Source of the DNA: an uncultured delta proteobacterium
GTDB lineage: Bacteria; Desulfobacterota; Binatia; Binatales; Binataceae
Length of the DNA: 41,615 bases
Assembly (NCBI GenBank): GCA_963794325.1
Contig: CAWCDG010000001.1
Span: forward strand, 1-41,615
Direction of reading: 5' to 3'
Shown: positions 1-41,615 of the stretch, piece after piece
Layout of the letters: the number at the start of each line of letters is the position of its first letter
How positions within the stretch are numbered: position 1 is the first letter of the stretch
The notes under the pieces: model-generated
Told to the model about the DNA's origin: nothing
What the model saw: the letters and a program-made list of their open reading frames with translations, nothing else
Database searches by the model: none
Position numbers and translations under genes: made by a program

Positions 1-73
1 CGAACCCTCGGTACCGGTTACCCAGTACGCCAGATTAGCAATCTGGTGCCTTCGACCACTCGGCCACCTCTCC
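1..73 (-). tRNA. tRNA-Ser(GCT), 3' end cut by the window edge
   Basis: The reverse complement reads GGAGAGGTGGCCGAGTGGTCGAAGGCA-CCAGA TT GCT AA TCTGG, then a long variable arm, then GAGGGTTCG. This gives a D-arm, an anticodon stem with GCT, the serine-type long variable arm and the start of the T-loop. Confidence 0.95.
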
Positions 74-166
74 GCGTGAGAAAGGCGATTGTTCAATATC
101 GATCGCTGGCGCGCAAGCCGGTTGGAGAGTTGCACCCGGGCGCGGCGGCGAAGTAAAGCAACACCA

Positions 167-886
167 ATGGAGCCGAGCAAGACTCAAAACTTCCTGGTCG
201 AGAAGGACGGCCCGATCTCGACGATTACCTTCAATCGGCCGGAGCGGCGTAATTGCCTCGATGAAGGCGTCATCCTCGAATTCGAGCGGCATCTGCATGC
301 GGTCCGCGATGATCGCGAATGCCGCGTCCTGATCGTCACCGGCAAAGGCGCTGCGTTTTGCGCCGGCGCCGATCAGGCGATGTTCAAAGCTCCGGCTGGC
401 GCCGACATCGATCCCGCGGAGCGACGACGACGTATGGGCGAGTTCGGCAAACGATGGCCGCGGTTGATCGGGCGGGCGTTCGACGTGCTCGCGCATCTCG
501 ATCAAATCACGATTGGAGCGATCAATGGCTATGCGGTCGGCGGTGGATGGTCCTTCGTGCTCGCATTCGATTTTGCAATCGCAGTCGAAGGCGCGGAGTT
601 CTGGGTGCCCGAGGTGGATCTCGACGTACCGTATCGCGGCGCTCCCGCGAGCGTACTCGCCGCAACGCTCGGTCCCTGGCGCGCGAAGGAAGCGATACTG
701 ATGTGCCGGCATTATACGGCCGAGGAGTTGCTCGCGATGGGCGCGCTCAACCGCGTCGTCAGATCGGAGGAGCTGATGCCGGCCGCGCAAGAGCTGGCGA
801 AGACGATGGCGGCGAAGTCGCGCGACGCGCTCGCGGCGTCGAAGCGCGATATCAACACAGTCTTCTTCGGCCAACGCCTGTTCTGA
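167..886 (+). CDS. Enoyl-CoA hydratase/isomerase (crotonase) family protein
   Basis: Motifs ITFNRPERRN, AFCAGAD, AINGYAVGGG, DFAIA and PEV; start placed at ATG 167. Confidence 0.9.
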   Translation: MEPSKTQNFLVEKDGPISTITFNRPERRNCLDEGVILEFERHLHAVRDDRECRVLIVTGKGAAFCAGADQAMFKAPAGADIDPAERRRRMGEFGKRWPRLIGRAFDVLAHLDQITIGAINGYAVGGGWSFVLAFDFAIAVEGAEFWVPEVDLDVPYRGAPASVLAATLGPWRAKEAILMCRHYTAEELLAMGALNRVVRSEELMPAAQELAKTMAAKSRDALAASKRDINTVFFGQRLF

Positions 887-891
887 AAAGC

Positions 892-1647
892 TCATTCGAG
901 GCAGGTGACGACGCAGAGGTTGGCGGCGCTCGCGTCGACGTAGAACTGGCGCAGCTTGCGGAACGCGTCCATCAGCCACTGTTCGTCGTCGGAATCGAAT
1001 TGCGCCGGATAGATGCCGAGCATCGCCATTTTATCCGGATCCCATCGCGCGGCCATCTCGGCTTCGAGATTGGGCCGGCTCAGCTCGCGCGCAATTGCGA
1101 CGACCTCGTCCGCGGTGAAATACCGCGCGGGTCCGTAGCCGAGATCGTCGCCGACGTCGGTCCCGCCCATCACGACCTGGCTCACGAGGTCGGTTCCGGG
1201 TTGGTCCTTGCCGCACAAGAGGTAGTGCACGCCGTGCCACGCTTTATCGAGCGAGATGTCGGCGCCTTTTCCCGACGCCTGCGCGTTACCGCCTGATGCC
1301 GGCGGCTCATTGGACAAGCCGGCGGCCGCCGCCAGGACTCGGCCGCGCTCGGCCATCAACTTTGCCAGCGTCTCAATGCCTTCGCCGCGGGCGAGCCCGT
1401 CGATGTCAACGCCGGCGGCTTTTAACGCCTGCTCTGTTCTCTCCCTCATTGCGGGGTCCATCGTCTTGAACGATGCGGCGATCATCGGAGCGCGTTTCTG
1501 TAACATGCCGCGTATTACTTCCAAGGTCTTAGGAGCGGCTTGCGCGACTTGCGCCGAGGCGAGAAGTTCTTCAACGGTGGAGGGATCTGCGAGAATCTGT
1601 TGCAAGCGGTCCGGCGACACCTGGACAAAACGGCCCATCATCGACAT
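892..1647 (-). CDS. YfbM/DUF1877 family protein with an internal insertion
   Basis: N-terminus MSMMGRF, motifs ISLDKAWHGVHYLL, GYGPARY and MAMLGIYP; GGAGG RBS upstream of ATG 1647. Confidence 0.85.
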   Translation of the reverse strand: MSMMGRFVQVSPDRLQQILADPSTVEELLASAQVAQAAPKTLEVIRGMLQKRAPMIAASFKTMDPAMRERTEQALKAAGVDIDGLARGEGIETLAKLMAERGRVLAAAAGLSNEPPASGGNAQASGKGADISLDKAWHGVHYLLCGKDQPGTDLVSQVVMGGTDVGDDLGYGPARYFTADEVVAIARELSRPNLEAEMAARWDPDKMAMLGIYPAQFDSDDEQWLMDAFRKLRQFYVDASAANLCVVTCLE

Positions 1648-1796
1648 GTCGGTTCCTCCGTCGCCCGATTGTAGGGTGTTGCGTCGCGCCAAGCTAACGC
1701 GTCCACGCGCGTTGGCGCCGCGCTTTCCTTGTTTGACAGTCGCGTATCGGCTAAGTCCAGATTACTCAAACAGATTCTCGCAGTGAGGGTATTTCG

Positions 1797-2822
1797 ATGG
1801 CGGAACTGAAAAATCGGCAATGGCTGCTCCAGGCGCGTCCGCATGGGATCATCAAGGAGAGCGACTTCCGGTGGAGCGAAACGACCGTCCCGCCGCTGAA
1901 AGATGGACAGGTGGTGGTGCGCAATCTTGCGTTCTCGTTCGATCCCACGCAGCGCGGATGGATGTCGATGGACACCTACATGCCGGCGATTCCGCTCGGC
2001 CAGACGATGAAGGCGGGGACGATAGGACAGGTGGTCGAGTCCCGGCGCGAGGGGTTTGCCAAGGGCGATCTCGTGCAAGGGCTTTTCGGATGGGAGGACT
2101 ACACGGTCAACGGCGGCGAAGGGTTGATGGGCTTGCAGAAGCTGCCGCGCGGCACCGATCCGATACTCGCGCTGTCGCTGCTCGGAACGACCGGACTGAC
2201 CGCATACTTCGGCACGCTCGCGGTCGGTGAGGTGAAGGCCGGCGAGACTTTCGTCGTTTCGGGTGCGGCGGGTGCGACTGGTTCGGTGTCCGGGATGATC
2301 GCCAAGATCAAAGGATGCCGGGTGGTCGGAATCGCGGGTGGACGCGAGAAGTGCGACTGGCTTTTGAAAGAGGCCGGCTTCGACGCCGCGATTGACTATA
2401 AGAATGAAAATGTCGGCGAGGCGCTGACCAAGCATTGCCCGCAAGGCATCAACGTGTACTTCGACAACGTCGGTGGCGAGATTCTCGATCATGCGCTCGC
2501 GCGGCTGGCGTTCGGCGCGCGGGTGGTGCTGTGCGGAGCGATCTCGCAGTACAACAACCTTGGCGAGAGAACTCCGGTCGGGCCGAAGAATTATTTCAAC
2601 CTGATAATGAACAAGGCGCGGATGGAGGGTTTCCTCGTATTTCATTTTCTCCCGCGCTATCCGGAAGCGATCGCCGAGATGTCCAAGTGGTTCGCCGAGG
2701 GCAAGCTGAAGAACGAAATCGATCTGCAGCAAGGACTCGAGAACGCACCCAAGACGATCATCCGGCTGTTCACTGGCGCGAACTTCGGCAAGCAGTTGCT
2801 GAAGCTGGGCGACCCTCAATAA
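1797..2822 (+). CDS. NADP-dependent oxidoreductase (prostaglandin reductase/CurA-like MDR family)
   Basis: Motifs SFDPTQRGWM, TGLTAYFG, VSGAAGATGS, YFDNVGG, CGAISQYN and GANFGKQL. Confidence 0.92.
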   Translation: MAELKNRQWLLQARPHGIIKESDFRWSETTVPPLKDGQVVVRNLAFSFDPTQRGWMSMDTYMPAIPLGQTMKAGTIGQVVESRREGFAKGDLVQGLFGWEDYTVNGGEGLMGLQKLPRGTDPILALSLLGTTGLTAYFGTLAVGEVKAGETFVVSGAAGATGSVSGMIAKIKGCRVVGIAGGREKCDWLLKEAGFDAAIDYKNENVGEALTKHCPQGINVYFDNVGGEILDHALARLAFGARVVLCGAISQYNNLGERTPVGPKNYFNLIMNKARMEGFLVFHFLPRYPEAIAEMSKWFAEGKLKNEIDLQQGLENAPKTIIRLFTGANFGKQLLKLGDPQ

Positions 2823-2837
2823 GTCGGGGCCGAAACA

Positions 2838-3215
2838 ATGATCGATCACATTTCGCTGAGAGTCTCGGATTTCCTGCGAAGCCGCGCCTTCTATGAGGCG
2901 GCGCTCACACCGCTCGGATATACCCTCGTTTTCAGCAACGACCAGGAGCAATACGCGGGCTTCGCCGGACCCGATCGCGAGCGAATCTGGATCGGACATC
3001 ACGAAGGCGCATCGAACGGCTATGCGCATATCGCGGTGCTGGCGAAGGATCGCGCGACCGTGCGCAAGTTCTATGAAGCGGCGATGAAGGCCGGCGGGCG
3101 CGATAACGGCGGGGCCGGTCCGCGACCGCAGTATAGTCCGACGTACTATGGCGCGTTCGTGCTGGACCCTGACGGTCACAATATCGAGGCGGTCTGCTTC
3201 GCGAAGAGCGAGTAG
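2838..3215 (+). CDS. VOC/glyoxalase family protein
   Basis: Motifs MIDHISLRVSD, AHIA, GGRDNG..GPRPQY and YYGAFVLDPDGHNIEAV. Confidence 0.92.
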   Translation: MIDHISLRVSDFLRSRAFYEAALTPLGYTLVFSNDQEQYAGFAGPDRERIWIGHHEGASNGYAHIAVLAKDRATVRKFYEAAMKAGGRDNGGAGPRPQYSPTYYGAFVLDPDGHNIEAVCFAKSE

Positions 3216-3291
3216 TCTGCTCGCTCCGGTCGGAATGACGGGGCTGCGGCTGTAGCGGGGATAGGGTGCCCGGCGGTATCGTCATGCGTTC

Positions 3292-3945
3292 ATGGCGAGA
3301 CTTCGAAAGGCTGCGCGCATCTGGGGGAATCCCAAGGCGCGCGAAATTGGCGAGCGCGTACTGTTCGCGCCCGACGACAACCTCTTCACGATCGATCCGC
3401 CGGCGATGTTCGGCCGTCGTGCGCCGGTCGAAATCGAGATCGGCGCCGGCAAAGGCGAATTCATCATCGAGCGCGCCGCCGAATTTCCTGATCGCGATTT
3501 CATCGCAATCGAGCTCTCGGCGACGATCACGCGCGTGCTGGCTGTGCGATGCGGCCGCGCGGGACTCGACAATCTCCGCGTGGTGCGGATGGACGCGCGC
3601 ACGCTGGTTAACCTGATGCTCGCCGACGCGAGCGTGAGCGCGTACCACATTTACTATCCCGACCCGTGGCCGAAGGAGCGGCATATCAAGCATCGGCTGT
3701 TCACGCCGGGGCTTGCCGCGAGCCTGTTTCGCACCGTCGAGCCGGGGGCGATTGCGTACGTCGCGACCGACGTGCGCGGCTATGCCGCCGAGATTTTCCC
3801 AATGATGCTGGCGGCAGGCTTTATCCGCGCGGTCGAGGCCGCGCCGGGCGCCGAGCGGACCGGCTTCGCGCGCAAGTACGTCGCCGCGGGGAAGCCGGTT
3901 TTTTCAGGGTCGTTCCGGCATCCGCGCGAATCGAAAAATATCTGA
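3292..3945 (+). CDS. trmB: tRNA (guanine-N7)-methyltransferase
   Basis: SAM motif VEIEIGAGKGEF, then FIAIE, YPDPWPKERHIKHRL, ATD and TGFARKY. Confidence 0.9.
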   Translation: MARLRKAARIWGNPKAREIGERVLFAPDDNLFTIDPPAMFGRRAPVEIEIGAGKGEFIIERAAEFPDRDFIAIELSATITRVLAVRCGRAGLDNLRVVRMDARTLVNLMLADASVSAYHIYYPDPWPKERHIKHRLFTPGLAASLFRTVEPGAIAYVATDVRGYAAEIFPMMLAAGFIRAVEAAPGAERTGFARKYVAAGKPVFSGSFRHPRESKNI

Positions 3946-3986
3946 ATTCAAGGGGTTGTCGCTGGGGATCGAGGATCGAGCGCGGA

Positions 3987-4015
3987 TTGCAATGGCGAAG
4001 AGCGTTGTCTAACCT
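3987..4015 (+). promoter_or_regulatory. Candidate sigma-70 promoter for bamD
   Basis: TTGCAA-17 nt-TAACCT, ending 14 nt before ATG 4030. Confidence 0.4.
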
Positions 4016-4029
4016 TTTCGCGTCACCCG

Positions 4030-5715
4030 ATGAAACGATTGTTGTTGATATTGGTGGCTCTTGCTTTGCTGCCTGCCGCCGCATGCAGCCTGCGCCAGAA
4101 GCCTACCGGCGAGAACTACTACGCGCAGGGCCAACTTAATTTTGCGACAAAAGAATACAAGGCAGCGATCGAAAATTACCAAAACGTAATCGACAAGTAT
4201 CCGTTCAGCCCCTATGCCGAAGACGCCGAGATGAAAATCGGCCTCGCCTATTATCAGCAGAAGGACTACGCCGAGGCGATCGGCGCGCTGGATGATTTCC
4301 AGCGGATGCATCCGACCAGCAAAAATCTCGAGCTCGTCACTTACTACATCGGGCTGAGCTACTACGATCAGATCGGCCGCGAGGATCAGGATCAGGGCAA
4401 GACCGAGGCGGCGCTCAAGCGCTTCCAGGAATTGGAACAGCGCTTCCCCGAAGGCGATTTCGCCCAGTTGGCGCACGACAAGGTCCTGGTATGCCGCGAG
4501 ATGCTCGCGCGCAATCAGATGATCGTCGGCAACTACTATTACAAACGGGCAAACTTCCGCGCCGCGGAATCGCGCTTTGCCGAGCTGCTGCAAAAATATC
4601 CGGAGACCCCGGTCGCCCCAGACGCGTTATTCGAACTGGGAATTTCGCTGGAGAAAGAGGGCAAGCGATACTCGGCCGCGCAGGCTTTCGCCGCGGTAAA
4701 GAAGCATTTCCCGGATTCCAGCTACGCGAAAAGAGCCCAGACAGAACTGGCCAAGCTCCATCAGCCGATCGATACCGAAGAAGACCCGCTCCCACTGGTG
4801 CTGGCCGAAACCGGATACGGTGGAAATCCCGATGGTTCCGACGCCGACAAAGTTGTAGTGCGCCAGCGCTCCGACATGCGCGGTACCCAGGTCGCGTCGT
4901 CGAGCGGCGGACCGGCTTACGGAGCCGACGGACTGCCGAACCTCGATGCGTCGACGCCGCCGGGGGCAGAACTGAAAGCGTCATCGCCGGAGGTGCGGGC
5001 CGTGGCGAATGCGCCTGATCCGTCGCAGCCTGATCTTCCCAGCCGAAAAGCCAGCGCGCCTGATATGATGCGCGCGCCCGCCCCGATGCTGCCGAAGCCC
5101 ACCGGCAGCATCGCGGGGGCCGCTAACGCGCAGGCGCGCGCGATGACCGGATTGGCGGCAGACGCGCCGGCGGAACCGTCGCTACATCAGATGAACCCGG
5201 GCGGTGATGTACCGGCGCCCGCGCCAGAACCGGCGATGCATCCGATGGATGCGGATGCAACGGCGCCCGCGCCGGAGCCTACCCTGCATCAGGTGACCGC
5301 CCCGGGCGATACGTCGTCCTCGGCCGCGCCGCTGTCGTTGAGCGAGCCGCCCACGGCCGGTCCCGCGACGCTCAAGACGATCCGGTTGTCGTCGAACGAT
5401 CCGCCGCTGTCGGTGATTCTCGAGTTGAGCGGCCCGGTTACCTTCGACAAGAATCTCGAAAGCAATTCCGACGGTTCAACCGCGACGCTGGTGCTGAAGG
5501 ACGTCACGCCCGATGGCGCGCTACAGAGTCATCTGGTGTTCGACAAATCGATTTTCAAGGATTGCAACATTTCGAGCAGTTCGTCGGGAACCACCGTGAC
5601 GTTGAACATGCAACCGGTCGCGCACTTTGCCGTCGTGCCACTGGAGAGTCCTCCACGCCTGCTGATGACGTTCACGCCGCAAGCGGGAACCCTGAAGACC
5701 AGCTCCGCGAAGTAA
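4030..5715 (+). CDS. bamD: Outer-membrane assembly lipoprotein BamD with a long Pro/Ala linker and an AMIN-like C-terminal domain
   Basis: Signal peptide with lipobox AAAC, TPRs with YPFSPYA, REDQDQ and IVGNYYYKRANFRAAESRF; about 300 extra C-terminal residues ending ..FAVVPLESPPRLLMTF. Confidence 0.88.
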   Translation: MKRLLLILVALALLPAAACSLRQKPTGENYYAQGQLNFATKEYKAAIENYQNVIDKYPFSPYAEDAEMKIGLAYYQQKDYAEAIGALDDFQRMHPTSKNLELVTYYIGLSYYDQIGREDQDQGKTEAALKRFQELEQRFPEGDFAQLAHDKVLVCREMLARNQMIVGNYYYKRANFRAAESRFAELLQKYPETPVAPDALFELGISLEKEGKRYSAAQAFAAVKKHFPDSSYAKRAQTELAKLHQPIDTEEDPLPLVLAETGYGGNPDGSDADKVVVRQRSDMRGTQVASSSGGPAYGADGLPNLDASTPPGAELKASSPEVRAVANAPDPSQPDLPSRKASAPDMMRAPAPMLPKPTGSIAGAANAQARAMTGLAADAPAEPSLHQMNPGGDVPAPAPEPAMHPMDADATAPAPEPTLHQVTAPGDTSSSAAPLSLSEPPTAGPATLKTIRLSSNDPPLSVILELSGPVTFDKNLESNSDGSTATLVLKDVTPDGALQSHLVFDKSIFKDCNISSSSSGTTVTLNMQPVAHFAVVPLESPPRLLMTFTPQAGTLKTSSAK

Positions 5716-5763
5716 GTGCTCGGTGCGCAATCGCTTGCCCGAGGTGAGCCACCCCGCGCGCAA

Positions 5764-5811
5764 CCGGTTCCCCTTCCCGCGCGGGAAGGGGTTAGGGGTT
5801 AGGTTGCTCGC
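5764..5811 (+). repeat. REP-like palindromic repeat, copy A
   Basis: CCGGTT-CCCCTTCCC gcgc GGGAAGGGG-TTAGGGGTTAGGTTGCTCGC; near-identical to 11401-11449 and inverted relative to 6198-6245. Confidence 0.9.
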
Positions 5812-6181
5812 TCGACCGCAATGCCTGCTTGATATGCTCGATCACCGCCTCGAGATCGCGCATCGCGTCGTTCGAAATTCTCAGAACGCGCACTCCCTGT
5901 TTGGCAATGACTTTGTCGCGCGATTCGTCATACTTCCATTGCTCTTCGTGAACAGTTCCGTCGAGCTCGATCGCCAGCTTCGCGGCGTCGCAATAAAAGT
6001 CGACGATAAAACCTTCGATCACCTGTTGACGACGAAAGTGAAATCCGTCGACCGCATTTCCGCGAAGAGCCCGCCATAGAATGCGCTCTGGGAGTGTCAT
6101 CTCGCGGCGCAATCGCTTGGCGAGAGAAAGCTTGTCAGGCTGAACGTTCTGACCGCGTGTGATTTTAGTGCCGCGGGTCAT
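5792..6181 (-). CDS. DUF559 / Vsr-like endonuclease domain protein
   Basis: Motifs AKRLRREMTLPERILWRALR, FRRQQVIEGFIVDFYC, LAIELDGTVH, YDESRD and GVRVLRISN. Confidence 0.92.
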   Translation of the reverse strand: MTRGTKITRGQNVQPDKLSLAKRLRREMTLPERILWRALRGNAVDGFHFRRQQVIEGFIVDFYCDAAKLAIELDGTVHEEQWKYDESRDKVIAKQGVRVLRISNDAMRDLEAVIEHIKQALRSSEQPNP

Positions 6182-6197
6182 GGGTATTGTGGTTTGG

Positions 6198-6245
6198 CCG
6201 AGAAACCTAACCCCTAACCCCTTCCCCTAGTGGAAGGGGGACCGG
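6198..6245 (-). repeat. REP-like palindromic repeat, copy B (inverted)
   Basis: The reverse complement reads CCGGTCCCCCTTCC actagg GGAAGGGG-TTAGGGGTTAGGTTTCTCGG. Confidence 0.88.
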
Positions 6246-6269
6246 TCAACGAGGAGAAATCCACTCCGC

Positions 6270-7550
6270 TCAAGCGAACACTTCGTCGAATTTGATGCCT
6301 AAAAATTTCAGCACCACTTCGGCGTACACCTTCAGTCCCCAGTAGAAACCCTCGATTGGCAGGCGCTCGTCGTTGCCGTGATAGAGCGTGCCGAACGGCA
6401 TGTGCGGCTCGAGCTTGACCGGCGAGAATCCGTAACACGCGGCGCCGAGCTTCGAGTAGAACTTGCTGTCGGTCGCGCCGGGGATCATCCAGGGAATCGC
6501 GAGCGAGCCGGGATCGGCCGCCTCGACGGTCTTCTTGATCAACTCGAACAGCGGAGTGTCGGGACTGGTCTCGGCCGGCGGCGCGGTTTTGAGCAGCTCG
6601 AAAGTCGGCTCGGGCCCGACAATCTGGCGCAGCTCGGCCATGAAGCTTTCGGGATCTTCGCCGGGCAGCGTGCGTCCGTCGAGCACGATCGTCGCCTCGC
6701 CGGGAATCACGTTGTCCTTGTATCCGGCGCGCAGGATGGTCGGCGACACCGTGTTGGAGAGCATCGGCGCGAACAGCGGGCCTGGCGATTCGACCGGCAC
6801 GCCCATCTCCTCGAGCGTCTGACGCATGAACGGCGACACGTTCTTGCGCATCGGGGTCCGCACGATTCGCGTGATTAGTTCGGACATTCGCGAGATCGCG
6901 GTGTCCGATCGCGGCATCGATCCATGCCCCGGCGGCGCGGTGACCTTCATCTTAATCGTGACGAAGCCCTTCTCCGCCACCTGGATCGGATAGTAGCGCT
7001 TGTTCCTGAGATGGACCGTGAAGCCGCCGACTTCGTTCAGGACGTATCCGGCGCGGACCAGCTCAGGATGCCGCTCGACGAGAAATTTTGCGCCGAAATC
7101 CGATCCGGCTTCCTCGTCCGCGACCGCCGCAAGAATCACGTCGCGATTCGGCTTCACCCCCGCACGCTTCATCGCCGTCATCACCACGAGGTCCATCGCG
7201 CATTTGGACTTCATGTCGATCGAGCCGCGTCCCCACAGGCATCCGTCGGCGATCTCGCCGCTGAAAGGCTCGCGCGTCCATCCCGATCGCTCGACCGGAA
7301 CGACGTCGGTATGCGACGACAGCAGCAGCGCGCCCGCCGAGGAATCGGTGCCCTTGTGGCGCGCGACCAGGTTGGCCCGGGTCGGTGCGCTCTCGCGGAT
7401 CACGGACGCGACGCCATGGCTGCCAAGCGCATCCGCCAGGTAGTCCGCCGCGATCCTTTCGTTGCCGGGCGGATTGGTGGTGTCCAGCCGGACAATCGCA
7501 CGCAAACAATCGAGCGCCTCTTGCTGAAACGCCTGCCAGGAAATCTTCAT
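6270..7550 (-). CDS. M20/M25/M40 family metallopeptidase/deacylase
   Basis: Motifs DTTNPPGNE, SHTDVVP, WGRGSIDMK, ADEEAG, NEVGG, GATDS and HGNDERL. Confidence 0.93.
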   Translation of the reverse strand: MKISWQAFQQEALDCLRAIVRLDTTNPPGNERIAADYLADALGSHGVASVIRESAPTRANLVARHKGTDSSAGALLLSSHTDVVPVERSGWTREPFSGEIADGCLWGRGSIDMKSKCAMDLVVMTAMKRAGVKPNRDVILAAVADEEAGSDFGAKFLVERHPELVRAGYVLNEVGGFTVHLRNKRYYPIQVAEKGFVTIKMKVTAPPGHGSMPRSDTAISRMSELITRIVRTPMRKNVSPFMRQTLEEMGVPVESPGPLFAPMLSNTVSPTILRAGYKDNVIPGEATIVLDGRTLPGEDPESFMAELRQIVGPEPTFELLKTAPPAETSPDTPLFELIKKTVEAADPGSLAIPWMIPGATDSKFYSKLGAACYGFSPVKLEPHMPFGTLYHGNDERLPIEGFYWGLKVYAEVVLKFLGIKFDEVFA

Positions 7551-7746
7551 CGAATTCCCCCTTCGAATGAATCCATAACTGTCATAGAATGCTACAGCCT
7601 GTTACAACGCGAGCATAGACGTTTGAACGTCGATTATCGTTACTAAACTGACGCTTTAAAAGTACCCTGCGGACATTGGCGCAGATAATTTGCAACATCT
7701 GGCATCCCGGATTAAGGGGCGATAGCCTCCGTCGAAGGTTCAAATC

Positions 7747-8592
7747 GTGGGAATAATTTGCGTCGAAAGAGTTTTGGTTGCGGTGCGCGATCTCGCAGCG
7801 TCCGTCGAAAATTGGCGGCGCGCGGGATTCGGGATCGCTCGAGAAGAGTTCGACGGCGACGACCTTCGCTTCGCGCGGATGGCCGCGGGCGCAGTAGAAA
7901 TCGATCTGTGCGCGACGCACTCCGCCGAATCCACGTCGATCCTCGCTCGACATCTCCGTGATGCGACCGGGGATGACCGCGGCGGCGGCATCATTGGATG
8001 GGTGTGGGGCGTGAAAGGCGTGCTGGTCTCAAACGAGCGCGAGTCGAATTCGATCCCATCGATAGAATCGATCCGGCTACCGGGTCTGGCGCAGGCCTCG
8101 GTGAAGGCCGAGATGCTTTCGTCGGGTTTGCCGGGCGTTGTGACCGCGGCCGCTCCGATTGCTCTCGACATCGAGTCGCGCCGGCATTCGTTGGCGCGTC
8201 TTTGCGGAACCAATCCGAACACCGTCGACTACCTGGAGCATATCGTTGTGATGACTCCGGTGCTCGACGACGCAATCGCCGCCAACGAAGCGATCGGCGT
8301 CCCATGCAAACGAATCCGCGAAGTTGGCAACGGCGCCAGGCAGGCTTTCTTCAAACTGGAGCAGACGGTGCTCGAAGTCGTCGGCCCGGCGACGCGCGGA
8401 CGTCCCGGGTGCTGGGGCCTCGCGCTGATGTGCTCGAACATCGCGGAGGCTGTCGCCACGGTGCGCGCGAACGATCTTCAAGCAACCGAGCCGAAGCTCG
8501 CGATCCAGGGCGGCCAGATCGCCCGAATCGTCGAGCCGCTGGACGGCGTCGCAATCGCCTTCATGCAACCCGGCCCCCGCCGCGACGATTAA
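7747..8592 (+). CDS. Two-domain VOC/glyoxalase-like protein
   Basis: Repeated VOC strands ERVLVAVRDL and LEHIVVMTPVLD, plus RQAFFKL..TVLEVVGP and WGLAL; GTG start is uncertain. Confidence 0.7.
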   Translation: MGIICVERVLVAVRDLAASVENWRRAGFGIAREEFDGDDLRFARMAAGAVEIDLCATHSAESTSILARHLRDATGDDRGGGIIGWVWGVKGVLVSNERESNSIPSIESIRLPGLAQASVKAEMLSSGLPGVVTAAAPIALDIESRRHSLARLCGTNPNTVDYLEHIVVMTPVLDDAIAANEAIGVPCKRIREVGNGARQAFFKLEQTVLEVVGPATRGRPGCWGLALMCSNIAEAVATVRANDLQATEPKLAIQGGQIARIVEPLDGVAIAFMQPGPRRDD

Positions 8593-9536
8593 GTCGTATT
8601 CAGCTGCGACCCGGTGAGTTTGACTCGTCGTTTATAGAGCGGTGGCAACAGCAACGTAATTGCGTCTCTTACTATCTCGACGGAGCCGGGAAGATGGCCC
8701 GCGTATTCGCCATCCACCTGCATGTAGACGCGAGTATCCCGGACCGCAGAGACGTGGAGCTGACGAGCGCGCAGGATGCGCACCCCTTTCATGCCTTGCA
8801 GTCGGTTCCTGACGACGCCGACGAAATACCGCAGGTAGCGCACCGAATTTCGCCCCTCGAACAGCACCACCTCGAACTGGTCATCGAACAGCGAAGTACC
8901 GCGCGCGATCTCCAGATCGCCGCCATAGTTCCGCACCTTGCTCACGAGTGCGAACGAGCAGCGGTATTCGCGTTCATCAATTTTAACCGAGAACTCTTCC
9001 AGGCGGCGGCTCATGAGGCTGAAGGCAGCTATCCAGTAGGCGACCTTACCGAGATTGGTCTTCAGCTGCGCGCTGAGGTTGTAGATCACGCGGGCGTCGA
9101 GGCCGATGCCCGCCATCAACAGGAAATGCCGCCGCGTCGGGCCGCCGTTGTTGAAATCGAGGCGGCCCACCGAAATCCGTTCCGCTGTGTATGTGAGCAG
9201 ATCGCGGGCCGCGGTTTCCAGGTTGGAACTCATACCGGTTTCCGTGGCCAGCACGTTGGCGGTACCTCCAGGCAGGATTCCGAGAGGCACCGCGGAGTGC
9301 ACCATTCCTTCGGCGACTTCGTTAATAGTGCCGTCTCCGCCCGCCGCTACGATCAAACCAACCCCATCGGCGGCCCAATCGCGCGCCAAGGCGACCGCCG
9401 CACCCGGACCGGAAGTGGGAACCAGAGTGGCTTCGTAGCCTCCGTCTGTGAGAATACGCCGGGCGCGTTCAAGCCGGTCAGAGCCTCCCCTCTTCAGCTT
9501 CCCTGCATGGGGATTGTAGATGATGACGCACCTCAC
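8589..9536 (-). CDS. Diacylglycerol/lipid kinase family protein (YegS/BmrU type)
   Basis: Motifs IIYNPHAG, AAGGDGTINEV, PLGILPGGTANVLA, NYGG and QVDGE. Confidence 0.92.
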   Translation of the reverse strand: MRCVIIYNPHAGKLKRGGSDRLERARRILTDGGYEATLVPTSGPGAAVALARDWAADGVGLIVAAGGDGTINEVAEGMVHSAVPLGILPGGTANVLATETGMSSNLETAARDLLTYTAERISVGRLDFNNGGPTRRHFLLMAGIGLDARVIYNLSAQLKTNLGKVAYWIAAFSLMSRRLEEFSVKIDEREYRCSFALVSKVRNYGGDLEIARGTSLFDDQFEVVLFEGRNSVRYLRYFVGVVRNRLQGMKGVRILRARQLHVSAVRDTRVYMQVDGEYAGHLPGSVEIVRDAITLLLPPLYKRRVKLTGSQLNTT

Positions 9537-9597
9537 TCGATGGTCATCCTGACGAAGCGATCAACGCGAGCGGCGGTCATTTGTGGATGGCAACGCT

Positions 9598-10389
9598 TCA
9601 CCGCCCGCTGAAATTCGGATCGCGCTTGGCCATGAACGCCTCCAGGCCTTCCTTGAAATCGCCGGACCGGAACAGCACCAATAGTTGCATCAACACATGA
9701 TGCGTATGCGATTCGAAATCCTCGCTGAGGCCGTGGCGGAACAGCCGCTTCATCGCGCGAATCGCCAGCGGCGCGTTCGCCGCGATCTTCGACGCCCATC
9801 GCGTCGCCTCCGCCATCAATTCTTCATGCGGCACAACTTTGTTCGCCAGACCCAGCTCGACCGCCCGCGCGGGCGCGATGTCGTCGGCGATGAATCCGAT
9901 TTCGCACGCGCGCGCCCATCCCACCAGCCGCGGCAAATACCAGGTGCCGCCGCTTTCGGGCACTATGCCGCGCTTGGCGAACGCGGGCACCAGCTTGGCG
10001 CGATCGCTGATCAGGCGAAGGTCGCATCCGAGCGCGAGATCGAAGCCGTAGCCCGCCGCCGCGCCGTTGATCGCGCAGATAACGGGCAGGTCGATTCGAT
10101 GCAGCGTCACGGTCGGCAGCTCGCGCGTGCTGACATGCGACGCAGTTGGCGCCGCGAGTCCCGCTCCGATGCCACGTCCGGCGGCAGTGTCCTTGAGGTC
10201 GAGACCGCTGCAAAAGCCGCGCCCCTCGCCAGTCAGGATAATCGCGCGGACCTTCGGGTCGCTGTCGAAATCCTTCAGCGCCTCATTCAGACCTTCGAGC
10301 ATCTCGACGCTGATCGCATTCATCCGATCGGGCCGGTTGAGCTTCAAAATTCCCAGGTGATCGGTTTTTTCGACGAGTAGATCGGGCAT
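9598..10389 (-). CDS. Enoyl-CoA hydratase/isomerase family protein
   Basis: Motifs LNRPDRMNA, GFCSGLDL, AINGAAAGYG, RGIVPESGG and LPRLVG; GGAGG RBS before ATG 10389. Confidence 0.93.
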   Translation of the reverse strand: MPDLLVEKTDHLGILKLNRPDRMNAISVEMLEGLNEALKDFDSDPKVRAIILTGEGRGFCSGLDLKDTAAGRGIGAGLAAPTASHVSTRELPTVTLHRIDLPVICAINGAAAGYGFDLALGCDLRLISDRAKLVPAFAKRGIVPESGGTWYLPRLVGWARACEIGFIADDIAPARAVELGLANKVVPHEELMAEATRWASKIAANAPLAIRAMKRLFRHGLSEDFESHTHHVLMQLLVLFRSGDFKEGLEAFMAKRDPNFSGR

Positions 10390-10511
10390 GTGGGTCCTCC
10401 TTCCGAGTCTCAAAACCTATCGCATTGCATCGATCTAGCGAATGATGCGCGATAGAATTTCGGGGCGGAGCCCGCGCGCGACAACGGAGCGCGGCCTTAA
10501 TACTGAAAAAA

Positions 10512-11390
10512 ATGATCAAACATCTCCCGGTATCAGCGTCCGCCGACGAAATCTGCGCAGCGCTCGCCGACGACGGATGCGTCGTTGTCGATCGGGTGGT
10601 CCGTCCCGAAGTCATGGACGAGGTCGCTGATGAGCTGCGTCCGTTTACTGAAAAAACGCCGCTCGGCGCCGACGAGTTCAGCGGACGCCGCACCCGCAGA
10701 ACCGGCGGACTGATCGCGCGCTCGCCAAAGTCCCGCGAACTCGTGATGAATCCCACGGTGCTCGGCGCCGTCGGCAAAATGCTCGGTCATGCGACCAGCT
10801 TTCAACTCCATCTCACGCAGATAATCTCGATCGGCCCCGGCGAACCGGCCCAGACCATTCATCGCGACCAGTGGGCGTTCGACTTCTTCCCGTTCCCGCG
10901 CGGCTACGAGGTCCAGTGCAACACAATCTGGGCGATGACCGATTTCACCGAAGAGAACGGCGCCACCCGCGTGATCCCCGGCAGCAATCGCTTCGACGAC
11001 AAACTGCGATTCACCGAAGCCGACACCGAGCCGGCCGAAATGACCAAAGGGTCGGTGCTCTTCTACACCGGCAGCATCTACCACGCCGGCGGCGCGAACC
11101 GCTCGAAGAACATCCGCACCGGCATCAACATCACCTACAACGTCTCGTGGCTCCGCCAGGAAGAGAATCAATACTTATCGGTACCGCCGGAGGTCGCGCG
11201 CACGCTTCCCGTGGACCTTCTAAGGCTGATGGGCTACCGCCTGGGCGCATACGCACTCGGCTACGTCGACGACACCCGCGACCCAATCGAGGTAGTCCGC
11301 CCCGACCTGGCGCGCAACGGCTTCCGCCCGGTCCTCGAGACGCAAGAATCCGCGAGCTTCCTGAAGCCGCAAGTTCCCGCGCAGAAGTAA
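10512..11390 (+). CDS. Phytanoyl-CoA dioxygenase (PhyH) family Fe(II)/2OG oxygenase
   Basis: HxD motif (IHRDQ), DFTEENGATRVIPGS, distal His (YHAGGAN) and WLRQEENQ. Confidence 0.92.
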   Translation: MIKHLPVSASADEICAALADDGCVVVDRVVRPEVMDEVADELRPFTEKTPLGADEFSGRRTRRTGGLIARSPKSRELVMNPTVLGAVGKMLGHATSFQLHLTQIISIGPGEPAQTIHRDQWAFDFFPFPRGYEVQCNTIWAMTDFTEENGATRVIPGSNRFDDKLRFTEADTEPAEMTKGSVLFYTGSIYHAGGANRSKNIRTGINITYNVSWLRQEENQYLSVPPEVARTLPVDLLRLMGYRLGAYALGYVDDTRDPIEVVRPDLARNGFRPVLETQESASFLKPQVPAQK

Positions 11391-11400
11391 TCCTTCAATT

Positions 11401-11449
11401 CCGGTTCCCCTTCCCACTATGGGAAGGGGTTAGGGGTTAGGTTGCTCGC
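11401..11449 (+). repeat. REP-like palindromic repeat, copy C (stand-alone)
   Basis: CCGGTT-CCCCTTCCC actat GGGAAGGGG-TTAGGGGTTAGGTTGCTCGC, between the convergent phyH-like and hpaB genes; differs from copy A only in the loop. Confidence 0.9.
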
Positions 11450-11460
11450 CGCTCTTATGT

Positions 11461-12906
11461 TCAGTCGGGGCGCTTCAGGAATGCGCGCACTCGTTCTGCC
11501 AGCGGCTTCAGATCGGTGTTATCCACCAGCGCGCTCGCCATCCTGACGGGATCGCCAAAGAAAAAGCGCTCGTAGAGAACCTGGCGGCCGCCGAATGCGC
11601 TGCATGCGACCTCCCACGCCAATCGATAAAGCGCGACGCGCTCTTTGGCGGGAGCGTCCGCGGCGGCGAAGTAGCGCTCGATGTCCGGCAGCTCATTGGG
11701 ATTGGCGAAGTCGGCAGCGGACGGCGTCGCCATCAGAGAGCTCGAGCTGTTGAGCTGGATAATCTCGACCAGCCGCGGATACAGGCGCGGGAAAAGATTG
11801 CGCGCCGTGTCGAGCGGGGCGCGGGCCGGTGTGAATACGCCCCATTTGTCGGGCGCGGCGTCAGCTTCCGCGGCGCGCAGGCACGCGCGCATCGTCTCGG
11901 TGGTCATGATCATTTCGGCCAGCCGCTCGCGAACATGCGGCAACGACATCGCGTCGCTGGCCTCGGCGATTCGCGCCGCCAGTCCCAAAACGAACTCGCT
12001 CTTCGCGACGTTCTTCACAGCCACCTGATGCATCATGTGGACGACGGCGCCGGTCCCCGCATACAGCGCGTTGCATCGCGCGACGTCGCCGCACAGGAAT
12101 ACGCGCTCCCACGGGACCAGCACGTTGTCGAACACTACCACCGCGTCCATCTCGTCGAAGCGCGATGCGAGCGGATGGTCGAAGCGCGAACGGCCCAGGT
12201 CGTAAGTATCGCGGCACAGGAACTTCAGACCTTTGGCGTTGCAGTTGATCGCGAACGACAGCGCGAACGGCTCCGCGGCAGGCTCGGCCTTCAGCACGGT
12301 CGAAGGAAATACGAGCAGCTCCTCCGAGAGCGGCGCGAGCGTCGCGAGCATGCGGCAACCACTCACGACGACGCCGTCGTTGGTCTTCTCGACCAGCTTG
12401 AGCGCGAGGTCGGCGTCGGTATGCCCACTCCAGCCGACGGCGCGGCTCGCGCGCGGGTTGACCAGCGTATGCGTCGCGCACCAATCGTTGTGACGCGCCT
12501 GAATATAGTAGTTCCAGATATTGTCGCCGTGACGTTTATCGCTCTCGGCGAAAAATTCGCGCGCCGCAGCCATCGCCGCCAGACTCACATTCAGGTAGTC
12601 CGGCGTGCGCCCGAGCATCCCGCATCCGAAATCCGCCCAAGTCTTCATCATGCGCGTGCGCTTGCGCAGGTCATCGGCGGTCTTCGGTATGATGAACGAC
12701 ATCCCGGCGCGGCCACCGTCTTCGGTGCGAAAGGTCATCGTCTCGGGATGCTCCATCTGCATGTCGTAGAGCGACGCGACCGAGCGCGCACAATTCGCAA
12801 ACGCGGGATGAGCCGTGACGTCACCAGCGCGAGCGCCGCCGATCCAGATTTCAGCACCGAGCTTTTTCAGCGACGACAGGTAGTTGTTGCCCGAGCGCGC
12901 GCCCAT
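11461..12906 (-). CDS. hpaB: 4-hydroxyphenylacetate 3-monooxygenase, oxygenase component
   Basis: Motifs GMLGRTPDYLN, HTLVNP, RFDEMDAVVVFDNVLVPWERVF and FGGRQVLYERFFFGDP. Confidence 0.88.
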   Translation of the reverse strand: MGARSGNNYLSSLKKLGAEIWIGGARAGDVTAHPAFANCARSVASLYDMQMEHPETMTFRTEDGGRAGMSFIIPKTADDLRKRTRMMKTWADFGCGMLGRTPDYLNVSLAAMAAAREFFAESDKRHGDNIWNYYIQARHNDWCATHTLVNPRASRAVGWSGHTDADLALKLVEKTNDGVVVSGCRMLATLAPLSEELLVFPSTVLKAEPAAEPFALSFAINCNAKGLKFLCRDTYDLGRSRFDHPLASRFDEMDAVVVFDNVLVPWERVFLCGDVARCNALYAGTGAVVHMMHQVAVKNVAKSEFVLGLAARIAEASDAMSLPHVRERLAEMIMTTETMRACLRAAEADAAPDKWGVFTPARAPLDTARNLFPRLYPRLVEIIQLNSSSSLMATPSAADFANPNELPDIERYFAAADAPAKERVALYRLAWEVACSAFGGRQVLYERFFFGDPVRMASALVDNTDLKPLAERVRAFLKRPD

Positions 12907-12907
12907 C

Positions 12908-13795
12908 TCAGATGACCTCGTTGAGCAGTGGCAGGCGCTTCCTGATTCGTTCGGCAGCGTCGGCCGGCGCCATGTACGGCGGCCGCGCAGGACCCATCTC
13001 GATTCCCGTCGCGACCGACGCGGTGACCTTGGTGGTGCCGAGATGGCCGAGCGTTTCCTCGCCGCCGCGCGGGAAACATCGATTGAGCCGCCGCTGAATT
13101 TCTTCGGCGCGCTGGTAGTCGCCGGCCTTGTACGCCTTGAGCAGCGCGACCGCGGCGGGCACCGCGAAAATATTGATGAAGCCGCCGGCCGCGCCGAGCA
13201 TCAGGCCAGCCAGCATTGCGCGAAACGTGTTGTAGATGTCCGCACGGCCATCGACCTCGTCGTACAGCGCCTCGAGATGTTGCAAATCGGTGAGCACTTC
13301 CTTGAACGCGGCGACGCCGGGAATCGTCGCGAGCTTGCCCGCAAACTTCGGCGTGATGTTGAACTTGCTGAGCGCGGGGTTGTGGTAGATGACGACGGGC
13401 AGGTCGCCCGCCTCGGCAATCATGCGGTAATGGCGTTCGACTTCGGCCTCGCCACATCGCCAGTAGTACGGCGGAATCACCTGCTGTGCATCGTAACCAA
13501 GTCGCGCCGCGATTTTCGCGTAACGAAGAGTCTCGAGCGTGGTCGCGCCCGAGGTCATCGCGACGGCAGAGAGATTCGCGCGCTTGCGCGTCTCCTCGAT
13601 CACAATTTCGAACACGCGCGTGCGCTCGGCCTCGTCCATGTGCAGGAACTCGCCGATACTTGGCGCGGCGACGACGCCGTGAGCGCCCGCGGCAATCGCC
13701 CACTGAACTTCGCGCCGCAGCGCGTCCTCGTTGAGCCGGAAGTCGTCGTGAAACGGCGTCACCAGCATCGCCAAAATTCCATGTGCAAGTTTCAA
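12908..13795 (-). CDS. DapA-family class I aldolase, probably an HpaI-type aldolase of the homoprotocatechuate pathway
   Basis: Motifs LVTPF, SIGEF, IPPYY, LPVVIYHNP and Schiff-base Lys in AFKE; TTG start after GGAGG; located inside the hpa cluster. Confidence 0.8.
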   Translation of the reverse strand: MKLAHGILAMLVTPFHDDFRLNEDALRREVQWAIAAGAHGVVAAPSIGEFLHMDEAERTRVFEIVIEETRKRANLSAVAMTSGATTLETLRYAKIAARLGYDAQQVIPPYYWRCGEAEVERHYRMIAEAGDLPVVIYHNPALSKFNITPKFAGKLATIPGVAAFKEVLTDLQHLEALYDEVDGRADIYNTFRAMLAGLMLGAAGGFINIFAVPAAVALLKAYKAGDYQRAEEIQRRLNRCFPRGGEETLGHLGTTKVTASVATGIEMGPARPPYMAPADAAERIRKRLPLLNEVI

Positions 13796-13818
13796 GTGCG
13801 CACCTCCGGCAAATCGCG

Positions 13819-14715
13819 CTAGGCGGCTTCGCGCTCGGCGCCGCTGAAAGAGGGTTGAAAGAGAAAGATTGCCTGGCCGGTTCCGATTGCGGCTTCGTAT
13901 TTTCCGAACTGCTCGCCGCGCCAGGTCCATGAGTCGCCGCCCATCGCGCCGGCCATCGTCATGTAATGCGAGAAGCGGCCTTCGGGCGAGCAATGCGCGC
14001 GGTAGTCGTCGGCGGCGGCGAGCACCGCGTCATGCCGCCCTGCTTTGAACCATTCCATGATTCGTTCGTCGTACAAGCGGTTGGCGGTTGACGCGATGTC
14101 GTCGGGCGAGGCCGACGCGCGGTCGAGAATGTGATCGTAGTCCCAGAACTTGTGCGACATCCCGCCCGAAGCGACGAGCACGACGCGGCGATTCGATTTC
14201 CAGATAGCTTGGCCAATAGCCATTCCGTAGGCCAGGTCGTTTTTCACCGACGCCGTTTGACAGACGCTCAGAGATAGCACGCGGCGGCGCGCCTCATGAT
14301 TGAAATAGTGCATCACGTTGAGCGTCGGATAATGAATCGGCAAGTTACTATGCGCCGACGCGACCGCACGAATCCCCCGCTCCCGCGCCTCCATTTCGAC
14401 TGCACGCGCCAGTTCGGCGTCGCCCCGATAGTCATATTCGAGGTCGTGGAGCATCGCGGGCAGCTCTTCCGATGTATACACACCAGACAGCCGCTCGTGA
14501 GCATTGAGTACATACTCCAAAGTAGAGAACCAGTGAGTATCGATTAATAAGAAGGTGTCGAAGTCGAGATGGCGGAGGCGCTCACGCTCGAGCTTCGGCA
14601 TCGCATCGTAGAAAGTCGTCACGTTGCGGCCCATGTACGCGCGGCGCGCGACTGGATCGGCAATCATCAGGCGCGGCACGTGAGTGGTGAAGACGGTGGC
14701 GACGACCTTACCCAT
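13819..14715 (-). CDS. hpaD: 3,4-dihydroxyphenylacetate 2,3-dioxygenase (LigB-type extradiol dioxygenase)
   Basis: Motifs THVP, IDTHW, GVYTSEELP, YRGDAELA, HYPT, ASGGMSHKFW and PEGRFSHY. Confidence 0.85.
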   Translation of the reverse strand: MGKVVATVFTTHVPRLMIADPVARRAYMGRNVTTFYDAMPKLERERLRHLDFDTFLLIDTHWFSTLEYVLNAHERLSGVYTSEELPAMLHDLEYDYRGDAELARAVEMEARERGIRAVASAHSNLPIHYPTLNVMHYFNHEARRRVLSLSVCQTASVKNDLAYGMAIGQAIWKSNRRVVLVASGGMSHKFWDYDHILDRASASPDDIASTANRLYDERIMEWFKAGRHDAVLAAADDYRAHCSPEGRFSHYMTMAGAMGGDSWTWRGEQFGKYEAAIGTGQAIFLFQPSFSGAEREAA

Positions 14716-16184
14716 CGCGGTCCTCCTCGCCGTATGCGACGCACACGAGTTTCGGCTCGGTCCAGAATTCCATGCTGAAGCGGCCGCCCTGCCGGCCAAG
14801 CCCGCTCATCTTCGAGCCGCCAAACGGGACGCGCAGATCGCGCAGAAAAAAACTGTTGACCCATACCATCCCGGTTTTGATTTTTTCAGCCACCCGCAGC
14901 GCGCGATCAACGTTCGAGGTCCAGACGTAAGCCGCCAGTCCGAAGCGCGTGGCATTGGCGCTGGCGATCGCCTGTTCTTCGTCGTCGAATCGTTCGACGG
15001 TCAGTACCGGTCCGAAGATTTCCTCGGACACAGCGCGCGACTCCGCATCGACACCGTCGAGGATCGTCGGCAGATAGTAAAATCCTCGCGCAGGTTCGGC
15101 CGGCATCTTTCCGCCGGCCAGGACTTTCGCTCCGTTTGCAATCGCATCAGCGACGAACGAATGAACGCGCTCGCGATGCGCCCCCGAAATCAACGGGCCG
15201 TAGTCGGTGCCGTCAGTGAGCGGGTCGCCAATCTTCAGGGTCGCGATTTCGGCTGCAAGGAGATCGAGGAAGTCCGCCGCGATTCGGCTCTCTATCAGCA
15301 ATCGCGATCCCGCGACGCACGATTGTCCCTGGCTGCGGTAGATCGATCGCGCGACGCCCGCCGCGGTGCGCTTCAGGTTCGCGTCGGCGAAGACGAGATT
15401 CGGCGATTTGCCGCCGAGCTCGAGCGTGACGCGCTTGAGCGATTCGGCCTGCCGACGCCATCACCCGCCGCCCGGTCGCGACCCCGCCGGTAAATGCGAC
15501 CGCATCGACGCCGGGATGCGCGACGAGTGCCGCGCCTGCGTCGCCGAGGCCCGGAACGATATTCAGCACGCCCGGTGGCAGGCCCGCCTCGTTCGCGATC
15601 TCGCCGAGTGCGATACACGTCAGCGGCGCGAGCTCTGACGGCTTGAGCACGCAGGTATTTCCGGCCGCAAGGCATGGCCCGAGGTTCCAGGTCGCAAGCA
15701 TTAGCGGCGAGTTCCACGGAATGATAATCGCACCGACGCCGACCGGCGGACGCTGCGTGACGCTCATCAGTTTCAGATCGCGGCCGAGAAATTTCGCGTC
15801 GCTGTCGGCCGCCTCGTGCGTCCAGGTCTGCCCGACCGCGGCAAAGAATCTTAGATTGCGTGCCGCGCGCGCGACGTCGTGATTGACGCACTCCGATACC
15901 GGCTTGCCGACGTCGCGCGCCTCGAGCGTCCCGAGATCGCGCGCGCGCTTTTCGATTCCGTCCGCCAGCTTGTTGAGCACGCCCGCTCGCGCTTCGGCGC
16001 TCATCCGCGGCCACGGTCCGTTATCTGCGGCTTCACGCGCCGCGACGACTGCGCGATTCACATCGTCGTCGCTCGCGCTTGCGACCTGCGCAAATTCGCG
16101 CTCGGTAGCCGGCTCGATGTCCGGGAAACGCGCGGACCCGGCCGCATCGAGGTAGTGTCCGGCGATGAACAATCTGGTTTCCAC
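14708..16184 (-). pseudogene. hpaE: 5-carboxymethyl-2-hydroxymuconate semialdehyde dehydrogenase (ALDH) with a +1 frameshift near 15449 (real lesion or sequencing error)
   Basis: The N-terminal half (PWNSPLM, LKPSE, AFTGG) is in one frame. LELGGKSP, QGQSCVAGSR, EEIFGPV and PFGGSKMSGLGRQGG are in the other. Removing one base in GCA-G-GCC-GAA rejoins them. Confidence 0.85.
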
Positions 16185-16263
16185 TTCGCTCTTCTTGAAG
16201 TCTCGCGGATTCGCTGAAACATAGCAAAACCGCGCGCAGGTGGTATCTCTCCGACGCTTTTCC

Positions 16264-16292
16264 TTGACCCCTGATCGTAACGGCCCTAACCT
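16264..16292 (+). promoter_or_regulatory. Candidate sigma-70 promoter
   Basis: TTGACC-17 nt-TAACCT, 22 nt before GTG 16315. Confidence 0.45.
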
Positions 16293-16314
16293 GCGAACAG
16301 GCGCCGGCTGTACC

Positions 16315-16968
16315 GTGGCTGCATTACCGACCATCATTCCAATATTCCCGTTGCCGAACCTCGTCTTGTTCCCCGGATTGAGCGTGCCGTTGCATATTTT
16401 CGAGCCGCGCTATCGCGAGATGATTGCCGACGTCGCCAATGCGCATGCGATGATCGGGATGACGCTGCTCAAGGGCGATTGGGAAGCCGACTACCAGGGC
16501 TTCCCGGATATTTTCGAAGTGGGATGCGCCGGCAAAATCGAGGGGCTGGTCAAGCTCGCTGACGGCCGCTACAACCTGGTGCTCGAGGGTATCGGCGAGT
16601 TCCGGATCGTTCGCGAAATTCGCGATCGATCGTTTCGGCAGGCGGAAGTGAATTGGTGCCCGGTGCGGCCCGACGCGCTCGACTGCGACGCAGAGACGAT
16701 GGACGCGCTACGCGAGATACTCTTCAGCTACCTGGGAGATGTCGCGCACGAGGCTTGGCGTACCATCGTCGAGCAGCGCGGTTTGCGCGGCGCAGAGCTT
16801 ATCAACTTTCTTTGCTTTCACCTCGACGTTACGCCGCTGGAAAAGCAGACGCTGCTCGAAGCGCTCGCGGACCGCGTCGATTGCCTGCTCGACGTGCTGA
16901 CCTTCAAACTCGAGGAGCGCAAACACGGTCCCGCGGGCCCAAACGGCGGTCCCGACACCGTTCAATAG
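16315..16968 (+). CDS. LON peptidase substrate-binding domain protein (no ATPase or protease domain)
   Basis: Motifs IPIFPLPNLVLFPG, PLHIFEPRYREM, DGRYNLVLEG and EKQTLLE. Confidence 0.9.
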   Translation: MAALPTIIPIFPLPNLVLFPGLSVPLHIFEPRYREMIADVANAHAMIGMTLLKGDWEADYQGFPDIFEVGCAGKIEGLVKLADGRYNLVLEGIGEFRIVREIRDRSFRQAEVNWCPVRPDALDCDAETMDALREILFSYLGDVAHEAWRTIVEQRGLRGAELINFLCFHLDVTPLEKQTLLEALADRVDCLLDVLTFKLEERKHGPAGPNGGPDTVQ

Positions 16969-17092
16969 TCGGTTTCCAACGAGTTGATGCGCGCAGCCGA
17001 CTTATGGCACCCGCGCGACAGAATGCGGTCGTTGTGTGGCCGAATCGTAACGTGTGTCGCACATGAGTCAGCGTGCGCACAAGGTGAGTCCA

Positions 17093-17121
17093 TTTCGCAA
17101 ATTGCGGAATTGTTTGCGAAA
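17093..17121. promoter_or_regulatory. Inverted repeat, candidate upstream activator site
   Basis: TTTCGCAAA-N11-TTTGCGAAA in AT-rich DNA, 105-135 bp upstream of a -24/-12 motif. Confidence 0.5.
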
Positions 17122-17224
17122 AATTAGCTCATTTTGTGAATTTCTCAACATCTGATGATCGGAGTTGCGGTTCATGATGGCTTAACATACTAGCTAAATT
17201 GTATTAGGGCAGTTGCCGCTAAAT

Positions 17225-17241
17225 TCGGCATGATCGTTGCT
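17225..17241 (+). promoter_or_regulatory. Sigma-54 (-24/-12) promoter motif
   Basis: TCGGCATGATCGTTGCT, i.e. GG-N10-GC matching TGGCAC-N5-TTGCW. Confidence 0.65.
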
Positions 17242-17337
17242 TGCTTTCCAGTCGAACGAACGACAGTCGGAATCCCAGCATCGATCGCCTGACCCCGCAT
17301 TCCGGGCGCAGGCACGGTCGGGTGAGGACAAACTAAG

Positions 17338-17778
17338 ATGGAATGGGAAAATAGCGCTCTTGGAAATCTCTTCGTGCCAGACGTCCTGACGCCTGAGCAG
17401 TTCTACGACAGCCGGCGCGACGACAGCACGATCCGCCCGGTCAAAAAGCTGATGATGGCTATCCTGGAGGATGCGCTTCGATGCTTCCAGAATAACGCCG
17501 ACGCCAAGGGCGGACCGCGCAAGCGCCTGTTCAGCGAGGCCGAGCAATGGCTGATTGGCGAAGGCGGAGAAGGCCCATTCTCGTTCGAGACAGTGTGCGA
17601 AACGCTCGGAATCGAGCCGCAATTTCTGCGCAGAGGGCTGCGCGATTGGCGGACTCAGCAGCTAGCCGGCGTATCCACCCGGCGCTTGGCGAGGCGCTCG
17701 CCGGTGGTTCGCAGCGGCCGTATCAGTGCTCCAGCGCGCCGCGACGGGAAGCGGGCTGCGACGGCCAACGCGCGCTAG
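17338..17778 (+). CDS. Conserved hypothetical protein, helical with a basic C-terminus
   Basis: GAGGA RBS; motifs PDVLTPEQF, KKLMMAILEDALRCFQ, EAEQW and FSFETVCETLGIEPQFLRRGL. Confidence 0.8.
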   Translation: MEWENSALGNLFVPDVLTPEQFYDSRRDDSTIRPVKKLMMAILEDALRCFQNNADAKGGPRKRLFSEAEQWLIGEGGEGPFSFETVCETLGIEPQFLRRGLRDWRTQQLAGVSTRRLARRSPVVRSGRISAPARRDGKRAATANAR

Positions 17779-17821
17779 CATGCTTCAGGCGCGATTCGCG
17801 CCAGCATTAAATCTGCACAAA

Positions 17822-17871
17822 TAAAAAGCGGCGCGGCATCTCAAACGAGATGCCGCGCCGCTCGATTTTTT
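17822..17871. terminator. Bidirectional rho-independent terminator
   Basis: 16-bp stem AGCGGCGCGGCATCTC/GAGATGCCGCGCCGCT, flanked by an A run and a T run, between convergent genes. Confidence 0.85.
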
Positions 17872-17934
17872 GGCGCGCGAACGGGCTCAAGCCCCGAGGT
17901 ATTCGCGCGCGTAACGCCCACGCCCTCAGGCTGA

Positions 17935-18315
17935 TCAGTGCGGGGCCGGAGCCGGAGCGCCGCCGGCCGGGGCAGTCGATCCTTTGTCCGCCACCGCTCC
18001 TCCGGGAGGAGGGGGCACGTAGCCCTTGGGCTGCGCTTGAACCCACTGCTCGCAAGCAGGAATGTCATCTGCTTCGACCGATTCCTGCTGCATAATCTGC
18101 GCATCGGACCAACCGTGCTTCTTCTCCCAGTGCACGCCGGGACATTTGACAGCCAGGTTGAAATTTCTCGCAGTTGACTCCGCAGCCGGATTTCCGGCTG
18201 GCGCAGCTCCTGCGCTACCGCCGCCGCCGCTGCTGCCACTACTACCTTGGCTCGCGCAACCGGCGATCAACAATGCCAGCCCCGCGGCCAGCGCCAATCC
18301 AATTTTCCGTTTCAT
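17935..18315 (-). CDS. Small predicted lipoprotein
   Basis: AAGGAGG RBS, signal peptide with lipobox MKRKIGLALAAGLALLIAG-C, Gly/Ser linker, core with two further Cys and a Pro-rich tail. Confidence 0.82.
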   Translation of the reverse strand: MKRKIGLALAAGLALLIAGCASQGSSGSSGGGGSAGAAPAGNPAAESTARNFNLAVKCPGVHWEKKHGWSDAQIMQQESVEADDIPACEQWVQAQPKGYVPPPPGGAVADKGSTAPAGGAPAPAPH

Positions 18316-18435
18316 GGCATCCTCCTTCAATCTAGGAACCCCTCCCACTACCGAGCTAACATGCCTATCCGCCGTTCGTTTAAGCAGGGCCAAAATACAC
18401 CGTCTGGGAAAATTAGCAAACCCCCCGTAATGGGA

Positions 18436-19431
18436 TTATAACGCCTGGAACACAGTTTGTTCACCGCGCTCAGAGCGGCGTGCCCGGCCTTCGAAGCAAG
18501 CAAGTTCGAGGTGCGCGAGGGTTTCGAAAGTCGCCGCCATCACGTGGAATATCGGTCGTTCTTCGCCACCAAATACTTGTTGCGCAATTTCGAACGCAGT
18601 CTGCGGCGATTTGCGCGTCAGATCAAGCATTTCCACCTCCCGGTACCGATGATGCTCGATCAGCTGATTCGCCCGGTGACGATGGTCATGATAGACGCCG
18701 CCGTGCGCCGGCAAAACCAGCTCGACGTCGAAATTCTGCACCTTCAACTGCGACGCGATGAAGTCGCCGAGCGGGTTGGTTCCAGCCGCATCCGGATAAA
18801 TCCCGACGTGTGGCGTTATTTTGGGCAGAAGATGATCGCCTACGATCATCACCTTCTCTTTCCGTAAATAAATCACGTTGTGACCGGGCGAATGTCCCGG
18901 CGTCCAGATCACTTCAAGCTCGCGGTCGCCGATTTTGATCACATCGTGATCATCGATGAACTTGTCGGGTTGCGTGACCGGTCCGTACATCGAAGTTCCC
19001 ATCCACGCAGGACGCATACCGGTCGGCGAGAATTGTTCGATCGGAAATCCGTGACGCGTGAAAAACGCGCGCGACTCCGGCCTGTCATGCGGCGCCATCC
19101 TGCCGAACTCGATCATCCTGCCCGCGCGCTCGGCCTCGAGACGATGAATATGCGTAACCGCATGACTGCGGCGTCGAATCTCGCCCGACGCGCCGAAGTG
19201 ATCGATGTGATGATGCGTCGCGACGATCGCATCGAGATCCTCAATCTTGATGCTGACTTCGGCGAGCGCTTCCTCGAGCGCCTTGATACTCTCGGGGGAG
19301 TTCATCCCCGTGTCGACCAGAGTCCACGCGCCGTGACAGTCGATCAAATAAACGTTGATGATTGTCGGCCGCATCGGCAGCGGCAGAAATATTTCGTAGA
19401 TACCCGGATGAACCTCAACTATTTTCGCCAT
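18436..19431 (-). CDS. MBL-fold metallo-hydrolase
   Basis: Motifs LVDTG, THHHIDHFG, TPGHSPGH, GDHLL and PAHG, plus a C-terminal winged-helix-like tail. Confidence 0.93.
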   Translation of the reverse strand: MAKIVEVHPGIYEIFLPLPMRPTIINVYLIDCHGAWTLVDTGMNSPESIKALEEALAEVSIKIEDLDAIVATHHHIDHFGASGEIRRRSHAVTHIHRLEAERAGRMIEFGRMAPHDRPESRAFFTRHGFPIEQFSPTGMRPAWMGTSMYGPVTQPDKFIDDHDVIKIGDRELEVIWTPGHSPGHNVIYLRKEKVMIVGDHLLPKITPHVGIYPDAAGTNPLGDFIASQLKVQNFDVELVLPAHGGVYHDHRHRANQLIEHHRYREVEMLDLTRKSPQTAFEIAQQVFGGEERPIFHVMAATFETLAHLELACFEGRARRSERGEQTVFQAL

Positions 19432-19516
19432 CGATTACTCTCAGTGGCTGGTTTCGCATGACTGGTAAGTCCTTGCGCTCCGCCGCTTGCTTCGTGGCCG
19501 CAACTCGATGAATCAC

Positions 19517-19729
19517 TCACTCGTGCAGCTCGTCTTTCACCTGGAAAGTCACTTTGACTCGCACCTTCCATCGCACCACTTTGTTCGCCTCGACCATCGC
19601 ATCGATATTGGTTACGTGAGCGGTGTGGATGCCCTTGATCGTTACGCCGGCGCGTGAGATTGCCAATTGCACGGCTTCTTCAACCGAGTTGGCCGAGATA
19701 CCTGTAAGATCGATCGTTTTTTCCACCAT
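19517..19729 (-). CDS. Dodecin family (flavin-binding) protein
   Basis: About 70 aa with KTIDLTGISANSVEEAVQLAISRA..TIKGI and WKVRVKVTF. Confidence 0.85.
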   Translation of the reverse strand: MVEKTIDLTGISANSVEEAVQLAISRAGVTIKGIHTAHVTNIDAMVEANKVVRWKVRVKVTFQVKDELHE

Positions 19730-19924
19730 TACGCTCAGCCGCTCCTGCAAGGGCGTGATTCGCGCGCGATTGTTTGACGCTCCCGCGCGCGCGGCGCTAC
19801 GCTCGCCCTTGAACAGTGGTTATCGCACGGAGAGACCCGAAACAAGGTGATGTGCCGCGAACGGGCTCTACGGCACCCTGAATAGAAGCGCGCGATTGGT
19901 CAGCCCGCCCTGGAGAGTCTTCAG

Positions 19925-20995
19925 TTGTCAGTCAAAATCGAATCGCCCACCGGTGATGAAGCGCTCACCGAATTCGTTCTCTTTCAGCATCGGGTTTACG
20001 AATACCGCAGCGCGCGATGGGCCGCGATGGTGGCCGTGCAACTCCCGATCCTGATGGGCGAAGGGCCGTTCGCCGCCGGCCGCAAGATCCGGCCGTTTAC
20101 CGCGCGCGTCGACGGCAACATCGTCGCGCGCGCCGTCGCGATAATCGACGGCCACTATCAACATCACTGGAACGATCCGCTTGGGCATATCGTGATGTTC
20201 GAGGCGATGCCTAATACGGGCGACGCCGTGAATCCGATGATCGACGCCGCTTCGGAATGGATGAAAACCAACGGCGCGAGCGCCGCGCGCGCCGGCTATG
20301 GATTGCTCGAGTTTCCTTTCGTGATCGACGATTACGAAACTCTGCCGCCCGACATCGCGCGGCAGAATCCGGGGTACTACCACGCGCTGCTGAAAGATGC
20401 GGGATTCGAAACCGAGCGCGGATGGGTCGATTATAAGATTGAGGTAACCCCGGAGCTGATCGCTCGCTACGAAAGCGCACTCGAAGCGAGTCGTCGCGCG
20501 GGTTTTCAAATCGTCGCGCTGAAGGACTTGCCAGCCGCGCGCCGCATCCGCGATTTCGAGCATACCTGGAACATTGCATTCGCAAATCATTGGGGCGCGA
20601 CGCCCTTCACCACTGAGGAACTTTCGTTCCTGTTCGATTTCTTCGCTATGTCCGGCGCGCTCGACACGTCGGTGCTCGCGTATCACGACGGTCAGCCGGT
20701 CGGCGCCCTGATGGTCACACCGCCCAATGCCGACGGCGCAATTCTCAAGCCCGGCCGAAAGCTGGCGGACAACGAGAAACTGAACTTTCTAGGCATCGGC
20801 GTGCTCCAGGAAGCGCGCGGACGCGGCGTCAACCTCGCAATGGCGGCGTATTCATATCTGCACCTGATCCGCCATGGCTCGAAATTCCTCAGCTATACAC
20901 TGGTGCTCGATGACAACTGGCCATCGCGCCGCACCGCAGAAAAACTCGGCGCCAAGGTTTGCGCGAACTACGTCACCTATCGGCGCGACTTCTGA
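19925..20995 (+). CDS. GNAT-like N-acetyltransferase (YghO-like)
   Basis: Motifs ARAVAIID, GHIVMFEA, NPGYYHALL, AFANHWG, GIGVLQEARGRGVN and YTLVLDDNWPSRRTAEKLG; TTG start is uncertain. Confidence 0.7.
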   Translation: MSVKIESPTGDEALTEFVLFQHRVYEYRSARWAAMVAVQLPILMGEGPFAAGRKIRPFTARVDGNIVARAVAIIDGHYQHHWNDPLGHIVMFEAMPNTGDAVNPMIDAASEWMKTNGASAARAGYGLLEFPFVIDDYETLPPDIARQNPGYYHALLKDAGFETERGWVDYKIEVTPELIARYESALEASRRAGFQIVALKDLPAARRIRDFEHTWNIAFANHWGATPFTTEELSFLFDFFAMSGALDTSVLAYHDGQPVGALMVTPPNADGAILKPGRKLADNEKLNFLGIGVLQEARGRGVNLAMAAYSYLHLIRHGSKFLSYTLVLDDNWPSRRTAEKLGAKVCANYVTYRRDF

Positions 20996-21183
20996 ACTTT
21001 GTTCTGCTTCCAGAGCTACTAACAGGCTCAAACAATTTGTAGGCCAGAAGAACCTTCTGGCGTTAAGCGGGGAACAGTGATTAATTCGCCAACGTCAACT
21101 CAGTCTCGCGGCGGCTGACGACTCGTCACTCTTACACTCAGACAATCTCAGCGGAAGACAAAGGACGTGGGGGTAAAACCGAA

Positions 21184-21777
21184 GTGCCAGGTAAACGAAA
21201 AAAATCCACTAAGTCGATCTCTCGAAAAGAGAAGCCGGCGACGCGCGCCAGGAAAAAGCATAGAAGCACAGTGTCTCACCGTGCTTACGAAGCTAAGATT
21301 CAAGCCGCGGTGAACGGTATGTCGTCGGACGTTCAGTCGATCCTGGGAAAGCTGGACGAGAACGATGCAAACGCGGCTCCCACCGAAGGAATTTCAAAGA
21401 GGATCAATGCGCTGATCGGCGAGACCACCAACGGAAAGCCGGTACCAGCGGATCACGAACACAGAATAGAAAGAATTTTGTATGCGGTAGCCGGGATTGA
21501 CCATCAATACAATATCGGTGGATCCACGTCTGGGACCCCGGTCCATCCACCATCAACCAGTGACTCGCATGAGACAAAGGTACTGAAACTCTTCACGACC
21601 ATTAATAAAATTAGCCGGGATGTTTTCTCGATACTCGAATCTGCTACGACGCTGCCGGTTCCACCGACGCCAACAGCGGATAACACTAACGACATTGTTG
21701 CTATGGCACTCGACACTCAGATGGTGGTCCATAAGATCTGCGTTCATATCGATCAAATTCATTCGGCTAGTAAGTGA
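21184..21777 (+). CDS. Hypothetical helical-repeat protein, copy 1, with a basic N-terminal tail
   Basis: About half identical by hand alignment to 22235-22762 (YEAKI, ILYAVA, QY.IGG, LFTTIN, IVAMA.DT); the start context matches that of copy 2. Confidence 0.8.
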   Translation: MPGKRKKSTKSISRKEKPATRARKKHRSTVSHRAYEAKIQAAVNGMSSDVQSILGKLDENDANAAPTEGISKRINALIGETTNGKPVPADHEHRIERILYAVAGIDHQYNIGGSTSGTPVHPPSTSDSHETKVLKLFTTINKISRDVFSILESATTLPVPPTPTADNTNDIVAMALDTQMVVHKICVHIDQIHSASK

Positions 21778-21802
21778 GTTGAGTCCTCGCTGATGTAACC
21801 GC

Positions 21803-22018
21803 ATGCCGGGCAGAGGATCAAATCTTCCCCCAGCGTCGGCGGCAGAACGCGCTGGAGCAGCGACTGAGACATTCGTCGGGCGCGCGCGCGAGTTGGGCGA
21901 GTTGCGTGCCAGCCTCGCCAGCATCGCTGGCGGACGCGGTAAACTCTATTTTCTTATCGGTGAGCCTGGAATCGGCAAGACGCGGCTGGCAGAAGAAATC
22001 GCTGCAGAAGCGGAGCGC
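21803..22018 (+). pseudogene. Truncated 5' fragment (72 codons) of the STAND ATPase gene
   Basis: FVGRARELGELRASL..GEPGIGKTRLAEEIAAEAER matches the N-terminus of 22788-26123, then runs into the duplicated GNAT tail. Confidence 0.88.
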
Positions 22019-22234
22019 TTTGCGCGAACTACGTCACCTATCGCCGCGACTTCTAAGGCAAGACAATTTCTAGGCCACAAGCACGTTATAGCCTTAAGCG
22101 GGGAACAGTGCTTAATTCGCACCGTCAACCAGTCTGGCGGCGGCTTGCGACTCGTCGCTCCTTGTACTCGGACACTTCTGAGCTGACAGCGCCTGTTCGC
22201 GAATCCCGCAATCGACCAAAAAGGTGAACCGAAA

Positions 22235-22762
22235 ATGGCGGCAACGCATCATCCGTACGAGGCCAAGATCTACAATACCGTCGATGGGATTTTGACCGAT
22301 CTCCAGGCGATCCTGATCAAGCTGAAGCAGCACCCGAATGACGGCAACCTGGCGCCCACTAACGGAATGATCGACAGGCTTGGCGCCCTGCTCAAGGAGC
22401 TGAAGAACGGAAGTCCGAATCAGACGACTCATGACACCAACATAGAAGGGATACTGTATGCAGTTGCCCAAATGGGCGATCAGTACATCATCGGGGGAGC
22501 ATCGCCGGCGACGCAGGCCTATCCGCCGCCGACCGGAGGTACGCATGAGCAACGCGTGCTGCGACTGTTCACGACGATCAATTCGATATGCCGCGAAATT
22601 TTCCAAATTCTCGAGCCCGGGGCGTTGCAACCACCGCAGCCCACCGGCGGCGCCGGCAACACGCAGAAGATTGTAGCCATGGCGAAGGACACTCTGAAGG
22701 TCGTCAAAAACATCCGGCAACACATCGTGACCATTCACGGCATAATAGCCTTCAGCAAGTGA
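22235..22762 (+). CDS. Hypothetical helical-repeat protein, copy 2
   Basis: AAGGTG RBS and ATG start; paralogue of 21184-21777; ends 25 nt before the ATPase start. Confidence 0.85.
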   Translation: MAATHHPYEAKIYNTVDGILTDLQAILIKLKQHPNDGNLAPTNGMIDRLGALLKELKNGSPNQTTHDTNIEGILYAVAQMGDQYIIGGASPATQAYPPPTGGTHEQRVLRLFTTINSICREIFQILEPGALQPPQPTGGAGNTQKIVAMAKDTLKVVKNIRQHIVTIHGIIAFSK

Positions 22763-22787
22763 GTTGAGTCGGCATTGACGTAACGAC

Positions 22788-25700
22788 ATGCCGGGCGATC
22801 CAGTAAATCCTCCTCTCGCATCAAGCGCGGAGAGTGCCGTACCAGCGCGTGGAATATTCGTCGGGCGCGAGCGCGAGCTGACCGAGTTGCGCGCCAGTCT
22901 CGCCGGCGTCGCAGGCGGACGCGGTCAACTCTTCTGCCTGGTCGGTGAGCCCGGCATCGGCAAGACCCGCTTGGCCGAAGAAATCGCTACAGATGCGGAG
23001 CGCGCCGGCGCAAAGGTCGCGTGGGGGCGATGCTGGGAAGGAGGCGGCGCGCCGGCCTATTGGCCGTGGACTCAGGCGCTGCGGCATTGCGCGGCGACGA
23101 TCAACCCGCGCGCCACCGACGCGATACTTCCTTCGACCGCTCGGCAGATGTTGGGACTAGCGCCGGAGTTGTCCGGCGAGAGCGCGTCGCCTGAAAGTTG
23201 GTCGCGGGCGACGATGCTCTCCGGGCTGCCTACCAGCGGCGGTTCTCCGTTCGATCCGGCGCGCTTTCAGATGTTCGACTCGCTGGCCGCGTATTTGAAA
23301 CGGCTGGCAAACGATACGCCGCTGGTCCTGGTGCTCGACGATCTTCACGCTGCCGACGCCGACTCATTGCATCTGCTTCGTTTCGTCTCGCGCGACCTGG
23401 TGCAAAGCAGGATTTTGATTCTGGCGACTTATCGCGAAACCGAGGCGCGTCTGTCGGCGGAGCACGCGAATCTTTTGAGCTCGATCGGGCGGGAAGGCCG
23501 CACCATCCATCTGGCCGGACTATCCCAGGAGGAAGTTGCCGCATTCGCGAAAAGCAACGCCGCGCTCGTACCCGATGACCGATTGGTCTCGACGTTGTGC
23601 GACGTTACCGAAGGCAATCCATTTTTTCTCGATGAAACGTTGCGCTTGCTGGGCACCGATCGCAGCGCCGGATTGCAAGACCGAATCGCGGCGGGGCTGG
23701 CGATTCCCGACAGCGTGCGCGAGGCTATCCGAAAAAAGGTTGCGCCGCTCTCGAGCGACGCGCGCGACGCAATCGAGATCGCTTCGGTGATCGGCCGCGA
23801 GTTCGACATCCATCTGCTCTCGCAAGTGTGCGGGCTCACGGTCGGCGAGTGCGTCGCGCGGCTCGCGGAAGCGGTGTCCCATGGAATCATCGGCGACCTT
23901 GGCGATGCGGCCGGTCGCTTCCGATTCACTCACGCGATGATCCCGGAAACCTTGGCTGCGGATATTCCGCGGCTGCGGCTGATGCAGCTTCATCAGCAGA
24001 TCGCGCAGTCACTCGAGCGGCTGCATAGCGACGACCTGTTCGACTATCTGCCTCAGTTGGCCGAGCATTACATTCGTTCATTGCCGGCCGGGCCTCGGGA
24101 CAAGGCAGTCGAGTTTGCCGCGCGCGGCGCGAGACGCGCGATGCGGCAATTGGCGTATGAAGAAGGTGCGCGCCTTTTCCAGATGGCGCTCGACGCGCTC
24201 GCAATCGCGCCGGCCTCGGAACAATCGGCGACCTGCGGCCTGATGATTGAGCTCGGCGAAGCGCTAACCAAGGCGGGCTACGTAGATCGATCGCGCGAAG
24301 TCTTTATGAGCGCGTCCGCGCTCGCGCGCAAATCAAACGACGGCGATGCGTTCGCGAAGACTGCCCTTGGCATCGGAATTCAATCGAGCACCGCCGGAAC
24401 GGTTGACCGAACGCTGGTCGAGTTGCTGGAAGAAGCGCTGCGCTCATCAGGTAGCACCGATAGCGCGCAGAAAGCGATGCTACTCGCGCGACTGGCGGCA
24501 GCACTCTACTGGTCGGATCAGCATGAGCGCTCGATCGAGCTGTCGCAGAGCGCGGTCGATATGGCGCGGCGCCTCGACGACCCGCTCGCGCTGATTTACG
24601 TACTGTGCATGTGGCACTACTCATTGTGGGGACCGGATAACCTGGACGCGCGGCTGAAAACCGCGCAGGAAATGAAGTCCCTGGCCGATCGGATAAAAGA
24701 CCGGGAATGGGCTCTCAGAGCTCTCGAGATGCATCTGGCGGATTTGCTTGAAACCGGCGCGATCGAGGAAGCCGATACCGATCTCAAGAGCTACGAGGAG
24801 CTGTCAGGCAAGACCGGCAGCGGCAATTCGGTGGTCGAGCTTTCCTACGCGATGCGCGCGCTGTTACACGGCGAACTCGCGGAAGGCGAGCGACTGGCCG
24901 AGCACGCGATGGCAGTCGGTCAGCGTCGTCAGGAACCGCGCGCATTGTTGTCATACGCTGCGCAGGTGGGTTTGATTCGCTTCGAGCAGCATCGCATGGG
25001 CGAGCTCGAGCCGATCTTGCGCGCGTATGTCGAGCAGTATCCGGTACTCGATGTGGCGCGGTCGGGACTCGCGATGGCCTATGTCGAGGCCGGCCGCGAA
25101 GCGGAAGCGCGAGTCCAATTCGAGTATCTCGCGCGCGACGATTTCAGCGCATTGCGCCGCGACTGGAATTGGCTCGCGACGATGGCAATTTTGTCGACGC
25201 TATGCGTCTTCATCCGCGACCGCGATCGAGCGGTGCGAATCTACGATTTGATGCTGCCGTATGCTGAGCGGATCGCAATGGTCGGATGGACCGAGGTTTG
25301 TTACGGATCGGTCTCGCGTTACCTGGGCAATCTCGCGGCCCTGCTGCTTCGGTACGACGATGCGCAGCGTCATTACGAATCCGCGATCGCGATGAACGCA
25401 AGAATCGGCGCTCGCGGTTGGCTCGCGCACAGTCAGCACGAATATGCGGCGATGTTGCGCGAACGGGGTGAAGATCGGGATCGCGCTCGAGCCGACGCGC
25501 TCAACGATCAGGCGCTGGCGACCGCCGATTTGCTCGGGATGAGAACCTTGCTGGAAAGTGCGAGGGCACTGAAGACTGCGCACAACGCGAATGCGGCGCC
25601 ATCGACCCGTCGTGCCGGCGACGCGCCGCGCACGCTGGTAACCGTGTTGTTTATCGATATCGTGGGATCGACCGGGCATGCGTCGCGGCTCGGCGACCGC

Positions 25701-26123
25701 AAATGGCGCGACAAGCTGGAACAGTTCTACGCGATCGTCAGAAAAGCCCTGACCGCTTTTCGTGGGCGCGAGATCACCAATCCGGGCGACGGGTTTCTCG
25801 CAGTGTTCGACGCACCGGCCGATGCCGTCGCGGCTGCCTTCGACATCCGGTCGGCCGTGTCGGCGCTTGAGATGCAGGTAAGAGCGGGACTCCATTGCGG
25901 GGAATGCGAGTGGGTCGGCGATCAGGCGGTGGGCATCGCGATTCACATCGGCGCGCGCATCGCCACTACCGCGGCGCCCGATGAAGTGTTGGCGTCGAGC
26001 ACGGTGCGCGACGTAGTTTCCGGTTCAGAGATGATTTTGACCGACACTGGATTGCATCGCCTGCGCGGCGTACCTGAAGAGTGGCGTCTCTACCGCGTCG
26101 ACTCGATCGGGCACCAGAATTGA
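22788..26123 (+). CDS. STAND-type AAA ATPase with TPR-like repeats and a C-terminal class III nucleotide cyclase domain
   Basis: FVGRERE, Walker A GEPGIGKT, Walker B LVLDDLH, GNPFF and helical repeats; cyclase motifs VLFIDIVGST, GDGF, VRAGLHCGE and IHIGARI. Confidence 0.92.
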   Translation: MPGDPVNPPLASSAESAVPARGIFVGRERELTELRASLAGVAGGRGQLFCLVGEPGIGKTRLAEEIATDAERAGAKVAWGRCWEGGGAPAYWPWTQALRHCAATINPRATDAILPSTARQMLGLAPELSGESASPESWSRATMLSGLPTSGGSPFDPARFQMFDSLAAYLKRLANDTPLVLVLDDLHAADADSLHLLRFVSRDLVQSRILILATYRETEARLSAEHANLLSSIGREGRTIHLAGLSQEEVAAFAKSNAALVPDDRLVSTLCDVTEGNPFFLDETLRLLGTDRSAGLQDRIAAGLAIPDSVREAIRKKVAPLSSDARDAIEIASVIGREFDIHLLSQVCGLTVGECVARLAEAVSHGIIGDLGDAAGRFRFTHAMIPETLAADIPRLRLMQLHQQIAQSLERLHSDDLFDYLPQLAEHYIRSLPAGPRDKAVEFAARGARRAMRQLAYEEGARLFQMALDALAIAPASEQSATCGLMIELGEALTKAGYVDRSREVFMSASALARKSNDGDAFAKTALGIGIQSSTAGTVDRTLVELLEEALRSSGSTDSAQKAMLLARLAAALYWSDQHERSIELSQSAVDMARRLDDPLALIYVLCMWHYSLWGPDNLDARLKTAQEMKSLADRIKDREWALRALEMHLADLLETGAIEEADTDLKSYEELSGKTGSGNSVVELSYAMRALLHGELAEGERLAEHAMAVGQRRQEPRALLSYAAQVGLIRFEQHRMGELEPILRAYVEQYPVLDVARSGLAMAYVEAGREAEARVQFEYLARDDFSALRRDWNWLATMAILSTLCVFIRDRDRAVRIYDLMLPYAERIAMVGWTEVCYGSVSRYLGNLAALLLRYDDAQRHYESAIAMNARIGARGWLAHSQHEYAAMLRERGEDRDRARADALNDQALATADLLGMRTLLESARALKTAHNANAAPSTRRAGDAPRTLVTVLFIDIVGSTGHASRLGDRKWRDKLEQFYAIVRKALTAFRGREITNPGDGFLAVFDAPADAVAAAFDIRSAVSALEMQVRAGLHCGECEWVGDQAVGIAIHIGARIATTAAPDEVLASSTVRDVVSGSEMILTDTGLHRLRGVPEEWRLYRVDSIGHQN

Positions 26124-26265
26124 ACCGGCAGGCTTTCGCGAGACTGCTGCAAGCTTTGACTTACCGATCGTTCAATTCCCGTTTGCCAAATCGATCCGCG
26201 ATGCTGTAAGAACCAAAACAGTAGCGCTACCGCTCGCCAACCGTCTTCGAAGGAGGGATCTTTCG

Positions 26266-27999
26266 ATGGCCGATTTCGATCTTCACATTAAAGGTGGAAC
26301 TGTCGTTGACGGGACCCGAGTCCCGCGATATCGCGCTGACGTCTGGATAAAGGACGGCAAGATCGCGCAGGTCGGCGGACGATCTCCCGGATTCGCGAAG
26401 AAGACGATCGATGCCGGCGGCATGATCGTCGCTCCCGGCTTCGTCGATTTGCACACGCACTACGACGCGCAGATTCGATGGGACCCGTACTGCACCATCT
26501 CAGGATGGCACGGCGTCACCTCGGTAGTGCTCGGCAATTGCGGCTTCGGATTCGTGCCGGTCAAGCCGGATTTCCGCGAACGCTCGATGCTCACGATGAC
26601 GCGCACCGAGGCGATTCCCTACGAGTCGATGAAGGTCGGGATGAAGTGGGATTGGGAAACGATTCCGCAGTATCTCGATTCCCTCGATCGCACCGCCAAG
26701 GGCGTCAACGTGATCCAGTATTTGCCGACTTCGTCGCTGCTGACCTACGTGATGGGGCTCGAGGCCGCCAAGACCCGGCCCGCAACCGACGACGAACGCG
26801 CCGAGATGCGCGCGCTGCTCGCGGAAGGAATGGACAATGGGCTCGGTGGATTCTCGGTGCAGCGGCTCGGCCCGGATTCCACGCAGGCGGACTTCGACGG
26901 CTCGCCGATGGTCACCGACACGATGTGCGATGAGGACATCCTGAATCTCGCGCGCGTTCTCCGCGAGCGCGACGAGGGCTTCATTCAGATCACGCAGGCG
27001 ACCGGTCATATCAAGGACGATCTCGCGTTCCTCGAACGACTCGCGGCCGAGGCGAATCGCCCGATCCTGCACAATGCGATCGCACCCGCGCGCCGCGATC
27101 CCAAGGTTCATCAGCGGAGCCTCGCGTGGCTCAAGCGATGCCGCGAGAAGGGTCTGCCGATTTTCGGTCAGACCGCGACGCTCCGCACCGGCTTCGCGTT
27201 CACGCTCGAGCATTGGAATCTCTACGACGCCAGTCCCGCGTGGCGCACCGTCACCACCGGCAGCAACGAAGAAAAAATTTCCAAGATGAAGGATCCCGCT
27301 CTACGCGAGGCGATCAAGCGCGAACACGGCGAAGCTAATAAAAAGCTCGAAGCAATTCAGGCCGGAGTCGGCGGTCCGATCCGTCATCTGATCGTGTCGT
27401 GGGCGAACGACAAGCCGGAGCTGGAAAAATACGTGGGCAAATCGATCGGACAAATCGCCGCCGAGGAAAACAAGCACGAGATCGACGCGATGCTCGATCT
27501 CTCGATTGCCGGCGATCTCAAGGTCGAGTTCCTCGGTCCAAATCGCGGCTTCAACGCCGAGTTCTATGCCGAGATGATCAACGACTCGCCTTACACTATC
27601 CCCGGCGTGTCGGATGGCGGCGCGCATACCAAGTTCTTCACCGGCGGCGCTTACACGACAGACTTCCTGGGATGGCTGGTTCGCGACGAGCAACGAATCA
27701 CTCTCGAAGAGGCGCACTACCGGCTGTCCGCCCTGCCCGCTCATGCGGCCGGCTTCCGCGATCGTGGCGTCTTGCGCGAAGGGCTGGCGGCGGATGTCGT
27801 CGTGTACGATCTCGCGCGGCTCGGTGTCGAGCCGGACTGGGTCGGCGATATTGCGCACGACTTTCCGGGCGGCGAATGGCGTCGCGTGCAGCACGCGCGC
27901 GGATATCGCGCGATCGTCGTCAACGGCGAGATGACCTGGGACGACGGTCGATGCACCGGCGCGACACCCGGCAAACTGCTGCGCGGCGGCCGCGGATAA
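26266..27999 (+). CDS. Amidohydrolase, N-acyl-D-amino-acid deacylase family
   Basis: Motifs IKGGTVVDGT, APGFVDLHTHYD, HGVTSVVLGNCG, SDGGAH and DRGVLREGLAADVVVYD; AAGGAGG RBS. Confidence 0.92.
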   Translation: MADFDLHIKGGTVVDGTRVPRYRADVWIKDGKIAQVGGRSPGFAKKTIDAGGMIVAPGFVDLHTHYDAQIRWDPYCTISGWHGVTSVVLGNCGFGFVPVKPDFRERSMLTMTRTEAIPYESMKVGMKWDWETIPQYLDSLDRTAKGVNVIQYLPTSSLLTYVMGLEAAKTRPATDDERAEMRALLAEGMDNGLGGFSVQRLGPDSTQADFDGSPMVTDTMCDEDILNLARVLRERDEGFIQITQATGHIKDDLAFLERLAAEANRPILHNAIAPARRDPKVHQRSLAWLKRCREKGLPIFGQTATLRTGFAFTLEHWNLYDASPAWRTVTTGSNEEKISKMKDPALREAIKREHGEANKKLEAIQAGVGGPIRHLIVSWANDKPELEKYVGKSIGQIAAEENKHEIDAMLDLSIAGDLKVEFLGPNRGFNAEFYAEMINDSPYTIPGVSDGGAHTKFFTGGAYTTDFLGWLVRDEQRITLEEAHYRLSALPAHAAGFRDRGVLREGLAADVVVYDLARLGVEPDWVGDIAHDFPGGEWRRVQHARGYRAIVVNGEMTWDDGRCTGATPGKLLRGGRG

Positions 28000-28007
28000 A
28001 TCCTGAG

Positions 28008-28685
28008 ATGGCCATCCAAATCTACAGCATGACCTCGGTGCCCGACGCGGTCGCGACCGCGGAAGCCGGCGCCGACTTGATCGGCGTCGTCGTTGCGGAG
28101 GCCGGCGTCGTGCCCGAGGCGATAGACGAATCAGCGGCGCGCGAGATTCTCGCCGCGATACACCCGCGCTCGCGCGGCATCGCGCTCTCGCTGTCCGACG
28201 ATCGCGACGAGATATGCGCGATGGCTGACGCAGTACGTCCCGACGTCCTGCACATCGTCGCGCGAGAGATCGAGCCCGAGGACTGCGCATGGATTCGCAA
28301 GCGCATCGCACCCATGATGCTCCTCCGCGCGATTGCGGTGCGCGCGGGAGAAACTCTCACCGAGGCCGACGCACATCAGGATTGCGTCGACTACCTGATG
28401 CTCGATTCAGGCGCCAAGGGTGCGTCGTTTGCCGGCGCGACCGGCGAGACCCACGATTGGTCGATTAGCCGTACCGTCGTCGAGCGCTCGCGAATCCCGG
28501 TGATCCTCGCGGGCGGACTCTCCGCCGACAACGTCGCCGACGCGATCGCCATCGTCAGGCCGTGGGGCGTCGATTCGTTCACGCACACCGACGTTCCAGG
28601 TAATCGTGGAAAAAAGGATCCCGCGCGCGTGCGAGCATTCATCGCGGCCGCCAGGCGTGGCTTCGATCAAATTTCAAAGCACTGA
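28008..28685 (+). CDS. Phosphoribosylanthranilate isomerase (TrpF)-like TIM barrel with an atypical N-terminus
   Basis: Motifs GADLIG, LDS, GATGETHDW, ILAGGLSADNV, PWGVDS and KDP; IQIYS replaces KICG. Confidence 0.8.
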   Translation: MAIQIYSMTSVPDAVATAEAGADLIGVVVAEAGVVPEAIDESAAREILAAIHPRSRGIALSLSDDRDEICAMADAVRPDVLHIVAREIEPEDCAWIRKRIAPMMLLRAIAVRAGETLTEADAHQDCVDYLMLDSGAKGASFAGATGETHDWSISRTVVERSRIPVILAGGLSADNVADAIAIVRPWGVDSFTHTDVPGNRGKKDPARVRAFIAAARRGFDQISKH

Positions 28686-28698
28686 GTCCGGAGGCACG

Positions 28699-29031
28699 AT
28701 GAATCGCAAGCAGCTCGCACTCTCGGCCGCGCTAATCGTTTTGCTCGCGATGGACGTGTACTCAATCCACCTCTACGGTTACATCGGCTTCTTCCGCATG
28801 GCGCTTGCGAATTTCGCCGGCGTCAGTGCCTTCCTCGATCTCGCGATCGCGCTGGTTCTTATCATCGCCTGGATGGGCGACGACGCCCGCGCGCGCAACG
28901 TCACCGCAATTCCGTATATCCTGCTGACTCTCGCGCTCGGCAGTGTCGGCCCGCTGCTATATCTGATTCGCCGCTTCAATGATCGAACCGAACGCGCTCC
29001 CGCTGTTGCGGCGCAGCCACTTCGCACTTAG
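28699..29031 (+). CDS. Small membrane protein, DUF2834-like
   Basis: GGAGG RBS, three hydrophobic segments, and the motifs DLAIAL..WM..DAR and LGSVGPLLYL. Confidence 0.7.
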   Translation: MNRKQLALSAALIVLLAMDVYSIHLYGYIGFFRMALANFAGVSAFLDLAIALVLIIAWMGDDARARNVTAIPYILLTLALGSVGPLLYLIRRFNDRTERAPAVAAQPLRT

Positions 29032-30497
29032 GCGCTTTTGCCTGCGAGCAGCGCCGCCGCTTCCTTCTCGACGCGCGTGCCCTTGAAAAACTTCGGATTC
29101 GCCTCGCCCCAGAAGCGCACCGGGTTGACGAACATAAAATCGCGGAAGTCGTCGGGCGTTATCAGTTCGTCCTCCACCAGCTCGTAGGCCTCCGGCACGA
29201 CGTCTTTCATGTCCGGTACGTCGAAATGCCCGATGTCCGATCCGAACAGCACGTTGAGCTTCGCGCCGTATGGATTCGCCTTGCGGTTGAACGCGTAGGC
29301 ATTGAGCGGGTCGTCGGCTTCGCAGCCGAAATAAAAATTGTCGACGAACAAATCCCGGATGTCTTCCGGGCGCTTGATTTTGCATGCGGCGTAGTCGTCG
29401 AGTTCGCGGATGTTGCCGGTGGCGCCGCTTTGATCGCGCTCAAGAATCGTCGCGACGTTGGGGGCGCCGGCCTTCTGCTCAAGCTTGCCCTCGATCCACT
29501 TCCCGCCGTACTCGCGCATCAGTTGCGTCAGCATCTCGCGATTCAGATTGGCCGGATTGGTTTCCTCGAGCGCCTCGCGATTACGCTTCTTCCAATGACC
29601 GATCAGGTCGCAGTAAAGCCCGCACGCCCATCCGACGCCGCCCTCGAGGAATCCCATCTTGAGATGTGGAAACCGACGAGTCACACCGCCCAGGAAAATC
29701 GCCTTGCAGACCGCCTCGCTCGCGGCAGCGAAGTGACCGATATGGTTGTAAACGAAATTGGTCGGCGAGTTGCGGAGTCCAACGCCGCGCGAACCTGAAT
29801 GAAAGGTCGGCGAGATTCCCAACTCGACGCATTTCGCCCACACCGGATCGTAGTTGTGCTCGCTGTCGAGCCCGAGCATGTCGAACCAGGTCGTGGATCG
29901 CGCCCCGTCCGCTGATTCCGCCGGTATCCGCCGCCGCACCATGCTCGCCATCATCACGACTTTGAGTCCAAGTTCCTTCACCACGTACTCGAGCTCCGCG
30001 CACGCCTCCTCCGGCGTGTGCATCGGAATGACGGCCGCGGGGGTTATCCGGTCGGAAAATTCTCCGAAAAATTCCGCGATGAACCGGTTGAACGCGCGGC
30101 ACGTCGCGCGCCGCGTTTCGTCATCGGGATGAAACGGAATGCCAAGCCCGGCGGTCGGATACAGCACGGTGAAATCCATTCCGAATTCGTCGAGCCGTTC
30201 GTAGAGCAGCCGCGGCAGAATCTCGGTCGCGCGATCGCGCGTGTTCTTCGTCGGCAAGGCCCAGAATGCCTCCTGCGCGCGCCGCCTGCGCTTGCGGTCA
30301 TCTTCCGAGGAGGTCAGTTGCTTCGACACTCTGCCGTTGAAGGCGCGGAATCCCTCGACCGCGCGGCTCCCGCCGAATTTTTCCAACTGCTCGATGATGA
30401 TCGGGCCGAACTCCAGCCAATGCCCGTCGGCGTCGATCACCGGATGCTTGAGACTCGCGCGAATCCGCTGCGCTTCTGACTTGTTCTCGATGGCCAT
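29028..30497 (-). CDS. Amidohydrolase_2 family protein
   Basis: Motifs VIDADGH, VLYPT, YDPVWAKC, FH, FLEGGVGW, YFGCEADD and FGSDIGHFD; GGAGG RBS before ATG 30497. Confidence 0.9.
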   Translation of the reverse strand: MAIENKSEAQRIRASLKHPVIDADGHWLEFGPIIIEQLEKFGGSRAVEGFRAFNGRVSKQLTSSEDDRKRRRRAQEAFWALPTKNTRDRATEILPRLLYERLDEFGMDFTVLYPTAGLGIPFHPDDETRRATCRAFNRFIAEFFGEFSDRITPAAVIPMHTPEEACAELEYVVKELGLKVVMMASMVRRRIPAESADGARSTTWFDMLGLDSEHNYDPVWAKCVELGISPTFHSGSRGVGLRNSPTNFVYNHIGHFAAASEAVCKAIFLGGVTRRFPHLKMGFLEGGVGWACGLYCDLIGHWKKRNREALEETNPANLNREMLTQLMREYGGKWIEGKLEQKAGAPNVATILERDQSGATGNIRELDDYAACKIKRPEDIRDLFVDNFYFGCEADDPLNAYAFNRKANPYGAKLNVLFGSDIGHFDVPDMKDVVPEAYELVEDELITPDDFRDFMFVNPVRFWGEANPKFFKGTRVEKEAAALLAGKSA

Positions 30498-30686
30498 CGC
30501 TGCGCCTCCAACTTTATTTTCGAAGCTTAGTATCGAAACCGCACTTCCGCCAAACATCGACTCTATGGCGCAGTATCGGAACTGCGGCGCCCTCTAGGAT
30601 CGCACTCGCCGACAGTCTAGAATCCATCCCTTTCCAGTCGCGCAAACGTTCGTATCGACCCGGCACGATTTCTCCGGGAGGCTGAA

Positions 30687-31850
30687 GTGATCCCGATTCG
30701 CTACAACTTGCGCAGCCTGATGGTCCGACGCGCCACTGCCGCGATGACGGCGTCGGTCGTGGCGCTGGTCGTGATGCTGTTGTTCATCCTGTCGGGATTC
30801 GTCGCGGGGCTGCGCGCGACCGTGATGCAGAACGCGCTGCCGGACAACTGGATCGTGCTCAGCCGCGGCACCACCGATGAGGGCGCCAGCTTCATCTCGC
30901 ACGATCAATACGAGATCGTCAAAAGCCGCCCGCAAATCGCGACCACCGCCGACGGCCAGCCGCTGGTATCGCCCGAAGTGATCACCGGCTTCAATCCCAA
31001 CCCCAATGTCGCGCCTTCGCAGTCGATCTTCACGATGATGCGCGGCGTCTATCCGGTCGCGTACCAGGTCCATAGCAGTATGCGGCTGGTAGCTGGCCGT
31101 TGGCCGGCGCACGGTACGTCGGAGATGGCGGTCGGGCGCAAACTCGCCGCGCGCTTTCCGAATCTCGCGGTAGGCAGCGATTTCAAATTCGGGCCGCGCA
31201 CTTTCAAGATTGTCGGCATCTTTTCCGATCGCGACAGCGCGCGAGAGTCTGAGGTGCTGACCGATCTGGGCACCCTGACCCAGGACATCCACGTCAACAA
31301 CGGCTTCGCGGTGCTGCACGTCGTGCTCAAGCCCGGCACGCATGACGATTTCGCGAAATCGCTGACGACCGATTCGCGGGTCAAGCTCGACGCGATGTCG
31401 GAGCAGGAGTTTTACGCGAAGCAGACCGGCTTCGTCGATCAATTGCGCGCGCTCGGACTGATCGTCGCTCTCATTCTTGCCGTCGGCTCAGTGTTCGGTG
31501 CGATGAACACGATGTACTCCGCGGTCGCTCGACGCACCAGCGAGATCGGCGTGCTGCGCGTGCTGGGCTTCAGCCGGTTCAACGTGCTCACCAGCTTCGT
31601 CATCGAGAGCATCCTGCTCGCGCTGGCCGGCGGCATAATCGGCGAGGTTCTCGGCGTGCTGGTCGCGTATTCGACCGGCCTCAATAGCCAGCTGATGAAC
31701 GTCGGCGAATTCATCTTCAGGTTTCGCATGACGCTGGGCGCGTTCGTATCGGGACTCGTCGCCGCAATCCTAATCGGCGCGCTCGGCGGATTTCTGCCGG
31801 CGTGGCGCGCCTCGCGCATTCGCCTGGTCGAATCGCTGCGCTCGGTCTGA
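30687..31850 (+). CDS. ABC transporter permease (MacB/FtsX family)
   Basis: Motifs YNLRSL..R, GAMNTMYSAVARRTSEIGVLRVLGF and PAWRASR. Confidence 0.92.
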   Translation: MIPIRYNLRSLMVRRATAAMTASVVALVVMLLFILSGFVAGLRATVMQNALPDNWIVLSRGTTDEGASFISHDQYEIVKSRPQIATTADGQPLVSPEVITGFNPNPNVAPSQSIFTMMRGVYPVAYQVHSSMRLVAGRWPAHGTSEMAVGRKLAARFPNLAVGSDFKFGPRTFKIVGIFSDRDSARESEVLTDLGTLTQDIHVNNGFAVLHVVLKPGTHDDFAKSLTTDSRVKLDAMSEQEFYAKQTGFVDQLRALGLIVALILAVGSVFGAMNTMYSAVARRTSEIGVLRVLGFSRFNVLTSFVIESILLALAGGIIGEVLGVLVAYSTGLNSQLMNVGEFIFRFRMTLGAFVSGLVAAILIGALGGFLPAWRASRIRLVESLRSV

Positions 31851-31862
31851 ACTGGGGGCGTT

Positions 31863-33023
31863 ATGTTCAACTGGATCAAATTGATCGAGCGCAACATGCG
31901 GCGGAATCTGCGCCGCACGATTCTGACGATCCTCACCATCGCGCTAGCCACCTTCATCTACACGGTATTAGTGTCGGTGCCGGCCTCGATGGATCGCGTG
32001 GTCAAAGATGCATCCAATACGCTCCGTCTGATCATCGTCAACAAAACCGCGCCGTGGGAGGATTTGCCGGCTCGCTACTGCGACGACATCAACAAAATGC
32101 CGGGCGTCGCCGCATGCGTCGCGATCACCGGATGGCCTGCGACGTGGCGCGACGTCAGCGACCCGGTCTTCGCGGTCGGCGCCGGTCCCGAGATAGGCGA
32201 CGTGTTCCCTGACTACGCGCTCACCGGCCAGGAACGCCTCGAGACCGCGAAAGAAAAGCGCGGCGCAATCGTCGGCGAAGTCCTGATGCGCAAACACGGG
32301 TGGAAAATCGGCGACACTGTCACGCTGCGCAGCACCGACGCCGATCACATGGAGATGACCTTCATCATCATTGGTCACATTTCCTCCAAGCGCTATCCCA
32401 ATACCTTTCTGATGCGCCGCGACTACATGATGGCGGCGCGCAAGGCCCACGGCCTGCCCGATGAAGACATCGCATGGAACATAATCGTGCGCGCCACCAG
32501 CAACGACGCCATGGCCACGCTGGCCAGGCAGATCGACGAGCACTTCGCCAACTCCGACGCCGAAACGCGCACCATGACCGAAAGCGACGCGCTGTCATCC
32601 GGCCTGTCGGCTATCGGTAACATCAGGGCAATTGTCTTCGCGCTATGCCTGGTAGTGCTGCTGACAGTCCTACTCATAGCAGCTAACTCCACAGTTATGA
32701 TGGTTCGCGAGCAGATCAGCGACGTCGCCGTGATGCGTGCACTGGGTTTCAGCCGTGGCGCGGTAGCCTTACTGCTATTCGGCGAATGCGGCGCGATAGG
32801 ACTCCTGGGCGGCATCATAGGAGCGCTCCCCGCGCTATGGATGTTCTCCGGCGGCATCACGTTGGGCGCGGCGCTAGGTGGTAACGGTGCCTTATGGGTA
32901 ACTCCGGCTCAAACACTCAATGCACTAATAGCCGCCCTAATCGTAAGTCTGATAAGCGGTATAGTCCCAATCCTCGAAGCAGTAAGACTTCCGCCAGCAC
33001 TGGCATTCCGCAAGGTGGTCTAA
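31863..33023 (+). CDS. ABC transporter permease (MacB/FtsX family)
   Basis: Motifs RNMRRNLRRTILT and AANSTVMMVREQISDVAVMRALGFS, plus C-terminal TM helices. Confidence 0.9.
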   Translation: MFNWIKLIERNMRRNLRRTILTILTIALATFIYTVLVSVPASMDRVVKDASNTLRLIIVNKTAPWEDLPARYCDDINKMPGVAACVAITGWPATWRDVSDPVFAVGAGPEIGDVFPDYALTGQERLETAKEKRGAIVGEVLMRKHGWKIGDTVTLRSTDADHMEMTFIIIGHISSKRYPNTFLMRRDYMMAARKAHGLPDEDIAWNIIVRATSNDAMATLARQIDEHFANSDAETRTMTESDALSSGLSAIGNIRAIVFALCLVVLLTVLLIAANSTVMMVREQISDVAVMRALGFSRGAVALLLFGECGAIGLLGGIIGALPALWMFSGGITLGAALGGNGALWVTPAQTLNALIAALIVSLISGIVPILEAVRLPPALAFRKVV

Positions 33024-33030
33024 ACCCATG

Positions 33031-33116
33031 CCCTCACCCGCCCGACGACATGAATGTCGTCGGACGACCTCTCCCGGTTTGCGGCTAGCGACCAGGTCGC
33101 CAGCCGCGGGAGAGGT
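33031..33116. repeat. Composite palindromic REP/RIME-like element
   Basis: CCCTCACCC, a 10-bp hairpin (33042-33063), then ACCTCTCCC...GGGAGAGGT enclosing nested stems GCGGCT/AGCCGC and GCGACC/GGTCGC. Confidence 0.7.
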
Positions 33117-33139
33117 AATTTCCGACCCCCCTTCTAACA

Positions 33140-33248
33140 GGGACGAAGTCCCACATCTTCTATTAGTACTGGGTGCAGGGGTCACCCCTGCCGAAGGAAG
33201 TGTGAAACCCACCGCGGGTTTCACATTCAATAAAGGGATCTACCCTTT
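33140..33248. other. Run of four hairpins (MITE-like element or structured RNA)
   Basis: GGGAC/GTCCC (33140-33152), GCAGGGG/CCCCTGC (33175-33191), TGTGAAACCC/GGGTTTCACA (33201-33225) and AAAGGG/CCCTTT (33232-33248). Confidence 0.55.
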
Positions 33249-33254
33249 CCGCTT

Positions 33255-34134
33255 TTATATCGTGTCCGACACGCCCGGGATGAACAGCGGCTCCATCGCG
33301 TAGTGCTCGACGTCGGCCTCCATCTCCGCGCGCGCGGGCGCGGTCGCCTTCACGCTCGCCGCATCGAGGATATCGCGCAGGAGGGTCGCGTCGCTCGAGG
33401 TGTTCAGGAACAGTCCTGGCCGGCTCAGCACGAAATGCACGCCGCGGCGGATCGCGTCGCGATCGCGTAGCGGTTCGTACCAGCTGAATTTTTGGCCGTC
33501 GCCGTTTTGCCATCGCCGCCGCGCAACCGACTTGATCGTTTGGGTCGCCACTCCGCGCTCGCGACAAAGTTTCAGCAGCGCCTCGGCGTCTTCCTCGTAG
33601 GATTTGATTTCGAGCATCGTGAAATTGTACGGGAACAGCACCGAGTCGAAAGCGAACCGCTCGAGGCTGCGGCGATGCATCGCGGCGACCTGCGAGCCGT
33701 GACCGGTGACGCCGATAAATCGCACCAGCCCCTGCGTTCGCGCCTCGACGAGCGCCTCGAGCGCGCCACCCGCTCCGAGCGCAGTCGCCCATTCATTCTC
33801 GGCGACCAGGTTGTGCATCTGGATCAGATCGACCTGATCGACGCGCAGCCGCTCGAGCGATCGATGGAGACTGTCACGCGCGCCTTGATAGGTGCGGTCG
33901 CCGGTCTTGGTCGCGAGAAAGAATTTCTTGCGATGCTCGCGCATCCAGGGCCCGATTCGCAGTTCCGACTCCCCGTACGACGCCGCAGTATCGATATGAT
34001 TGATGCCGTATTCGAGCAGCGTTTCGAGCACGCCGTCCGCCTTGTCCTGCTTCATCCCGCCCAGCGCCGCCGCGCCAAAAATGATCGCGCGTGCTCTGAT
34101 GCCCGGTTTTCCCAAATGGACTCGTCTCGATCAC
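33255..34134 (-). pseudogene. Aldo/keto reductase with a +1 frameshift near 34086 (real lesion or sequencing error)
   Basis: MIETSPFGKTGHQSTR is in one frame. IIFGAAAL, GINHIDTAASYG, LATK, DLIQMH and IGVTGH are in another. Deleting one base gives TRIIFGAAAL. Confidence 0.85.
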
Positions 34135-34282
34135 GATGCCACCTCGCTGAAATTATTCGGTGTTGGTCATCTTAGCGCGTCGCCGACGATTATTCACGGA
34201 CCGATCATCGACGCGTAATCTCGCAAAACTCTTGCACTTGCTCTCTGTAAATGACGAAATCGAATTCGAGGAACATAATCGG

Positions 34283-34864
34283 ATGGGGCCAACAGGCAAA
34301 GCTATTTTTCTGACCAAGGGCGTCGGCAGGCATCGTGAGAAACTCACTTCGTTCGAGCTCGCACTGCGCGATGCGCGAATCGCCGAGTTCAACCTCGTTC
34401 GGGTCAGCTCGATTTTCCCGCCCGGATGCAGAGTTATCTCGATTCAGGACGGGCTGAAGACCCTGACGCCCGGCCAGATCGTTTACACCGTCATGTACGA
34501 CAACTCGACCGACGAGCCGCATCGCTTGATGGCAACGTCGGTCGGGCTCGCGATTCCGGCCGACAAGGATCAATACGGCTACCTGTCCGAGCACAAGAGT
34601 TTCGGGCAGACCGACGAGAAGGCCGGCGACTACGCCGAGGATCTCGCGGCGACGATGCTCGCGACGGCGCTCGGGGTGGACTTCGATCCCAACGTCAGTT
34701 ACGACGAACGCAAGGACGTGTGGAAGCTGTCGGATAAAATCGTGCAGACGCGGAACATCACGCAGTCCGCAATCGGCGATCGCGACGGTCTGTGGACAAC
34801 GGTGGTGACCGCCGCAGTGTTCGTAAATCTGCCGACGACGGACAAGCCGCCGACCGACAAATAG
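34283..34864 (+). CDS. pdaD: Pyruvoyl-dependent arginine decarboxylase
   Basis: Motifs [19 protein letters not shown], self-cleavage site [29 protein letters not shown] and WTTVV. Confidence 0.9.
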
Positions 34865-34881
34865 TTGCGCAAATAACTGCG

Positions 34882-35334
34882 ATGGATATCAGCGACCTCG
34901 AAAAGCGAATCACAGTTCTCGAAGATATCGAGGAGATCAAGAAGCTCAAGGCCCGCTACTGCGCGGTTTGCGACGAGGATCACAACCCGGCGAAGATCAC
35001 CGGGCTGTTCGCCCCCGACGGTATCTGGGAAGGCGCGGGCGTCGGGCGGCATCAGGGGCATGACGCGATTCGCAAACTTTTCCAGAGCTTCCAGGAACGG
35101 ATCAGCTTCTCGCAGCATAACGTGATGAATCCGATCATCGAGGTCAGCGGCGATCGCGCCACCGGCATCTGGTATTTCCTCGGGCCATTCACGATGCGCG
35201 CAGGAAACCGGCAGTTATGGCTCGGCGCGCGCTACGAAGACGATTACGTCAAGCTCAACGGCGAGTGGAAGTTCGCGCATCTGCGCGCGATCGGCCGGAT
35301 GTCGGCACCGTACGAAAAGGGCTGGGCCAAATAG
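34882..35334 (+). CDS. NTF2/SnoaL-like protein (LinA/scytalone dehydratase-like)
   Basis: Motifs LEDIEEIKKLKARYC..CD, LFAPDGIW, HNVMNPII, ATGIWY and YEDDYVKLNGEWKF. Confidence 0.88.
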   Translation: MDISDLEKRITVLEDIEEIKKLKARYCAVCDEDHNPAKITGLFAPDGIWEGAGVGRHQGHDAIRKLFQSFQERISFSQHNVMNPIIEVSGDRATGIWYFLGPFTMRAGNRQLWLGARYEDDYVKLNGEWKFAHLRAIGRMSAPYEKGWAK

Positions 35335-35338
35335 CCCG

Positions 35339-36205
35339 TCATTTCGAGCTGAACAGCTCGAGCCGCGAACTAACCACCTTCTTAACCGCCTCGACCGCCG
35401 GCTTCAGAATCTTGTAGGGCGCCACTTCATTCGGCTCCGCAGCGAGGCCTGCTTCGACTCCCCGCCGCCACGCGATCCGGATTTCGGTGTTGACGTGGAC
35501 GATCGTCATGCCGGCTTTGATCGCGCGCTTGAAATCGTCGTCGTTGGTCCCCGACCCGCCGTGCAGCGTCATGAAGATTTTCGCCGCGGCCTTGATCTCC
35601 GCGATCCTCTCGATATTCAGCCGCTTCTGAACGTTGCCGTGAACCATGCTTTCGAGCATCCCGTGCATGTTCCCGACCGCCGGCGCGAGCACGTCGACTT
35701 TGGTCGCATCGACGAATTGCTTCGCCTCCTCGGGAGTGGTGAGAATTCCAACGCCTTCCGGGACCTTGTCGATTACCGCCGACGACGCGCCGATCCATCC
35801 GATCTCGCCCTCGACCAGAATCGCCGGGTTGATCGATTTGATTGCCTCGATCGCTTTCCTGGTCTGCTTGATATTTTCCTCGAAGGTTAGTCCCGACCCG
35901 TCGAAGATTACTTCGTCGAAGCCGGCTTTCGCCGCCGCCTCGGCGTTTGCAATCGAGTGAGTATGATCGGCATTCAGGAAAATCGGGTAGTTGTACTCGT
36001 CGCGAACCGCCTTCACCAGCGCGGCGGCCTGGCGAACGCCGGTGAACTCGCGCTCGCCTTCCGACACGCCAACCATCACGGGGAGCTTCTTGTCGCGCGC
36101 AGCTGCTACGATCGCATTGAATGCGACCAGGTCCGAAAAATTGAAATGACCGACGGCGACTTTGTCGGCCTCCGCCTTCTTCAACACTTCGCGCAGCGAT
36201 ATCAT
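35339..36205 (-). CDS. fba: Class II fructose/tagatose-bisphosphate aldolase
   Basis: Motifs AVGHFN, LNADH, FDGS, VEGEIG, GNMHG and LHGGSG; start at ATG 36205. Confidence 0.88.
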   Translation of the reverse strand: MISLREVLKKAEADKVAVGHFNFSDLVAFNAIVAAARDKKLPVMVGVSEGEREFTGVRQAAALVKAVRDEYNYPIFLNADHTHSIANAEAAAKAGFDEVIFDGSGLTFEENIKQTRKAIEAIKSINPAILVEGEIGWIGASSAVIDKVPEGVGILTTPEEAKQFVDATKVDVLAPAVGNMHGMLESMVHGNVQKRLNIERIAEIKAAAKIFMTLHGGSGTNDDDFKRAIKAGMTIVHVNTEIRIAWRRGVEAGLAAEPNEVAPYKILKPAVEAVKKVVSSRLELFSSK

Positions 36206-36207
36206 GT

Positions 36208-37743
36208 TCAGCTCTCTCTCCATTTGCGGCCGTCGCGTTTGAGCAGATCGTCTGCCGCGCTCGGTCCCCACGAACCGGCCGCGTAGTTGGGGAAGTCGGT
36301 CGCCGGGGTAGCCTTCCACGCGTCCAGGATCGGATCGACCACGCGCCATCCCGCGTCCACCGTGTCGGCGCGCTGGAACAACGTTGGATCGCCAATCATG
36401 CAATCGAGCAGCAGCGTCTCGTAGCCGATGCTCGGCGGGGCGCCGAAGTAATCCGCGTACTTGAAATTCATATCGACGCCGCCGAGCTTGACCACGGGTC
36501 CGGGAATCTTGGCGCTGAAGCTCAGTGAGATACCTTCGTCGGGCTGGAGATGCATGACGAGTTCGTTCTGCGCCAAGTGCTTCACGCCCATCTGCCGGAA
36601 CAGCAGCAGCGGCGGCGCCTTGAACCTGATCGCGATTTCGGTGAGGCGCTTCGCCATCCGCTTTCCCGTGCGCAAGTAGAACGGCACGCCCGACCATCGC
36701 CAATTGTCGATCGAGAGCTTCAGCGCGACGTAAGTCCCGGTGCCGGATTTGGGATCGACTTGCGGCTCCTCGCGATAGCCCGGCACCGGCTTGCCTTCGA
36801 GAGCGCCGGCTCCGTACTGTCCGCGCACCGCCCATTTCGGGACGTCCTCGGGTTTGAGCGGACGGATTGCGCGCAGCGCCTTGGTCTTCTCATCGCGCAC
36901 CGGTTCGGAGTCGAACGAATTCGGCGGTTCCATGGCAGTGAGCGAGACCAGCGCCAGGATGTGATTCGGCACCATGTCGCGCAGCGCGCCGGTCACTTCA
37001 TAGAACGCGCCGCGATGCTCGACGCCGACGGTTTCCGCCACGGTGATTTGCACGTGATCGATATAATTGTTGTTCCACAGCGGTTCGAAGATGCCGTTGC
37101 CGAAGCGAAACGCCATGATGTTCTGGACGGTTTCTTTGCCGAGATAGTGATCGATTCGGTAGATCTGATGCTCGTTCAGGCACGCGCCGATCTCGCGATT
37201 GAGCGCATTCGCCGATTCCAAATCGTGACCGAACGGCTTCTCGATAATCACTCTTCGCCAATGACCATCAGGTTCCTTGGTGAGTCCGGCAGCAGCCAGT
37301 TGTTTTACGATCTCGCCGAAGAAACTTGGCAACACCGCGGTGTAGAAGAGGTAGTTCCCCGGCGTGCCGTGCGCTTTGTCGGCGGTCTCGAGCTCCGACT
37401 TGAGCCGCTGATACATCGCCGGATCAGCGAAGTCGCCCGACATGTACGAGATGCGCTGGTCGAACCATTTCCAGAGCTCGGGATTCAATTTGGTCGTCGT
37501 GAATTGACCGACCTCGTCGCCGAGCTGCTTGCGGAAATCCTCGGAACTCAACTTCACGTTGCTGACGCCGATGATCGCGAACTTGTCGGGCAGCAGTTTG
37601 TCGGCGAGCAGATTGTACAGCGACGGTATCAACAGCCGCTTGGTCAGGTCGCCGGTCCCGCCGAAAATCACGAACACGCACGGATCTCCGGGCCGCCGAC
37701 GAACAACGTTGCTGGATGCGTGCGTGGGTGCTGAATTCGGCAT
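36208..37743 (-). CDS. zwf: Glucose-6-phosphate 1-dehydrogenase
   Basis: Motifs [30 protein letters not shown] and [11 protein letters not shown]. Confidence 0.96.
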
Positions 37744-37755
37744 CGTGATCGCCTG

Positions 37756-38772
37756 CTAGGCTTTCTTCTCGACGTGTCCGCCGAATTCGTAACGCATCGC
37801 GGACAGCAGCTTGTCCGCAAAATCGGCAGCTCCGCGCGAGTCGAAACGTTCGTAGAGCGCTGCCGTGAGCACGTGCGCCGGGACGCCTTCGTCGATCGCC
37901 GCGTCGATCGTCCATCGGCCTTCGCCCGAGTCCGACACGCGTCCCGCGAATTTCTTAAGCTCCGGATCGCCGAGCATCGCGTCTGCGACCAGGTCCAACA
38001 GCCACGATGCAATCACACTGCCGCGCCGCCAGACCTCGGCGACATCGGTCAGATTGAAATCGTACTGGTAGAGTTTCGGATTGCGCAGCGGCGTGGTCTC
38101 CGCATCGACCGCGTGCGTCTGCTTGCCGACGTTCGCGTTCTTCAGGATGTTCATCCCCTCCGCGTACGCCGCCATGATCCCGTACTCGATTCCGTTGTGA
38201 ACCATCTTCACGAAATGGCCCGCGCCGTTCGGCCCGCAATGCAGGTAGCCGTGCTCGGCGGTGCTGCCCTTGACCTTCTCGCGTCCGGCAGTGCGCGGCG
38301 CGGAATCGATCGGCGGTGCGAGCGTCGCAAAGATCGGATCGAGATGCTTGATGACTTGCGGCTCGCCGCCGATCATCTGGCAAAATCCGCGCTCAAGTCC
38401 CCACACGCCGCCGCTGGTGCCCGAATCAACGTAATGAATCCCCTTCGCCGCGAGCGTTTCGGCGCGCCGGATGTCGTCGATGTAGTATGAATTGCCGCCG
38501 TCAACGATGATGTCGTCGCGCTGGAATCGGCTCGACAGGTCCGCGACCGTCTGCTCGACCACCGCCGCCGGCACCATCATCCACGCGACCCGCGGCAGCT
38601 TGAGCTTGGCGGCGAAATCGTCCAGCGACGACGCCCCGATCGCGCCCTCCTTCGCCAGTTCCTTGACCGCTTTGGCGCTCACGTCGAACACGACGCATTC
38701 GTGACCGCCGCGCAAAAGGCGCCGCACCATGTTCGCACCCATTCGGCCGAGGCCGACCATTCCCATTTGCAT
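37756..38772 (-). CDS. gnd: 6-phosphogluconate dehydrogenase, decarboxylating (short GntZ/YqeC type)
   Basis: Motifs GLGRMG, DGGNS, SGGVWG, GHFVKMVHNGIEYG and DSGEGRW; AAGGAG RBS. Confidence 0.95.
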   Translation of the reverse strand: MQMGMVGLGRMGANMVRRLLRGGHECVVFDVSAKAVKELAKEGAIGASSLDDFAAKLKLPRVAWMMVPAAVVEQTVADLSSRFQRDDIIVDGGNSYYIDDIRRAETLAAKGIHYVDSGTSGGVWGLERGFCQMIGGEPQVIKHLDPIFATLAPPIDSAPRTAGREKVKGSTAEHGYLHCGPNGAGHFVKMVHNGIEYGIMAAYAEGMNILKNANVGKQTHAVDAETTPLRNPKLYQYDFNLTDVAEVWRRGSVIASWLLDLVADAMLGDPELKKFAGRVSDSGEGRWTIDAAIDEGVPAHVLTAALYERFDSRGAADFADKLLSAMRYEFGGHVEKKA

Positions 38773-38867
38773 TGTAGTCGCTCCTTGTTGGACGGACTCT
38801 TCTCGAAACAGTATCGCATCGCGTATCTTCTGGTTCCAATGAATTTTGCGCAAACAGGAGCCGCAGG

Positions 38868-40376
38868 TTGAGCGCCAGGAGCCTGATGGTAATGGGCACG
38901 GCGTCGGACGTCGGCAAGAGCGTGATCGTCACTGCGCTATGCCGGGCATTCGCCCGCGCCGGTGTCCGCGTTGCGCCGTTCAAATCGCAGAACATGTCTA
39001 ACAACTCAGTGGTTTGCCCGGGCGGCGGCGAGATAGGACGCGCTCAAGCGGTGCAGGCCGAGGCGTGCGGACTCGAGCCGAGCGTCGACATGAATCCGGT
39101 GCTGTTGAAAACCGAAGCCGACATGACTTGCCAGGTAGTCATTCGCGGCCGCGCCCGATTTCAGATGGGCGTGAATGACTATGAGCGATATCGTACTGAG
39201 GCATGGCCCGAGATAGTCAGCAGCTATAGCAATCTGGCGCGGGATTTCGAGTTGATAGTCATTGAAGGCGCGGGCGGCGCGGCTGAGATCAATCTGCGGC
39301 ATCGCGATATCGTCAACTGGAAAATCGCCGAGTTGGCCGATGCGCCCGTGCTTCTGGTCGCGGATATCGACAAGGGCGGCGTCTTTGCGTCGGTCGTCGG
39401 CACGATCGAGCTCCTCGCGCCCGAGGAGCGCCAACGCGTCAAGGGAGTGCTGATCAACAAGTTCCGCGGCGACGTGACGCTGCTGGAATCCGGCCTTCGC
39501 TTCCTCGAGCAACGCACCGGCATCCCGGTGTTAGGAGTGATTCCGTGGCAGAACAATCTCGGATTGCCGCAGGAAGACGCAGCGATGCTCGACGGGACTC
39601 CAAAGCCTGCGGTCAACAAGCCACTGAGTATCGGTGTGATACACCTGCCGTGCATCTCTAATTATACGGATTTCGAAGCGCTCGAAGGTGAACCCGACGT
39701 CGCCGTCCACTACTTGAGCGATCCCGCCATCGCGCCGCGCCTCGACGTGCTGATCATTCCGGGGACCAAGAGCACCGTCGCCGATCTGAAATGGATGCGC
39801 CGCGCCGGCTGGGAGGACTTCCTCGCAGGACATCGTCGCGCAAGAGGATGGATCATTGGAGTCTGCGGAGGCTACCAGATGCTCGGACGCCGCATCGTCG
39901 ATACCGACGGCGTCGAGAGCGATACGCCTGAAACCATTGGGCTGGGATTGCTTGAAATCGAAACCACCTTTCAACCCGAAAAAATCACCGATCGAATCCG
40001 TGCGGTTCATTTACCCACCAACCGGCCAATCTCCGGCTATGAGATTCACTCCGGACGAATCACCGGCGTCATGGAATCCCGCGCAATGTTCAAATTGACT
40101 CATCGGGACAACGGCGCCGTGAATGAATTCGAGGGCGTCCAATCAGACGATGGACGAGTGATCGGCACCTCGATACACGGCGTGTTCGATTCCGCCGGCT
40201 TTCGACGAAACTTTCTCGACCAGATAAGAACCTCGAAAGGCCTCGCGCCGCTAGAATCCGGCGAGCGAGGCGACGCCGGCGCGAATCGCACCGCGGCCTT
40301 CGATCGAATCGCCGACGCACTCGAGCATTGCACGGACTTGTCACGAATCGCCTCCCTCGCCGGCATTTCTCTCTAG
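38868..40376 (+). CDS. cobQ: Cobyric acid synthase
   Basis: Motifs GTASDVGKS, PFKSQNMSNN, EIGRAQ, IEGAG, NKFRGD, ISNYTDF, GVCGGYQMLG, GYEIH and HG. Confidence 0.95.
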   Translation: MSARSLMVMGTASDVGKSVIVTALCRAFARAGVRVAPFKSQNMSNNSVVCPGGGEIGRAQAVQAEACGLEPSVDMNPVLLKTEADMTCQVVIRGRARFQMGVNDYERYRTEAWPEIVSSYSNLARDFELIVIEGAGGAAEINLRHRDIVNWKIAELADAPVLLVADIDKGGVFASVVGTIELLAPEERQRVKGVLINKFRGDVTLLESGLRFLEQRTGIPVLGVIPWQNNLGLPQEDAAMLDGTPKPAVNKPLSIGVIHLPCISNYTDFEALEGEPDVAVHYLSDPAIAPRLDVLIIPGTKSTVADLKWMRRAGWEDFLAGHRRARGWIIGVCGGYQMLGRRIVDTDGVESDTPETIGLGLLEIETTFQPEKITDRIRAVHLPTNRPISGYEIHSGRITGVMESRAMFKLTHRDNGAVNEFEGVQSDDGRVIGTSIHGVFDSAGFRRNFLDQIRTSKGLAPLESGERGDAGANRTAAFDRIADALEHCTDLSRIASLAGISL

Positions 40377-40427
40377 TCTGCCCGCGTGTGATACCCTTCG
40401 TCAGACCAACGAGGAGGAGCGCGACCT

Positions 40428-41216
40428 ATGCCCGACAAGAAACCCTGGACCGCCGATGACATACCGGACCTTTCCGGCAAGACGATTGTCGTAACCGGCG
40501 GCAACAGCGGCATCGGTTATGAAGCGGCGCTGGAATTTGCGCGCAAGCGTGCCGAGGTCATCCTCGCCTGTCGCGACCTGGGCAAGGCCCGCACTGCGGC
40601 CGCGCAGATCACCGGGTCGGCTTCCGGCGCGAAAGTCGAGGTGATGGAACTTGACCTCTCGAATCTCGCGTCGGTGCGCGGTTTCTCCGACGCGTTTCAT
40701 CTCCAGCATCAGGCGCTGCACGTGCTGTGTAACAACGCCGGCGTCATGGCGATTCCGTATCGGCAAACTGCCGACGGCTTCGAGATGCAATTCGGCACCA
40801 ATCATCTCGGGCACTTCGCGTTGACCGGCCTGCTGCTCGATCGATTGCTCGCCACCGAGGGCGCACGAGTCGTAAACGTCGCCAGCGGCGCGCATCGCAT
40901 GGGCAAGATCCGTTTCGACGATCTCCAATGGAAGAACGGCTACCGCAAGTGGATGGCTTACGGACAGAGCAAGCTCGCCAATCTCCTGTTCACGTCAGAG
41001 TTGCAGCGCAAAGCCGATGCGGCCGGCAAGAAATTGCTTGCCGTCGCGTGCCATCCCGGCTATGCGGCCACCAATCTGCAATCCGCGGAACCGCGGATGA
41101 CGGGATCGTCGATGCTCGAAGCTATTTTCTCCGTGGTCTACAGTGTGCTCGCGCAAAGTGCTGCGATGGGCGCGCTGCCGACCGAGTACGCGGCCGTTGC
41201 GCCCGACGTCCAGGGG
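40428..41216 (+). pseudogene. Short-chain dehydrogenase (retinol dehydrogenase/WWOX-like) with a truncated or replaced C-terminus
   Basis: Motifs TGGNSGIG, NNAGVM, GTNHLGHF, YGQSK and HPG. Family-like sequence stops after APDVQG, although the ORF runs on in unrelated sequence to 41462. Confidence 0.72.
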
Positions 41217-41449
41217 AACCTCTACATGGGAATCGCCAAGAGTACGGGCGAAGTCGTGGGCAAATCATGTATGCGTCGGGCGGGTGCAGCGTGCGGCAGC
41301 GAAGGAACGGCGGAGTCGCATTGCGGCTGGTGGACATGTCAAGTAGCAGCTGACCAAGGTGAACGACAAGCTCCTGAGCCGGCGCTCAAGTGTCCTCCGG
41401 CGGCCGAAACCCTCGAATCAAACCAGTTCGGACGAATAACTCTTCTCGA

Positions 41450-41615
41450 GCAGAAACGGTGAGCAGCCGCGGATGCTCCCCAGGCCAGAAGAACTCCGCC
41501 TTGGGGAATGGTAATTACTTTGCGCAGGCCGCCCAGATTGTGCTTCAGCCACTCGATCGAGGCTGGCGTATCAAAGGCGGTGTCCGCGTCGCCCCACAAA
41601 ACCTGTGCCGGGATC
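41450..41615 (-). pseudogene. 3' fragment of an alpha/beta-hydrolase-like gene, frameshifted
   Basis: IPAQVLWGDADTAF..WL..LRKVITIP, continuing after a +1 shift as KAEFFWPGEHPRLL, which resembles hydrolase C-termini. Confidence 0.55.

Follow-up and report, generated by a model that had tools for sequence, protein, structure and literature searches.

A tandem repeat in the 41,615-nucleotide stretch of DNA analysed here (the window) was probably produced when, in a single event, a foreign block of B type was inserted into a resident locus of A type, being joined homologously at its right end and illegitimately at its left end. The window belongs to G000, the genome under study, which is a metagenome-assembled genome of a soil bacterium (85% completeness, 10 contigs). 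The locus is an unusually clean natural record of the gain of a diverged second version without loss of the first, and would be an example of bacteria stacking alternative gene versions instead of swapping them. Related metagenome contigs still show the arrangement that preceded the insertion, the orphan fragment is recent enough to be legible, and each joint can be placed to within 24 nt.

Anatomy of the tandem repeat

The repeat consists of unit 1 (20958-22018, 1061 nt) and unit 2 (22019-23003, 985 nt), and either unit contains the last 11 codons of the GNAT gene, then a leader, a single small ORF and codons 1-72 of the ATPase (Table 1). Re-examination of the sequence gives the same coordinates and content for both units as the original prediction. 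The similarity between the units is collinear and far above chance: 22442-23003 aligns to unit 1 with a blastn E=1.8e-49.

Table 1. Features of the repeat and its flanking genes, in positions of the window.
Feature	Position	Strand	Match or family
Intact GNAT acetyltransferase gene, 356 aa, left flank	19925..20995	+	Pfam Acetyltransf_1 E=9.6e-06
GNAT tail copy 1, last 11 codons and TGA, opens unit 1	20958..20995	+	repeat family D3
Leader of cassette A with conserved block, core 21063-21089	20996..21183	+	
ORF A, A-type small protein, predicted helical, 197 aa, GTG start	21184..21777	+	
Orphan A-type ATPase head, codons 1-72 including Walker A	21803..22018	+	AAA_16 E=1.4e-10
Illegitimate junction at 22018/22019	22010..22027	.	
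Orphan GNAT tail copy 2, 11 codons and TAA, opens unit 2 and the putative insert	22019..22056	+	
Leader of cassette B with conserved block, core 22094-22120	22057..22234	+	
ORF B, B-type small protein, predicted helical, 175 aa	22235..22762	+	
Head of the intact ATPase (codons 1-72), probably imported	22788..23003	+	
Zone of the right joint, ATPase nt 208-231, start of renewed identity to A-type relatives	22995..23018	.	
Intact chimeric protein, predicted AAA_16 / TPR / class III cyclase, 1111 aa	22788..26123	+	

Both GNAT tails encode CANYVTYRRDF followed by a stop and are identical at 36/38 nt. The only differences are cgG/cgC and tGa/tAa, which are both synonymous, as had been noted before; at both positions the orphan tail (copy 2) matches the related contig L039. 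The ATPase head fragment has 72 codons without a stop or indel and is identical to the head of the intact gene at 164/216 nt and 50/72 aa. The amino-acid identity and the absence of stops and indels, as well as the synonymous differences around Walker A, agree with the earlier reading of the sequence. The frame of the head fragment stays open past the junction, forming a 127-aa ORF (21803-22186) in which the orphan GNAT tail is read out of frame. ORF A and ORF B share 82/166 aa (49%, E=6e-51), in line with the earlier estimate of about half, and are 59% identical at the nucleotide level. The two leaders are 74% identical with 58 gap columns. The GNAT tails differ at 2/38 sites and the heads at 52/216 (Fisher p=0.009), indicating that the parts of the repeat are unequally diverged.

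Relatedness of the segments

Two metagenome contigs, L036 and L037, both short, are the single-cassette A-type contigs that stand in for the resident locus (n=2). Both continue uninterrupted from the GNAT gene via ORF A to an intact ATPase gene and have no second unit. They are 94-96% identical to G000 at the nucleotide level in both flanks and 88-90% identical through unit 1. The GNAT gene of G000 is 96.0% identical to that of L036 (dS 0.15) and 94.2% identical to that of L037 (dS 0.19). The corresponding dS values are 0.20 and 0.18 for ORF A, and 0.16 and 0.19 for the ATPase body (94.6% nucleotide identity to L037), while leader A is 90-93% identical to the leaders of both contigs. The similar dS in the flanks and unit 1 indicates that these segments have a common history. 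The orphan head fragment is 88.9% identical to the intact head of L036 (dS 0.37) and 90.3% identical to that of L037 (dS 0.24). Intact genes 89-90% identical to the fragment, on contigs with a single cassette, support the stacking of two diverged versions.

Against L037, the head in unit 2 has a dS of 0.71 and the flanks a dS of 0.19, which points to inserted DNA from a lineage other than that of the flanks. Leader B is 86.5% identical to the leader of L039. ORF B and the B-type ORF of L039 are 89.1% identical in nucleotides and 86.9% in amino acids, with a dN/dS of 0.22 and a dS of 0.31, as against a dS of 0.72 between the GNAT genes of the same two loci. In the tree, the A clade and the B clade each have 100/100 support. 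ORF A is placed with L036, L037 and P0003-5, and ORF B with L039, G066 and G004, pairing with L039 at 98/95. Each of the two ORFs is closer to relatives at other loci than to the other.

The original prediction was of two orthologous alleles stacked by recombination and not a fresh local copy. The stacking of diverged versions stands, given the head dN/dS of 0.375, the strongly supported ORF clades and a contig that spans the junction. The term orthologous alleles holds for the ATPase heads but not for the ORFs, since A and B are old paralogous types. When cassettes are compared across genomes, L036 and L037 have one, and B-type ORFs stand in tandem with another type at two further loci (G066 and L039).

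Some observations tell against the proposed insertion from a B-type donor. Head B is only 74-77% identical in nucleotides to every other head compared, and no sampled donor carries it. The orphan tail ends in RRDF, as do the A-type relatives, whereas RRTF is encoded in all four contigs sampled that combine a B-type ORF with the end of a GNAT gene (L039, L040, G004 and G066).

Breakpoint and joints

Compared with L037, the intact ATPase gene of G000 has 56/207 mismatches up to nt 207 and 44/819 thereafter (chi2 88). The max-chi2 breakpoint after nt 207 lies 9 nt from the repeat boundary at nt 216, and the next mismatch past it is at nt 231 against L037 and at nt 261 against L036. In nine of nine other ATPase pairs the divergence break falls at nt 47-72, and the nt-207 break is seen in none of them, so among these pairs it is peculiar to G000. 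From a point between ATPase nt 208 and nt 231 onward, G000 again matches L036 and L037 in register, which places the right joint at a homologous position of donor and recipient. The left joint, in contrast, connects non-homologous sequences: ATPase codon 72 is fused to GNAT codon -12 with zero bases in common and without microhomology.

Integration of a circle by one homologous crossover was also considered and was rejected, because the fragment is A-type throughout and the intact head is B-type up to nt 207, leaving 9 nt for the crossover.

Proposed history of the insertion

The ancestor of G000 would have had a single cassette of GNAT, leader, ORF A and ATPase, an arrangement that L036 and L037 retain. 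Some 985 nt of DNA, spanning GNAT codon -12, leader B, ORF B and the ATPase up to about codon 70, probably then entered the resident ATPase gene at codon 72/73; the donor would have been a related strain whose locus was B-type. The right end of the block would have been joined by homology, the sequences sharing a minimum of 9 nt (GCGGAGCGC) and a maximum of 23 nt there, and its left end illegitimately, without microhomology and without loss of resident DNA. The outcome would be a working ATPase with a foreign N-terminus and ORF B immediately upstream. ORF A, together with codons 1-72 of the former ATPase, would have been moved further upstream to form an orphan module.

The data show the anatomy, how each segment is related and where the break lies, whereas the route of insertion is not observable from the sequence itself; candidate routes are homology-facilitated illegitimate recombination and end joining that captured a fragment at a break. 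Homologues of Ku (E=3.4e-49) and ComEC (E=1.2e-53) are encoded in G000. With regard to an integron or other site-specific cassette system, a Pfam scan of 31 window ORFs gave no integrase or transposase family, and the junction falls within coding sequence. In transformable bacteria, homology-facilitated illegitimate recombination was reportedly described by de Vries and Wackernagel in 2002, Prudhomme et al. in 2002 and Meier and Wackernagel in 2003. In these laboratory events with marker DNA, the incoming DNA is anchored by homology at one end and joined illegitimately at the other, and recipient DNA is reportedly deleted in most cases. Unlike them, G000 shows no deletion, and its illegitimate joint lies at the border of homology.

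Alternative histories

A point against the proposed insertion is that the tandem repeat can be parsed both ways, since a B-type resident receiving unit 1 would end up with the identical sequence. Such a resident would have had GNAT, ORF B and head B on a G000-like body, and unit 1 would have come from a relative like L036 or L037, with the homologous joint on the left, in GNAT, and the illegitimate joint on the right. This history is formally equivalent by circular permutation of the repeat, and the orphan tail could be a hybrid, with the first 25 nt as in G000 and the last two variant sites as in L039. In sequencing run X1, the word depth of the unit-1 contig is 9.33 against 13.6-14.2 in its neighbours; a co-occurring strain without unit 1 could account for this, and a B-only strain would fit, a question that contig depths cannot settle. 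We nevertheless regard acquisition of unit 1 by a B-type resident as unlikely. Two events would be required, first a replacement of A by B that ended within nt 207-231 and then the stacking, and the donor fragment must end by chance at nt 216, within the same 24-nt zone. A break in this zone is seen in 0/9 other pairs, and the A-type contigs are as near to both flanks as to unit 1.

An old local tandem duplication that diverged in place, with later loss of one unit in L036 and L037, is strongly disfavoured and very improbable. The layout, in which a piece of a flanking gene stands at either end of a unit, is what tandem duplication classically leaves behind and, if the duplication were young, fragments without stops or indels would require nothing special. 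The units are, however, only 74-76% identical in the leader and head and 59% identical in the ORFs. The fragment divergence is biased to synonymous sites, the tail and head are unequally diverged as described above, and each ORF has closer kin at other loci than the adjoining ORF. Loss of unit 2 would also need to bring back a complete head, A-type along its whole length, in both L036 and L037. A fresh local duplication was rejected since the units are not near-identical in head, leader or ORFs, and the copies are not each other's closest relatives.

The junction is supported by Logan contigs; under the earlier reading, a junction spanned by no reads would have meant two merged strains. An 849-nt contig from run X2 (21266-22114) crosses 22018/22019 with 96 nt beyond it, and a 1085-nt contig from run X1 (20964-22048) extends 30 nt past the junction. 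Further contigs connect GNAT to leader A (X3, 20503-21106) and head B to the ATPase body (X2, 22610-23071; X1, 22025-23600). The 4 runs all belong to a single study, and X1 is possibly the source sample. The X2 contig comes from a second sample and makes an assembly chimera unlikely. An A-type and a B-type strain merged by the assembler is conceivable for an incomplete metagenome-assembled genome, and both cassette types occur in soil metagenomes, yet strain merging does not join non-homologous sequences and independent contigs cross or reach the junction, so that an artefact is extremely improbable.

Selective constraint

The dN/dS between the head fragment and the intact head is 0.375 (Fisher p=0.002), and 0.27 for codons 23-72 (p=0.002), not the value near 1 expected from neutral decay. 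Within types, dN/dS is 0.50-0.54 for ORF A and 0.22-0.26 for ORF B, compared with 0.06-0.12 for the flanks. The ORF values are raised over the flanks yet remain below 1, and do not bear out a variable slot under diversifying selection. The stronger divergence noted earlier for the enclosed ORFs, with 50% identity, stems from an old split (dS 1.64, saturated) and not from rapid change after duplication.

On the G000 branch, ORF A has 7 synonymous and 24 nonsynonymous changes, compared with 20:26 for the two remaining branches (p=0.088). The polarised changes of the head fragment are 3:5 versus 10:3 (p=0.16). These counts are only hints of relaxed constraint on the orphan parts.

Comparison with known displacement systems

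A full-text search of a limited literature collection found no description of such a locus. In Vibrio cholerae, displacement of T6SS effector-immunity modules leads to arrays of orphan immunity genes: a horizontally acquired module is inserted beside a conserved anchor, and the older one persists next to it as an orphan, at times together with what is left of the displaced gene (PMC5361080). One end of the acquired DNA is homologous and the other illegitimate, and the authors of that work propose homology-facilitated illegitimate recombination (PMC5361080). Like orphan-module arrays in polymorphic toxin systems (Rhs, CDI and T6SS effector-immunity), G000 keeps the older module (ORF A and the 72-codon head), upstream of ORF B and the intact ATPase. 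The T6SS arrays have their constant part upstream and shift older modules downstream, whereas in G000 the 3' body of the ATPase is constant and the old module lies upstream. Also unlike the T6SS case, only two modules are stacked in G000, and no toxin or immunity domain was found with Pfam, NCBIfam or PADLOC.

Rhs C-terminal displacement involves a conserved core and a variable end with separate histories; newly acquired alternatives displace the ends already present, and these remain as dissociated pieces (PMC2935791). There, C-terminal tips are exchanged, with circular intermediates and homologous recombination proposed (PMC2935791), while G000 involves 72 N-terminal codons and the upstream gene. 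A circle of the Rhs kind would have only 9 nt of homology to use in G000. In E. coli conjugation, 56/60 Lac- clones were scored by PCR as lacZ duplications, and the 14 sequenced showed duplications of 109-950 bp attributed to a single crossover of a circle (PMC3240628). The proposed insertion would extend the pattern of displacing a module and keeping it as an orphan, seen in Rhs and T6SS, to the N-terminus of a STAND signalling ATPase.

The ATPase-cyclase and the small proteins

The intact ATPase has matches to AAA_16 (residues 24-211, E=1.2e-27) and Guanylate_cyc (residues 950-1094, E=2.3e-06) and a weak match to TPR_12, and its cyclase region matches LipJ (E=7.3e-53). These domain matches predict a STAND-type AAA_16/TPR protein fused to a class III nucleotide cyclase. 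G000 has about 20 such long paralogues. The orthologue of this ATPase is found in only 2/46 other genomes of the genus (at least 78% identity). A member of the small ORF family precedes the orthologue in every case.

ORF A has a basic disordered N-terminus, which ORF B lacks, and its AlphaFold2 model is a helical bundle (pLDDT 84.4). Neither ORF A nor ORF B has a match in Pfam, NCBIfam or PADLOC, and 10 remote family members have none in Pfam. The predicted fold is a generic helical bundle: structural searches with the small ORF gave a best score of 0.76 in the ESM Atlas, below the useful range, a best E=0.21 with Foldseek against the PDB, and a best Z=10.3 in a wide VIA-align search, for a designed helical barrel and below the meaningful level for helical bundles. 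The family is rare and uncharacterised, with 18 representatives among 1.84 billion clusters and members in 3/165 genomes of the order, G000 included, and it always travels with one ATPase-cyclase orthologue.

The 25-nt spacing and the strict co-occurrence suggest that the small proteins work with the ATPase. A bolder and doubtful reading, drawn by analogy, is that the small helical protein and the first ~70 ATPase residues might form a matched specificity pair, kept as several old types in the population and moving as one block, and so might represent a polymorphic sensor module of a new kind, marked by N-terminal displacement. Parallels are the agr and pherotype loci, which have a hypervariable region between conserved flanks, and effector-immunity pairs. 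If the matched-pair reading is true, the stacking gave G000 a second partner and rewired which one couples to the cyclase.

The leaders have no match in Rfam at E up to 1, the fold of their alignment lacks covariation support (term +0.83; 1/18 pairs compensatory), and none of the 3 sites in a sigma-70 scan lies inside them. The core of the conserved block that both leaders carry occurs only twice in the genome.

The tandem repeat and its junction

The window contains a diverged tandem repeat whose parts are listed below. The ATPase heads (codons 1-72) of the two units are identical at 164/216 nt and 50/72 aa, their GNAT tails at 36/38 positions, and ORF A and ORF B are 49% identical, which reproduces the figures of the original prediction. 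The small ORF ends 25 nt before the ATPase start in both units. The frame of the head fragment in unit 1 stays open through the junction (22018/22019) to give a 127-aa ORF, in which the orphan GNAT tail is read out of frame. The 225-aa ORF antisense to ORF B is probably spurious, because the plus-strand frame has a dN/dS of 0.22 and conserved homologues.

Features of the repeat and of related loci (L013 is the locus of genome G004, L034 that of G066, L040 a contig)
Feature	Sequence	Position	Strand	Length	Content
Unit 1	window	20958-22018		1061 nt	Last 11 GNAT codons and stop, 188-nt leader, ORF A, AAA_16 ATPase codons 1-72
Leader core	window	21063-21089		27 nt	TTAAGCGGGGAACAGTGNTTAATTCGC
ORF A	window	21184-21777		197 aa	In unit 1
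Unit 2	window	22019-23003		985 nt	Same parts with ORF B; continues into intact ATPase
Leader core	window	22094-22120		27 nt	As in unit 1
Antisense ORF	window	22112-22789	minus	225 aa
ORF B	window	22235-22762		175 aa	In unit 2
Intact ATPase/TPR/cyclase gene	window	22788-26123		1111 aa
ORF-ATPase region	L013	4395-8480	minus		B-type ORF with frame change, split ATPase
MFS_1 transporter gene	L013	8670-9935	minus		After GNAT
MFS_1 transporter gene	L040	401-1684			After GNAT
Two VWA-domain genes	L034	3202-5217			After GNAT
Spacer remnant	L034	5931-6011			Follows B-type ORF

The stretch is present in four sequencing runs of a single study, and the junction was checked with Logan contigs. Sequence spanning it was found in run X2, where an 849-nt contig (21266-22114) reaches 96 nt beyond the junction. 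A 1085-nt contig of run X1, possibly the source sample, covers 20964-22048 and extends 30 nt beyond, missing the bridging threshold by one. Head B, the head of the intact ATPase, runs into the ATPase body in contigs 22610-23071 (X2) and 22025-23600 (X1), and the GNAT gene runs into leader A in a contig of run X3 (20503-21106). The word depth in X1 is 9.33 for the unit-1 contig and 14.2 and 13.6 for the adjoining contigs; a co-occurring strain lacking unit 1 is possible, a point beyond what contig depths can show.

Origin of the two units

The view that the repeat is not a fresh local copy, put forward in the original prediction, is supported by both the heads and the small ORFs. The fragment and the intact head differ by 22.8 synonymous changes on 57.7 sites and 29.2 nonsynonymous changes on 158.3, a dN/dS of 0.375 (Fisher p = 0.002) against the value of about 1 predicted for neutral decay; codons 23-72 alone give 0.27 (p = 0.002). 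Divergence between the units is also unequal, with 2/38 differences in the tail versus 52/216 in the head (p = 0.009). In a tree of 19 ORF family members, ORF A of G000, the genome containing the window, lies in a 100/100 clade with metagenome contigs L036 and L037 and proteins P0003-5, while ORF B lies in a separate 100/100 clade with contig L039 (98/95), G066, and G004.

Identity of G000 segments to L036 and L037 (values given as L036 / L037)
Segment	Nucleotide identity	dS
GNAT	96.0% / 94.2%	0.15 / 0.19
Leader A	92.6% / 90.1%	n/a
ORF A	88.3% / 90.0%	0.20 / 0.18
Head fragment vs intact heads	88.9% / 90.3%	0.37 / 0.24
ATPase body after codon 72	95.0% (240 nt) / 94.6% (810 nt)	0.16 / 0.19

Identity of the intact G000 head to those of L036 and L037 reaches only 73.6% and 74.1%. 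Compared with the ATPase of L037, the intact ATPase mismatches at 56/207 positions as far as nt 207 and at 44/819 beyond it, and the first mismatch past nt 207 falls at nt 231 (L037) or nt 261 (L036); the repeat boundary is at nt 216. In 9/9 other ATPase gene pairs the divergence breaks at nt 47-72, where a fast-evolving N-terminal stretch ends. The nt-207 break is thus a G000-specific recombination breakpoint, lying where the repeat unit ends. On the simplest reading of these comparisons, an A-type resident received a single insertion, from 22019 to about 23003.

ORF B is closest to that of L039 (89.1% nt, dS 0.31), and the GNAT genes of G000 and L039 differ by a dS of 0.72. The orphan tail encodes RRDF, as in G000, L036, and L037; RRTF is encoded by 4/4 of the sampled contigs that have both a B-type ORF and the end of a GNAT gene. 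The tail differs from copy 1 at two positions, both synonymous and both as in L039. No sampled head exceeds 77% nt identity to head B. On these grounds the donor is unsampled and was probably a fairly close relative with a B-type locus.

The right joint is homologous, with GCGGAGCGC in common and up to 23 nt assignable to neither side. The left joint is illegitimate and has no base in common, and no resident DNA was lost. This signature would fit homology-facilitated illegitimate recombination, or capture of a fragment at a break. G000 encodes Ku and ComEC homologues. The neighbouring genes are ordinary metabolic genes, and no integrase or transposase families were found among 31 window ORFs scanned. 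The closest described processes are the displacement of Vibrio cholerae effector-immunity modules (PMC5361080) and of Rhs C-termini (PMC2935791). The G000 case, at a STAND ATPase-cyclase locus, runs in the mirrored direction. No account of such a locus was found in the limited collection of full texts searched.

Distribution and locus comparison

The small ORF family is rare: it accounts for 15 clusters in a set of 5.8 billion proteins and 18 representatives in one of 1.84 billion clusters, and has members in 3/165 genomes of the order (G000 counted), all of a single genus. G000, which was assembled from a metagenome (4.45 Mb, 10 contigs), has only ORF A and ORF B. Of the 46 other genomes of the genus, only G066 (90%) and G004 (78%) have the ATPase orthologue, the same two genomes that carry the small ORF family; the next best match is 44%. 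About 20 long G000 paralogues (roughly 940-1240 aa; contigs C2, C3, C4, C7, and C10) have a common AAA_16 N-terminal region, and the nearest to the head region, on C10, is 55% identical (residues 18-137).

Gene order at the eight comparable loci
Locus	Order
L036, L037	GNAT, ORF A, intact ATPase
G004	GNAT, MFS gene, B-type ORF (frame broken), ATPase split (455 + 655 aa)
L040	GNAT, MFS gene, B-type ORF (contig end)
G066	GNAT, two VWA genes, B-type ORF, third type (C), ATPase
L039	GNAT, B-type ORF, beginning of fourth type (contig end)
L038	Fifth type (contig begins at ORF), ATPase
G000	Unit 1 (ORF A), unit 2 (ORF B), intact ATPase

The slot after GNAT is variable, holding five ORF types and unrelated MFS or VWA genes. 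Cassette number also varies: L036 and L037 have one, and three loci (G066, L039, and G000) have two, with flanking-gene fragments between the cassettes in G000 only. In G066, the B-type ORF is followed by about 33 nt that look like the spacer between ORF and ATPase together with a degenerate start of the ATPase gene, a remnant that suggests an older stacking event with another breakpoint. The broken B-type ORF of G004, whose frame changes near the start so that a basic N-terminal stretch lies in another frame, and its split ATPase reflect either decay or assembly error. The MFS_1 assignment comes from Pfam on the G004 copy. G004 also has a carboxylesterase gene 3' of the ATPase, which is absent from G000.

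Selection, function, and leader

Of the polarised changes found only in the fragment, 3 are synonymous and 5 nonsynonymous, versus 10:3 in intact lineages (p = 0.16); one of them is Q47K, where six intact sequences are invariant. The G000 branch of ORF A has 7:24, versus 12:15 and 8:11 for the two remaining branches (p = 0.088). Among the changes on the G000 branch are C144S and W186C; both original residues are common to the other five A-type sequences (alignment A2), and C144 is also found in most of the wider family. These substitution patterns hint at relaxed constraint on the orphan module. The diversifying selection proposed for the ORF is not shown: within-type dN/dS stays below 1 (0.50-0.54 for A, 0.22-0.26 for B; the ATPase body and GNAT give 0.06-0.12), and windows above 1 are limited to the C-terminal part of ORF A in G000 comparisons.

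ORF A is confidently modelled as a helical bundle after a disordered basic N-terminus (pLDDT 84.4, pTM 0.77), and family and fold searches with the small ORFs gave no informative match. Their putative link to the ATPase is drawn from spacing and co-occurrence. The leader core has only two occurrences in the G000 genome, both at cassettes. The conserved block containing it aligns in 8/8 leaders, upstream of every cassette whatever the ORF type, and is also seen in L034, L013, L036, L037, and L040. The block has neither an Rfam match nor covariation support, so it could act as a promoter or an operator.

Follow-up and report, generated by a model that had tools for sequence, protein, structure and literature searches.

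The window analysed here is a whole contig of 41,615 nt, and the locus lies on its + strand between a gene for a GNAT acetyltransferase and one for an amidohydrolase (Table 1). Two small ORFs, ORF1 and ORF2, are each followed, after a gap of 25 nt, by the start of a gene for a STAND ATPase (stop at 21777 and ATG at 21803; stop at 22762 and ATG at 22788). After ORF1 this gene is a stump with 72 STAND codons, and after ORF2 it is intact, with 1111 aa. The two small proteins share 82 of 166 residues (49%, E 7e-51 by BLASTP). A preliminary description of this DNA had reported two related ORFs of 197 and 175 aa, ~49% identical, and a STAND start within ~25 nt of each, truncated and then full, all of which agrees with our measurements.

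Table 1. Positions of the genes, domains, and repeats at the locus
Feature	Position	Strand	Description
GNAT acetyltransferase gene, left flank	19925-20995	+	Pfam Acetyltransf_1, E 9.6e-6; repeat unit 1 begins with its final 38 nt (20958-20995)
Repeat unit 1, A lineage	20958-22018	+	GNAT 3' end, upstream element, ORF1, first 216 nt of a STAND gene; from DNA alignment of units
Upstream element, copy 1	21063-21096	+	TTAAGC-N10-GATTAA imperfect palindrome overlapping GGGAAC-N17-CGTC
ORF1, allele A	21184-21777	+	GTG start, 197 aa; small five-helix protein
STAND stump after ORF1	21803-22186	+	127-aa frame; probably a pseudogene remnant
Repeat unit 2, B-lineage tract	22019-23003	+	GNAT 3' remnant (22019-22054), element copy 2, ORF2, 5'-terminal ~216 nt of the intact STAND gene
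Upstream element, copy 2	22094-22126	+	TTAAGC-N10-GCTTAA palindrome overlapping GGGAAC-N16-CGTC
ORF2, allele B	22235-22762	+	ATG start, 175 aa; small five-helix protein without K/R tail
Intact STAND gene	22788-26123	+	1111 aa; AAA_16, helical/TPR region, C-terminal LipJ-type class III cyclase
AAA_16 NTPase of STAND	residues 24-211, nt 22857-23420	+	Pfam E 1.2e-27
Cyclase domain of STAND	residues 950-1094, nt 25635-26069	+	Pfam Guanylate_cyc, LipJ-type
Amidohydrolase gene, right flank	26266-27999	+	Pfam Amidohydro_3, E 3.8e-27

The small ORFs, their upstream elements, and the STAND gene

That the small ORF is a genuine protein gene is shown by its dN/dS of 0.23-0.58 (below 1 in 18 of 18 pairs) and by the AF2 model of ORF2, a five-helix bundle (pLDDT 92.2, pTM 0.89; helices at residues 7-30, 39-58, 63-82, 104-126, and 142-167), not the helical repeat that had been proposed. 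As had also been proposed, it is fast-evolving: dN/dS is 0.03-0.06 for the MBL gene, 0.03-0.09 for the amidohydrolase, 0.06-0.14 for GNAT, and 0.10-0.24 for STAND, so that the small ORF has the highest value of the locus genes compared. It stands outside known families, with no match for either ORF in Pfam, NCBIfam, or PADLOC, which bears out the earlier failure to assign one. A profile search of the PDB gave no convincing match, its best hit having E 0.0018 across 32 residues, and the top VIA match was a designed helical barrel at Z 11.0, where the tool quotes ~13 for helical bundles. Membership in a known unrelated family, a possibility raised in the preliminary description, was checked on the structural model, and Foldseek found nothing at E <= 1e-3 in either PDB or BFVD. 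Homologues number 44 at E <= 0.01 out of 95 candidates, and the family is very rare (18 representatives in 1.84 billion). ORF1 begins with a K/R-rich tail (13 K+R among its first 30 residues), as do many alleles (12-14), and distant members carry such a tail at either end. The pI is 8.7-9.5 in four of the five proteins computed and 5.9 in P0050. The N-termini of the five members tested are K/R-rich or polar, and none of the five has a hydrophobic helix (maximum 19-residue Kyte-Doolittle mean 0.94-1.37).

Each small-ORF copy in the window retains its own upstream element, which occurs in this genome at these two sites only and is kept in 14 of 14 aligned small-ORF copies, even at ~45% protein identity; its sequence looks promoter- or operator-like. 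ECF-sigma promoters combine a GGAAC-like -35 with a CGTC-like -10 about 16-17 nt apart (PMC3397946), and the element may be a promoter of this type, a reading that is tentative because the -10-like CGT(C/T) is kept in just 6 of 14 copies, with GGAAC kept in 12. The spacing from small ORF to STAND is 22-28 nt across related loci, and the junction, ...AGYAAG TGA GTTGAGTC...ATGCC, is conserved across allele types. No terminator-like site was found on the + strand from 20800 to 25278, hence none between small ORF and STAND, and the two genes may share one transcript that starts at the upstream element.

The AAA_16 match of the STAND protein scores 97.8 bits (cut-off 32.6) over profile positions 2-166 of 167, and the translation contains GEPGIGKT and LVLVLDDLH as a Walker A/Walker B module, which together predict a STAND/NLR-like P-loop NTPase (NOD) of AAA_16 type. 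TPR_12 is weak (21 bits, under the cut-off of 30.1); paralogues of the same layout have it above the cut-off. Guanylate_cyc scores 27.8 bits (cut-off 21.9). The NCBIfam LipJ model matches residues 940-1103 (E 7e-53, 179.9 bits against a cut-off of 800), and the protein is not a LipJ equivalog because the match covers the cyclase part only. The closest relative of the cyclase is the LipJ/Rv1900c cyclase homology domain (PDB 1ybt, E 6.5e-44), with the motif pairs FIDIVGST/FTDIVGST, PGDGF/AGDGF, and IHIGAR/VHIGAR. The metal-binding Asp positions, which we take to lie in FIDIVGST and PGDGF, are both kept, and with this predicted metal Asp pair and a His-x-x-x-Arg the domain is a putative class III cyclase of LipJ (Rv1900c) type. 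Variability is spread along the STAND protein without concentration in the TPR region, and therefore gives no sign of a co-evolving sensor surface.

Stacked alleles and the variable insertion site

Sequence comparison with related loci shows ORF1 and ORF2, which the preliminary description had called paralogous, to be old alleles (A and B) of a single gene that recombination has stacked, rather than duplicates that diverged in place. The window from 20529 to 22018 is colinear with L017, a single-copy A locus, at 90% identity, and from 22019 on it is 85-88% identical to L009, L010, and L011, which carry B copies. ORF1 is 83% identical to the L017 copy (dN/dS 0.58), and ORF2 has a dN/dS of 0.23-0.50 against B-type orthologues. 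Codons 1-72 of the stump (21803-22018), Walker A included, are the 5' end of an A-lineage STAND gene: the 216 nt are 90% identical to the L017 STAND, and the residues match the intact STAND N-terminus at 50 of 72 positions (69%, E 3e-27), with no match beyond residue 72, after which the ORF continues out of frame through the copy of the GNAT 3' end and then through intergenic DNA. Lineages change within the intact STAND gene, a mosaic whose breakpoint falls at ~nt 180-240: nt 1-180 are 92-95% identical to L010/L011 and 63-80% to L017, and the part from ~nt 240 on matches L017 at 92-98%. Three of 16 loci (the window, L007, and L009) carry two-copy arrays.

A B-lineage unit of 1,062 bp has been copied and stacked into an otherwise A-lineage locus. 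It comprises the last 38 nt of GNAT, the upstream element, ORF-B, and ~216 nt from the 5' end of STAND. The A-type STAND 5' end was displaced upstream as the 72-codon stump, and an intact but chimeric STAND gene was left downstream. An older A-B array, with reciprocal losses giving the L017 and L009-L011 loci, is also a possible origin. Ordinary paralogy, in which a local tandem duplication was followed by divergence in place, is very unlikely: the two units do align end to end with a clean junction, but each is far closer to the single-copy locus of another genome (unit 1 to L017, unit 2 to L009/L010/L011), and they are only ~50% identical to each other at the protein level. ORF1 and ORF2 are separated by a dS of 1.6, compared with 0.19 for GNAT when window and L017 are paired and 0.44-0.86 for flanking genes in pairs of the window with other loci, and the B-lineage tract coincides with unit 2, the STAND body being of A lineage again further on.

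The tandem array is no assembly artefact, because contigs from public runs bridge the junction 22018/22019. X2 record 10 spans it (21266-22114), and X1 record 6 (20964-22048) is borderline because it reaches just 30 nt past it; the bridging runs all belong to a single study, possibly with the sample behind the window assembly among them. Hardly any weight is left for the view that the feature is not real, whether through spurious ORFs or an assembly joining two strains. Chance ORFs are frequent in high-GC DNA, and the genome was binned from a metagenome as 10 contigs (this one of 41.6 kb), but dN/dS values below 1 in every pair, a confident fold, 44 homologues, and a junction bridged in other runs all stand against it.

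Every genus genome compared (47 of 47) has a GNAT orthologue. The amidohydrolase gene follows it directly, as an empty site, in 12 of the 29 related genomes examined, and the other GNAT loci of the 29 hold differing inserts; an apparent HigB/HigA pair, recognized by eye, occupies the site in other genomes. By this gene content, small ORF and STAND behave as one accessory cassette in a variable GNAT-amidohydrolase insertion site. STAND directly follows the last small ORF in 12 of 15 related loci; in L009, L015, and L019 the contig stops before the next gene would be seen, and no locus among the 15 shows another gene there. The 15 are orthologous copies of a single locus within one genus, with flanking proteins 87-98% identical, and the adjacency therefore counts as a single association that could be mere inheritance. 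The score proposed earlier, how often homologues have a STAND neighbour, is 12 of 15 but amounts to one observation. For the two-gene system itself, the cassette, the 22-28 nt gap, and the lack of a terminator-like site hold, but the linkage is that of one locus; a two-gene module is plausible.

The small ORF was found in 1 of 36 other genus genomes, plus G456 by locus; 100 further genomes from the family yielded none, and neither, save one chance-level match, did 400 sampled phylum genomes, a distribution that points to a gene restricted to a narrow lineage. The small-ORF type does not vary together with the STAND body: L017 combines allele A with a body that shares 92% identity with the STAND body of the window. 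In G004 (L008) both genes have frameshifts. Within its own genome, a small-ORF homologue lies upstream of 0 of 16 other STAND paralogues, the closest of which, C10, is preceded, like its orthologues, by a ~216-aa ORF that is GST-like by eye. In other genus genomes, paralogous AAA_16-TPR(-cyclase) genes are immediately preceded by small helical ORFs of other kinds (family 2 in L032, L033, L034, L038, and L039; family 3 in L027 and L028; single cases in L029, L031, and L035). These are unrelated in sequence to the ORF1/ORF2 family (hhalign probability 0.5-0.8%) and differ in fold, with three helices versus five; many STAND paralogues in other genomes are without a small upstream ORF. The parallel ORFs lend independent, partial support to a two-gene module.

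Comparison with known systems

In Bell/BASS pairs, a small all-helical protein (~120-200 aa) is encoded next to a TPR STAND/NLR-like ATPase (bioRxiv 10.1101/2020.01.06.895854). The locus is alike in that a gene for a small all-helical protein adjoins a gene for a STAND ATPase with a predicted TPR region, as also in fungal HET-S/NWD2-type pairs, and in its short STAND N-terminus before the P-loop. A Bell/BASS pair is ruled against by BLASTP, which gave no motif common to the small and STAND proteins (ORF2 best E 2.1, nothing at the termini, so none between small-protein C-terminus and STAND N-terminus), and by the lack of an N-terminal hydrophobic helix in five of five members. In further contrast, the NTPase here is AAA_16, with NB-ARC and NACHT not above cut-off, and STAND carries its own C-terminal enzymatic output.

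The mycobacterial Rv0386 group likewise fuses a class III cyclase to an AAA_16-type STAND ATPase and a TPR region, the last of these being predicted here. Its domain order is cyclase-ATPase-TPR; the order here is reversed, ATPase-TPR-cyclase, with the cyclase C-terminal, and Pfam reports no LuxR HTH domain in the STAND protein, another difference. We know of no small upstream partner in the Rv0386 group or LipJ. With Avs/AVAST and bNACHT the locus shares a STAND ATPase with a predicted repeat sensor and an effector domain in a variable, accessory site, and with Pycsar a nucleotide second messenger as predicted output. Unlike in Avs/AVAST and bNACHT, the effector here is C-terminal. No Avs model was matched at E <= 0.01 in a PADLOC scan, whose HMM a distant relative could escape; marginal matches were PycC (16.1 bits, E 1.4e-3) and BrxD (E 1.4e-3). 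Unlike Pycsar, with its adjacent cNMP-activated effector, the neighbours (GNAT, amidohydrolase, small ORF) match no cNMP-binding family.

CDI and Rhs toxin-immunity loci contain displaced ("orphan") cassette arrays and a variable 3' toxin tip. Like these arrays, the locus stacks divergent alleles, sets a truncated large-gene stump beside a displaced cassette, and flanks its variable part on either side with conserved sequence that can serve recombination. The variable part here is instead 5' (small ORF and the first ~45-70 STAND codons), and, unlike in CDI/Rhs, no toxin or immunity family match and no secretion signal were seen.

A possible role for the small protein

We give about an even chance to a joint reading in which old alleles are stacked in an accessory cassette and the small protein is an allele-specific partner of STAND. 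The small protein would most likely act, when bound, as an inhibitor or "bait"; once it is lost or modified, the ATPase would be free to oligomerise and switch on cNMP synthesis.

A small protein independent of STAND, upstream by chance and inserted as one block, for example a stress-induced, basic, nucleic-acid- or nucleoid-binding helical protein, is rather improbable, although the single orthologous locus, the K/R-rich tails, the small ORF's own conserved element, and the lack of co-variation with the STAND body would all suit it. It does not fit the spacing and junction kept in all allele types, the missing terminator-like site before STAND, the lack of any locus with another gene after the last small ORF, or the small helical ORFs upstream of other STAND-cyclase paralogues.

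We consider it unlikely that the small protein is a downstream effector or toxin/antitoxin-like element acted on by STAND activation or cNMP. Small neighbours in known NLR pairs are often effectors, Bell/BASS being an example (bioRxiv 10.1101/2020.01.06.895854), and the apparent HigB/HigA pair shares the insertion site, but Pfam, NCBIfam, and PADLOC gave no match to an effector family, whether cNMP-binding, nuclease, pore-forming, or of another kind. The absence of a hydrophobic helix and of a motif shared with the STAND N-terminus also argues against it; STAND already has its own effector domain, the cyclase, and extra stacked copies suit a regulator or immunity-like protein better than a toxin.

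The stacked small ORFs and STAND resemble an exchangeable two-gene accessory cassette belonging to a group of soil bacteria, and swapping and stacking of the small ORF would diversify partner specificity. The insertion-site context and allelic pattern suggest a role in conflict with phage or other mobile elements.

The gene pair and its tandem unit

The window is the whole of contig C1 in a 4.45-Mb genome bin of 10 contigs. As the preliminary description had claimed, it carries two related small ORFs, which are 49% identical (82/166, E 7e-51), and the ATG that opens a STAND frame lies 25 nt past each of their stop codons, with a truncated copy of the STAND gene after ORF1 and the full gene after ORF2. 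Neither ORF matches an entry in Pfam, NCBIfam or PADLOC, so the stated failure to assign them to a family holds in these collections. The STAND-TPR-cyclase assignment stands for its two ends, AAA_16 (E 1.2e-27) and Guanylate_cyc above the Pfam cut-off, and is softer in the middle, where the TPR matches are weak.

Features of the locus and of the small ORFs upstream of paralogous STAND genes
Feature	Position or loci	Strand	Description
ORF1 (allele A)	21184-21777	+	197 aa
ORF2 (allele B)	22235-22762	+	175 aa
STAND stump frame	21803-22186	+	STAND N-terminus match over 72 codons only, 69% identity
Full STAND gene	22788-26123	+	1111 aa; AAA_16, weak TPR matches, C-terminal Guanylate_cyc
Upstream element copies	21063-21096 and 22094-22126	+	palindrome overlapping GGGAAC-N16/17-CGTC
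Small ORF family 2	L032, L033, L034, L038, L039	same as STAND	133-178 aa, 26 metagenomic relatives
Small ORF family 3	L027, L028	same as STAND	68% mutual identity
Single upstream ORFs	L029, L031, L035	same as STAND	plausible ORF

A DNA alignment of the two units defines a tandem unit of 1,062 bp, between whose ends lie an intergenic region and then the small ORF. Unit 1 begins at 20958, 38 nt ahead of the stop of the upstream GNAT gene, and ends at 22018, 216 nt inside STAND. The GNAT 3' piece recurs at 22019-22054, directly past unit 1, and because it restarts there the stump frame runs out of frame through the GNAT remnant. The junction is bridged by contigs from public sequencing runs: record 10 of run X2 spans 21266-22114, and record 6 of run X1 spans 20964-22048, a borderline case with 30 nt on the far side. 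These bridging contigs, from runs of one study, argue that the array is not an assembler's join. The stretch 20900-23400 is present in four DNA runs, all of one study, and no RNA run was listed as containing it. In a contig of run X4, 71 nt at window 22880-22952, in the variable N-terminal part of STAND, are swapped for 77 other letters, which suggests a further strain variant in the same habitat. ORF1 is compositionally odd, with GC 0.50 and GC3 0.54 against 0.63 and 0.72 for STAND, well below its surroundings, whereas the GC3 of ORF2 (0.72) is similar to STAND and the flanks; the alleles therefore differ in codon composition besides sequence.

When 5.8 billion proteins were searched by words, the small protein had 44 relatives; none carries a Pfam domain, and 'hypothetical' is the most that any of them is called. 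Profile searching against 1.84 billion representatives returned 18 at E <= 1e-3, whose lengths of 44-208 aa give no sign of a fused form. Length is preserved in seven distant members (21-41% identity), which have a K/R-rich tail at one terminus or the other; the JGI contigs that encode distant members reach 23.7 kb. Among the species-representative genomes of the genus, its own genome and 1 of 36 others are positive, with genome G456 added by locus. None of 100 other genomes of the taxonomic family has the gene, and a phylum sample of 400 gave only one chance-level match (E 0.008, 36 residues within a 1144-aa frame). Literature keyword searches returned no description of the protein family, though keywords cannot exclude one.

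The AF2 model, built from a 42-sequence alignment, is a confident five-helix bundle (pLDDT 92.2, pTM 0.89) in which residues 83-103 and 127-141 form long loops; no TM-like segment is present. In a crude variability profile of the small ORF, conservation is highest in helices 3 and 4, and variation is greatest in helices 1 and 5, in the loops and at the C-terminus. Searches by sequence or fold gave no informative relatives, and the fold rows are all generic helical bundles: Foldseek reached a best E of 0.069 against PDB and 0.064 against BFVD, and a wide VIA search was topped by a designed barrel (Z 11.0), and no natural protein scored above Z 7.9. The top ESM Atlas score, 0.76, is at most a lead. 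A di-metal protein of hemerythrin or ferritin type is a candidate on the strength of conserved His/Glu/Asp residues and low-probability Dps and bacterioferritin rows, but distant members keep only E9, D36, N38, E55 and H66, and most His residues are not conserved in them.

The fast evolution claimed for the small ORF is borne out by its dN/dS of 0.23-0.58 in 18 of 18 pairs, against 0.10-0.24 for STAND; these are pairwise NG86 estimates, in which dS above 1 is near saturation. Relative to STAND, constraint is relaxed two- to fourfold, and far more so relative to the flanks (GNAT 0.06-0.14, metallo-beta-lactamase-fold gene 0.03-0.06, amidohydrolase 0.03-0.09). The small ORF is a real gene, rare and fast-evolving, under purifying selection.

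Linkage, insertion site and upstream element

All 15 related small-ORF loci that we fetched (L007-L021) lie in the same syntenic place, in the order MBL-fold gene (opposite strand), GNAT, small ORF, STAND and amidohydrolase. Identity to the window proteins is 87-98% for the flanks and 74-92% for STAND, and only 43-87% for the small ORF. A check proposed in the preliminary description, scoring how often a STAND gene follows the homologues, favours the pairing in so far as STAND lies directly after the last small ORF in 12/15 loci and no different gene does so in any of the 15; the other three (L009, L015, L019) end too early, L019 retaining the conserved junction and start codon. All, however, are one orthologous place, and the synteny, strong as it is, amounts to one evolutionary observation, not 15.

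The junction ...AGYAAG-TGA-GTTGAGTC...ATGCC is kept across allele types, terminal Ser-Lys codons included. At window 21769-21805 and 22754-22790 and in all related loci, each allele has the Ser-Lys end and then TGA-GTTGAGTC or ATTGAATC or ATGAGTC; allele types that share ~45% identity elsewhere have this DNA block in common. It may act in translation coupling or anchor recombination. In L008 (G004:C9:60477-64477), frameshifts split the small ORF into two pieces and STAND into at least five, reflecting either cassette decay or sequencing errors in the G004 assembly, and GNAT is separated from the small ORF by an MFS transporter gene. On a metagenome contig (L015:400-1850), ~1.45 kb without a match to the query proteins separates the end of GNAT from the small ORF; it may represent a further insertion or an additional copy that has diverged strongly.

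A GNAT orthologue is found in 47/47 genus genomes, and in 12 of the 29 best GNAT loci the amidohydrolase follows 97-248 nt downstream, which constitutes an empty site (L075, from genome G024, is an empty-site locus). Other GNAT loci carry different cargo, a ~380-aa ORF in four, a HigB/HigA-like pair (by eye) in two and longer inserts in the remainder. The small ORF with STAND behaves as one accessory cassette in this variable site. Downstream of GNAT in L081 and L084 there is a small opposite-strand pair, by eye a HigB/RelE-type toxin and an XRE/HigA-type antitoxin. In L007:3809-5824 (genome G456), two tandem vWA genes of 290 and 361 aa (VWA E 2.9e-13 and 2.4e-15) lie between GNAT and the small-ORF array; PMC7159879 names vWA proteins as components of several proposed conflict systems.

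About 90-140 nt before every small-ORF start lies a ~60-nt block whose conservation exceeds that of the coding sequence. All 14 of 14 aligned copies have it, a diverged version lies ahead of the second L009 copy, and it contains a TTAAGC-N10-G(C/A)TTAA palindrome overlapping GGGAAC-N16/17-CGTC. In its own genome the element occurs only at 21063-21096 and 22094-22126, and the extended element was not found before any other gene there. GGAAC at -35 and CGTC at -10 are given as features of ECF-sigma promoters in PMC3397946. Because CGT(C/T) survives in just 6 of 14 copies, the block could also be read as an operator or as an anchor for recombination. Rfam gave no match at E <= 1 over 20900-22900. 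A scan for sigma-70 promoters and terminators found three promoter-like sites, all inside ORFs and none before the small ORFs, against 1.7 expected by chance, and none of the genome's 12 sigma-70-family genes is on the window contig.

Allelic types and their stacking

One related locus, L017, is colinear with window 20529-22018 at 90%, covering the GNAT end, ORF1 and the stump to the junction, and runs on into a full STAND; it is therefore a single-copy A locus. Three others (L009, L010, L011) align to the window at 85-88%, starting from 22019-22070. A single B copy seems to be present in each of L010 and L011, and L009 has a B copy and then a further copy of the P0040 type, named for a homologous protein. 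The dS between ORF1 and ORF2 is 1.6, near saturation; flanking genes give 0.44-0.86 between the window and other loci, and GNAT gives 0.19 between the window and L017.

Nucleotides 1-180 of the intact STAND share 92-95% identity with L010/L011 and 63-80% with L017, and from about nt 240 the values are 73-93% for L010/L011 and 92-98% for L017. The stump matches L017 at 90%. The intact gene is thus a mosaic, with a B-lineage tract, coincident with repeat unit 2, inside an A-lineage locus. Such a tract could have arisen if a circularised or linear repeat unit entered through a single homologous exchange close to the conserved P-loop region, or by unequal exchange between heteroallelic chromosomes with a second crossover afterwards. 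Alternatively, the A-B array may be older and have undergone reciprocal losses elsewhere. Stacking is recurrent, in 3/16 loci (the window, L007 and L009); L007 has a B copy and then an A-like copy, and the stacked copies in L007 and L009 each have their own upstream element.

The STAND-cyclase family and a possible partnership

The cyclase domain is closest to LipJ/Rv1900c (NCBIfam E 7e-53, cyclase part only; E 6.5e-44 against PDB 1ybt), with which it has the FxDIVGST, GDGF and HIGAR motifs in common. We take these to include the two metal-binding aspartates, plus His for the usual Asn, as in the LipJ structure. Mycobacterial multidomain cyclases are ordered cyclase-ATPase-TPR-LuxR, whereas the order here is reversed, ATPase-TPR-cyclase. 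Literature keyword searches gave no description of a partner for proteins of this order, though keywords cannot exclude one. Many separate ~445-aa proteins match the cyclase part only, at 51-57% identity, as LipJ-like proteins would. The STAND family is hugely expanded in the genus, being found in 38 of 47 genomes at E <= 1e-30, and the highest count per genome is at least 16 among the matches listed. The genome of the window has 17 intact-looking paralogues including this gene (for example at C10:39032-40255 and C4:1442861-1444210), plus the stump. In most of them AAA_16 begins 230-320 residues in, and none of the others has a small-ORF homologue upstream.

Other small ORFs were found among 28 paralogous STAND loci of other genus genomes (L027-L035 minus L030, the G004 orthologue of the studied cassette, and L037-L056). 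In ten of these, STAND is preceded on its own strand, at no more than about 170 nt, by a plausible ORF of 133-232 aa; chance ORFs are common in this GC-rich DNA. The family 2 protein is modelled by AF2 as a three-helix hairpin (pLDDT 91.4), for which Foldseek returned coiled-coil rows only, and has conserved K-x-H-D and M-T-P...H-H motifs. Homology of family 2 to the studied small ORF was rejected (hhalign probability 0.8% and 0.5%), as was a shared fold, a three-helix hairpin against a five-helix bundle. These parallel small ORFs are unrelated to the studied family in sequence and fold. Guanylate_cyc is present in 5 of 7 scanned STANDs with an upstream ORF (L027, L029, L031, L032, L035) and was not found at E <= 1e-5 in L033 and L034. 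An upstream ~216-aa ORF, GST-like by eye, occurs in L051, L052, L054 and at the C10 paralogue of the own genome, and the remaining loci among the 28 have nothing convincing upstream. Given these mixed contexts, a small helical ORF before a STAND with an N-terminal AAA_16 is a theme that recurs, not a rule.

The conserved, tightly spaced gene pair behaves as one accessory cassette whose small gene is deeply divergent by allele, and its alleles have been exchanged and stacked between lineages. We propose that the small ORF and STAND would be co-transcribed and that the small protein, as a physical or regulatory partner, would gate the STAND cyclase, a reading that we put, as a whole, at about an even chance. 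A complex prediction of ORF2 with residues 1-820 of the 1111-residue STAND protein scored 0.00 in two runs, which, run without controls, says nothing either way. It is somewhat unlikely that the small protein is independent and merely travels with STAND, and very unlikely that it is an effector or TA-like protein. PADLOC gave marginal matches only on the cassette. The insertion site, the allelic pattern and the NLR-like architecture make a role in conflict or defence a reasonable guess.

A more specific form of partner gating, which we consider unlikely, is that the five-helix proteins serve an NLR-like cyclase as allele-specific bait or gatekeeper subunits that can replace one another. Old alleles would be kept by balancing or diversifying selection and could be stacked so that several baits guard one sensor. 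They would pass between strains through recombination at two conserved places, the element and the P-loop region. If so, the cassette would be a bacterial counterpart of the guardee/decoy allelic series of plant NLRs, with a cyclic nucleotide as output. The small helical ORFs ahead of paralogous STAND-cyclases, unrelated to this family, would then be additional baits, recruited independently.

STAND/NLR-like ATPases have a central place in innate immunity and signalling across all domains of life, and to the best of our knowledge the trigger of most bacterial members is not known. The locus offers a compact natural system, in which an NLR-like ATPase with an easily measured cNMP output is paired with a small protein of a new family, and deeply divergent alleles of the small protein are swapped and stacked between close strains. 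Even without gating, the locus would clearly illustrate how recombination at an insertion hotspot stacks alleles, and it would add a new orphan family of proteins whose fold is predicted with confidence. If the small protein does gate the ATPase, cognate and non-cognate alleles would provide a direct test of how specificity is encoded, and a partner-gated variant with cyclase output would join the known NLR architectures.
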